From positions 3,596,001 to 3,660,000 of the forward strand of contig NC_079164.1 in the NCBI RefSeq assembly GCF_947568905.1: DNA of 64,000 bases, written 5' to 3'. This DNA is from Ostrea edulis (lineage: Eukaryota). Position 1 is the stretch's first letter, and each line of letters begins with the position of its first letter. A program made the position numbers and the translations under genes. Positions 1-64,000 of the stretch are shown here, piece by piece. The notes below the pieces were generated by a model. It searched no databases, had not been told where the DNA came from, and saw nothing but the letters and a program-made list of their open reading frames with translations.

Positions 1-250
1 CACTAATGCTGTATGTAGTAATGTTAATTTATACTCACAAACACTAATGCTGCATGTAGTAAACTTCACACTCACAAACACTAATGCTGTATGTAGTAAT
101 GTTAATTTACACTCACAAACACTAATGCTCTATGTTGTAATGTTCACACCCAGAAACACTAACACTGTATGTAGTAGTGTTAGTTCAAACTCACAAACAC
201 TAATGCTGTATGTAGTAATGTGTAGTAATGTTAACACTCACAAACACTAA
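1..250. repeat. Degenerate ~41-bp tandem repeat in an IQCD intron
   Basis: Repeated CACTAATGCTGTATGTAGTAATGTTAA..ACTCACAAA units. Confidence 0.85.
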
Positions 251-675
251 TGCTGTAAATGAAATTTACTCGATACTGCCATTAATGTTGTATGTACATG
301 TAGTATAAATTAAATATCACTAATGCTGCAGCACATTAAGTAGTTTGGGTATATTGAATATCACTAATGCTGCAGCACATTAAGTAGTGTGGGTATATTG
401 AATATTACCAATGCTGCAGCATGTTAAGTTGTGTGGTTATATTAAATACCACTAATGCTGCAGCACATTAAGTAATGTGAATATCAACAATGCTGTTTGT
501 AGTTATTCTGCATGCTTAGTAGTGTAATGTAAAATAAATTTTCAAGTGTGTGTATTTTTTTAATTATTTGAGTGGGGACATGATAGCCAAATACAGAAAG
601 CATATAATATTTTAAGTAGAACAAGAATTGATTTGATTCTCATTTATATTTTAATTTTCTGATGACCAATTACAG

Positions 676-1106
676 AAAAAGTTCCGGGTTGAATCCCAGG
701 TGGAGAACTGGATTCAGAAGTACGACACAGACATGAATGAGAGACAGGTACGGTTTTCGTAGAAAGGTTTGACAGATTATTAAAGATTTATTCCTTTGAT
801 GTACGTCAGAATTGTATGCTTGATTTTGGTTTTTGACAGAACGAGTACGAAGAAATCGACCTGGTCTACACAGAAGAAAAGAAACAACTTCACGAGCTCG
901 AGGAACGCTTCAAAACTCTGGAGGCCGAGTACCAGCAAATCATGGAGGAACGGCGAGTATCGCGTGAAAAACGCGAGGCTGCGGAACGAGAGATGGCTCT
1001 CATGGTTAAAGCCGCCACTACGATTCAGGCCTTCTGGCGGTCATTCAAAGTTCGCAAAGCGCTCAAGGCACGCAAGAAGAAAGGAGGCGGGAAGAAGAAA
1101 AAGTAA
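676..1106 (+). CDS. IQCD: Dynein regulatory complex protein 10 (IQ domain-containing D), last two coding exons; 5' part lies outside the window
   Basis: Exons 676-747 (KKFRVESQVENWIQKYDTDMNERQ) and 840-1106 (NEYEEIDLV...MVKAATTIQAFWRSFKVRKALKARKKKGGGKKKK*), AG/GT flanked, phase 0. The ENWIQKYD motif, coiled coil, IQ motif and basic tail match the IQCD C-terminus as I recall it. Confidence 0.9.
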
Positions 1107-2334
1107 ACTTATGTGTGATGTCACTAACTGCGTGGCTAGTTTGCTGGATGTTGTGTGGCTGTATAACAATCACTGTTGTGTATAAACTGACATGATTCGT
1201 ACCGTGCCACCATCACTGTTGTTGATATACATGTAATTTTGATTTCAGATATCAAGTTGATTAACATGTCCAGCATGAAATTACCAGCAGTGGGTTTTTT
1301 TTATATCTAACATATCAGTCACATTCACTATCACAATTTTTGTCATTTTTTTTTCAATTTCAGCAGATGGATAGTTGCCAATTCTGCACACACTCACCCA
1401 ACTAGAGGGCGGCATCCTCTGAATTTGGTTAAGTTTAAGTTATCCTCGTAAATTTGTGTAATCATTCACCACAGAATACATGTATGTGGTTTCCTTGTGT
1501 AGATATTTGTAACCAAAACCTAAAAATCACCCTCTTTTTACAAGCAAGTAACTCGCTTTCAGATTATTCGCGATGGCAACTACGCAGACTTGTAACTACC
1601 ATTTGTATACACGATATAGTGCTAGTCTCTGTCCTATACACATCATGATTTATGTGTGTGTGTGTGTGTGTGTGTGTGGCTGTCTCTGTACATGTGTTAT
1701 ACACATCATGATTTATGTGTGTGTTTGTGGCTATTAGCTGTCTCTATTTTGTAGTGTATCTGTAACGCATGGTTACTGAGTTGTCCCCCTTAACTACAAT
1801 ATATACTGAGTTGTCCCCCTTAACTACAATATATAATATTTCTATTACTTAGTGTTCTTTTGTGTAATTGTGATCAGTCATAATGTATACTTCCTTACTT
1901 TCAACTTGATGAGAAGGAAAATTCTGTTGATAAGAAACGTTGATTTTATCTTACAGTTTAGCGTAAAGACCTTGTGGTATCTGGTGTACAGACTAATTTT
2001 GTTGAATGATAAACGTTGACTTTTTGTTACAGCTCAGCGTAATGACCTCCCAGTTTCTGGTGTACACAATAAGCATTTCCTGTACAGTGTACGTAATTCT
2101 CGGCGTGCTGGACAGTTTCAAACGAGTGCTGGTGTGGTATTCAGATGTATATATATATATAATGCACACTATTAATTAATTCCGTCCAATCAAAATTACT
2201 CTGTTACAGATTTATTGACTTTTGTTACTGTCTATATGATATGAAATAAATTTCGTTCATGCCGTTATGCATTATATTATGTGTTTATTACTCCATTGAG
2301 AGACGTCATAATGTTCATGACACATACATGTAGA

Positions 2335-2600
2335 ACATGATTATAGTGAACTTTCGAGGACAGCAAAAAACAGTTCATTATAATTCATTATACAGTAAAG
2401 CACGGTTATAGTCCACCTTCAGAGCCAGTGAAAAACAGTTCATTATAACCCGACTTCATTATACAGTAAAACATGGTTATAGTGAACCTCCAGGACCAGC
2501 GAAAAACAGTTCATTAAAACCAAACTTCATTATACAGTAAAACATGGTTATAGCGATCATCCTGGGCAAGCATAACACATTCAATATAACCAAACTTATA
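2335..2600 (+). mobile_element. Tandemly repeated left terminus (~65-70 bp units) of a TA-CAGTAAAAC MITE family
   Basis: Units CAGTAAAACATGGTTATAGTGAACCTCC...AAACAGTTCATTATAACC match the element at 36807-37139. Confidence 0.7.
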
Positions 2601-3388
2601 TTCAATATATGACCAAAATATTCAATACAATGTTTGTTGTTTTACTCTCGTAGGAGAATAAATATCACTTAGAAATAAGCGGGAATTCATTGTAAGCATG
2701 TTGTACTGTGTATAAAAATATATATATATGGATATATTTATACATTGAGTATTTATGCATGTTTCAAGGTTACATGCACTGGTTTCAACCTGTCTCTTTT
2801 TAATTTTAAAACTCTGTCCGATTCCATCTTTGGGGTAAAATACTAGTGTATGCATAACTGAAATAGTTTGGTTGTAAATGTGTTGTATTTATAGAGCCAA
2901 GATTTACAAAACAATAGCACAGTATGATTCCATATATCACAAAAATATTAAAAAACAAAATATTCTATCAAAATTACAAATAATTATATCTTTATGTATC
3001 AGAGATAATAATTTCCCTTTATATGGAATTAAAATCTTAGTTCATACCTGATGTATAACATAATGCTTAGAGTTGGCCATCTTTTGCCCTGTGATTAGAA
3101 CCTCCAAGAAGTTAACATTAATTAAAATTCACATTGTACTGCTACGAATAAATTTGTAAGGATAAGAATAGAATACGAAACTTGCAGAATACGAAACTAA
3201 CTCACTGATTATGAAACTGCATGTACTTAAAACCATTTTAAGACATGTATCTATCTCTTTGAAAAAAATAAATGTGTATACAATTGCTTCTGCTGGTGCA
3301 CACTTAAAAGGAAGCACCCAGGTACTGTTCATGACTTCCCAGCGACATCTGTAACATTCATCTACATTACTACACAATCATAACACAA

Positions 3389-6300
3389 TCAGGAAGTCTT
3401 TGTCTTCTCCCATTGTTCAGGAGTTAAGGTCTTCATTTGGAAAGCATGGATGACTTTTAAATCTTCCTCTAAAACTTTATTCACTAATCTGAAAAGACAA
3501 AATATTTGTTTGTTATGCCTTTGATTAACAATTACTAATGAGACACTATATTGCTCGCCTGAGTTTCCGAAGTAAAACTCTAAACCCTCACTAAACAACC
3601 AATTAAGTAAGTTTTGAACAACACGTTGCAATTAAGAAGTTTACAAGCAACAAACAGGAAATGGCATACTTTAATCAGAAAAGCTAACTTGAGCTTTACA
3701 GTTAATAGAAACTATCAATAATTTGTCTATCTTCAAACATACAAGGCCATCATTAAAAACATTTTTGTTTGATGTACTCCGACCCACATTTTTCAAGGTG
3801 GGTCGGTAGGTAGGTTTTTCTTTTTTTTTTTTTTGGAACGTACGTCATGAAAATTTCTAATATTTTCATTCAAAATAAGGAGAATTTTCTATTTTTTAAG
3901 GGACCCCCCCCCCCCCCCCCCCAAATGAAATTTCAAATTGCTGAAAAAAAATGATAGGGTAGGAGCAAATTTGATGGGTCGGTCGGAGTACATCAAACAA
4001 ATCAATTTTTATTTTTGGCCCAAGGCATCTTGCTGACTACATCACTCAAGTGTTCATTCTTTCAAAACACAGAAAAGATTCTGCATTCTGATCAAGGTGT
4101 TTGATCCTCTCAAAACAAAGAATAACCATGACTCCACATTCTGATTCAAGTTATTGACATTTCACCAGATTAAACACAGATTTTTTTTCCTTTCATTTCT
4201 CTTCTTCACCAAACGCTCAGTATTTAGAAGTGATAATCATGGCTTTCAGATGTGACCTTAGAAATGGAAGTCCCAAGTTGCAGCAGGCGTTGGCAAGTTA
4301 AGGAACTCTCACTGCTACATGTATGGTCCTAAGTGCTAAGCCTAGGTCTAAATTTGGTTGAGATATTTGGAATGGTCGTGATATTTGTACTGGTTGAGAT
4401 ATTCAGAGTGGTTCTAATATTTGGACATGCTGAGATATTTGTGCTGGTTGAGATATTTTTCTGGTTGTGATAATTGGACTGGTGGTGATATTTGGACTGG
4501 TTGAGATATCTGGACTGGTTGAGATATTTGGACTGGTTGATATATTTGTGTAGGTTTAAATATTTGGACTGGTTGAGATATTTGGACTGGTTATTATATT
4601 TGGACTGGTTGATATATTTGGACTGGTTGTGATATTTGCAGTTGGAAATGATATTTGGACTTATTGAGATATTTGGACTGGTTGAGATATTTGGACTGGT
4701 TGTGATATCTGGACTGGTTGATATATTTGTGTATGTTTAAATATTTGGACTGGTTGAGATATTTGGACTGGTTGATATATTTGGACTGGTGGTGATATTT
4801 GGACTGGTTGAGATATCTAGACTGGTTGAGATATTTGGACTGGTTGAGATGTTTGGACTGGTTGAGATATCTGGACTGGTTGAGATATCTGGACTGGTTG
4901 AGATGTTTGGACTGGTTGAGATATTTGTGTAGGTTCAAATATTTGGACTGGTTGAGATATTTGGACTGGTTGAGATATTTGTGTAGGTTGAGATATTTGG
5001 ACTGGTTGAGATATTTGGACTGGTTGAGATGTTTGGACTGGTTGAGATATTTGTGTAGGTTGAGATGTTTGGACTGGTTGAGATATTTGTGTAGGTTGAG
5101 ATATTTGGACTGGTTGAGATATTTGGTGTGTTTGTGGTCATTAAACTGGTTGTAAAATAAACGTACATTTACATCAATACAAAAATCACTCCACTTATAA
5201 TAACATAACAAAGTCAAATCTTGCCTTGATTGGTTCAGATGGTCTAAGAATTCTGTAATTAACATTAAAGTTACCTGTGTCTTTGTAAAAGTGGAAGCCC
5301 TTCAAATTTGGAGGAGACAATCACCGTCTGAAATTTGGCACCACACCCATCTGACATGTCCATCACCTCCTAATACAGATAGATAGAGACGAGTCAACTC
5401 TAATGTTTCTTTAAACAGATGGAAGCAAGTTACCTCTAGACTAATGCTTTCATTCATACAGTCATGAATTTTCAGATAACATATAATCAATTTGTGTTCA
5501 TAATATCTGCAGGTCTCTAACATTTATGCGACTTCCCGTAGGCCATCATCTCGAGCCACAGTTCCGAGTCCACATAGAGAGAATGTACATTCTGGCCTTG
5601 GTTTGCGATAATGTCAGTACCTACATAATTAAGGGGTAAAGAACTAAATTCGCATGTTGTCATCAAGACATCCCCCCCTTTAAAGAAATTAAAATGATGA
5701 ATGTTGATCCAAATCAATTAACAAGCACTAATAACACTTTATACTTTTTCTATCTGCTTATAAATTCACAAAATTAATGAAAGTGTCCAGGTAGTACACA
5801 TGTGGTGCGTCTTTGAATGTCACTTGAAATATATATACTTTATAAATCAAATGAGTTACTCATCTTGCTAAAATTACTCAATCCATGGTCACCTGTGAGA
5901 TTTGCACTTGTGATCTATAGAATCCTTATAATGTCATGTACATGGGGGTCACATAGTGAGGAACATTCATAGACCATGAAATGGCGGTGGTTTTATCGTA
6001 AAAATCTAAACACATATCAAAACTTTGATACTAATTTTATATGTAACAGGAAGGGAGAAAATACAGCAGACCAGACTGGGATTTGAACCCGGACCCCCTG
6101 AATCTAGTCAGGTGCTCTACTAACTGAGCTATCTGGCCACCAATGATCGAACCTGTCTCAGGCTGCCACATTCCTTCATCCTTAAATGTCTGCACACCTT
6201 GCACACATCAACTCAAGAATTTTTTATCCCAGCTCTCCTCTCAGGCATTTTCACCTGTCAGTTCCAGGGGCTGGTCTACAGCACCAAATGCAACAGGAAG

Positions 6301-7084
6301 GGAAAATATACAATTGACCAGACCAGGACTCGAACCCGGGCCCCCGGCCTGAATCTCTAATCTAAATCAACTGAGTTATCTGGCCTGAATCTCTAATCAG
6401 ATGCTCTTTCAACTGAGTTATCTGGCCACTGGCGATCAAATCCATCTGACCACCACATATACATATAATATAATGCTTCAGTGTGATTAAAATCAGACTC
6501 CATACTCATTATGATAATGAGACTGGAATTGTTTATGGTTTGAGTGTCAATTTTTACAATTATTTCATGCATATATCAAATTCAAAATTACTACAAATGT
6601 GGGTTCTTCCAGGCGTTTTGCCCTGTGGGCCCCAACAAAGGTTTCGTCCTACACCAACTAACCCTCCTGCGATATGATTCATTACTTCAGCTACATAGAT
6701 TTACAGTATTTAATCAGGGACCTATATACTAATACTTAGTATATATAGGTCCCTGATTTAATGCATTTCTAGAAATTGAAATGTTTTTATCGCTACGCCA
6801 TTGACAAGAACTTAGAAGTCTCAAATAAAACATCCCAGTGATATAATGAATAACATTTAAATAAGGATTTGTGACAAGTCTCTTTTACGAAAATATCAAT
6901 CGAGACAAAAATTAAGTAAGAGGAAATTCGAGCCAATATATAGTTAAACGTGAAATTTAAAATTCTTCGTAGAATAAAAAAATCATAATTCAAAAATAGG
7001 AATAGAATATTTTACCAGATGAGTTACGTCAGCCAATTCTGGTGAAGATTTCAATTTCTGTTCAATGTGCTCCGTGCTCGACAT
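3389..7084 (-). CDS. BOLA2: BolA-like protein 2, 87 aa, 3 exons
   Basis: Exons 7084-7016 (MSSTEHIEQKLKSSPELADVTHL), 5369-5275 (EVMDMSDGCGAKFQTVIVSSKFEGLPLLQRH-R) and 3488-3389 (LVNKVLEEDLKVIHAFQMKTLTPEQW EKTKTS*). Splice sites are canonical and phases are 0 and 2. GCG, VS.KFEG..LLQRHR.VN and IHAF..KT.TP.QW are BolA2 signatures. Confidence 0.95.
3745..4020. mobile_element. MITE in BOLA2 intron 2
   Basis: Perfect 21-bp inverted repeat TTTGTTTGATGTACTCCGACC at 3764-3784 and 3981-4001, with GGCC at both outer ends. Confidence 0.75.
4380..5125. repeat. 18-bp minisatellite (GACTGGTTGAGATATTTG) in BOLA2 intron 2
   Basis: Dozens of 18-bp units; explains the NQSKYL and DWLRYL repeat ORFs. Confidence 0.95.
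6045..6430 (-). mobile_element. tRNA-derived SINE-like element with two tRNA-like heads in BOLA2 intron 1
   Basis: The minus strand of 6069-6138 folds as a cloverleaf (GGCCAGA/TCTGGTC acceptor, GCTC/GAGC D-arm, TTCAAAT T-loop) but has a 6-nt anticodon loop. A second diverged copy lies at about 6325-6428. Confidence 0.7.
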
Positions 7085-7301
7085 TTTCTTCTTCCGAATG
7101 AAACCGAAACTAAACAAAACGATAATAAAGTTTCAAAATTCCATGATATTTTCGTGACGGGTATAGACTATAAAAAATGATAACAAACAAATTACATGAT
7201 TTTTGTTTCGTTAAATGGTAAAAGAGTTGATAATATCTCAGATAAAAAAAAATTTAACATAATTTCTTTTTATCTAAACGTCATCTTATTTCTGTAATGA
7301 C
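7085..7301. promoter_or_regulatory. Short bidirectional promoter/5'UTR region between BOLA2 and SelO
   Basis: Divergent ATGs at 7084 (-) and 7302 (+), 217 bp apart. Confidence 0.7.
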
Positions 7302-9365
7302 ATGTCAACGAGAGAGCTACTTTCACTTTATCTTTTTATACTACATTTCCTTTACAATGATGCTGTTTTTGCAAAGTCCGGTGCATGTAGAAAGCTGTCT
7401 CTTTTGGACTTAGTTATAAAAGATGAATGCCCGAGTGTCTTTATTCTACACAGTTTCAAATCGTGGAAATTTAATCGAAGGCAGGTGCTTGCTAGATCTT
7501 TTCCTTTGGACCCCATCGTACAGAACTACGTGAGACAAGTCCACGACAGTTTATTTTCCGTCACATACCCTATGCCTTTAAAGTCACAGACCTACCTTGT
7601 GTCATATTCTAAGTCAGTTCTCGTCGATATTTTGGACTTGTCAGACGATGTTGTCAAGAGTGCAGAGTTTGTGAATTTTGTGAGTGGAGCTAAGGTATCA
7701 CCTGGTTCTATCCCCCTGTCACACAGGTATGGAGGGCACCAGTTTGGCTACTGGTCAGGTCAGCTGGGGGATGGACGGGCAGTGATGTTAGGGGAGTACA
7801 CCAATCAACAAGGAGAGACATGGGAGCTTCAGCTGAAGGGGTCGGGGCGGACTCCATATTCTCGTCGTGGGGATGGGAGGGCGGTTCTCAGATCATCAGT
7901 CAGAGAGTTCTTATGCAGCGAAGCAATGTTTCATCTTGGTATGTAAGCTTTTGCTTAGCTTGTAACTTACACGTACAAAGCAATATCAGTACGTCCAAAT
8001 AATGTTTGTATTATGTGTATAGGGGTATTGCAAACTATAAGTACTAAAACAATCATTATAGTTACTGGCCAGAAAATCAATCTGGAAGTATAGCCACGAT
8101 CTACGTCATTATTTTGTGTTTTTCATGCTTCAGGTATTCCTACCAGTCGTCTACGTCATTATTTTGTGTTTTTCATGCTTCAGGTATTCCTACCAGTCGT
8201 CTACGTCATTATTTTGTGTTTTTCATGCTTAAGGTATTCCTACCAGTCGTCTACGTCATTATTTTGTGTTTTTCATGCTTCAGGTATTCCTACCAGTCGT
8301 GCAGCAGCTCTTGTGGTGTCAGATGACCCTGTGATACGCGACCAATTTTATGATGGAAATCCGAAACCGGAGAGAGGTGCCATTGTCTTACGACTGGCTC
8401 CTTCCTGGTTCCGGATCGGGTCTCTGGAAATCCTGGCCAAAAACAACGAGATTCAACTTCTTCGACAGCTTTTAAACTTCGTAATTGAAAAATACTTTCC
8501 CCACATAGACAAAACTGACCAGGATAAATACCTAGCTCTGTACAGTACAATTGTGTCAGAAACTGCGGAACTGATTGCAAAATGGCAGAGTGTGGGCTTC
8601 ACCCACGGTGTTTGTAATACAGATAATTTCAGCCTGCTTTCCCTCACAATTGATTATGGACCTTTCGGATTCATGGAGGAATACAACCCAAACTTCGTAC
8701 CAAACACCTCCGATGATGAAGGGAGGTACAGTTATGAAAACCAACCTGGTATTGGTGTTTTTAACTTGGAAAAATTAGGAGAAGCATTAAAACCGGTACT
8801 GAGACACCATCAGACAGAACAAATACAACATATACTGAACGGTTATGAGAGAAATTACAAGGAAAAGTTTATGGAACTATTTAGACAGAAACTAGGGTTG
8901 TCTACTGATAATGAAGATGATGAAAATATTGTTGCAGTATTTCTGAAAATCATGGAAGACACCAAGTCAGATTTCACTATGTCATTTCGAGAACTTGGAG
9001 AAATTGATCTGATGGGATTAAACTCTGATACTATACCTCACAAATACTGGGCATTGACCACAATGGCAGATCATGAGTGGTTCTGGAAATGGATTGCAAT
9101 CTACAAAACCAGATTAACACAGGAGGGAACATCAGAGAAAACGAGACAGTCCCTTATGAATAAAACAAACCCTAGGTACATACTGAGAAATTGGATGGCC
9201 CAGGAGGCAATACAAAGGGCAAACAGAAATGACTTTAGCGGGGTTATCGAACTTCTCAGGGTCCTGGAACACCCCATGGAATGGAACGCAGAAGCAGAGG
9301 AGGCAGGCTACTCCTCCCTACCCCCAGAGTGGTCCAAATCACTCCGGGTCAGCTGCTCTTCATGA
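7302..9365 (+). CDS. SELENOO: Protein adenylyltransferase SelO-like (YdiU/UPF0061 family), Cys-type, 2 exons
   Basis: Exon 1 is 7302-7938 and exon 2 is 8284-9365, joining as HLG|IPTSRA. Motifs [60 protein letters not shown] and IDYGPFGF are intact; the C-terminus is [14 protein letters not shown]. Confidence 0.95.
8101..8300 (+). repeat. 4 x 50-bp tandem duplication spanning the SelO exon-2 splice acceptor
   Basis: Unit CTACGTCATTATTTTGTGTTTTTCATGCTTCAG|GTATTCCTACCAGTCGT at 8101, 8151, 8201 and 8251. Confidence 0.97.
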
Positions 9366-10114
9366 GCCTAATTTGTATACATGTATTGAGGTGTATTTAT
9401 TAAAACGTTTTACCATGTTGTTGTGCTTTTGTTGTCTGTAGCTGAATTAACAATCACAATAAACAATCTGGGTCAAAAAGAGAAATTATTGGTATATCTA
9501 ATCTGCTGGTGACAATCGTGTCATTAAGTTGATCAGATTCTTGGGTGAAAAAAAATATTTATTTTTTTATATATATATAGTTATGTTTTGGCTAAAAACA
9601 AAAATAAACCTAGCTGGGATGTCAAAAATCACAATTTACACATAGATATTCTTTATTAAAACATTCTTTTCACCTCTATTGTAATTTCTTATTTATGAGG
9701 ACCAGTTTATACATGTTTTTAGTTTGTCCTCCAGTGAATTTGACGTTTTAATCTCCCTTGGAAACCAATTATAGGAACCCAATACTGAAAATTTAAATCG
9801 TATCAAATTAGAGGCCCATGGACCCAATGGTCGCCTGAGTATCACAGAATGCGAATCAAATTAGACGTGTTCTGTGTATCCTACAATTCTTCAGGAGTAA
9901 AGAAGATGTATTAGAATTGTATACATTACTATTTTCAGAGGTCTTGATCCTACCCCTAGGGCCCCATATGGCAAAAAAGATTTTTTGTTTACCTACCCCA
10001 AAATGATATTACACAGCAATGGTAATGAAAAACTGGTCAGGAAAGCTGTTTAAAAGAAATAATTTAAAAGATGTTCAAAAGTTGAGAATGGATGAGCATG
10101 ATTACAATGGATAA

Positions 10115-10457
10115 GCATAATGAGAATAAGAATGATTGGTTTTATATAGTGCTTTTTCCAGCGTATGCTGCTCAAAGCGCTTTACATTGCATTATTACCC
10201 CGGCAGACCTTATATCAATTCTAGAACTTTCTCAGCCTCCTAGGAAGCACACGGTGCAAGCTGCCATTACAAGCGCTAGAACACTAACATTCTAACAATA
10301 TCTTTCACTGTCTATAGCCAGGTACCCCTTTTACACTTGGGTGGAGTGAGGAAATTCATGTAAAGTGCCTTTCCCAAGGACACAACGTCGGCCAGGACTC
10401 GAACCCACGACCTTTTGGTCGAGAGTCTGACAGCCTAACCACTAGGCCACTGACGCC
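10115..10457 (-). mobile_element. tRNA-derived SINE with LINE-like 3' tail
   Basis: Minus strand has A-box GTGGCCTAGTGGTTAGG, B-box GGTTCGAGTCC, central GTGTCCTTGGGAAAGGCACTT...CACCCAAGTGTAAAAGGGGTACC, and tail TGTAAAGCGCTTTGAGC..AAAAGCACTATATAAA. Confidence 0.8.
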
Positions 10458-10544
10458 ACAAGCATGGCAATAGGTCGTGAGTGTCTCAGTTCCGTGTGGT
10501 GCCTAACTAACATAAACCTATGTGTAGCTAATTGAAGAAATCAT

Positions 10545-10860
10545 TAACTATCTGAAGATATCGTTAACTATCTGAAGATATCATTAACTATCTTAAGATA
10601 TTTTTAACTATCTGAAGATATCATTTCTTAAATCATATTGCTTTTGAATTGATGAGAGCAAAAATTGCACTGCATTGATGATGTGCATCATGAATTAGAA
10701 TTTGATAAGAGCAATTGAGCACCACTATGCCTCCTTACACTCATTTAAGTGTCACTATACTTCCTTATGCTCAGTTGAGTATAACTCGGCTTCCTTATAC
10801 TGAGTTTAGTGTCACTATGTTTCTTTATTCTGAGTTGAGTGTCACTATGCTTCCTTATAT
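10545..10860. repeat. Two short degenerate tandem arrays (~20 bp and ~30 bp units)
   Basis: TAACTATCTGAAGATATCAT units at 10545-10625; CTTATACTGAGTTTAGTGTCACTATGCTTC-like units at 10715-10860. Confidence 0.75.
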
Positions 10861-10869
10861 TCAGCCTAA

Positions 10870-11812
10870 TATAAACCTGGAGTCCTATAATCCTGGAGTC
10901 TTATAATCCTGGAGCCCTATAATCCTAGAGTCCTATAATCATTAAGTTTTATAACCCTAGAGTCTTATAACCCTGGAGTCCTATAAACCTGGATATAATC
11001 CTGAAGTCCTATAATCCTGGATATAGTCCTGGAGTACTATAACCCTGGAGTCCTATAATCCTATGAACCTGGAGTCCTTTAACCCTGGAGTCTTATAATC
11101 CTGGATATAAACCTAGAGTCCTGTAATCCTGGATATAAACCTGGAGTCCTATAATCCTGGAGTCTTATAATCCTGGATATAAACATGGAGTCCTATAATA
11201 CTGGAGTCCTATAATCCTGGATATGAACCTGGAGTCCTATAATCCTGGAGGCTTATAACCCTGGAGTCTTATAACCCTCGAGTCCTATAATCCTGGATAT
11301 AAACCTGGAGTCATATAACCCTGGAGTACTATAACCCTGGTGTCCTATAATCCTAGAGTCCTATAATCCTGGATATAAACCTGGAGTCCTATAATCCTGG
11401 ATATAACCCTGGAGTCCTATAACCCTGGATATAACCCTGGAGTCTTATAATCCTGGATATAACCCTGGAGTGCTGGAGCCCTATAATCCTGGAGTTCTAT
11501 AACCCTGGAGTCCTATAATCCTGGATATAACCCTGGAGCCCTATAATCCTGGAGTTCTATAACCCTGGATATAACCCTGGAGTTCTATAATCCTGGAGTC
11601 TTATAATTCTGGATATAACCCTGGAGTGCTGGAGTCCTATAACCCTGGATATAACCCTGGAGTCCTATAATCCTGGAGTCCTACATCTTCGCTAGCCAAG
11701 GGTGATGTTCCACGGTGAAAAGAGAAACACCGTGGAGCGTCACCCTTGGCTAGCGAAGATGGGAGTCCTATAATCCTGGAGTCTTAAAATTCTGGATATA
11801 ACCCTGGAACCC
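10870..11812. repeat. Compound minisatellite of 16-bp and 12-bp units
   Basis: CTGGAGTCCTATAATC and CTGGATATAAAC/CCC units are interspersed. Confidence 0.95.
11684..11761. mobile_element. 78-bp hairpin mini-MITE with 9-bp target-site duplication
   Basis: 34-bp inverted arms (2 mismatches) and a 10-nt loop; GGAGTCCTA on both flanks (11675-11683, 11762-11770). Confidence 0.8.
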
Positions 11813-12752
11813 CATCTCCAGCCAGTTAGATGTCACAGCGGCCGGCGACACATTTTGGAGTTATAAAAGCAATGATTAACACAAGAATCTTTTTTTGCCA
11901 TCAAATAAGAGAGAGAGACAGGGGGGGGGGGGGGGACCAGTAAAATGTGTATTTTAGTGAGGGAAAATTTCCAACGGACAGAAGTTGTGGGGACAGAATT
12001 GCACTATAAGAAAAAAAATGTCATCACAATTAAGTCCCCATAAATGTGACCTACAGCATGTGAAAGATGTAGCTACAAAATATTAGCTTAGTGAGGACAA
12101 GTGGTGTGAGGACTAAACCTGTCTATACATCAGAGACTGTTTTAATGTTAGAAATAAGTTTTCAACAGTTTGATATTTTGTAATGTATCAATATATATGT
12201 GTATCTATGTATGGCTAACAACACATTCTTATATAATGTGCTTTAGTGCCAATAAAGAATTGAATTGAAAGAATTGAATTGAATATTCTCTCCAAGAAAC
12301 CCTTTTTTCATAATTCGAACGAGAGTACTAGACAAACTTTTATAGGCATCCCTATAGCTATACCTAAAAGAGTACCTTTTTGCCTTTAGAATAATAAATG
12401 TGTGTATTCTCTTCTACACATTGTGAAAGTATGTTATAATGAGAGAGAAAATGTGGAAGGTATGGAGGACAAATTATCCGACTATTTCTCAAAAATAAAC
12501 ATACGTTAGAAGGCGACACAGGTTCGCAAAACTTGATTACATTTGGTGATGTTTCATCATTTACGAAGTCCTTCATCGAAAGGGGTATTATACCATCTCC
12601 CAGTCTCAAGGGATTAGTTATTAATTAAACAAAATGTATGTTTGTTTCACCTTCCAAGCATAGTTTCCATATTTAATGACTAGTCAATCCAAAGAACAAT
12701 GTCCGAGTCAGGTCTTGAATGACCAATCAAAACAATGAATGTCCAAAAGTGG

Positions 12753-12756
<4 letters not shown>

Positions 12757-12790
<34 letters not shown>
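12757..12790. repeat. (CT)n microsatellite
   Basis: Pure CT run. Confidence 0.95.
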
Positions 12791-12795
<5 letters not shown>

Positions 12796-14141
12796 ATCGT
12801 CCAGTCAACGAAGATTGACATTGATTGTACCATACACGTCATTAAATTAATTTCTCTGCAAATGTGCAGCTGCAATAATTGTTGTGGTCATTAGTTGTCA
12901 TTGCTTATAATAGGATAGCTACCTTTGGAATCAGGCGCACACAGGTTATAGTTCGTCACGGACATTCATATGAAGCATGGTTTCACCAGCAAAAGAGTTG
13001 TATATACAATCTTTTTATCTTTTGTATGGGTTTTGGTGTGCTTATTTCCTTCAAAATAATAATAATAATATAAAAGTTGTTTTGTTTGCATAGCAGATAA
13101 AATAAATTTAAATGTAAATTTCGCCGCAATATGATATCTGACATAAATACACTATTTCATAAAACCTCCAAAAAAAAAAAAAAATTCTTGTGGACAAAAG
13201 AAGAGGATGTTTATGAAAATATAAGAGTTATTTGATGATATATCACCTACTTGTTTTATCTACAGCTAAAATCTATATGAAACATTTTAGTTGGAAGGAG
13301 AAAAGGACATATGATAAATCAAAGGTATTTTTTGAAGAAAAATGAAACAGAGCGACAAAATGTCAGAAATATCTTCATTTTTAGACTTGAAGCAACCCAG
13401 TAACAAAGATAGAACTACTTCTGACCAGGCGTGCTTCAAAATTGAAAAGTCGCAACATTTTGACCATGTCATTTAAAAAAAATTCTATCTAAAACATTAA
13501 ATACAATTTAATGTTTTTGATTTTTTTTTTCATAAATATTTTTATCAAAAAGATTAAAAGTGTATCGGAATCTCTTAGACATTGAAGTGTGGACTCTTAA
13601 AATCTAATACTTGCAAACAAAGCACATTCTTCTATAGGTTAAAAATCAATACAGGACACAGCTAGGGTGATATAGAATATATATATAGATATAGCATATT
13701 AACTGACAATTTAAGAACATGCAATGAAATATAAATATATGAATCCAATTCTAGTATGATCTTAAAATATTATGCAATTTGAATAAGCCTAGAAGATTGA
13801 ACAAATTAAACATATAATGGTTGGCTATCACAGTATCGCTGTATTGATATTGCACCTAAGGATAACCGGGTGCTTATTGTAACAAATTCTATAGCGCTAA
13901 TTAATATTCCAATAAAACACACAGAGAAAAATTCATATAAGATAATTAAGCGCTTGTATCACTCTGTCGATGGTGAAATCATACTTCGTTTAATATGAGA
14001 TGCTTTAAAAACGAGCTATTGAATAAAATTCTGGTCTAAAGAGCCACCTTACTGTAAACGAGAAAAAATCCAATCGTATCAGCATTCTAAAATTTAGTCT
14101 ATTACGATTAACGCGAGATTTCGACACGGTGTAAAAATAAT

Positions 14142-17100
14142 ATGGCAGACATGGGAAACCGATGGGAAGGTGTGATATTTATAGACTTGTTTATATATCG
14201 TTTATCTCTGAGTACATACCAAAGCTTACTTGTCAATGAATTGTAACATTGTTTTTATTTTTAAGTGGTAAAGATCATGGAATTATTTGTGTAATATACA
14301 TGTAAATAGGTATTTATTGGATCAACTGAAACTAAGAAGAAATTTCGAAAAATGACTAGTTTTATTGCGCAGCTACATGTATTTATGCTTAGGTTAAAGG
14401 GTTACTAAATAAGGCCTGATCCACAAACGAAGAATATTTTGACAGTAAAGCTACGTCAGACGTGTCATTTGTACCATAAAGAAACGAAACATGATAAATG
14501 TATGCAACAACAATGTTTACACAATTGTTTTGGAGAGTTTTGATGTTTAAAAAAGTTTAATTTTAAATGAAACTTGAAAATGATATAAATTTCCAACAGG
14601 ATTCAAACACTGCAGTATGAGGCAAAACTTATTTTCGGCACTAGAGCAGGCTAATTAGGGTAGAATATTGGTGTACATTAACTAGCCCAAATCTGATGCT
14701 ATTGTCAATATTTAATGGTAGAGTAGTTGCTCATTATTTTATGACAAGATATGTGGATTGATGTTAAAAAAAATGTACATTGTAATACAGTTTAGTGTGT
14801 TCTGTTTGACTATTTGATCTGTCCTGCTTCAGAATAATGAGTAGGTAAGGAAGGCTTCCACTAATGCAAGATCTTCTGGCTAAAACATAATTATATTTCT
14901 TTAGCGAGAGTAGATATATCCTGTGCAACTGAGAAAAACACCCGAGGAGTACATCTATTTGTATTTCACATGAAATGATATGAAATTTCTTGACTGTGTT
15001 ATCAATTCTGCATAGGCAATTGATGCCATGCTGAGTGTGTGTCGCACTTCTTCTGCATTGCTTGGGATTTGTCATTATTTTCAATCAACAAAACACCTAT
15101 TTATGGTCATGTTTACTCTTTCGCTAAAGAGGGATAATCGCATTTTAGTAAGAAGATCTTGAGATAGGGGAAGTGTTCCCAATGAGAAACGAAATTAGAT
15201 TCCATTGAAATCTTCACTAAATCAAGTGACTGGTGTCCTCCTATTGAGCGTCGTCCTGTTCCTGGTATTGGGGTACACTGACACACATTAGCAGTGTTCG
15301 AAATTGGTTAAAACTTGGTATAGACCACGGGTCTATGCCTAAACAAGATGACATAGAACTCATCGAATTGGCATAGACCGCAACATTGAAAAAAAAACAA
15401 CACAAATTTAAAACGTTATTTACTTTCTTTCCATTTCCATAACAATATCCTCCTTTCTTCATAATGTTTATCAGACGTCGACTTTTGGGATAATTCTATC
15501 GCTTTAAACCTAGAAAATTGGCATAGACAATATGGTCTATCCCAATTACAATTGGCGTAGACCAGTGTTATTTGACATAGACTCGGTCTATGGTTAATTT
15601 CGAACACTGCATTAGACATACTCTTCAACTATCAAACTGTATACATCCTTAATGACAATGTGTTAAGTTCTTCCCAGAAGATATTGAATGCATGGGGGAT
15701 GGTTAATTTCTGACTCTGTGCCGAACAATACAATATACCACTTGTATAGTGTTATTGCGCATCTTCATTAATCAAAAGATCCTGTACAATTTATACACTT
15801 TTATACATATATTTGGAACATTTGATAAATTTATATACATTATAAATGAATGTTTCACTAGATAATGATTTTCCTTTTTTAACTTTCTTTAAGGTCATTT
15901 GATACAATGAATGCAAGGGTTGATTAGATTGGTTGATGATTTTCCTTTTTTAACTTTCTTTAAGGTCATTTGATACAATGAATGCAAGGGTTGATTAGAT
16001 TGGTTGATGATTTTCCTTTTTTAACTTTCTTTAAGGTCATTTGATACAATGAATGCAAGGGTTGATTAGATTGGTTGTGATAAGTCCTTAAAAATCATGT
16101 GACTTGTAAATTTTCTATGATATCAAAATTTTGAAATATATTGATGACCCTCCTACTATAACCCTGCATGAATTTTCCCCTCTGTTTTAAACTTAATTTT
16201 GAAATCATGGAAATAATTTACATTCCATATGGTAAATTGTATTCATTTATTTTTACTTATAAAAACAGAAATTCAGTTTCTTTATTATTTTAAGTTTTGT
16301 TTGTAGCAAGTGTCGTTAAAGGAATGGTTCATTTATTTAAATTTGTGCCCTCTGTTATATGATTTATTGATATTTATTTTAGATTTGCGGAAACTGGCAA
16401 GGCAACTTGAAAATGAGATCGATTTAAAGTTAGTCTCCTTCAGTAAGCTGGGAACAAGTTATTCCTCACATACAGACTATGGAAGGTAAGCAATTTCAAT
16501 ACCCCCCCACAAAAGAAAAAACTCCATCTATTTATGCTGTTCATAATTATAAATGTCAATGTTTACATAATGACAAGATTTATCTGAACTTTTGAAAATT
16601 GAGCTAGATTTTTAAAGTACAGTATAAACTGCCTAATCCGACACCTGTGAAATCCAATTCATGGGCCATTCTGATCTGTATTTCCATTGTGTTTTACACT
16701 GTTTATTCAGTTTCACCGTACGTGTATAATGATATCTGATGGTAGTTAATTTTGTGTGTTGTTTTAGTTTTCTACATTTTCTTTACAAAATCCCTTTTTT
16801 TCAGTGAGTCATCTCCCCTGATGCAGAGATCAAGCAGTGAACACATGTTTGACACCATGGCAATGGAGATTGAACAGCTACTGTCTAAGGTATGACTCGT
16901 TCAGAGATTGATTATGAACAACTGTTGTCTAGAGTATGACTCGTTCAGAGATTGATTATGAACAGCTGTTGTCTAGAGTATGACTCGTTCAGAGATTGAT
17001 TATGAACAGCTGTTGTCTAGAGTATGACTCGTTCAGAGATTGATTATGAACAGCTACTGTCTAAGGTATGGGTCATCCAGAGATTGATTATGAACGATGC

Positions 17101-20100
17101 TGTCTAAGGTATGGGTCATCCAGAGATTGAACAGTGTTGTCTAAGGTATGGGTCATCCAGAGATTGAACAGTGTTGTCTAAGGTATGGGTCATCCAGAGA
17201 TTGAACAGTGTTGTCTAAAGTATGACTCGTTCAGAGATTGATTATGAACAGCTGTTGTCTAAAGTATGACTCGTTCAGATATTGATTATGAACAGCTGTT
17301 GTCTAAAGTATGACTCGTTCAGAGATTGATTATGAACAGCTGTTGTCTAAAGTATGACTCATTCAGAGATTGATTATGAACAGCTGTTGTCTAAAGTATG
17401 ACTCGTTCAGAGATTGATTATGAACGATGCTGTCTAAGGTATGACTCGTTCAGAGATTGATTATGAACGATGCTGTCTAAGGTATGGGTCGTCCAGAGAT
17501 TGATTATGAACAGTGTTGTCTAAGGTATGGGTCGTCCAGAGATTGAACAGTGTTGTGTAAGGTATGGCTCATTCAGAGATTGATTATGAACAGCTGTTGT
17601 CTAAGGTATGACTCGTTCAGAGATTGATTATGAACAGATGTTGTCTAAGGTATGGCTTGTTCAGAGAGCGAATTGAATTATTTTTGCATTAAGCAGTCAT
17701 TGGAACAACATCATGGATAATATATTTGGATAGATTTCTACCAGCTCTGAACTCAACAGTTGAAGATCAAAATTTATTACCACAATCAAGTTTTAAAGAA
17801 TAAGGTCTTCTCTCAAGCAGTCAAACTATTAGCACAGTCTTCACGAAAACATTTAAAACTTGCTGGCCAGTCGGACCAGTGAAATGTCTGAATTTACTGG
17901 CCCACTGTGAAATTTACTGGCCCCCTAAATTTTCATGTTTATCACATACATTATGGAATGCATTGTAAAATTGTACAATTAATTTACTGAAACTATGGTT
18001 ATTACTCGTATTCATATCCACCCTAAGACATCCTTTCTGTCGATACCAGAAAAACAACACTGTACATGGTATTTTCTCTCTCTACGCCCGCAAACAACAA
18101 GACTACAAATTTACGTATTTTTAACAAATATGAAAACAGCCCGAGTGCACCTTAGAAAATAGCCTTCTCTACCAACATCAAATGGAAACGATTGATTAAT
18201 TCTACAAACTATAGAAATTGCATAAAATCAGAGATAACTGCAATTGTCGAAGTTCATTTTAATTGGAAAATGCAATAAAGCAACAATTACCAGTGTGCAG
18301 TGCGATACAGAACGCGGCCATTTTTGTTGTTTCAACAAGTTGTTCGTTTAATATTCACGTGATCAACGTACAAGTTATCTTGACAATTACACATATAGTT
18401 ACAGTTTTTACGAAATAAACAAACCCCGATGTCCAAACACTTACTTTATTTGCTATTTTTTGATTTATTTTTATTTTGATGGTAAATTTAAGCAAATAAG
18501 ACATTTAGAATATCTAAATCCAACATTATGTTTAATGTGATTTACAAAAAGTCTACAAGCCCATCGGACTTTCTGATTTTTAATTTCCACTGACCCGACC
18601 GTAAAATTCACTGGCTTCGGTCTTCGGACCACTGAGATTTCGTGAAGACTGTTAGCATGATTATTATAATCAATGAGCCCTATACTAAAACTGAAATGCA
18701 TGACCCATGAACTAAGTTGGTCATATATATGTTATTTTTTAACGGGACTGATTCACGAATTTCCCCAAAATTTTGTTTTTTACTTTTAATGATCAAAATC
18801 TTTTGTCTAATGTGTTTAAAAGATATCACATAAAAATTAAGGTTATACATCATCACAGAAGCTCATTTTAGAGAGTTTATTATTTGTTTTGTAAACAAAG
18901 ATTGCGGTATGTTATTGTTTACGAAATTTTCAAAAGAAATGCATATCGATCTAAGTTTATTATATCTTTCACATATCAAGCATTCTTTGGGTAAAATATG
19001 TCATCTCAAAGTTAAAATTTGTGACTATGCAAAATTAAGATGCTTTATATTACAAAATCAACATTTCACTTGTTTGTTTGTATACATGAAAAGACTCTTG
19101 AGTTTTTGTTTACATAACACAGATTTAAGGCTAAAATATTGCTTTTATTCTTGCGTTCAGAAGGTCAAAAGTTTGGCTGTCAGCATTAAATCAGTTATAT
19201 TTTTAATGTTTAACACCAAAAATAAAAAATATTATTTTTAAAAAATTGTGAACCAATCACTTTTAAGATGTCATTGCCCAAACCTTTTAAGTGTTTAAAG
19301 TTTATAGTTTGTACATGCTTTGTAACCTGAACATTTTTAAACTCCTGTTAGTCCTGCACCCTCAATAACACAAGTATACCACACTTGTCCGACATCTGAA
19401 CTTAATTCTGCATAATAACATTTGTCAGATGACATGTTCCTCTTCATTAAAATGTTGGTAGCTGGAAAATCAACTTTTTCCTTTTCCATATATCTGATAA
19501 ATCAGTAAAAATAAAAAAAGATTACTTGGGATATGAGAAGTCAGAACAATTTTAATAATGTTGAAGTAACGACATAGTACATGTAGCTGTATTTCTAAAA
19601 ATAGCTTCAGGAGACCAACGACAGAATGGCAGACTACACACAGAATATCGGAACCAACTCACCCAGCGCTGCGCTCCTTCACACATTACAGAGACACAGA
19701 GACATCCTCCAGGATTACTCGCACGAATTCCAAAAAACCAAGTCAAATATCACAGCTCTCCGGGAGAGGGAGGACCTTCTGGGATCAGTGCACAGAGATA
19801 TCAAGTAATTACAGCACAGTTTATTAGTAATATATAGCACAGTTGTACTATTTATAGCACATATGTACTAATTATAGCATAGTTGTAATAATTATAGCAC
19901 ATATGTACTAATTATAGCACAGTTGTACTATTTATAGCACATCTGTACTAATTATAGCACAGTTTTAGTAATATATAGCACACCTGTAGCAATGATAGAG
20001 TATTTGTAGTATTGTTAAGCAGGTACTTCATATGGTAAGGTGAAAACGCCCAAGATTCAATGCTGTTATATTGATAAATGTATTACACAATACTGAAGAA

Positions 20101-22152
20101 GTCATAATTGAAGCCCTTCATATTACATTGTAGATTGTTTGCATAAAATTGAGATAACATTTGTAGTGTGAGAAAACATTTGTAGTAATATTGTATATGA
20201 GACGGATGAAAAAACCCACCAGACCCAGTTCTCTCATTATTTCATTAATATACTGTATCAATCGCAACTTCTCAGGTCTTTATGGCAAGCTTGAAGAAGG
20301 TGTCTCGAATGTCGTTCATCAGAAGTATGGAATTTGTACAAAATGGACACTTCCAATTATTGTGCAGGTCACTAATTAGTGATTTTTAACACATTGTTAG
20401 ACTTACTATTGGGAGATCTCATCATTTCTAGCAAATATTTATTGGAAAAGGGATGATAAATATTTTCTATTGTCTAGTTTGATTTGATGATATACAAATG
20501 GAGATTACCATATTACATTCGGGGTTGTTTTTGCACTTGCTGGAAAGGCCTGAGAATGTTTGATTGATGCTGTATAAGATACAGGACTGTATACACAATA
20601 CTTCAAGAGTTAAGAAGGTAGAATTGATGGTGTCATAGTACTCAAATAAAATACTTGGAGCACCATATGGTGTTTGTTTTCCTTGGAAGTATTGGGTATA
20701 ACACGCTTATAATGAACAAGTTTAAAATAACTAATTAATGCTTAATATCGTGAAGTCATATTTATTCCTGTTTGAAAGGTAAGTAACGAAGATTTGATTA
20801 GATATCACAAAATTTGGTTATAATGAGCTGTTTTTCACAGATAGATGCTGAATGTTCAGTAGAACTGTTTAACTGTATAAATGTTTATGACATCATATTT
20901 CAGATATGCACATATTTTTAAATTTCCCCAGACAGCCAAATGAATAGTAGAACTGAGAAATTGGTTGAAATATACCATGCATTAATACAAATACTAGTAT
21001 TTATATTATGGTACTTTGAAATGTTTTAAATGTGATATTTTACATTTCAGTGCATACAAGAATTCTTCAGGTCTGAATAGAAGAACAGATCTTTATTTGA
21101 AGGAGAATGAACACATAAGAAAGTGAGCATAAGTTTTACCTTGATACTGGTGTAAAACAGGGAGATATTCTATCATGTTTGCTGTTACAGTTTTTGATGA
21201 ATTTTTTTTTTTATTTCTGAGAATTACCTGGTAAAAGGATATTAATTTGTTTATTCACAGCTCTGACCGGCTCATTGATGATCAGATCAGGTAAGAATTT
21301 ACATGCATTAAAAAATGAAATTGGTCAGATTGCTTGATAGAAAATATTTGTATAACCCAGCAGTTATAATGCAGTTGAATTGTTATATTTCAGTGTTGCA
21401 ATAGCAACTAAAGAAAATTTACAATCTCAGAAGAAAATGTTAGGTGGGATCCAACAAAGGATGAACTCATTAGCCAGTATCCTTATTAGTGAATAAGTAG
21501 ATTATACTAATCTGTGTAGTATAGATGTGTCGGTTCATACAGTATATGTAATTATTTCAGCATCTTTAGTGTTGAATTTTTATTCTGTGCTGATATTTAA
21601 ACTGCTGTATATATGCAGTAAAACATGCTAATATTGAACAAGCTTATATCAAATTCACATTATTGTGAAATGATATTTATTCCCCCATGAGAGGAAAATA
21701 ACAAAAATATGATTGGATTGAACAAAGTTTGGTTATGAACTGTTTTCAGTGGCCCTAAAGGTTCACCATAATCACAGTGGCGAATCATGTGACTTTGGCA
21801 TGACCTATTACCCGGAAAAATGACGGGTAAAAATGTCTCCTGAGAAATGGGTAATAGGTCTTACCAAAGTCATGCGATTCGCCACCGTGGTAACTGTGTT
21901 TTGCTGTATTCAGTAATATAGCTGACTCGAGTGCTGTGTTATGATCACATCGATATAATGCATTAGAAAGTCCATTCCATCCACTTTTTTAGCATTCAAG
22001 AAAAAAACTCCTTAACTAAATTCTCAGATCGTTTTCCCATTATCAACAGCCTTATTCAGAAAGTCAACTTACGGAAGAGAAGGGACACCATTATCCTGGC
22101 CAGCGTCATAGCAACATGTACCATCTTGTTAATGTTGTATGCCTTCCACTGA
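14142..22152 (+). CDS. GOSR1: Golgi SNAP receptor complex member 1 (GS28), 8 exons
   Basis: Exons 14142-14169, 16383-16485, 16805-16889, 19605-19804, 21051-21122, 21261-21290, 21394-21476 and 22028-22152. The spliced protein reads MADMGNRWEDLRKLARQLENEIDLKLVSFSKLG...HTLQRHRDILQDYSHEFQKTK...RFPIINSLIQKVNLRKRRDTIILASVIATCTILLMLYAFH*, with a C-terminal TM anchor; phases are consistent. Confidence 0.96.
15866..16077. repeat. 3 x 71-bp tandem repeat in GOSR1 intron 1
   Basis: TGATTTTCCTTTTTTAACTTTC... recurs at 15866, 15937 and 16008. Confidence 0.9.
16866..17665 (+). repeat. 44/38-bp tandem array copying the GOSR1 exon-3 end and donor
   Basis: Units GTATGACTCGTTCAGAGATTGATTATGAACAGCTGTTGTCTAAG start at the true donor (16890) and recur at 16934, 16978 and onward. 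Confidence 0.93.
17835..18651. mobile_element. ~817-bp non-autonomous DNA transposon in GOSR1 intron 3
   Basis: 14-bp TIR CAGTCTTCACGAAA / TTTCGTGAAGACTG, subterminal AATTTACTGGCCC-like repeats, and TTAGCA on both flanks. Confidence 0.75.
21616..21906. mobile_element. CAGTAAAAC-family (Tc1/pogo-like) MITE, interrupted in its right TIR
   Basis: Left CAGTAAAACATGCTAATATTGAAC; right GTTCACCATAA[insertion]CTGTGTTTTGCTG followed by TA. Confidence 0.7.
21773..21889. mobile_element. Transib/RAG-like hairpin MITE (117 bp)
   Basis: ~41-bp TIRs beginning CACAGTGG / CACGGTGG; flanks ATAAT and GTAAC are consistent with a 5-bp ATAAC duplication carrying one transition in each copy. Confidence 0.7.
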
Positions 22153-23464
22153 ATGTCCCCTGTGATACTGTGTGAGAATGTGCGAGCGAGTGAGAGAAAG
22201 GGAGACAACTGAGTCATTGTTTACATGTTATTTCTCAGTCTGTGATGGATTATTAACATTCAATAAAACTTTTATCAATCGGATCCGTAATGGGTTCCAT
22301 AAAAATGGCTGCAATGCGAAAAGAAATTGGCACTTTTTTTTATGCAGGATGTACATTTGTTTTGACAGGACACTTTGTGATGTGCTACCTTGTTGATAGA
22401 CATGTACAGATATTACAGCTCTTCCTTGTAAAACAAGAGATCTGTAAGTCAATTCATCATTAATTTTATCCCTTCACTACAAAGTTGCAGGGTAGACATG
22501 AAAGGATGTGTAGATTTGTGAATCCAGAACAATGTTGTGGTTGGTACTGCATGATGTGACTAGATTTCCATCTCATACATGTACTTGCAATAACATCTTC
22601 ATTATTCTCTTGCACTAGGAAGATCAAATTGTGACTGTTGAAAGTTTTGGTTGACTAATGCAGCCCATTATTCCAGTTTGAATACTTCACAGTTTTTAAG
22701 GAGAATGAAAATTCTGTGATGTCAAATTTCAAACCTAGGACTATTTCAACATGAAAATGACAGAAGTTTAAGGGAAATTCAAACAGATCCACAAAAGTGG
22801 CTTTGAAGCATCTCATCCTTTCAGCTGTTGTGAATTGTCTGGAAGCAATATCAGCATTGAATCCTGTAGTAATACAGCTTTTTTGGTGTAACAATTTCCT
22901 TTCTATAAAAGTAAGAAGCACTGCTCATGTTTTTTTGTTAAGTTTAAATTTCCATTTATTTTGGGATTTATGATGATTATATTTTAAAATTCAATGTACT
23001 ATTTTTTCTCTCTGTTTACATGCAAATGTTTTCTGTATAGCTGCATATATACATGCCCAGACTGTGCATTCTTTTACCTGTGGTATTTACATGTACAGTA
23101 TATATGCTCTTATTTTCAATAAAATTCTTTTTGTTTTTGTTCTGACAACAGTTTGTGACCATTCTAATGTGTTACTATTGACTACTGATAAAACATTCCT
23201 TGTAGACTTTATACATGTATATACTATATCTCGGACATTTTGAAACTGGTGTAGTGGACAGTACTTGGTGTTCAGTAATTTAACTAGTTACTAATAATAC
23301 TAGGTATGCAAACTTGTTTGGTGAATTATTTCCTATATCTTGAAATGTTGATGAAATGGACAATTTAATCCATTGCTATATTAAAATGACAGGAATCGTG
23401 TTCATCTGACAAAACCATTGCTTTGTGTTTTCGAGTATTCAGCTGTGGAGCATGATGGGTCATA

Positions 23465-23731
23465 CAGTGGCGGATCCAGGATTTGTTGGGGGGGGGGGAT
23501 AAATAGGCTGGGGGGTTCCAGGCTTTTGAGGCTTATTAGGGTACTTTTATGGATTATTCTAGCTATACTTTATACATAATGAAATCAATAACAAATAATT
23601 GATTTGTTTGTATGTATAATGTCAAATCTTATACCTTTTGCTGTAACAGTTCTACAATTTTTTTTCTAATTTGGGTTACAAAAAAGGGTGGGTAGGGGTG
23701 TGTGGTCGTCTCCCCTCAATATCCGCCACTG
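23465..23731. mobile_element. MITE with CAGTGGCGGAT termini
   Basis: CAGTGGCGGATCCAGG ... CCTCAATATCCGCCACTG; no clear TSD. Confidence 0.7.
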
Positions 23732-23944
23732 ACTGTTAAAAGTAGTAATTATGGGTATATACATGTATTATGTTACAGTAGTTTGTTGTGTGAACTTAAT
23801 TGTGTAAAGTGAAAGTATATTGTACATCTATTTATTTGTTATATTTTATGCAGAAAAGAATTGTGTGAAAGTGTTTCCATGGTTACATAGTCATGAAATA
23901 AATAAATATGTCTGCAGTTCAGTTGTTCTGTGTGAATAATGATA

Positions 23945-24105
23945 ATAAGTTATATTTACATTTATAACTTAGAATTACGATTTTAACAATTATAATTACA
24001 TTTATAACTTAGAATTACGATTATAATTGTGTTTATAACTTAGAATTATGATTATAACAATTATAATTATGTTTAAAACTTAGAATTATGATTATAACAA
24101 TTATT
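23945..24105. repeat. AT-rich tandem repeat
   Basis: ATAACTTAGAATTA(C/T)GATTATAA units. Confidence 0.8.
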
Positions 24106-24254
24106 CAATCTAATTAAAATAGATCTTCCATCCGCTCCCCAGTTTTCGATACCACACGACGTTTTAATTAGTTTAATTAGATTGAACAATTATTATAATT
24201 ATGTTTATGAATGTTAAGGTGGCTCATTACACTGAAATTTTATTTAAGTCGTAG

Positions 24255-24880
24255 TATCAGTTAATAGGAAAACCTTGAAGGCAGAATACAGACCAAACTA
24301 TTAGGCTAGGACCGTTAAACTTGGTACACACCTTTTGTTCAAGGTTAGAGGTCAAGGTCATATTTTCAGTTGATAAGAAACCTTGTAGGCAAAATACAGA
24401 CTGAACTGTTATTGGGGCTAGGACTGTCAAACTTGGTATACATACTCCTCATGCAAACGGAGGATGCTTATTGTTTCTCGAGGTCTAAGATCAAGGCCGT
24501 AGTATCACTTAATAGGAAAACCTTGTAGGCAGAATACAGACTGAACCTTTGGGGCTAGGATTGTCAAACCTGATGCACATACACCCTATGCCAAGCGGAG
24601 GTCCAGGTATCACTTGGTAGAAAAACCTTGTTTTCGTTGTAGATACAGATATTGCCCTGAAATTTAGTCACAGGCTTCCTCTTGGAAGGAATATAAGTTC
24701 AGTTTGAATTTCAGCTGGATTGGTACACCACAACCTACTTTACAGGAAAAAGTAGGTCAAACAATTTTCCAGATTTTTGTTCGTTTTGAATAAAAGGTTG
24801 CAATGAAATTTTGTCACAACCTCCCTCTCCGAGAAGTACATCTTCAGTTCACATTTCAACTTCATTGGTGCACCATGACC
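24255..24880. mobile_element. Interspersed repeat with GGTCAAGGTCA / AAACTTGGTACA internal monomers (Helentron-associated type)
   Basis: Degenerate monomers with AAACCTTGTAGGCAGAATACAGAC, AAACTTGGTACAC and GGTCAAGGTCA; related motifs occur near 63600-63910. Confidence 0.5.
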
Positions 24881-25278
24881 TAAGGCTTGTATCACTCTTG
24901 ATGGTGAAATCATACTTCATATGAGGCACTTTAATGAGCTATTAAATAAAATTTTGGAGTAATGAACTTCCTTAATGTATTCATGAAAAAGGCATGGTCA
25001 TGCTGTTCCCAGTTACGTGGCATTGTATGTTGGCTAATTCAAATTATCCGGATCACCAGTTTTCTAGATTCCGAATTGGTATCCTCTGAAACTGATGACA
25101 TCACAATGCATCAACGCAACGTTTTTTGTAGAAAATATCGACTGTCACAAACAAAACTGTACACAAAATATAATTTCCCCGCATGTCTGTGTTTTAGATA
25201 ATTTGGATTACATTTATTATCTTATAAATGTGGATTTAAAAATATACAAGGGGGTATATAATAATTTTATCATTACTA

Positions 25279-25375
25279 CAGTAACTTGATCTGAAGAGTT
25301 GGATCACGTCTCGTGTGATCTGATGATCCGCACCTGTCAACTCGATGTGATCTGACTCTTCGGAACAAGTTACTG
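25279..25375. mobile_element. 97-bp hairpin MITE
   Basis: CAGTAACTTGATCTGAAGAGTTGGATCAC ... GTGATCTGACTCTTCGGAACAAGTTACTG; left flank TA. Confidence 0.7.
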
Positions 25376-26063
25376 CAGTAACTATATATATGTCTTCATA
25401 TGCGCATTGTTTACAACTGCAATGCATTCATGAGTAAATGTCTATCACTACAATCGTAGATATGTCAAAGGCAAAAACACTGGAAATGTAAATATATAAT
25501 AATAAACACAAATTTTACCCGAATTTCTATCTTATAAAACCTCCGTGGATTTGAAATTGGTGTGAGGAATGAAAGCTAGATTGCTAAATTTGATAGTGAA
25601 CAAAGACTTGCAGCATCAATGACTTTTAATAAATTAAGCAACAACATTTGTACTGATACACTTTTGTAACAAAATACTGTATGAATATTCTGCAGACTTG
25701 AGGACAATGAACACAAAGAGAGCACGATTTACCTGGGACAGCTAGTACTAAATGATCGATCTTGTTAGCAATGCCAAGTCGGCAGGGATGTTTGACAAAT
25801 ATTTCCCACACAGAAGCAGCTAGTATTTCCAACACAGAAGCCTGTAGCATCACATCTACACATTCGTTATTGGAGGAATGTAAACAAAATGGAAAGAGGC
25901 GCCGTGACAATTTCATTAAAAAGAGTTCAGGATAAAAAGATCTATTCCCTCAATGATATCCGATGCCATTTCACACCCGATAAAGCACAGGAACATCCTG
26001 CAGTTTTTTCTGAGAAGGTTTTAAGACCACCCACGAAAGGAGAGATGAGAATATTGCTGATAT

Positions 26064-29000
26064 TCATTTTTCTTCCATAGACAACTTGAGGATTCTATCT
26101 AGCTCCTCCTCTTCCTGTTTCCGCAGCTTTTCATCCTCTGTCACAGTCTGCTGAGACAGTTTCAGGGCGAGTTGAAGGTCGTCGTCAAGGTTACTGCTGC
26201 TGTTTGGTTCGCTACTTATCTCCGGATAGGCTGTGTTCCCTGATTGTAGAGATAAACTTTCCGCTATTGCTCTGAAAAAGATCCATCGTTTATCGTTAAT
26301 TTAGGAGTTGTTGCCCTTGCAAAATGTACAGTATGTATTTCATTTACTACTAAAAATATACAAAAATAGTGGACATTCTTAAAGGGAATGTTACATTATT
26401 TTCCGGACATGTTTAATTTTGTAAATATGATAGAAGTTACGCAGCCTTCACTGTATCTAACTAGACATTTAGTACTAACAATCTAATATCTGTATATAAC
26501 TAGACATTTAGTACTAACAATCTAATGGGTAAACAGTAAATGGAACCCAAACAGTTGATCTTAATCAGATTGTTAGCATTGCATTCAGAAATTCTAACTT
26601 GATTTCATGCGCTTAAAAGTTTATCCAATCAATCCAGGAGAAAATTTTTCAATTGTATACCTTTGTAGAAGTGCGTCCTCCTCTCTTCTAATAGAAGGCA
26701 AAGGTCGAGAGGGCGGGGGAGGTCGGATGTTGTTTAAAGCTTCGTAAAACGTCAACTGTAATATATTACATACACAGTGTACATAAAGTTTTGAGGATTT
26801 TCACAATGAATGCAGATTTTAAAATTAGATCACTACAAGATGAAATGATAATGCCTTTCTCGGAGGACTCTACATCGGCTGATACTGGTATACAGAGCTA
26901 GGACACATTTGTTATGAATCAGATGATATTTAAAGGACTGAAATGTGTAATTAAAGGGATTATTGTGCTCTAGTAAAAATATCAGGTTAGCAGGGAAAGA
27001 AAGACCTGGACTGTATTAGGACTTTACATAAAGATCGAGGTTTTAACACTGATCAGATGCCCTAGTTAGAATCTTTGGTCAGATTCACTGCACAATGACT
27101 CGATTTCCCGGCACATCCTCCAGACTTTTAATACACAGATTTACTGCACAATGAACTCGAGCTCCCGGTACATCCTCCAGACTTTTAATACACAGATTTA
27201 CTGCACAATGAGCTCGAGCTCCCGGCACATCCTTCAGACTTTTAATACACAGATTTACTGCACAATGAGCTCGAGCTCCCGGCACATCCTTCAGACTTTT
27301 AATACACAGATTTACTGCACAATGAGCTCGAGCTCCCAACACATCCTCCAGACTTTTAATACACAGATTTACTGCACAATGAACTCGAGCTCCCGGCACA
27401 TCCTTCAGACTTTTGAAGACAATGTACCTCTTTAAATAACTCTCCAAGATAAGCTACCTGTTCTACGGGGTCAGTGTTTCCATCCATTAAACTCTGCTGA
27501 ATGGCAAACTGTAGTAGCTGGTCATCCTCGTCTCTCAATCTCTCATGGTGAATATCACCTACAGACAGACAGACAGAACTGAGTACATCATTATGAATAC
27601 TGACATTAATGCAGTCAGATGCATTGACTAGTCAATACTCCATATCTAAATAATACACAAACACTCCCAAACTCTCACAATGTTGTGTTGATATCTCTCT
27701 CACAGAAACACTCCCAAACTCTCACAATATTGTATTGATATCTCTCACACAAACACTCCCAAACTCTCACAATGTTGTATTGATATCTCTCTCACACAAA
27801 CACTCCCAAACTCTCACAATGTTGTATTGATATCTCTCTCACACAAACACTCCCAAACTCTCACAATGTTATGTTGATATCTCTCTCACAAACACTCCCA
27901 AACTCTCACAATGTTGTATTGATATCTCTCTCTCACAAACACTCCCAAACTCACACAATGTTGTATTGATATCTCTCTCACACAAACACTCACAAACTCT
28001 CACAATGTTATGTTGATATCTCTCTCACAAACACTCCCAAACTCTCACAATGTTGTGTTGATATCTCTCTCTCACAATGTTGTGTTGATATCTCTCTCAC
28101 ATAAACACTCCCAAACTCTCACAATATTGTATTGATATCTCTCTCATACAAACACTCCCAAACTCTCACAATGTTGTGTTGATATCTCTCTCTCACAAAC
28201 ACTCACAATGTTGTATTAATATCTCTCTCATACAAACACTCCCAAAATGTTGTATTAATATCTCTCTCATACAAACACTCCCAAACTCCCACAATGTTGT
28301 GTTGATATCTCTCTCACACAAACACTCCCAAACTCTCACAATGTTGTATTGATATCTCTCTCACACAAACACTCCCAAACTCTCACAATGTTGTATTGAT
28401 ATCTCTCACACAAACACTCCCAAACTCTCACAATGTTGTATTGATATCTCTCTCACACAAACACTCCCAAACTCTCACAATGTTGTATTGATATCTCTCT
28501 CACACAAACACTCACAAACTCTCACAATGTTATGTTGATATCTCTCTCACAAACACTCCCAAACTCTCACAATGTTGTATTGATATCTCTCTCTCACAAA
28601 CACTCCCAAACTCACACAATGTTGTATTGATATCTCTCTCACACAAACACTCACAAACTCTCACAATGTTATGTTGATATCTCTCTCACAAACACTCCCA
28701 AACTCTCACAATGTTGTGTTGATATCTCTCTCTCACAATGTTGTGTTGATATCTCTCTCACATAAACACTCCCAAACTCTCACAATATTGTATTGATATC
28801 TCTCTCATACAAACACTCCCAAACTCTCACAATGTTGTGTTGATATCTCTCTCTCACAAACACTCACAATGTTGTATTAATATCTCTCTCATACAAACAC
28901 TCCCAAACTCCCACAATGTTGTATTAATATCTCTCTCATACAAACACTCCCAAACTCCCACAATGTTGTGTTGATATCTCTCTCACACAAACACTCCCAA

Positions 29001-32000
29001 ACTCTCACAATGTTGTATTGATATCTCTCTCACACAAACACTCCCAAACTCTCACAATGTTGTATTGATATCACTCTAACACAAACACTCACAGACTCTC
29101 ACAATGTTGTATTGATATCACTCTCACACAAACACTCCCAAACTCTCACAATGTTGTATTGATATCTCTCTCACAAACACTCCCAAACTCTCACAATGTT
29201 GTATTGATATCTCTCTCATACAAACTCTCACAATGTTGTGTTGATATCTCTCATACAAACTCTCACAATGTTGTGTTGATATCTCTCTCACATAAACACT
29301 CCCAAACTCTCACAATGTTGTGTTGATATCTCTCATACAAACTCTCACAATGTTGTATTGATATCTCTCTCATACAAATTCACACAATGTTGTGTTGATA
29401 TCTCTCATACAAACTCACACAATGTTGTGTTGATATCTCTCATACAAACTCTCACAATGTTGTGTTGATATCTCTCTCACATAAACACTCCCAAACTCTC
29501 ACAATGTTGTGTTGATATCTCTCATACAAACTCTCACAATGTTGTGTTGATATCTCTCCCACACAAACACTCCCAAACTCTCACAATGTTGTATTGATAT
29601 CTCTCTCACACAAACACTCCCAAACTCTCACAATGTTGTATTGATATCTCTCTCACACAAACACTCCCAAACTCTCACAATGTTGTATTGATATCTCTCT
29701 CACACAAACACTCCCAAACTCTCACAATGTTGTGTTGATATCTCTCATACAAACTCTCACAATGTTGTGTTGATATCTCTCCCACACAAACACTCCCAAA
29801 CTCTCACAATGTTGTATTGATATCTCTCTCACAAACACTCCCAAACTCTCACAATGTTGTATTGATATCTCTCTCACAGAAACACTCACAAACTCTCACA
29901 ATGTTATGTTGATATCTCTCTCACAAACACTCCCAAACTCTCACAATGTTGTATTGATATCTCTCTCACACAAACACTCACAATGTTATGTTGATATCTC
30001 TCTCACAAACACTCCCAAACTCTCACAATGTTGTATTGATATCTCTCTCACACAAACACTCCCAAACTCTCACAATATTGTGTTGATATATCTCACACAA
30101 ACACTCCCAAACTCTCACAATGTTTTGTTGATATCTCTCTCACACAAACACTCCCAAACTCTCACAATGTTGTGTTGATATCTCTCTCACATAAAACATG
30201 AAATGGTAACAGATATCCAGTTTTATTTTGTCCTCACCTAATCTTCTGTACTCCGGTGGAGAGTCAAAACAGGCATCTTCCACACAGGCGGAGATTTTCT
30301 CCGAGTCCTCTATAGTAGTGACGCCGTCCACGGCAGTCTCACAGCCATTTATATTTCCAAACGTAATCCTAGCATTCAGTACATGAAACAACGGGATTTC
30401 TGTCAAAGAAAAAGTGTAATGCACTGGCATTATATTACTTAATATCTCTCTCACTTTCATTCTGCTGAAAAATGTAAAATGCAATTATTGCAGAAATATG
30501 TAAAATGCAATTATTGCAGAAATATGTAAAATGTAATTATTGCAGAAATATGTAAAATGCAATTATTGCAGAAATATGTAAAATGTAATTATTGCAGAAA
30601 TATGTAAAATGCAATTTTTGCAGAAATATGTAAAATGTAATTATTGCAGAAATATGTGAAATGCAATTATTGCAGAAATATGTAAATATATCATTGCAGA
30701 AAAATGAAATTTTGATTGTGTCTAATTCTTTAATTAAAACTGATATTTAATATCTTGTGATAGACACATCGTGTGTCTATATTAGACTGAAATATACTCC
30801 CGAGTGTAGCTGGTGATTAAATAGATAATGACGCTCAAACATGAGATTTATTTCTGGGCTATTAAGATGAATAAAAACATTTCATTGATTTCGAAAGGGT
30901 GCTATAAATTCAGTGTTACCAGATAGAAATATATAAACATTCCTCAGTAGAAAACCAACCTATCTTCACCGGAAATCCAGCTGGTAACTGCAAAGTGATA
31001 AAATCTCGCAATTTCTGAAAATGTGCATTGCTGGCAGCCATTAAGTCTATAATAGGAACAACCTGTTCTTGTAGCGATAGCGGGTAGTTTTCACACAGCC
31101 ACAGAGTCGCTTTAAACTTCTGAGTCTTTTTCGATTGCTCGATCGGACGGCCAATATCACGATCTCCCAGATCCACAAGTCTACTGAAGTATTCTTCTTT
31201 TGTGATAGAACTGGGATTATAAGTTAGGGAGGACACATCCTACAAAACAGAAACAATTAGATGGACCACATTGCTCACCTGACCAGCTATTAAATATATA
31301 AACCTCTATAGTGTCCACTAATGACGAGCATGGTGTGTATAAACTTGAAATTTACAATATAATACAGATGTCAACAAATTAAATTATAGCACATATGGTT
31401 CTCAAGAAGATTTTAAAGATATTCTTATGTAAAACTTTAATCCTCATCTCAACTGTTGTCCCAGGGAGTGATGACTCATGTATGGGCTAAGCCTGCTGCC
31501 TAATTTCCATCAATTTATTGACTAGATACATATATAGGCTAAGCCTGCTGCATAATCCCATCAATTCATTGACTAGATACATAATATATAGACTAATCCC
31601 ATCAATTCATTGACTAGATAGATATATAGACTAATCCCATCAATTCATTGACTAGATACATATATAATTTCTACAACACTAAACCTTTGATCACAATTAC
31701 CCCATTGGTGGCCCCTTGTTTTTTGTTGTGTTCCTCAGCGACCCCCAGGAAGGACTCCAGTGGCGTCTTGTTACTTTTACTTTTGGATTTCTGCTTGTCT
31801 GCCTCGGACAAATGCTCAGTCCTTGTCTTTGTAATTAACTCCACATTTGATGCACTGAAAACCTACAACACAATTTTTGTTTCTGCTTTGTGCATCATGG
31901 CTATACTGTATATTTGTTTCTGCTTTGTGCATCATGGCTATACTGTATATTTGTTTCTGCTTTGTGCATCATGGCTGTACTGTATATTTGTTTCTGCTTT

Positions 32001-35000
32001 GTGCATCATGGCCGTACTGTATATTTGTTTTTGCTTTGTGTATCACGGTCGTACTGTGTGTTTTATTCTCAGTATACAAATAACATGTTTCTAGTTATAA
32101 CTTAAAAGTTTACCTGCATTATAATCTGTATCTAATTTCAACTGGTTACCATAGTGATGAGTACAACCTTAGTCACTGAACAGTTATATTACCATATAAA
32201 TCTCATTTCTACTTATAAACTGTAAAATCCAGGACTAGTCAGGATAAAATTACATGATTGTATTATCTTAATATGTAATCTGTAAATTCCTATCCTGTTG
32301 CACGACATGCTTTCCACAGAAAACACTCAGTTACCTTGGCATCATAACTGTTAACAACCTCTGATCTGTCACTTCTCCAGCCCCAAATTCCAGATTTATT
32401 TCTGTTCAAAAACAAGATAAATATTTTCAGATACCGGTACATGAATATAACTGGATAACAAGATAAATATTCTCAGATACCGGTACAAGAATATAACTGG
32501 ATAACAAGATAAATATTCTCAGATACCGGTACAAGAATATAACTGGATAACAAGATAAATATTCTCAGATACCGGTACAAGAATATAACTGGATAACAAG
32601 ATAAATATTCTCAGATACCGGTACAAGAATATAACTGGATAACAAGATAAATATTCTCAGATACCGGTACACGAATATAACTGGATAACAAGATAAATAT
32701 TCTCAGATACTGGTACATGAATATAACTGGATAAATATTTTCAGATACCGGTACATGAATATACATGTAACTGGATAACAAGATAAATATTCTCAGATAC
32801 CGGTACAAGAATATAACTGGATAACAAGATAAATATTCTCAGATACCGGTACATGATTATAACTGGATAAGAATAAAAATTCACCAATATAACAGAATTT
32901 GGAAAAAAGCAGTAAGTTTTCCCCAACATCAAGAAATCATATTCAACAAGATACAACAATGGAAATTCATATAGATTTTTGAAGGCAGCATTTAAGGCAT
33001 GCAGATTCTCAAAGATTGTAGAGACACAGGTGGACACGTCATATGTTTACATTAGTCTATCCAATACGTACAGCAGACACAATTTCTACCTTTACATTAG
33101 TCTATCCAATATGTACAGCAGACTCAATCTCTACCTTTACATTAGTCTATCCAATACGTACAGTAGACACAATTTCTACCTTTACATCAGTCTATCCAAT
33201 ACGTACACGAGACAGACTCAATCTCTACCTTTACATTAGTCTATCCAATACGTACACGAGACAGACACAATCTCTACCTTTACATTAGTCTATCCAATAC
33301 GTACACGAGACAGACTCAATCTCTACCTTTACATTAGTCTATCCAATACGTACAGCAGACACAATCTCTATCTTTACATTAGTCTATCCAATACGTACAG
33401 CAGACACAATTTCTACCTTTACATTAGTCTATCCAATACGTACAGCAGACACAATTTCTACCTTTACATTAGTCTATCCAATACGTACAGCAGACACAAT
33501 TTCTACCTTTACATTAGTCTATCCAATACGTACAGCAGACACAACCTCTACCTTTACATTAGTCTATCCAATACGTACAGCAGACAGACACAATTTCTAC
33601 CTTTACATTAGTCTATCCAATACGTACACGAGACAGACTCAATCTCTACCTTTACATTAGTCTATCCAATACGTACAGCAGACACAATTTCTACCTTTAC
33701 ATTAGTCTATCCAATACGTACACGAGACAGACTCAATCTCTACCTTTACATCAGTCTATCCAATACGTACACGAGACAGACTCAATCTCTACCTTTACAT
33801 TAGTCTATCCAATACGTACACGAGACAGACACAATCTCTACCTTTACATTAGTCTATCCAATACGTACAGTAGACACAATCTCTACCTTTACATTAGTCT
33901 ATCCAATACGTACAGTAGACACAATCTCTACCTTTACATCAGTCTATCCAATACGTACACGAGACAGACTCAATCTCTACCTTTACATTAGTCTATCCAA
34001 TACGTACACGAGACAGACTCAATCTCTACCTTTACATTAGTCTATCCAATACGTACAGCAGACAGACACAATTTCTACCTTTACATTAGTCTATCCAATA
34101 CGTACAGCAGACACAATCTCTACCTTTACATTAGTCTATCCAATACGTACACGAGACAGACACAATCTCTACCTTTACATTAGTCTATCCAATACGTACA
34201 GCAGACAGACACAATTTCTACCTTTACATTAGTCTATCCAATACGTACAGCAGACACAATCTCTATCTTTACATTAGTCTATCCAATACGTACAGCAGAC
34301 ACAATTTCTACCTTTACATTAGTCTATCCAATACGTACAGCAGACACAATTTCTACCTTTACATTAGTCTATCCAATACGTACAGCAGACACAATTTCTA
34401 CCTTTACATTAGTCTATCCAATACGTACAGCAGACACAACCTCTACCTTTACATTAGTCTATCCAATACGTACAGCAGACAGACACAATTTCTACCTTTA
34501 CATTAGTCTATCCAATACGTACAGCAGACACAATCTCTACCTTTACATTAGTCTATCCAATACGTACAGCAGACACAATTTCTACCTTTACATTAGTCTA
34601 TCCAATACGTACACGAGACAGACTCAATCTCTACCTTTACATCAGTCTATCCAATACGTACACGAGACAGACTCAATCTCTACCTTTACATTAGTCTATC
34701 CAATACGTACACGAGACAGACACAATCTCTACCTTTACATTAGTCTATCCAATACGTACAGTAGACACAATCTCTACCTTTACATTAGTCTATCCAATAC
34801 GTACAGTAGACACAATCTCTACCTTTACATCAGTCTATCCAATACGTACACGAGACAGACTCAATCTCTACCTTTACATTAGTCTATCCAATACGTACAC
34901 GAGACAGACTCAATCTCTACCTTTACATTAGTCTATCCAATACGTACAGCAGACAGACACAATTTCTACCTTTACATTAGTCTATCCAATACGTACAGCA

Positions 35001-38000
35001 GACACAATCTCTACCTTTACATTAGTCTATCCAATACGTACACGAGACAGACACAATCTCTACCTTTACATTAGTCTATCCAATACGTACAGCAGACAGA
35101 CACAATTTCTACCTTTACATTAGTCTATCCAATACGTACAGCAGACACAATCTCTACCTTTACATTAGTCTATCCAATACGTACAGCAGACACAATTTCT
35201 ACCTTTACATTAGTCTATCCAATACGTACAGCAGACACAATCTCTACCTTTACATTAGTCTATCCAATACGTACAGCAGACTCAATCTCTACCTTTACAT
35301 TAGTCTATCTAATACGTACAGCAGACACAACCTCTACCTTTACATTAGTCTATCCAATACGTACACGAGACAGACTCAATCTCTACCTTTCGAAGGAAAT
35401 TTTGTCGGTGTCTACATAAGTTGTGACCACGGGGTTAGTGAGTCGAGCTGCAATGGCATCCTCTGAGGGCTTCAACAGGGACATGTCAAAGTCAGCCGGT
35501 AGAATCTGCATAGTCTCGGAGAAAACCTCTCGTCTGTCATGGTCGACTTCCATAGCTATAGCTCTGTCTTCTGAAAAACATGTTCGATACGGTTACCATG
35601 ATTTCTCTATCTCTCTATCTAATATCTCTATCTCTCTATCTATCTATTGAAAGGCTGCTCATTCGTCTGAAAAACATGTACGATATGGTTACCATATTTC
35701 TCTCTCTCTCTTTCTCTCTCTCTATCTCTCTCAAAACCCTTATAGCGAAGCCCTGGGGACAAATAATTTTGATTATTTATAAATGTAATTTGTTATAATT
35801 CCAATGTTATTTATTACAAGTGTTTTGATTGGACAAAAATAAAGCTGAACAAGAGTTTATACATCAATAAATCCGAAAACGCGATGTATTCATACACGCC
35901 TGAAAACAAATAACATAGTGCGGGGAAACTATTCAAATTTTTGCAATTGTTAATGAAGTGAATGAATTGGAATTATAAAAATCAAACATTCTTTTTGAAG
36001 AATTTATCGATGTGTAAACTCCGGCCATTTTACTCACAAACTTAACATAAAAGTGCTTCACACTTTTATTCAGTTTGTGAGTAAAATGTCCAGAGTTTAC
36101 ACATCGATAAATTCTACAAAAAGAATGTTTAATCCTATAATATCTAATACTTTCACAATTTACACATATTATTCATGAAATTTTTTCACATGAATTCACA
36201 TTTGATGCTTTTTTCATGGGATATGCATGTTAAATTTCTCATGTGAATAGTATTTACCAGTGCCTTTGACAAACTATAACACAAAATAAAGGTATTTACC
36301 AGTGCCTTTGACAAACTATGACACAGAATAATGGTATTTACCAGTGCCTTTGACAAACTATGACACAGAATAATGGTATTTACCAGTGCCTTTGATAAAC
36401 TATGACACAGAATAATGGTATTTACCAGTGCCTTTGACAAACTATGACACAGAATAATAGTATTTACCAGTGCCTTTGACAAACTATGACACAGAATAAT
36501 AGTATTTACCAGTGCCTTTGACAAACTATGACACAGAATAATGGTATTTACCAGTGCCTTTGACAAACTATGACACAGAATAATGGTATTTACCAGTGCC
36601 TTTGACAAACTATGACACAGAATAATGGTATTTACCAGTGCCTTTGAAGATATAACTTCTGCTCCCTCTCTCCCAGTTCATGTTGTCAAAGCCCAGCAGT
36701 GTAGTGTCGATTCTCACATTGGACCCTGTGCATTAAAACCCAGTATGTTAATCAAAGACTAGAATTAAAGTCAATTCATTTTACAATTAACAAGTAAACT
36801 CTACTACAGTAAAACACAGTTATAGTGAACCTCCAGGGTCAGCATGAAACAGTTCATTATAACCAAACTTCATTATACAGTAAAACACAGTTATAGTGAA
36901 CCTCCAGGGTCAGCATGAAACAGTTCATTATAAACAAACTTCATTATACAGTATAACATGATTATAGCAAACCTCTAGGGCCAGCAAAAAACAATTTCTT
37001 ATAACCAAACTTTGTTATAGCCAATAAAAGTTCCGTTATTTTCCTCTTATAGTGGAATCAATATCACTTCGCAATAAGTGTGAATTTGTTACAAGCGTGA
37101 ATTTGTTACAAGTGTGTTCACTATAAGCGTGTTTAACGGTACTTATATCAATGACTCTGGTCAGCTCGGATTTTGGTGTGAGGAGGTTACTGATGTGTGA
37201 TGACACCAGAGGGTCTAAGATGCTAACCATCATAAACCTTCACATATCACCAGAATATCTAACTTGGGTAGCAGCGGTGAAGAGTCTGTGAAATCTAGCT
37301 TGGGTAGCAGTCACTGCGGTGAAGAGCCTGTGAAATCTAACTTGGGTAGCAGTGGTGAAGAGCCTGTGAAATCTAACTTGGGTAGCAGTGGTAAAGAGCC
37401 TGTGAAATCTAACTTGGGTAGCAGTGGTGAAAAGCCTGTGCATTAGCCACTACACAGACAGCAAAGTTAATTCATTACAAAACTAAAATCTTAATGATAA
37501 AATACAGAATTCAAAATAAAAAAAAATCTAAATTACTGTCAACTTTGAATTGAACAAACAGTTCATTTGCTGGGGGTATAGCTCGTGTAAAAGTGTAATT
37601 TCCCATGCATGGAAATTAACACTGATGCTGTACATTAGTAAGTTAGTACTTATCTAACACTGATGCTGTACATTAGTAAGTTAGTACTTATCACTCTAAC
37701 ACTGATGCTGTGCATTAATAAGTTAGTACTTATCACTCTAACAGTGATGCTGTACATTAATAAGTTAGTACTTAACACTTTAACACTGATGTTGCACATT
37801 AGTAAGTTAGTACTTATCACTCTAACACTGATGCTGTACATTAATAAGTTAGTACTTAACACTCTAACACTGATACTGTACATTGATAAGTTAGTACTTA
37901 ACACTCTAACACTGATGTTGTACATTAATAAGTTAGTACTTATCACTCTAACACTAATGTTGTACATTAATAAGTTAGTACTTAACACTCTAACACCTGA

Positions 38001-41000
38001 ACACTGATGCTGTACATTAGTAAGTTAGTACTTAACACTCTAACACTGATGCTGCACATTAATAAGTTAGTACTTAACACTCTAACACTGATGCTGTACA
38101 TTAGTAAGTTAGTACTTTGCACTCTAACAGTGATGCTGTACATTAATAAGTTAGTACTTAACACTCTAACACTGATGCTGTACATTAATAAGTTAGTACT
38201 TACCACTCTAACACTGATGTTGTACATTAATAAGTTAGTACTTATCACTCTAACACTGATGCTGTACATTAATAAGTTAGTACTTACCACTCTAACACTG
38301 ATGCTGTACATTAATAAGTTAGTACTTATCACTCTAACACTGATGCTGTACATTAATAAGTTAGTACTTATCACTCTAACACTGATGCTGTACATTAATA
38401 AGTTAGTACTTATCACTCTAACAGTGATGCTGTACATTATTAGTAAGTTAGTACTTAACACTCTAACACTGATGATGTGCATTAATAAGTTAGTAATTAT
38501 CACTCTAACACTGATGCTGTACATTAATAAGTTAGTACTTATCACTCTAACACTGATGCTGTACATTAATAAGTTAGTACTTACCACTCTAACACTGATG
38601 TTGTACATTAATAAGTTAGTACTTATCACTCTAACACTGATGCTGTACATTAATAAGTTAGTACTTAACACTCTAACAGTGATGCTGTACATTATTAGTA
38701 AGTTAGTACTTAACACTCTAACACTGACGTTGTACATTAATAAGTTAGTACTTAACACTCTAACACTGATGCTGTACATTAGTAAGTTAGTACTTATCTA
38801 ACACTGATGCTGTACATTAGTAAGTTAGTACTTAACACTCTAACACTGATGTTGTACATTAATAAGTTAGTACTTATCACTCTAACACTGATGCTGTGCA
38901 TTAATAAGTTAGTACTTAACACTCTAACACTGATGCTGTACATTAATAAGTTAGTACTTACTACTCTAACACTGATGTTGTACATTAATAAGTTAGTACT
39001 TAACACTCTAACACTGATGTTGTACATTAATAAGTTAGTACTTAACACTCTAATACTGATGCTGTACATTAGTAAGTTAGTACTTAACACTCTAACACTG
39101 ATGCTGTACATTAGTAAGTTAGTACTTACCACTCTTCCACACTCTGTATGTATCACTGGGACACATTCTGGAGACTAAAGGAACTGTAAAGGAAAACACG
39201 ACTCTGTTATTATAGTATAAATTCCTATACAGGTATCTTTCCCTCTTCACTATCAGTATCTCTAGAGAAATTCTCAATTTCTAATACATGTAGATCACAA
39301 GGCCAAAGGTGTGTGAGTAGCACATCATAAACACTTTTAAAATAGCAAAGAATTGAATGATGAACAATGAATTGCTGACAGATAAATACAGGATGATTTA
39401 TGCTAAGAAACATTTTGGTTACATACCCCAACTCGTAAACTCCCACTTCATCTCCACGTAGAAATCTGGTGACTGTAAAACATAATTAGTTTAAAAATCA
39501 TAAAACAGAATCAGAGCAGTTTAAAAACCAGTTCTCTATCAATTATAAAACATAATTAGTGCAGTTTAAAAGTTTGTTTCCTATTAATCATGTTATAAGA
39601 TATAGTGACTGTAAAACATAATTAGTGCAGTTTAAAAATTTGTTCTCTATTAACCATGAAACATAATTAGTGCAGTTTAAAAATTTGCTCTCTATTAACC
39701 ATGAAACACAATTAGTGCAGTTTAAAAATTTGTTCTCAATTAATAGAATATATGTCATAGACCAGTAACATTACAAAAGACTTAATTTTTTGCTATCAAC
39801 TATCATGTAATTAAAATAAATTTTTATTCAGTATATACGTTTACACATACAAATATACCATATTATGTGTATACCAAGGATAACCCATGAAAGCTTGAAA
39901 ACTTATTCAAAATGGGTCCTTTGATGCACAGATGTTTGCACTGGGGGGGGGGGGGTCATTATGTGGGAGGAAACTGGAAAACCCAGAGGAAACCCACGTG
40001 TCTGAGTGGGCGACAACCATACCCTTTCACATACAACCACTGTCGATCATGGGGATCGAACTCAGGTTGCAGTGGCGAGAAACAAGAGCACTACCCGCAC
40101 ACCCATGCAATGTCCGGGTACATGTCCATGCACTGTACATTATAGAGGAATTTGTTTTACAGGATCATTTAGACGTTGAATACACATTTGTAACATCAAA
40201 ATCCTTACTGATTATCATCATACAATGGTACTACCTCTTTGAGTTTTTTCAATAGATCCGGCACTCCCACGGTACGTTTACTATATCTCTGGTAATCACG
40301 GTTCTCTAGCACTAACTGTACAAGCTCTGGATCACCCGTGCAGACAGCCTCGTGCAACACTGAAGAAATGTTTCATAACAAAATAAATTAAAAAAAAAAA
40401 AACATGAGACAACTGGAATACAGTTAATAAAAGATATTGAAACAATTGAAAAGTATTTCAGATTCCATTTTGCTGGCTTTACATGTGCATGGATTCACTA
40501 GGCTAGTGGAATCATTTGTTTAATCCACAGACTTTATCAATCAATTAAATTATACATGCATCACACAATAATGATACAAGCATTTAACACTAGTTACCTG
40601 ACCAATATCCTTTGTTTTCTGCCAGGGTATTTGCTCCATGTCTTAACAAAGTTCTAGCGCTTTCAAGGTGACCTAAGACCACTGCCAAATGTAACGGAGT
40701 TCTTCCATGAGGGTCCTTCACTTCAATATCATGCTATCAAATACAGATATTATACATGTCTACAGTCCTGTAAATTACAAACGACTTAGATACACAACCA
40801 TTCCCTAATAATAAATGCGACTACAACTATTTCTCTAATTAAACCATGTTTTGAAAATAAATGTCCAATTTTCACATGAATCATATTAAAATCACAGGCA
40901 AGGGCTTCCAACTAATGGCTCAGACTGGAAATCATTAACTTGAAATTTTAGAATGGTGATGAAAAGAAACTTCACAAGGGTTACAACTCTTGCAGTGGGT

Positions 41001-42559
41001 GTGGAGAGAAAGGTCTGTAACCTTCGTAACTTTTTTTAACCCTGACTTTGTAAGCCAGGCAACAAAATTAAGGGGAAATACTCGCTAAATGCAAGTTCAA
41101 AATTGAAATAACGAGTGAAAAATCACAAGTGATTGCAACTTTTTGCATGTGAACACAACACCCCCCTCCCCGATTTTTTCCGGATTTCCTTGGTGTATTG
41201 GCTGTACTTTGAAGTTTACAATAATTTTGTCTTGTGCATAGAAACACTTTACAGAATGAATATACAAGTATTGAAAAAGTAAAATAACTAAGGTCAAGGT
41301 CATCTCAGTCTGTGATGTGGAAGATGGTTTACTTCTGCACAATTTGGGCGTCTCAGAGACGTCTGATTTAAATAGCAAGCATGTTGATCTCGTCCATGTT
41401 TACATGAAACAACACATGAAAGTGTTAGTGTCACCGCTTCACGCGGGGTCCTTCTGTAGTCTATAGTCAAACACTTAGAGTTCGCGGGGTTTTTTCAACT
41501 AGAATTTTTTAGATGAAATTTCCAAAAGTTTTGAACATATAGTTTGAATTGGCGCAAACAGTCTTCAAGATTTCAAACCACATGATGTTGTAAATAGGTG
41601 GCAGATCTCTGGACAGTGAATTCGCCGTACAAGTGTACCCTACAACCCTCATCATGCACCAATGATACATGTATGTTGTCTGATAATTCATTAAATTTTA
41701 AATGAAAGAATTCTCAATATTATTTTTATTATTGCACTTTAAAGATTTTCCCTATATTTTAAGATGGAGACATGCTTGTTTTCTTAAATTCCTGTAAAAC
41801 AGCAATTGATTGAAAAATGCTAGTAAAAGCTCAATTTTGCTAGTTGGAAAATAATCCACTAGCTAAAATTTGCTAGTAGTGAAAAAAAGTTAATTTCAAT
41901 CCCTGAGAAGCCAGTGTTGAGAGAAAGGCCTGTAACCATGACTTGAGAAAAAGTCATTAGTGAAGTATAAGAGTTTGTAACCTTTGTAACTCTAGTAACC
42001 CTTCCTCCAAATAAAGGTGGTGGATATTTATGGATAACAGTACTACCACTTTCTATAAGACATATATTTCATATGCTAAAGAAGACAAAAAGATTTCCCC
42101 TATTGTAACCTGGTTACAAAAACTGCCACTTCGGGAAACTACTCCGATTTCCTGACATACACCAAAGAAATCCAGTATGTACAATCTTCGTTTTGATGTC
42201 AAGAGATACATTATATAAACAGAAAAGAGGTAAAGCCATAAACTTATTCTGCATCCAGTTTTCTGTAATTTGCTGCGCTTCCTCCAATGTTTGCATTATT
42301 AACATATTAAATTAATATGATTCACCTTTTGCACATTCTCTTTATAATTGCTTCGTGAAGTTTAAGATGTTTGATAATTATGTTAATCCACTTAAAAGCA
42401 TGTACTAGTAAAACGAAACAAACCGTGAGAAATTCTTTAAATACTTAAGATATTTACATCAGATTTGTTGTTGGATAATTCTCGCTCTATACTCTGGGAA
42501 TCATTATCCCAAACCAACCAGTGGATTGGAAACTCCTCCGCAAGTGATTTACCAGACAT
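26064..42559 (-). CDS. ANKRD13: Ankyrin repeat domain-containing protein 13 (A/B/D type with C-terminal UIMs), 14 exons
   Basis: Exons (minus) 42559-42458, 40733-40598, 40359-40235, 39472-39427, 39183-39130, 36725-36636, 35570-35387, 32401-32335, 31862-31701, 31239-30960, 30399-30238, 27558-27458, 26755-26661 and 26271-26064; all phases join. Motifs: [90 protein letters not shown], and UIMs [32 protein letters not shown] and [10 protein letters not shown]. Confidence 0.96.
27085..27415. repeat. 57-bp tandem repeat in ANKRD13 intron 12
   Basis: CAGATTTACTGCACAATGAGCTCGAGCTCCCGGCACATCC... about 6 copies. Confidence 0.92.
27655..30192. repeat. ~2.5-kb minisatellite (33-47 bp units) filling ANKRD13 intron 11
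   Basis: AAACACTCCCAAACTCTCACAATGTTGTATTGATATCTCTCTCACAC units. Confidence 0.97.
30470..30700. repeat. 26-bp tandem repeat
   Basis: TGCAGAAATATGTAAAATGCAATTAT units. Confidence 0.92.
31875..32060. repeat. 37-bp tandem repeat abutting the ANKRD13 exon-9 acceptor
   Basis: TTGTTTCTGCTTTGTGCATCATGGCTATACTGTATAT, about 5 copies. Confidence 0.92.
32405..32872. repeat. 46-bp tandem repeat abutting the ANKRD13 exon-8 acceptor
   Basis: AACAAGATAAATATTCTCAGATACCGGTACAAGAATATAACTGGAT, about 10 copies. Confidence 0.94.
33045..35390. repeat. ~2.3-kb 45/49-bp minisatellite starting at the ANKRD13 exon-7 donor
   Basis: ACCTTTACATTAGTCTATCCAATACGTACAGCAGACACAATTTCT units; on the minus strand each carries AAAG|GTAGA. 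Confidence 0.97.
35793..36130. mobile_element. Double-hairpin non-autonomous element
   Basis: Inverted pair TTATAATTCCAAT (35793-35805 / 35966-35978), followed by a long imperfect palindrome at 35984-36130. Confidence 0.6.
36240..36647. repeat. 42-bp tandem array copying the ANKRD13 exon-6 end and donor
   Basis: Minus-strand unit contains CAAAGGCACTG|GTAAATA, identical to the true exon end; about 9 copies. Confidence 0.95.
36807..37139. mobile_element. TA-flanked Tc1/pogo-like MITE with tandemly amplified left end
   Basis: TA-CAGTAAAACACAGTTATAGTGAAC ... GTTCACTATAAGCGTGTTTAACGG-TA; the left ~68-bp unit occurs three times. Confidence 0.75.
37258..37440. repeat. 36-bp tandem repeat
   Basis: AACTTGGGTAGCAGTGGTGAAGAGCCTGTGAAATCT units. 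Confidence 0.9.
37612..39129. repeat. 1.5-kb 42-bp minisatellite starting at the ANKRD13 exon-5 donor
   Basis: AACACTGATGCTGTACATTAATAAGTTAGTACTTAACACTCT units; explains the [14 protein letters not shown] ORFs. Confidence 0.97.
39945..40105 (-). mobile_element. SINE fragment (Meta-domain-like core)
   Basis: Plus strand GTGGGAGGAAACTGGAAAACCCAGAGGAAACCCAC...GGGATCGAACTC is the reverse complement of a B-box plus GTGGGTTTCCTC.GGGT...CCAGTTTCCTCCCAC core. Confidence 0.55.
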
Positions 42560-43131
42560 TGCTTGTACTAGCGATCAAATTCTAGCATTATCACAGCTGG
42601 ATATGTCATTTAAGTGAGTCAATTTTTCTATTTAAAGAATTTCATTTCGGAAGAGAAAGTCTGGCCGTTGCTTCCGTGTAGACGACGTTTTATGGTTGTG
42701 GTAAAATTAAAAAGATGAATCAGTATTATTAAAGATATTTAAATCCCAATTCTGTGTAATCAATGTCTTTTTATCAATAAAGTCTTTTTTTTAAAATACC
42801 TTAAATGTGATACTTTTCTATGTTTTCACAAGTTTTATATTTTACGACAACAAAATACGAAACTAATGCCGTAGCGTTTTATTTCAATCAAACACATGTA
42901 CTTGGTTAAATGTTCTCATTGGAAAAATCATAATAAGAAAATTAAAATTCATCTGCATTGTTACTTTTTAAAACAAAGGTGATTTACAAAAAGATGGAAA
43001 AGTTCGAAACCGTCATTGAAACATAATACCCTACTTCATATTTCTTCTGTGTTGTGGAAAATATTGGGAGGGTACCTTTTAACGTTTTTATGCAGAATCA
43101 GAGACTTTAGATGGTGCCTTTGTAGGTCCTC
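42560..43131. promoter_or_regulatory. Bidirectional promoter/5'UTR region between ANKRD13 and GIT
   Basis: Divergent ATGs at 42559 (-) and 43132 (+), 572 bp apart. Confidence 0.7.
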
Positions 43132-46100
43132 ATGTCCAGGACAAAAGTAAGGGCGGCGTCTGAGGTGTGCGCCGACTGTACGGCCCCAGGTAAGTGCGAG
43201 ATGGGGAGACTGGGGGTTAATCTTACACATCCGCGTATGAATCATTTCAGCCTTTGCTTTATCAACACCAAAACTTTAATAAACAGCAGTTGGCCGCTTT
43301 ATCTTTGTCGCAGTAGTCACTATATGTGAGGTGCTTAAAATGATTTTTACGTGAACATTATGTTGTTTCATGCTTTAGTAATAAAGTATTCACTTACTAG
43401 ATACCTCGAAACAAAGGCTAGTGGCAGTAATGGATCTTTGTGTGTATACTTCTGTCTGTGCTTTCTTTTCTCCCTGTATTTTGAAGTACATTAAACCTCG
43501 AAATGATATGTGAAATTTTTTGTCAATAGTTGTAATATACCATGCTGTCTTCAGAATACATTTTTACACATCTTGACAATAATTAGTTCTGATAGTCATC
43601 AGTTAGTGTTCTTGGGTTATATGGAGTAGGTTGAAGTTACTGTTACCTTTTTTTTCACTCACCGTCGCACTGCGTATGTTCCAAGACCTCCAAGAAATTT
43701 TCGGGATGGGGGATCCTCCCCAGGCAATGTTTTCCAGAGGGGTCCACAATAGGGGTGCACTGATATATCAAGACCTCAAGATATATATCGATATTGAAGT
43801 CCTTACTGAGTATTGATACATACCCTTCAATGCACCTACCGATATATTTCTTTATATTTATATTGCAAATCACATTTTCCTCTATGAACCAACCAATTTC
43901 GGCGCGCGACACAATCCGTTCTCATTGACTATGAACGGATTATGAACTTGCTTAAAGCACGCAACTGAGAGAGCGTAATGGTTTGGGGGAAAAAAATAGA
44001 ACATCTGTTACAAAGATCTCGCAAGTCACACCTTTGGATTAAGATTGTAAACTTACGTGGATTATCATCCCAATCTTGCGGTCTCCTACCTCCAAAACAC
44101 AGTGCACCTTGCAATGTTGATAAAAGGCAGAGTGAGACGAAATGTGACGTCATGTCTATGTGTTGACGTACCTCACAATAACTACTATGACAGAGGCTAG
44201 GAGTTCGTTTTATGCAACAAAATAGAAACAGTGTAAACAAACGGTGTTTTAGTAAATAAATATAAGAAATGAAAACTTTTGAGCTGTTCATGGTCAATAT
44301 GAACAGATTTGGATTTGAGGCAAATTTTCTGTGAATCGCTACTGACCATGAACAGCTCAAAATTGCTGTTCATTTCTTAAGTGTATTTGTGTTAACTTTC
44401 AATACCTTTGATCCAGATCGACCTTGCTGATATTTACCTCAAATCCAAATCCGTTCATACTGACCATGAACAGCTCAAAATTGCTGTTCATTTCTTAAGT
44501 GTATTTGTGTTAACTTTCAATACCTTTGATCCAGATCGACCTTGCTGATATTTTATATGCAAAATGTCATCGAAAAAATCGAAATGCTGGAACTATTTCA
44601 GCAGTGAAAAAAAAAACCCTTATAAAAACAACTAAGCAAATTGCAGTCTGTGTTCAGCAGTAGTCACCACATCGGGAGGGACAACTGATTTGGTATTTCA
44701 TTTGCGCTGGCATCACAAAATTGCTGTATCCAGGAGTCCGTGTTTGTCCAACTCTCTCTATTTTGTATTCCTTATAGGAGTTATGAGATTGATCACTGTT
44801 CGTTATTTTCTCATTTCATAAACGTAGCGAGACAACTTGTACCTTTGGAGAGGTTGACTATGTATATGCATGTGATTTTCTTACCTTCGTAACGGCGTCA
44901 GTTCGTAATGAGATGATCAATCAGATTTAGTGACTTATTGGGGAAAAAAAGTTGCTACTCTGTACGAAGTTCTGAATTTGATTGAAGTTCAGTGAATGAT
45001 TATAATTCGTTCTCTCTCTTTTACTTTGTCCCTGGAAGAAGAACTAAGGAAAAGTTGTTTTGTGTTTTTATTTTTTCTTGTCGTCTGTTTTTGTTTGATT
45101 TACATTGAGAAATAATAAAACCCAATATATTGTGTATAATCGTTAAATCTGATATCGTATCGTATCAAATTTTTCTGACCAATACTCAGCCCTAGTCGTC
45201 ATTTAGTATCTTACAAGTGACACTGGTGAAAAATAGGCAAAAATAATAATGTACTTTATCAATTTTGAGAGTGGGGTGGGGACCGTTCTTCCTTTTGGAT
45301 TCGCATTTATCTTTTGTACAAGGTCATATTAATTAAGGAGGGGTTAGAGACCTCTATGAAATTTAATTCATTGTTTTGGTCCCTTTTTTTTTTAAAGTAT
45401 ATGTTGCACAAACCAACCCCCTAAAAATATGCTAATTAAAAAAAAAACTTACCTTAGTACCTACCTTGATTTTTTTGCCTTGGTATTAATAGGAAACAAA
45501 TATATGTATACATATATATATTGGCCTGATCTTGAGATTTATATCAATTAATCAGGGCATGATTTATTCCTATGAATTATTGAAATAGTTCAAAATATAA
45601 GTTCTGCCTTAATGCATACAAAAGACAAAAATGACTTCTGCATTTCAACTTCAAGGGATGAAGATCAACCCGTTTTGCCAGTGACAACTATATTTTAAAG
45701 ATCCTACACGACAACATGTGCAGATGATTTACCGTTGATATTTTGTATATGCAATAAGAATGTAATAATGAAATTAGGGTAACATTCATTCATGAGAAAT
45801 GTGTGTTAAAAAGTATACATGTTATTTCAAATGGTTCTGCTAAGTACCCCAGTAATATACATGCATTGATATATGACATTATGATATATACATATAATGA
45901 ATGATTACTTGATGATCATGTAGTTTTGCATCAGTTGTGATGGTGGGGTGGTGATGGTGGGGTCAGTGGTGGACACATTTTAGTGATGGTGGGGTCAGGG
46001 GTGGACACACTTTAGTGATGGTGGGGTCAGGGGTGGACACACTTTGGTGATGGTGGGGTGGGGGTGGACACACTTTGGTGATAGTAGGGTCAGGGGTGGA

Positions 46101-49100
46101 CACACTTTAGTGATGGTGGGGTCAGGGGTGGACACACTTTGGTGATGGTGGGGTGGGGGTGGACACACTTTGGTGATGGTGGGGTCAAGGGTGGACACAC
46201 TTTGGTGATGGTGGGGTGGGGGTGGACACACTTTGCTCTAAACTGTTTGGGTAATCTTCTCCAACAATTAATAATGCCCAGTAACAATATAACTGCATGA
46301 CATTGTATAAATCTATGCATTTAGAATTGTTTAAAGCTCAATATCATTATATCATGTGCCATATATACACACGTAGGCTGCAATCAATGGGTGGGGATAT
46401 TATTGACTCAAGTTAGGCTGCAATCAATGGGCAGGATATTATTGAGTTGAGTTAGGCTGTAATCAATGGTAAAGGATATTATTGAGTTGAGCTTAGTGAG
46501 GCTGCAATCAATGGTAGAAGATATTATTGAGTCTAACCAGGCTGCAATCAATGGGTGAGATATTGTTGAATCTAGCTAAACTGCAATCAATGGGTGGGAA
46601 TATTATGGAGTCAAGCTAGGCTGCAGTCAATGGTAGGGGATATTATTGAGTCTAACCAGACTGCAATCAATGGGTGGGGATATTTTTTCACTGAGGAACT
46701 TTTGTGTGTAATACTCTGATGATTCTTTAGGCAGGGTTATTGTACTATTATCAAGTGTTTCAAATGCATTGAAAGTGCTTTTTAAAAAGCTCTCTGACTA
46801 GCTTCAAGATGGTGGATGATCACTTTTGATTAATCATTAATTTTTGAATTTCTAACCTCTCCTTACCCATATGTGTTAATCTGACATGAGAGCTTGCAGA
46901 ATGCAATCAGAGATTAAGAGGTGGGGTTTATTACCAACACAGGGTTTTTGCAATGTTTAGAAGGTCCCCATATTGGAAACATCGTGGTGGAGAGAAGAAA
47001 TTGATGCAGATACCGTACTGAAATTTCTTCCTCGTTCAAGGACCACAATATAAACCTTCATGAGAGTAGTCATATCTTCAACTGAATGTAAATGACTCAC
47101 TGACAGTGTTAAGCTAATTCTAGTGCATGTCATAAAGTAATGCTATTCAATATCCAGCTGCACTAAAAGTCATGATTATTATCAAAAGGCATCAGGCCAG
47201 AGTTTGAATAGTGTGTGATATGCTGGTTGCCCGTTTTACTTTAAAACCTGAGTGAGTAATAAATTGATATGTGAAAATAATACTTTAATTTGATATTTAT
47301 TCTTCACACCTATGTGAACAGTTGTATTTACATGGAGAAGTGGTATACACTGTTATGAATCATGAAGTCTATATAATAACATAATTAGTCTATACTAGTA
47401 TGTGATACATAATGAATTTCCTCAGCACTGATGACTGTAGAATGAAAAATTTGACATTCGGTGTATTGATCTGTAGAGAATAGCCCAGAAATAGAACACA
47501 ACTTTCACTCGGGAGTCTGCAGTGCAAATCGAATTGCAGAAACCATATGACAAATTAAGAATAACCTTGAATAATCGAGTATGTGTGAAATGAACTCACT
47601 CAGAATGACCTTGAATCATTGAGTATGTGTGAAATGAGCTTGCTCAGAATGACCTTGTAGCATTGAGTGTGTGTGAAATGAGCTCGCTCAGAATGACCTT
47701 GTATCATTGAGTATGTGTGAAATGACCTCACTCAGAATGACCTTGTATCAATGAGTGTGTGTGAAATGAGCTCGCTCAGAATGACCTTGAATCATTGAGT
47801 ATGTGTGAAATGAACTCGCTCTGACTGTGAGTGTTTTTATGTATTAATGATATAGTGGATTAATTACTCATTTAATTAGATAAGAACTGATTTCCTGTAC
47901 ACACACAGTCTATGTAATCGGGTGTAACAATGTGGAATTTATATTTTATGACTATAACAGTAGTATGTATTTGATATAGGCCTTCAGTCATGTTCCTATC
48001 ACGTTTATTTATTCTACTTCAACATTGATGGATGGGGAGGGGTGTGTGTATGTATGGGCCATTATTGTAAGATTTTGTTGCATTGTTCGATTACATTTCA
48101 TTCCTTAGACTTAAAAGTTCCGATTCATTGACATCCCCAATGTTTCATTATTGTCATCATTACACAAGTGCTCCAGCTAAACAGTAAATTGTTGTACTTT
48201 TAGAAAAAGCATTTTAACCTCTTGAGAAGCAATCATACATTTCCTCTGCTGTACAAATCAACTGTTAGAAGTCTTAAGTATAAAGCATGTGGTTTCTGAT
48301 TTATGATATTTATATCAAGAGGGTCATTTCATTTGTAAATAATGCCTGTTGTTTCCATGCTACATCAGGGACCCTCTAAGTATGTAGGATATCACATGTG
48401 CATTATATATGTTTTAAAACTTACGGTTGAAGAACAAAACAAAATTTATGTGTTTATGAAGCTGTGTATAGCCATGCTAATGTAGCGATGACTCAGATGA
48501 TATCAAAAGCTGTGTTTATTGTGCATTTATTTATAACATATGTATAAGTTATAAAATGTAATAAAGCAAAATATAATTATAACTGTTAATGTTGATAATT
48601 GTTAATGTACAGTGTGTATATTGAAACACACAGAGAGGTGATATTTATATACTTATAAATCAATCATCTCATCAATCATCTTAAAAAATCTAATTTTCGT
48701 AAACACGTGCTTATATATATATATATATCATACAATATAACTTGGTAGTAAAACACAGTAGTGTAAATTAGTAGTAGAGGTATGATTCTGAAGTTAAGAG
48801 ACAGGTTAATTTGTAGCCAGGCTTTCACTATTTACTGGATGGAAATGATTGAATCATGTCATGCATGCTCATTAATGCCTTCAGCAGGTATTGTCAGAAC
48901 TCTTTGCCTATTAGCCTTTCAGCATCTGGTAGCAGTCTTACTCCTAGTAACAAGTTGTTGGTGAGATGTAGTTTTAATCTTCTCCCCTTTGCCTTTGTGC
49001 TTGGTTTGGCTGATATTTTTTTGTGAATTGGGAGGCCTCCGAGGGGGAGATGTTATCGGGACCCTTATCTACATCAGTGTGTTTGACAGGGTGCCTACTG

Positions 49101-52100
49101 GTGCTCCACCAGATCAAGCGTTTCCATGCTGATTAAAACACCGACAAATCGGCCCTAAAAACAAGATTTCAGGAAGGGAGGGAAAAAAACATTGATGTGT
49201 TTACTGCTTCCAAAATTACAAACGTACAACAGATCTGAAGTTATAGTAGAAATACTCTGAAGTATTCCAGTATATTAATTTGTATTTGAAGAAAATCTAA
49301 GTTGGCGTTTAAGTAGAGATTTGATGGAGTCTGTGATTAGCATCAGAAGCACTGAGATTGTGTATCAGATGTTAAAACATATGGCTGTTACTGATAAACA
49401 CAATACACTCAGAGTTAGGTCATCAATGTGTGATCAATATTCACCGTGTACAGAAAATGAAATCAGGTTACTACTAACTAATGAGTCGTGAGTGCAGTAG
49501 CTCTATAGCCTCATTATTTAGTCTATAGCCTCATTATTTAGTCTACCGCAGAAAGTGTATTAACTTACTACCTTGTACAAAATACATAGTGTACCGTGAA
49601 TGACCTTTATTGTTTATTTTGTTCATAATTTGGGGGTGTTCCCTATATATCCGCATATTTTATATCCAGTGCAATAAAATATTTTTCATTCAATATTTGA
49701 ATGCATGCATTTACGGAAAACAAGATTGTTAGAAGTTGATGATTACATTTGAGATTAATGTAGGCTGAAGACTGATATGTTTTTTCAGGATTTTAATGCA
49801 GTTTTCTATGTTGATATTTTGTATGACGTGGTGCTTTTAGAAAGACATATTAATAAGCCTGTTTTTTTGACAGAACATATTAACGTAATGCATTGTCTGT
49901 TTGGCCGTCTGTCAGTCCATAATACTTGTTTTTATTTATCCAAAGTCATACCTTCAAGGTCAAGGTCACTGTTAACTTTGATGAAATTTGTTTCACAGTC
50001 TGGGTCACCATTATTTCATTTTTTGTTCCAATATGTTTATACTTGATTCAAATGTTCCTTATAAGAAGGTGGGGATGATGCATCAGATTCCCCTCCAAGA
50101 GCCCCCGGGGACTGTCCAATATTCCCCCCTCCAAGAGCCTCCGGGGACTTCCATTATTTCTCCTCCAAGAGCCCCTGGGGACTTCCATTATTTCTCGTCC
50201 AAGAGCCCCCGAGGACTGTCCATTATTTTTCCTTCAAGAGCCCCCGGGGACTGTCCAATATTCCCCCCTCCAAGAGATTCCGGGGGCTGTCCATTATTTC
50301 TCCCTCCAAGAACCCCCGGGTACTGTCCAATATTCCCCCCTCCAAGAGCCCCCAGGGACTGTCCATTCTCCCTCCAAGAGACGTGGGAACTGTCCATTAT
50401 CAAGATCACAACTGCCACTGCAACAAAGTCTTTAAACAGTAAATATGTATAATTATATGTGCTTGTTTTTTTTATATTTTAAAGATCCCACCTGGGCGTC
50501 CATTAACCGTGGTGTTCTGATCTGTGATGAGTGCTGCAGTGTTCACAGGAGCTTAGGTCGTCACATCTCACAAGTCAAGTCACTCACAAAGGGGCAGTGG
50601 AGTCCCACACAGTTACTGGTAAGTCACGAACAAACAAACAAACAGTGGAGTCCCACCCAGTTACTGGTAAGTCACTCACAAACAAACAAACAGTGGAGTC
50701 CCACCCAGTTACTGGTAAGTCACGAACAAACAAACAAACAGTGGAGTCCCACCTAGTTACTGGTAAGTCACTCACAAACAAACAAACAGTGGAGTCCCAC
50801 CCAGTTACTGGTAAGTCACTCACAAACAAACAAACAGTGGAGTCCCACCCAGTTACTGGTAAGTCACGAACAAACAAACAAACAGTGGAGTCCCACCCAG
50901 TTACTGGTAAGTCACTCACAAACAAACAAACAGTGGAGTCCCACCCAGTTACTGGTAAGTCACTCACAAACAAACAAACAGTGGAGTCCCACCCAGTTAC
51001 TGGTAAGTCACGGACAAACAAACGGTGGAGTCCCACCCAGTTACTGGTAAGTCACGAACAAACAAACAAACAGTGGAGTCCCACCCAGTTACTGGTAAGT
51101 CACGAACAAACAAACAAACAGTGGAGTCCCACCCAGTTACTGGTAAGTCACAAACAAACAAACAAACAGTGGAGTCCCACCCAGTTACTGGTAAGTCACG
51201 AACAAACAAACAACAGTGGAGTCCCACCCAATTACTGGTAAGTCACAAACAAACAGTGGAGTCCCACCCAGTTACTGGTAAGTCACGAACAAACAAACAA
51301 ACAGTGGAGTCCCACCCAGTTACTGGTAAGTCACGAACAAACAAACAAACAGTGGAGTCCCACACAGTTACTAGTAAGTCAGAGGACAGACTTATTGATA
51401 AGCCACAAACAAATGAAGTTCATGGTAATGTCAAACACTAGCTGAACATTGCATTACCTTCAAAATGCGGAATAAAATAGAAAGTAGCACTGGGTAGGAA
51501 TAAAATAGGAAGTAGCACTGAGTAGGATTTGATAATGTATAGGAATGAAATAGTTCTTTTCATTTATCTAATACTAAAAAAAACATAGTTGAAAATTAAT
51601 AAGAATATATAAAATTTGATAAGTGATTGTGACATCATACAATCAGTACTGTGTAGTGTGTATTAACGAGACTGATGAAAGACGTTAGCAGCTGCTGCGT
51701 GTAGTTGTCGTTAAGACCAATTTCTGTAACGGCACAGTTACCTAAGTAGTACAATTTCTGTAACGGCACAGTTACCTAAGTAGTACAATTTCTGTAACAG
51801 GACTGTTACCTAAGTAGTACAATTTCTGTAATGGCACAGTTACCTAAGTGGTACAATTTCTGTAACAATACAATTACCTAAGTAGTACAATTTCTGTAAC
51901 AGGACAGTTACCTAAGTAATACAATTTCTGTAACAGGACAGTTACCTAAGTAATACAATTTCTGTAACAATACAATTACCTAAGTAGTACAATTTCTGTA
52001 ACGGTACAGTGATCTAAGTAGTACAATTTCTGTAACAATACAATTACCTAAGTAGTACAATTTCTGTAACGGTACAGTGACCTAAGTAGTACAATTTCTG

Positions 52101-55100
52101 TAATGGTACAGTTACCTAAGTAGTACAATTTCTGTAGCGGCACAGTGACCTAAGTAGTACAATTTCTATAATGGTACAGTGACCTAAGTAGTACAATTTA
52201 TATAATGGTACAGTGACCTAAGTAGTACAATTTATATAATGGTACAGTGACCTAAGTAGTACAATTTCTGTAAAAGGACAGTTACCTAAGTAGTACAATT
52301 TCTGTAATGGCACAGTTACCTAAGTGGTACAATTTCTGTAACAATACAATTACCTAAGTAGTACAATTTCTGTAACGGTACAGTGACCTAAGTAGTACAA
52401 TTTCTGTAACAGGACTGTTACCTAAGTGGTACAATTTCTGTAATGGCACAGTTACCTAAGTAGTACAATTTCTACAATGGCACAGTTACCTAAGTAGTAC
52501 AATTTCTGTGATGACAGTTACCTAAGTAGTACAATTTCAGTCTGTAATGGCACAGTTACCTAAGAAGTACAATTTCTGCAATGGTACAGTTACCTAAGTA
52601 GTACAATTTCTGTAACAATACAATTACTTAAGTAGTACAATTTCTGTAACAATACAATTTCTGTAATGGTACAGTTACCTAAGTAGTACAATTTCTGTAA
52701 CAATACAATTACTTAAGTAGTACAATATCTGTAACAATACAATTTCTGTAACGGCACAGTTACCTAAGTAGTACAATTTTTGTGATGACAGTTACCTAAG
52801 TAGTACAATTTCAGTCTGTAATGGCACAGTTACCTAAGAAGTACAATTTCTGCAAAGGTACAGTTACCTAAGTAGTATAATTTCTGTAACAATACAATTT
52901 CTGTAACAATACAATTACTTAAGTAGTACAATTTCTGTAACAATACAATTTCTGTAATGGTACAGTTACCTAAGTAGTACAATTTCTGTAACAATACAAT
53001 TTCTGTAATGGTACAGTTACCTAAGTAGTACAATTTCTGTAACAATACAATTTCTGTAATGGTACAGTTACCTAAGTAGTACAATTTCTGTAACAATACA
53101 ATTTCTGTAATGGTACAGTTACCTAAGTAGTACAATTTCTGTAACAATACAATTACTTAAGTAGTACAATTTCTGTAACAATACAATTTCTGTAACGGCA
53201 CAGTTACCTAAGTAGTACAATTTCTGTAACAATACAATTACTTAAGTAGTACAATTTCTGTAACAATACAATTTCTGAAATGGTAGAGTTACCTAAGTAG
53301 TACAATTTCTGTAAAGGTACAGTTATGAATTGTTATGCTACAACATATATACAATGTATATCATGGTGTTCATGTTCTAAATCATGTGTTCATTGACTTC
53401 ATAGATGGTTATTTTGCTTTATTGACAGGCAACATGTGATTGATATCAAAACAGGCAGATTTTGTAACCATTTGTTAAAAATTGAGTCTTTAACGCTTCC
53501 TGCAAATATATGAAATTTTGACAAAAAATTTAATTGATAGACACTTAAAAGTTTATCTATCTTAATTAAGCCAATAGGTTTTATTGATTTCTTACATTTG
53601 GAATTCTGGTGATCTTCAACTGGAAAATTTCTCAACTAATCCGCACTATACCCCAGGGTATGCAAGAATTGATTCATAGTGCTTATAAATGACGTAACAA
53701 AGGTAGTATTGCTTCTCTACACAAGTTTAATTATGTTGTGAATGAAGTAATCAGCCCTGTGCTGGAGTCCTCTTTTAATCAGGATCCTTCTGATACATAT
53801 GCCTAGTAGCCACTTGACTGTTTTGTGCTGTTATGCAATTTTAAATCTCTCTCTCAAAAAAATTTCATTAAGCTAAATAAATATAATCTTTACACATCTG
53901 ATGATGAAAGTGGTATTGTAATTCTGTAACTTTTATTAACAGGGAAGCACATGGTTTATTGACCCCCTGTGTTTAGTAGAGTTAAGCAGGGGGAATAATC
54001 CCTCTACAGTTATCTGTGTTTAGTATAGTTAAGCAGGGGGAATAATCCCTCTACAGTTGTCTGTGTTTAGTAGAGTTAAGCAGGGGGAATAATCCCTCTA
54101 CAGTTGTCTGTGTTTTAAGTTTACGTGTTTCTGTTTTACAGATGGTTCAGCATTTAGCTAACCATGGAGCAAACAGCATTTGGGAACATTCTCTCTTAGA
54201 TCCCTCCCAGAGTAAACATGGGAAGAAGAAACCCGGCCCCCGGGACCAAGTCCAGTAAGTGCTCGAGATAGAACAATGTCATCATTAAGAATGTCGAAAC
54301 ATTCAGTCACACTCTTAATTACGAATTCCTGAAATTAGTAACTAAATGCTTACAAGCTTACATGTGAGTAAGAATAGTAAAAACACTTAATTGATTTTGA
54401 CTTTAAAGGATAATTCATGGAAATGATTTACAGTCAAATCTCATTATCTCGAACTCATTGGGGCGGAGAAAAGTTTTGAGATATCCGAGGCTTCGAGATA
54501 TTGAGATTAAAAATACATAAAGAAAATGTAATTTGAGCTTCCAACTCGCTTTGACATATCCATGGTATTTGAGATACTGATGTTTGAGATCCTGAAGTTC
54601 AACTGTACATGATTTAGTACAAAATGTCAGAACCAAGAACATTTCTATTAATAGCCTTTTGCTGAGTATTCATAATGTTAAAAAGTGTTCTATGTAAGAT
54701 GTATGTGTCTTATATAAGCTGTGTATATAATACATATGGGTTTTTTTGTGATTTCAGTCCAGTAAAAACCGAGTTTATCAGGTCCAAATACCAGTTCTTA
54801 CAGTTTGTAAACAAACAGAGGGATGGGGAGCTCAGCTCTATAGACGACCTGAGCAAGGTAAAGAACAAGAGTGGTCTCCCCTGAGAAAGGTCCAATGCCC
54901 GCTTTATAGAATCTGGAGAGTGGTCTCCCCTGAGAAAGGGCTAATGTCTGCTTTATAGAATCTCAAGAGTGGTCTCCCCTGAGAAAGGTCCAATGCCCAC
55001 TTTATAGAATCTGGAGAGTGGTCTCCCCTTAGAAAGGTCCAATGCCCGATTTATAGAATCTCGAGAGTGGTCTCCCCTGAGAAAGGGCTAATGTCTGCTT

Positions 55101-58100
55101 TATAGAATCTGGAGAGTGGCTTCCCCTGAGAAAGGGCTAACACCCGCTATATAGAATCTTGAGAGTGGTCTCTCCTGAGAAAGGGTCAATGCCCTCTTTA
55201 TAGAATCTCAAGAGTGGTCTCCTTTGAGAAAGGGCTAACACCCGCTCTATAGAATCTTGAGAGTGGTCTCCCCTGAGAGAGATCCAATGCCCGCTTTATA
55301 GAATCTTGAGAGTGGTCTCCCCTGAAAAAGGTGTAAGGCCCGCTTTATAGAATCTCTTTTGGTTGAGCTGTTCAAACTGAAATATTCACAAAGAAAATGT
55401 TTGAAAATGCATGTTGTTAAATGGGAAACAATGTTTACTTATCACATGTAAAGCAGATTCTGAAATATAGGCAAGGAATTTTTTATTGCTTTATCTACCA
55501 AGAAGCACCACCTGTGAAATAGAATTACTCGCATTTATTTTTATATTGCTGAAAATATGTAAAAACTCTTGATCCGACAGCAGTTCGCTTTCAGAGTTAT
55601 GTTCTCACGTATTGATGTCTGTGAATCACGATGTTAAGTGTTGGTATGAAATATGAATCAGGAATACTAGTCTTGCAAATTGATTTTACATTTAAAACTT
55701 ATCTATTGCGTTACAAGTAAATTAAAAAGTGCAGGTAGTATCAGATGTACATTATGTTTTGAACTATAAAACTGGTCAGCACATTTGATATGGATACAGT
55801 GTTTTCATTTACAGTGTATGTGTAATAGATTTGAAGCTTGTTTCCAAACCCCACTGTCCTGCAATTTATTTCTGAATGTTATCACAACAAAATTCTGCTT
55901 CTTTAGTGTTATTGATTTGGATTCTTTTGTTATAGTATTATTGATTTTAAGTAGTATTCTTGTGCTGAATTTTAATGCTTTGTACAAGTACTTTTTTTTT
56001 TTTACAGCAATTACACTCGAGCGTGAGAACAAATAACTTAGAGACGTGTCTACGTCTTCTCTCCAAAGGAGCAGATCCAAATTATTTTCACCCGGTAAGT
56101 CTGATTCAGTGCTTTTGTTGTGTTGATTCAAGAGCTTTTAGTGTTTTCAAGTGACTGGTTAAGTTGCTACTATAGCCAACTGTACTTGAAATATGTTTTT
56201 TCTTGTATTAGGAGAAAGGGAATTGTCCACTACATGTAGCTGGCCAGAGTGGTCAACCGCTACAGGTAGAACTGTTAGTTGTTTATGGAGCTGATCCAGG
56301 GGCATACGACTCTAACGGAAAAACTCCTATTGACCATGCTAAGTAAGAGTTATCTTTCTTGTAGGCACTTAGATATGTGTGCTAATCCATACAATGGAGT
56401 ATGTTTAATGTGTAGACATTTTTTATATTTTTCTGGGTCTTGAACTCTTAATCAAAGTTTTAAGTTGACATCTCACATGCATGCGCATGAATAGAAACAC
56501 TCGGAAAACAATTTTAAACTTTCTTATGCTTACCGTAGTAAGTCTTTAATTTCAATAACAAGTATGATTTTAAAATTGTACATATGAATAGATGTTGAAT
56601 CCTAGAGACTGGAATACATGCTGCTGATATTTATTTTTTGCAGGACTGAGGGTCAGATGGATTTGGCCGACAGACTGGTAGAATGTCAGTATGAACTGAC
56701 CGACAGACTGGCCTATTATCTTTGTCAACGGAAACCTGGTAAAGTGACATTATACATGTTTATAAGTAACATTATACATGTTTATAAGTGACATACATGT
56801 TTATAAGTGATATTATACATGTTTATAAGTAACATTATACATGTTTATAAGTGACATTATACATGTTTATAAGTGACATTATACATGTTTATAAGTAACA
56901 TTATACATATTGATAAGTGACATTATACATGTTTATAAGTGACATTATATATGTTTATAAGTAACATTATACATGTTTATAAGTGACATTATACATGTTT
57001 ATAAGTGATATTATACATGTTTATAAGTAATATTATACATGTTTATAAGTGATATTATAATGTTTATAAGTAACATTATACATGTTTATAAGTAATATTA
57101 TACACGTTTATAAGTAACATTATACATGTTTATAAGTAATATTATACATGTTTATAAGTGATATTATACACGTTTATAAGTAACATTATACATGTTTATA
57201 AGTAATATTATACATGTTTATAAGTGATATTATACATGTTTATAAGTAACATTATACATGTTTATAAGTGACAGTATATATGTTTATAAGTAACATTATA
57301 CATGTTTATAAGTAATATTATACAGGTTTATAAGTGACATTATACATGTTTATAAGTGACAGTATACATGTTTATAAGTAATATTATACATGTTTATAAG
57401 TAATATTATACACGTTTATAAATAACATTATACACGTTTATAAGTAATATTATACATGTTTATAAGTGATATTATAATGTTTATAAGTAGCATTATACAT
57501 GTTTATAAGTAATATTATACACGTTTATAAATAACATTATACATGTTTATAAGTAATATTATACATGTTTATAAGTGATATTATAATGTTTATAAGTAAC
57601 ATTATACATGTTTATAAGTAATATTATACACGTTTATAAATAACATTATACATGTTTATAAGTAATATTATACACGTTTATAAATAACATTATACATGTT
57701 TATAAGTAATATTATAATGTTTATAAGTAACATTATACATGTTTATAAGTAACATTATACATGTTTATAAGTAATATTATACACGTTTATAAATAACATT
57801 ATACATGTTTATAAGTAATATTACACATGTTTATAAGTGATATTATACATGTTTATAAGTAATATTATACATGTTTATAAGTGATATTATAATGTTTATA
57901 AGTAACATTATACATGTTTATAAGTAACATTATACATGTTTATAAGTAACATTATACATGTTTATAAGTGACAGTATACATGTTTATAAGTAACATTATA
58001 CATGTTTATAAGTAACATTATACATGTTTATAAGTAACAGTATACATGTTTATAAGTAACATTATACATGTTTATAAGTAACATTATTCATGTTTATAAG

Positions 58101-61100
58101 TGACAGTATACATGTTTATAAGTGACATTATACATGTTTATAAGTGACATTATACATGTTTATAAGTAATATTATACATGTTTATAAGTAACATTATACA
58201 TGTTTATAAGTGACAGTATACATGTTTATAAGTAACATTATACACGTTTATAAATAACATTATACATGTTTATAAGTGACAGTATATATGTTTATAAGTA
58301 ACATTATACATGTTTATAAGTAATATTATACAGGTTTATAAGTGACATTATACATGTTTATAAGTGACAGTATACATGTTTATAAGTAACATTATACATG
58401 TTTATAAGTAATATTATACACGTTTATAAATAACATTATACATGTTTATAAGTAATATTATACATGTTTATAAGTGATATTATACATGTTTATAAATAAC
58501 ATTATACATGTTTATAAGTAATATTATACATGTTTATAAATAACATTATACATGTTTATAAGTAACATTATACATGTTTATAAGTAACATTATACACATT
58601 TATAAGTGACATTTTACGTGTTTATAAGTGACATTATACATGTTTATAAGTAACATTATTCATGTTTATAAGGGACATTATACATGTTTATAAGGGACAT
58701 TATTCATGTTTATAAGTGATATTATACATGTTTATAAGTGACATTATACATGTTTATAAGTAACATTATACATGTTTATAAGTAACATTATACATGTTTA
58801 TAAGTAATATTATACAGGTTTATAAGTAATATTATACATGTTTATAAGTGACATTATACATGTTTATAAGTGACATTATACATATTTATAAGTGACATTA
58901 TTCATGTTTATAGGTGATATTATACATGTTTATAGGTGACATTATACATGTTTATAAGTGACATTATACATGTTTATAAGTAATATTATACAGGTTTATA
59001 AATAACATTATACATGTTTATAAGTAATATTATACAGGTTTATAAGTAACATTATACATGTTTATAAGTGACATTATACATGTTTATAAGTGACATTATA
59101 CATATTTATAAGTGACATTATTCATGTTTATAGGTGATATTATACATGTTTATAAGTGATATTATACATGTTTATAAGTAATATTATACACGTTTATAAG
59201 TAACATTATACATGTTTATAAGTAATATTATACAGGTTTATAAGTAACATTATACATGTTTATAAGTAATATTATACAGGTTTATAAGTAACATTATACA
59301 TGTTTATAAGTAATATTATACAGGTTTATAAATAACATTATACATGTTTATAAGTAATATTATACACGTTTATAAGTAACATTATACATGTTTATAAGTA
59401 ATATTATACAGGTTTATAAGTAACATTATACATGTTTATAAGTAATATTATACAGGTTTATAAGTAACATTATACATGTTTATAAGTAATATTATACAGG
59501 TTTATAAATAACATTATACAGGTTTATAAGTAATATTATACAGGTTTATAAGTGACATTATACATGTTTATAAGTGACATTATACATGTTTATAAGTGAC
59601 ATTATACATATTTATAAGTGACATTATTCATGTTTATAGGTGATATTATACATGTTTATAAGTGATATTATACATGTTTATAAATAACATTATACATGTT
59701 TATAAGTAATATTATACATGTTTATAAGTGACATTTTCTTTGTGAGAGCATGTAACAACATTGTACAAGAAATAAGCACTTGTGTTTCGATGGCATGTCA
59801 GAGATATTTTCCATTATTTCAGATCACAGGACGGGCATTCATTTTAAAATACCAGAAATGGCTGACAGGTATTCTCATTATTCATTAAAACAATTTTCAG
59901 AACACTATTAAATTACAGACATGCTAGATATATACTTAATAAAGATGTTATAGAATGAAGTCATTGAGATTTCCCAATGGCATGTTTTTAATAAGTCAGA
60001 TCAAACTAAGAGATTAGCTGTAAATGGCTGGACAATATAGTATACATTTACGAACTGACCGTGAATGGGATAGCTCTTTTAGCTAACCCGAGACAAGGAC
60101 TATTTCCCGCTGGATTACCTGAGGGAGACAGATTCTGCTGAAGTTTTGATAAAAGAATGATCTCTCCCACAGTCAGTAAACTAGTGTTATATCGAGGGAG
60201 CACTGTAAATACTTTATCTTAATCTTTGGTATCTGACATGTACATCTTTGACAATGTTGGTTATCTGCCTTCTTCCTTCTTCCGTTTGTTCCATTTAACA
60301 TTTACCTCATTTGTGAATGAACACAAAACAGATATCTTGATTAAACCCACATTTTGATTTACCTTGACCTTTATGACCTTGACCTTGTATTTCCAGTTAG
60401 CATAATTTGTAAATGACTTCTTCTATTTTGCCTCCACCTGACACCAACCTCCATTTCCTGAAACTTTAGATGCTGTTATTTTTTACTTTGAAAACATTTG
60501 TGGGTTATGTCTTTTTAACTCATTTTTTATTAACCTGAAGAAGGTGCTCTCATGAGACTGAATTCACAGATGCACCTCGGTGAGAGCATGATTGTCATGC
60601 TGAGATGTTTACTTTAACCTTGTGCATAATCTTGACCCCACATTTCAGAATTTTGTGTTACAGGGTAAGCTCATTTATAAATAAAGTGAGGTTACATTTA
60701 TAAAATATCATACACAGGCCTTTTTGCAAAAAAACCCAACAATTTTACACCCAATTATTTTTAACCTTGACCTTTTGTGTGACCTGTACTTCACATTTAT
60801 GGATTTTGTGCTTAGTCCATTTCTGAACATCTATGGCGCGTTACTCTGTTCTACGGACATATTATATTCTAGTCGGTACAGAAGTGCGATGTTTACATGA
60901 TGGTGTTTTGTTTTTATTCTACAGTAGTCTAGATATGTCAGAGTTAGCAAAACAAGCCAAGAAAAAGTTACAGGCAGTAAGTTCATTTTTATTCTTACTA
61001 ACTTTGATCTGAATTTATAATCAGAATTGAATTCAATAAATATTAAATTTAAAAATTATTGTTTTCTTTTTTCAAGCTCCCAAATCATTTAAATGATTGT

Positions 61101-62086
61101 TTTCTTTTTCCAAGCTCACGAATCATTTAAATATTTGTTTTCTTTTTTCAGCTACCGAATCATTTATTTGAAGAGTTGGCAATGGATGTTTATGATGAAG
61201 TCGACAGAAGAGAAAACGATGAACGTAAGGATTTCTGTTTCAGACTGAAAACAATATATATCCGTAAATGTCTCCGAGGATCGTATTATATTTATGTATA
61301 AAATAATTGTCTAATTTTAGGGAGCTTTCACTACTGTATATGTTTTAATATTATGTTGTAATTAGTTTTCAGTTAAGCTAAGTTGACTATTTTATAATTT
61401 TCTATTTACAGATTGGCTACAGACACATGACAACAAAGCTTTAGTGAGTGACCGACAAGGGGTCCCTTTTCTTCCTCTCAACCCGGACTTCTCGGCCACA
61501 CGCAATCAGGTATTGCAACTTCACCATTCATATCAGCTTGTTTGACAGAAAGTCATGTTACTGTAAAAATGGCTATTTTAAATAACATAGAAATATTAAA
61601 AAAATATGAAAATGTATTTCATAGCAAATCCAAATGCTTTGCAAAAAAAATATGAAAATGTATTTCACAGCAAATTCAAATGCTTTGCAAATGGGAGTTG
61701 TATGATATTATAATTGACAAGTACAGTAGTTTGTTGAAAAACCTAATACATGCATGTTTGTTTTAAAAAGAGGTTATTTAAAAGTGACCTTTACTTTTAT
61801 CCTTGATTATATAGAAGTCATTGTGGATGTAGAAGGTGCACGGAGTAATTGTCTACAAAACATTTGTAACATACCAAATGTTGATTGATTCTTATGTCAA
61901 TGATTGATTTATGCATTATTTTTAAGATGTCTACGATTTCTTACAATATTTCTCTTCTACAGGGACGTCAAAAACTTGCCAGATTCAATGCAAGAGAATT
62001 TGCCACATTGATAATAGACATTTTAAATGATGCTAAAAGACGACAAACGGGAGTGATGTCCCCTGTTCAAATTCCAAAGGAGCCAG
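43132..62086 (+). CDS. GIT: ARF GTPase-activating protein GIT (GIT1/2 pro-orthologue), first 12 coding exons; the gene continues beyond the window
   Basis: Exons 43132-43189, 50485-50618, 54142-54254, 54758-54857, 56008-56094, 56212-56342, 56644-56738, 59823-59868, 60925-60976, 61152-61224, 61412-61509 and 61963-62086; phases join. Contains the ArfGAP zinc finger CADC..DPTWASINRGVLICDECCSVHRSLGRHIS, ankyrin repeats, and Spa2-homology repeats FEELAMDVYDEVDRRE and GRQKLARFNAREFATLIIDILNDAKRRQ. Confidence 0.96.
44277..44480. mobile_element. MITE-like inverted repeat with internal duplication
   Basis: ~49-bp arms TTTTGAGCTGTTCATGGTCA..ATTTGAGGCAAAT (44277-44325) and ATTTACCTCAAAT..TGACCATGAACAGCTCAAAA (44432-44480); a ~90-bp direct repeat at about 44342 and 44460. 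Confidence 0.65.
45940..46235 (+). repeat. G-rich 32-bp minisatellite in GIT intron 1
   Basis: GATGGTGGGGTCAGGGGTGGACACACTTTGGT units. Confidence 0.93.
46372..46685. repeat. Degenerate ~40-bp tandem repeat
   Basis: AGGCTGCAATCAATGGG...GATATTATTGAGT units. Confidence 0.88.
47575..47822. repeat. 44-bp tandem repeat
   Basis: GAGTATGTGTGAAATGAACTCACTCAGAATGACCTTGAATCATT units. Confidence 0.92.
50085..50400. repeat. ~39-bp C-rich tandem repeat upstream of GIT exon 2
   Basis: CTCCAAGAGCCCCCGGGGACTGTCCAATATT units. Confidence 0.9.
50595..51380 (+). repeat. ~17 x 48-bp array copying the GIT exon-2 end and donor
   Basis: CAGTGGAGTCCCACCCAGTTACTG|GTAAGTCAC..ACAAACAAACAAA units. Confidence 0.97.
51716..53325. 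repeat. 1.6-kb 34-bp minisatellite in GIT intron 2
   Basis: CAATTTCTGTAACGGCACAGTTACCTAAGTAGTA units. Confidence 0.97.
53968..54115. repeat. 3 x ~47-bp repeat just upstream of the GIT exon-3 acceptor
   Basis: GTGTTTAGTAGAGTTAAGCAGGGGGAATAATCCCTCTACAGTT units. Confidence 0.9.
54431..54605. mobile_element. TA-flanked Tc1/pogo-like MITE
   Basis: TA-CAGTCAAATCTCATTATCTCGAAC ... GTTTGAGATCCTGAAGTTCAACTG-TA with internal GAGATA subterminal repeats. Confidence 0.75.
54868..55347. repeat. 49-bp tandem repeat starting ~10 nt after the GIT exon-4 donor
   Basis: GAGTGGTCTCCCCTGAGAAAGG..AATGCCCGCTTTATAGAATCT, about 10 copies. Confidence 0.94.
56743..59735. repeat. 3-kb 22-bp AT-rich satellite filling GIT intron 7
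   Basis: AGTAACATTATACATGTTTATA units start 4-5 nt after the donor at 56739. Confidence 0.98.
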
Positions 62087-62277
62087 GTAGGCAATTCAGA
62101 TATAGAAACATTGTCGTATACATGTGTACTCTGATTGTTTAACTCTTTTGATCTTTTTATCAGGTGTTATTATTATTCATTGTTTTGAGATTTAAGGTGT
62201 GGTGCATGATTTGGGCTTCATCTTATTATTGTATTTGAGAATTGGGGTGGGTTGCATGACTTGGGCTTCATCTTGAA

Positions 62278-62995
62278 ATCTCTGTGTTGTAAGTGGAATT
62301 ACTAGACGAGTCTGATGTATTGTGATTTTAATCTCTGTTGTAAGTGGAATTACTAGATGAGTCTGATGTATTGTGATTTTAATCTCTGTTGTAAATGGAA
62401 TTACCAGACGAGTCTGATGTATTGTGATTTTAATCTCTGTTGTAAGTGGAATTACTAGACGAGTCTGGTGTATTGTGATTTTAATCTCTGTTGTAAGTGG
62501 AAGTACCAGACGAGTCTGATGTATTGTGATTTTAATCTCTGTTGTAAGTGGAAGTACCAGACGAGTCTGATGTTTTGTGATTTTAATCTCTGTTGTAAGT
62601 GGAATTACTAGACGAGTCTGATGTATTGTGATTTTAATCTCTGTTGTAAGTGGAATTACTAGACGAGTCTGATGTATTGTGATTTTAATCTCTGTTGTAA
62701 GTGGAATTACTAGACGAGTCTGATGTATTGTGATTTTAATCTCTGTTGTAAGTGGAATTACTAGACGAGTCTGATGTATTGTGATTTTAATCTCTGTTGT
62801 AAATGGAATTACCAGACGAGTCTGATGTATTGTGATTTTAATCTCTGTTGTAAGTGGAATTACTAGACGAGTCTGATGTATTGTGATTTTAATCTCTGTT
62901 GTAAGTAGAATTACTAGACGAGTCTGATGTATTGTGATTTTAATCTCTGTTGTAAGTGGAATTACCAGACGACTCTGGTGTATTGTGATTTTAAG
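62278..62995. repeat. 51-bp tandem repeat in the GIT intron after exon 12
   Basis: CTCTGTTGTAAGTGGAATTACTAGACGAGTCTGATGTATTGTGATTTTAAT, about 14 copies. Confidence 0.95.
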
Positions 62996-63096
62996 GAGGT
63001 ATACTACATCATCATAATGGCTGACTTCTTTTTAAAACATGAATGAATATTATAGATACCAGCAATACTTGTTTATTCCTTTTAAATCCAATCACC

Positions 63097-63170
63097 TAGC
63101 TGAGTAGCTCAGTCGGTTAACGTGTCAGCTGTTGATCTATAGATTGTGGGTTTGAGTCCAGAAGGGATTT
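63097..63170 (+). mobile_element. Degenerate tRNA-like SINE head
   Basis: TAGCTCAGTCGGTTAACGTG A-box and GGTTTGAGTCC B-box-like motif; no clean cloverleaf. Confidence 0.5.
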
Positions 63171-63537
63171 TAGGGGTTTTTTCAGTTAGGTTTCTAATAA
63201 AACTGCATTTTTGACTAAATAAAGTAAATTCGAAAATGTTGATTGTACATATTCCCCACTTTCCATCCATATCAGATTCCTCTGTTCTTCCTCCTTAACC
63301 AATGCTTACAATCAAACTGCACTGATTTGCTTACCTGTTTGGTTCTAGATGCACAGGTATCACCTTAATATGTGTAAATGAATTTGAAGGCCACAGAATA
63401 AGATGCTCTATTTCACAGCTTTGTTTTGCTGTCATTAATTTCATGTGAAAATAGACAAATTAATACCAAGTTGCTTACAACAAGGATGAAACCGCTTTAC
63501 AGCTTCTCTCAAGCTATAAATTTCACACCCCACAAAT

Positions 63538-63740
63538 TTTTTATGCCCCCCCCCCCCCCCCCCAATTTTTTTGTGGGGGCATATATAGTCGTCGCCATCA
63601 TGTCTGTTTGTCCCTCCATCTCGTATATCTCTTATTAAACTTTTCCTCAGAAGTTGATCAGAATTTATCACAAATATTCTTTAGGACTTTTGGCCAAGGT
63701 CATTTTGGAAAGGTCAAGGCCACTTAGACCATATTCCTTT

Positions 63741-63788
<48 letters not shown>

Positions 63789-63975
63789 GAAAAAGTTTCC
63801 TATTTCAGCAGTTTTTGAACAGGTATTGATCATATATCACACAAATAAGTAATAGGCAAATGGCTTTCAGACAAAGGTCGCTGAAGGTCATTTTGTAAAG
63901 GTCAAAGTATCTTGTGCATGTATGGAAAAAAAACTTCATTTCAACAGTTATTGATCATTGTGCAAGTCATTCATC
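63538..63975 (+). mobile_element. HINE/DINE-like (Helentron-associated) non-autonomous element
   Basis: Starts TTTTATGCCCCC...GGGGGCATAT (short inverted repeat), then a GTCTGTTTGTCC microsatellite seed and GGTCAAGG-type internal monomers; contains (TA)n at 63745-63784. Confidence 0.55.
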
Positions 63976-64000
63976 TTATGACGTAGTTCATTGGTTAAAT

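What the first reader, a model, noticed from the sequence alone, without database searches (positions are those of the whole stretch)
7302..7430. SelO homologue begins with a classical-looking signal peptide, suggesting a secretory-pathway AMPylase
Seen: [24 protein letters not shown]|KSGAC... has a basic n-region, a ~13-residue hydrophobic core and a V-x-A cleavage site, followed by two cysteines in the N-terminal extension. All catalytic motifs are intact. Established: characterised eukaryotic SelO proteins are mitochondrial and carry Arg-rich amphipathic presequences. Inference: this paralogue may act in the ER lumen or extracellularly, which would be a new compartment for SelO AMPylation.
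Basis: partly seen in the sequence, partly recalled or inferred. Interest (0 to 1): 0.7.

Follow-up and report, generated by a model that had tools for sequence, protein, structure and literature searches.

The report
Oyster SelO2 enzyme with secretion signal
This oyster gene encodes an intact SelO-type AMP-transferring enzyme of the little-studied SELO2 branch, and it starts with a signal-peptide-like leader found in SELO2 proteins from molluscs to birds, so this branch probably works in the secretory pathway rather than in mitochondria.

Summary
A two-exon gene (7302-7938, 8284-9365, + strand) encodes a 572-aa SelO protein. It begins [24 protein letters not shown]|KSGAC, and Cys29 and Cys43 follow the leader. 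One detail is wrong: the n-region (MSTRE) has net charge zero, so it is not basic.

The splice is confirmed by a transcript contig of a close relative. The ATG and the leader's reading frame are kept in Saccostrea and in another oyster. A head-to-head BolA gene 217 bp away, also kept in Mytilus, makes a far-upstream first exon unlikely. All catalytic residues are present.

The gene is not an oyster novelty. It is the orthologue of metazoan SELO2, a Cys-ending paralogue named in 2012 and lost in primates and rodents. By a simple test, 68 of 72 full-length SELO2 models carry a hydrophobic N-terminal leader, against 7% of internal windows. They come from bivalves, gastropods, amphioxus, sea urchins, fish, reptiles and birds, and cysteines usually follow the leader.

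The leader has 1 Arg and 2 acidic residues, so it does not look like a mitochondrial presequence. The papers I could search never link SELO2 to a signal peptide.

Secretory targeting is well supported by comparison but unproven. SignalP could not be run, and there are no transcription-start or localisation data. One caveat is that the catalytic Asn sits in an invariant N-F-S sequon.

The parts
7302..7373 (+). Codons 1-24, the predicted cleavable signal peptide: n-region MSTRE, h-region [13 protein letters not shown], c-region NDAVFA, with likely cleavage after A24 (VFA|KS) or A21
   Evidence: Translation. Feature analysis. Conserved in Saccostrea and in oyster contig L006 with a 12-nt in-frame indel.
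7374..7595 (+). N-terminal extension (residues 25-98) ahead of the Pfam SelO domain. It holds a CX13C pair, Cys29 (7386-7388) and Cys43 (7428-7430).
   Evidence: The Pfam match starts at residue 99. The Cys29 column is Cys in 82% and the Cys43 column in 66% of 73 SELO2 proteins. The CX13-14C spacing is kept in oysters and Mytilus. In the AF2 model of the Saccostrea orthologue the equivalent residues 20-50 have pLDDT below 50.
7302..7938 (+). Coding exon 1 (212 codons plus 1 base), with donor G|GTATGT
   Evidence: ORF and splice model. The joint 7937/8 to 8283/4, GT..AG, is seen in a transcript contig of run X1.
7939..8283 (+). The single intron (345 nt)
   Evidence: The X1 contig skips these 345 bases. 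DNA contigs of runs X7 and X10 run into the intron from exon 1, to 8129 and 8097.
8100..8300 (+). Four tandem copies of a 50-bp unit that duplicate the exon-2 acceptor. The last copy is the one used.
   Evidence: Tandem Repeats Finder. The spliced contig uses the acceptor at 8283/8284. A repeat contig in X8 has higher depth, 308 against 59-84.
8284..9365 (+). Coding exon 2 with the stop codon (9363-9365). It holds D326-N327 (8622-8627), D336 (8652-8654), P352 and the C-terminal ...RVSCSS with Cys570 (9354-9356).
7836..7838 (+). Codon of Lys179 (QLKGSG), the nucleotide-binding lysine of the kinase-like fold
   Evidence: Alignment to PDB 6EAC, 6K20 and 9JYM SelO. Position.
7297..7299 (+). Out-of-frame upstream ATG, 5 nt before the start codon (ATGACATG). 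It opens a 38-codon overlapping ORF.
   Evidence: ORF list. ATGACATG is invariant in the window and in both Saccostrea copies. L006 has ATGTGACATG.
7016..7084 (-). First coding exon of a head-to-head BolA-family gene. Its ATG lies 217 bp from the SelO2 ATG.
   Evidence: ORF MSSTEHIEQKLK.... An X1 RNA contig lies on 7015-7081. Spliced BolA mRNA in L002 matches window 7044-7093, 5274-5370 and 3388-3484. A BolA Pfam gene sits at the same place in L001, L003 and L004.

Best explanation
The gene is the oyster orthologue of SELO2, the Cys-ending, non-selenoprotein paralogue of selenoprotein O found across animals. Residues 1-24 act as a cleavable ER signal peptide. The enzyme is therefore made into the secretory pathway, either staying in the lumen of ER, Golgi or a later compartment, or being secreted. 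It has no KDEL-type retention signal and no second hydrophobic segment. The mature protein would start near K25. It has a short, probably flexible N-terminal piece with a likely Cys29-Cys43 disulfide, followed by a complete SelO kinase-like domain that should transfer AMP from ATP to Ser, Thr or Tyr of substrate proteins. Shown here: the gene model, the splice, family and clade membership, intact catalytic residues, and conservation of the leader and the cysteines. Inferred: translocation, cleavage, the disulfide, the activity and the compartment.
For: The SelO domain lies on both exons (E 4e-36 and 2e-83). Catalytic residues K179, E202, R249, R256, D326-N327 and D336 align with bacterial SelO structures. 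For SELO2 identity, the best 120 relatives are all SelO-family proteins; the 119 whose C-terminus was read include 118 ending in VSCSS or ISCSS. The vertebrate SelO-like proteins among them are 58-61% identical over exon 2. Six signature positions match the published SELO2_BOS and SELO2_CHICK rows and not SELO_HUMAN. For the leader, orthologous hydrophobic leaders occur in Saccostrea (MSSSDLLSLCLF...), in oyster contig L006 (MRLLSLLLTFLHF...VLA|RSSDC) and in Mytilus. DNA conservation starts at the ATG, and the leader carries a 12-nt in-frame indel. By the simple test, 68 of 72 full-length models from seven animal groups have an N-terminal leader, against 7% of internal windows. All 30 sampled representatives have an uncharged run of 9-25 residues; in the 29 whose N-terminal extension could be delimited, cysteines follow it, and in vertebrates often a sequon. 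The leader has 1 Arg and 2 acidic residues. Its 19-residue hydrophobicity sum is unfavourable for a membrane span, at +4.85 on a scale recalled from memory. In the AF2 model of the orthologue the leader is a detached helix (4-19), followed by 30 low-confidence residues before the core. The splice is confirmed in RNA of a close relative. The BolA-SELO2 head-to-head layout is kept in oysters and Mytilus.
Against: No dedicated predictor (SignalP, TargetP, DeepLoc) could be run. The window leader alone scores only between the 95th and 99th percentile of internal segments. The n-region is neutral here and net negative in Saccostrea, and the flank after the core is more positive. The h-region contains His, Ser and two Tyr. 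The Mg-binding Asn327 sits in an invariant N-F-S sequon and N353 in N-T-S, so glycosylation there would be expected to inactivate the enzyme. These sequons are ancestral, being NMS and NHS in E. coli. A conserved out-of-frame ATG 5 nt upstream could lower use of the main start. Only contigs were available, so the transcription start is unknown. The catalytic domain has three conserved cysteines, an odd number.
Confidence: 0.66

Rival explanations
1. The hydrophobic N-terminus is an uncleaved membrane anchor. It would tether SELO2 to the ER, Golgi or mitochondrial outer membrane, with the catalytic domain either lumenal (type II) or cytosolic.
For: The n-region is neutral or negative and more positive charges follow the core, which can favour other orientations. 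Several orthologues have uncharged runs of 20-25 residues. The equivalent -1 position in Saccostrea P0002 is Pro.
Against: In the window, in L006 and in Mytilus the core is only 12-15 residues and is interrupted by His, Tyr or Ser. The 19-residue sum is +4.85, unfavourable for a span (scale from memory). Small residues at -3 and -1 follow the core in most orthologues. The conserved cysteine pair just after the core suggests lumenal exposure.
Confidence: 0.14
2. The leader is an atypical mitochondrial targeting signal, and SELO2 acts in mitochondria like canonical SelO.
For: Every characterised eukaryotic SelO is mitochondrial. The C-terminal Cys motif used in redox control is retained.
Against: The leader has one Arg and two acidic residues in 24, and no amphipathic Arg-rich stretch. 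Orthologous leaders are hydrophobic, W/L/A/V-rich, and followed by Cys pairs and sequons. SELO2 invariably has Pro where E. coli SelO and canonical SELO have the activation-loop Cys (E. coli Cys272), the partner of the regulatory disulfide reported for SelO.
Confidence: 0.08
3. The leader is not part of the protein. The true start or first exon would differ, or the upstream out-of-frame ATG would capture ribosomes so that little full-length protein is made.
For: An out-of-frame ATG lies 5 nt upstream and is conserved. No transcription-start data are available.
Against: The frame from 7302 is conserved as protein in three oyster lineages with only an in-frame indel. The next in-frame Met (M91) is not conserved: it is Ile in Saccostrea. 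A TAA at 7275 closes the frame upstream, and no AG lies between that stop and the ATG. BolA 217 bp upstream leaves little room for another exon. An RNA contig of a relative covers the sequence from 7302 onward without a joint until 7937.
Confidence: 0.06

Closest known systems
SELO2, the metazoan Cys-type paralogue of selenoprotein O (Dudkiewicz et al. 2012, PMC3281104)
   Same: It has the same C-terminal Cxx> motif without an upstream Cys. It has the same signature residues: KGSG, SR-x-[39 protein letters not shown], and Pro instead of the activation-loop Cys. It is 58-61% identical to vertebrate members over exon 2.
   Different: Nothing found sets the oyster protein apart from the clade. 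What is added here is that the clade carries a signal-peptide-like leader with a Cys-containing N-terminal piece. The 2012 paper does not state this for SELO2. It says only that various locations, including the secretory pathway, are predicted for non-vertebrate SELO proteins.
Canonical SelO / SELENOO (human SELENOO, yeast Fmp40)
   Same: It has the same Pfam domain and the same catalytic residues, and is presumably an AMPylase that binds ATP in the flipped orientation.
   Different: Canonical SelO is mitochondrial, ends in Cxx[C/U]xx> and keeps the activation-loop Cys (HVCNASD). According to the 2012 paper, Bos SELO and SELO2 are only 36% identical. The window protein has a hydrophobic leader, no Sec, and Pro352 at that position.
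Bacterial SelO / YdiU (PDB 6EAC, 6K20, 6III, 9JYM)
   Same: It aligns end to end from residue 74 to the C-terminus (E 1e-75 for exon 2). Even the last five residues, VSCSS, are identical to those of E. coli.
   Different: The bacterial enzyme is cytosolic, with no leader and no 70-residue N-terminal extension. E. coli has Cys272 for the reported Cys272-Cys476 disulfide, and SELO2 has Pro there.
FICD / HYPE, the ER-lumenal AMPylase
   Same: It would share the chemistry (protein AMPylation) in the secretory pathway, using lumenal ATP (own knowledge).
   Different: The fold is unrelated (Fic domain), and FICD is a type II membrane protein. FICD is the only secretory-pathway AMPylase described in animals.
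Secretory-pathway kinases (Fam20C, VLK/PKDCC)
   Same: They are kinase-fold enzymes with signal sequences that act on lumenal or secreted proteins (PMC7948968 appears but was not read; own knowledge).
   Different: They transfer phosphate, not AMP, and belong to different families.

Membership tests
SelO / YdiU family (Pfam PF02696) | A SelO domain match above the curated cut-off | tested here: met
   Exon 1 scores 125 bits and exon 2 scores 281 bits against a cut-off of 22.8. Together they cover profile positions 31-463 of 466.
SelO / YdiU family (Pfam PF02696) | Active-site residues: the nucleotide-binding Lys, the helix-C Glu, two Arg for the buried phosphates, the catalytic-loop D-N and the DYG Asp | tested here: met
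   K179, E202, R249, R256, D326-N327 and D336 align with identical residues of 6EAC, 6K20 and 9JYM. All of them are invariant or nearly invariant in 45 SELO2 proteins.
SelO / YdiU family (Pfam PF02696) | AMP transfer from ATP to protein substrates | not testable with these tools
   This needs an assay with alpha-32P-ATP or a biotin-ATP analogue.
Metazoan SELO2 clade | A C-terminal Cxx> motif with no Cys or Sec three residues upstream, and no Sec | tested here: met
   The protein ends ...LRVSCSS followed by TGA at 9363-9365. The clade definition is in PMC3281104.
Metazoan SELO2 clade | Signature residues that separate SELO2 from SELO in the published alignment | tested here: met
   [43 protein letters not shown] and FVPNTSD match SELO2_BOS and SELO2_CHICK. 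They do not match SELO_HUMAN, SELO_BOS or mouse SELO.
Metazoan SELO2 clade | Placement inside the SELO2 branch in a tree that includes canonical metazoan SELO | not tested
   No canonical SELO sequences could be fetched. The 120 listed hits all looked SELO2-type, and the large representative search was left unused.
Eukaryotic ER signal peptide | A hydrophobic h-region of about 7-15 residues near the N-terminus | tested here: met
   L6-Y18, an uncharged run of 14 residues with mean Kyte-Doolittle value 1.63. It passes the simple leader test that 7% of internal windows pass.
Eukaryotic ER signal peptide | A positively charged n-region | tested here: not met
   MSTRE has R4 and E5, so net charge 0. 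Saccostrea MSSSD has net -1, and L006 MR has net +1. Eukaryotic signal peptides tolerate this (own knowledge).
Eukaryotic ER signal peptide | Small uncharged residues at -3 and -1 of a site 3-8 residues after the core | tested here: met
   V22-F-A24|K in the window and V-L-A|R in L006. Candidate sites exist in most orthologues.
Eukaryotic ER signal peptide | A call by trained predictors, and experimental cleavage or translocation | not testable with these tools
   SignalP, TargetP and DeepLoc are not available here, and there are no wet-lab data.
Mitochondrial presequence | An Arg-rich, amphipathic N-terminus almost free of acidic residues | tested here: not met
   There is one Arg, E5 and D20 in the first 24 residues. 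Orthologues have 0-3 Arg and a hydrophobic run.

The most novel reading that the evidence does not exclude
SELO2 as a whole, from molluscs and sea urchins to fish, reptiles and birds, is a signal-peptide-bearing, catalytically competent AMPylase of the secretory pathway or extracellular space. That would make it a second animal lumenal AMPylase beside FICD, overlooked because primates and rodents lost the gene. It would have its own redox wiring: the activation-loop Cys is replaced by an invariant Pro, a new Cys lies next to the catalytic loop, and a disulfide-type Cys pair lies in the N-terminal piece.
Probability: 0.5. Interest if true: 0.72.

Novelty: new variant of a known kind. Interest (0 to 1): 0.52.

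Why it matters
Protein AMPylation in animals is currently ascribed to two enzymes: FICD in the ER and SelO in mitochondria (PMC8097203). If SELO2 is a secretory-pathway SelO, then most animals have a third, unstudied AMPylase in a different compartment, with unknown lumenal or extracellular substrates. It was probably missed because humans and mice lack it. The idea can be tested directly in zebrafish, chicken, Xenopus, sea urchin or oyster. For annotation, SELO2 genes should not be labelled "mitochondrial-like", as several database names now do.

Tried and rejected
(1) The transcription start could not be determined. Only Logan contigs were available. They confirm the splice but say nothing about the 5' end, and the single read-laying run is spent.

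(2) P0005 seemed to show an orthologue with a different N-terminus. Its contig L002 is a chimera of antisense, spliced BolA mRNA joined to SELO2 from codon 55, so that N-terminus is an artefact.

(3) I looked for N-glycosylation sequons as evidence of ER passage. The two conserved sequons in the domain (N327, N353) also exist in cytosolic E. coli SelO, so they say nothing for secretion and are in fact a caveat.

(4) The AF2 model of the Saccostrea orthologue was run to see whether the Cys pair is structured. Residues 20-50 have pLDDT below 50, so it is uninformative.

(5) The ESM Atlas look-up returned only generic SelO clusters.

(6) Literature searches for SELO2 localisation, secreted AMPylases, LOC420491 and mollusc secretomes found nothing relevant. 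Note that "SelO2/SELENOO2" in Mariotti et al. is a different gene, a fish Sec-containing duplicate.

(7) No canonical metazoan SELO sequences could be obtained for a tree.

(8) The Kyte-Doolittle segment score undervalues the Trp/Ala-rich bird leaders, so I replaced it with a composition test.

Full report
**Observation.** Window 7302-7430 reads [43 protein letters not shown]. The frame is closed upstream by TAA at 7275-7277. There is no AG between that stop and the ATG, so no acceptor could bring in an upstream coding exon there. The leader has a five-residue n-region (MSTRE), a 12-14-residue uncharged hydrophobic core (L6 to Y18/N19), and a c-region NDAVFA with V at -3 and A at -1 before K25. 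Cys29 and Cys43 follow.

R4 is balanced by E5, and the 24 residues hold 1 basic and 2 acidic residues.

**Gene model.** Exon 1 runs 7302-7938 with donor G|GTATGT. Exon 2 runs 8284-9365. Joined, they give a 572-aa open frame ending ...LRVSCSS.

- Both exons hit Pfam SelO PF02696 (125 and 281 bits).
- There is one copy in the window.
- A contig of run X1, from a relative about 96.5% identical and evidently RNA because it is spliced, covers 7302-7937. It then joins to 8283-9259, skipping 345 bases with GT..AG ends. This confirms the splice and shows that the last of four tandemly duplicated acceptors (8100-8300) is used.
- Runs X7, X8 and X10 are genomic DNA of the window's species.
- Contigs cannot show a transcription start, so that point stays open.

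**Start codon.** Three lines of evidence support 7302 as the start.

- In the DNA alignment with two Saccostrea cucullata copies, conservation begins sharply at ATGACATG. The leader carries a 12-nt indel that keeps the frame, and the translated leaders are similar (MSSSDLLSLCLFLYIVFLCF...).
- A third oyster lineage (Logan contig L006) encodes MRLLSLLLTFLHFGGYDFVLA|RSSDCFKLSILDLVINSQCP. This has the same LLSL...F-L-H-F core, a V-L-A site and the same CX13C spacing.
- The next in-frame Met (M91) is Ile in Saccostrea.

A BolA-family gene lies head to head with its ATG at 7084, 217 bp away. The order DRC10/IQCD, BolA (-), SELO2 (+) is kept in Saccostrea and in Mytilus. A distant upstream first exon is therefore unlikely.

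One oddity remains. An out-of-frame ATG 5 nt upstream (7297) is conserved too.

**What the protein is.** It aligns from residue 74 to its last residue with the solved bacterial SelO/YdiU structures (E 1e-75 for exon 2). The following residues are all in place: K179, E202, R249, R256, D326-N327 and D336. They are invariant or nearly so in 45 relatives.

The best 120 database relatives are all SelO-family proteins. I read the C-termini of 119 of them, and 118 end in VSCSS or ISCSS. They include two Saccostrea proteins (81% and 79% identity), other bivalves and gastropods (56-63%), amphioxus, sea urchins, and many fish, reptile and bird "SelO-like" proteins (58-61%).

Dudkiewicz et al. 2012 (PMC3281104) named this lineage SELO2. 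It is present throughout Metazoa, is not a selenoprotein, usually ends in Cxx>, is missing from primates and rodents, and is only 36% identical to SELO in Bos. In their supplementary alignment, the rows SELO2_BOS and SELO2_CHICK share with the window protein:

- KGSG
- GDGRA
- [13 protein letters not shown]
- [11 protein letters not shown]
- [10 protein letters not shown]

Human, mouse and Bos SELO instead have KGAG, ADGRK, VPTTRAGACVTSE, TFIRFGSFEIF, CHGVLNTDNMS and HVCNASD. I therefore file the gene as the oyster SELO2 orthologue. A tree that includes canonical SELO was not built.

The "SelO2/SELENOO2" of Mariotti et al. is a different gene, a fish Sec-containing duplicate.

**The leader is a trait of the clade.** Among gene models with a full-length N-terminus (at least 135 residues before the GGHQF motif), 68 of 72 pass a simple leader test. 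The test asks for an uncharged run of at least 10 residues in the first 35, containing an 8-residue window with at least 6 of L, I, V, F, M, A, W or C. Only 7% of internal 35-residue windows of the same proteins pass.

- The four failures are models with longer, probably over-extended N-termini.
- Nine of the ten shorter models lack the region altogether.
- All 30 sampled representatives (oysters, scallops, mussels, clams, abalone, snails, amphioxus, urchins, fish, turtle, lizard and birds) show an uncharged run of 9-25 residues. In the 29 whose N-terminal extension my pattern could delimit, one to seven cysteines follow that run. In vertebrates there is often a sequon such as PNAS or NKS.
- The leader sequences are not alignable between phyla, but the property is kept. 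That is how signal peptides evolve.
- Cys29 and Cys43 fall in columns that are Cys in 82% and 66% of 73 proteins.

Taken alone, the window leader is less impressive. It scores 15.6 on a Kyte-Doolittle segment score, between the 95th and 99th percentile of internal windows. The case therefore rests on comparison.

**Not mitochondrial, probably not an anchor.** The leader has one Arg and two acidic residues, unlike Arg-rich presequences. Vertebrate SELO is predicted to carry a mitochondrial targeting peptide, and yeast Fmp40 and mammalian SelO are found in mitochondria.

The 19-residue stretch from L6 sums to +4.85 kcal/mol on the Hessa scale as I recall it. That is unfavourable for a stable membrane span. 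No other hydrophobic segment and no KDEL-type end are present.

AlphaFold2 on the Saccostrea orthologue (mean pLDDT 84) gives three regions:

- a detached helix at residues 4-19;
- residues 20-50 with pLDDT below 50;
- a confident core from residue 51.

This fits a leader plus a flexible piece, but it proves nothing.

**Caveats.**

- No trained predictor could be run.
- The n-region is neutral here and negative in Saccostrea, with more positive charge after the core. This leaves some room for an anchor or an unusual topology.
- The Mg-binding Asn327 lies in an N-F-S sequon and N353 in N-T-S. N327, F328 and S329 are invariant in all 73 SELO2 proteins, and N353 is Asn in 72 of 73. Both sequons are ancestral: NMS and NHS in E. 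coli, NMS and NAS in human SELO. If the oligosaccharyltransferase used N327, the enzyme would be expected to be dead, so an active lumenal SELO2 requires that this sequon stays unoccupied.
- The catalytic domain keeps three conserved cysteines (C205, C323, C570), an odd number.

**Further differences from known SelO.** E. coli SelO is reported to be controlled by a Cys272-Cys476 disulfide. Canonical metazoan SELO keeps the Cys272 position (HVCNASD). All 73 SELO2 proteins have Pro there (P352), while Cys570 is invariant and Cys323, next to the catalytic loop, is present in 69 of 73. The redox control of SELO2 must therefore differ.

**Novelty.** In the searchable literature SELO2 appears only in the 2012 paper. 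That paper never uses the words "signal peptide". [quoted passage not shown]

A 2021 review lists two animal AMPylase classes: Fic enzymes in the ER and mitochondrial SelO. Searches for secreted or extracellular AMPylases, LOC420491, SelO-like proteins and mollusc secretomes found nothing relevant. Automatic database features may already mark these leaders, but I could not check that.

The oyster gene itself is an ordinary member of a known clade. The clade-wide secretory leader is the part worth following up.

**Verdict.** I give about 0.66 to a cleaved ER signal peptide with a lumenal or secreted, active SelO2. The remainder is split between a membrane anchor, atypical mitochondrial targeting and a start-site problem.

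Noticed in passing
window 8100-8300: Four tandem 50-bp copies duplicate the exon-2 acceptor and the first 17 nt of exon 2. The spliced RNA contig of a close relative uses the last copy (8283/8284). In DNA run X8 a repeat contig has about 4-5 times the flanking depth, so the array looks real rather than an assembly slip.
   Followed up: partly
window 7297-7304; L001 and L003 about 5996-6003; L006 37-46: An out-of-frame ATG 5 nt before the start codon (ATGACATG) is invariant in the window and in both Saccostrea copies. Another oyster has ATGTGACATG, an ATG followed directly by a stop. This may be a conserved translational brake or a leaky-scanning arrangement.
   Followed up: partly
window 3388-7084 (- strand); L001, L003, L004: A BolA-family gene lies head to head with SELO2, 217 bp between the start codons. 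The order DRC10/IQCD, BolA, SELO2 is conserved in Saccostrea and Mytilus, so the pair probably shares a bidirectional promoter. In RNA run X1 the contig on BolA exon 1 has a mean depth near 415, against 38 for the SELO2 contig.
   Followed up: partly
L002 (Logan SRR15032735 contig, protein P0005): This contig is a chimera. Antisense, spliced BolA mRNA is joined to SELO2 from codon 55, which gives a false N-terminus (MCEIAEFLRG...) in the protein database.
   Followed up: yes
window 8613-8615 (Cys323) and 8700-8702 (Pro352): All 73 SELO2 proteins have Pro where E. coli SelO has Cys272 and canonical SELO also has Cys. That Cys is the partner of the C-terminal Cys in the reported regulatory disulfide. 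SELO2 instead has a near-invariant Cys three residues before the catalytic Asp.
   Followed up: partly
window 8625-8633 (N327-F-S) and 8703-8711 (N353-T-S): The metal-binding Asn of the catalytic loop sits in an N-x-S sequon. N327, F328 and S329 are invariant in all 73 SELO2 proteins, whereas bacterial and canonical SelO have N-M-S. This is a possible conflict with ER passage, or a hint that the middle residue was selected to avoid glycosylation.
   Followed up: no
database names of hits P0013, P0017, P0073, P0104: Several SELO2-type proteins with hydrophobic leaders are named "SelO, mitochondrial-like" in public annotation. The name is probably transferred from canonical SelO.
   Followed up: no
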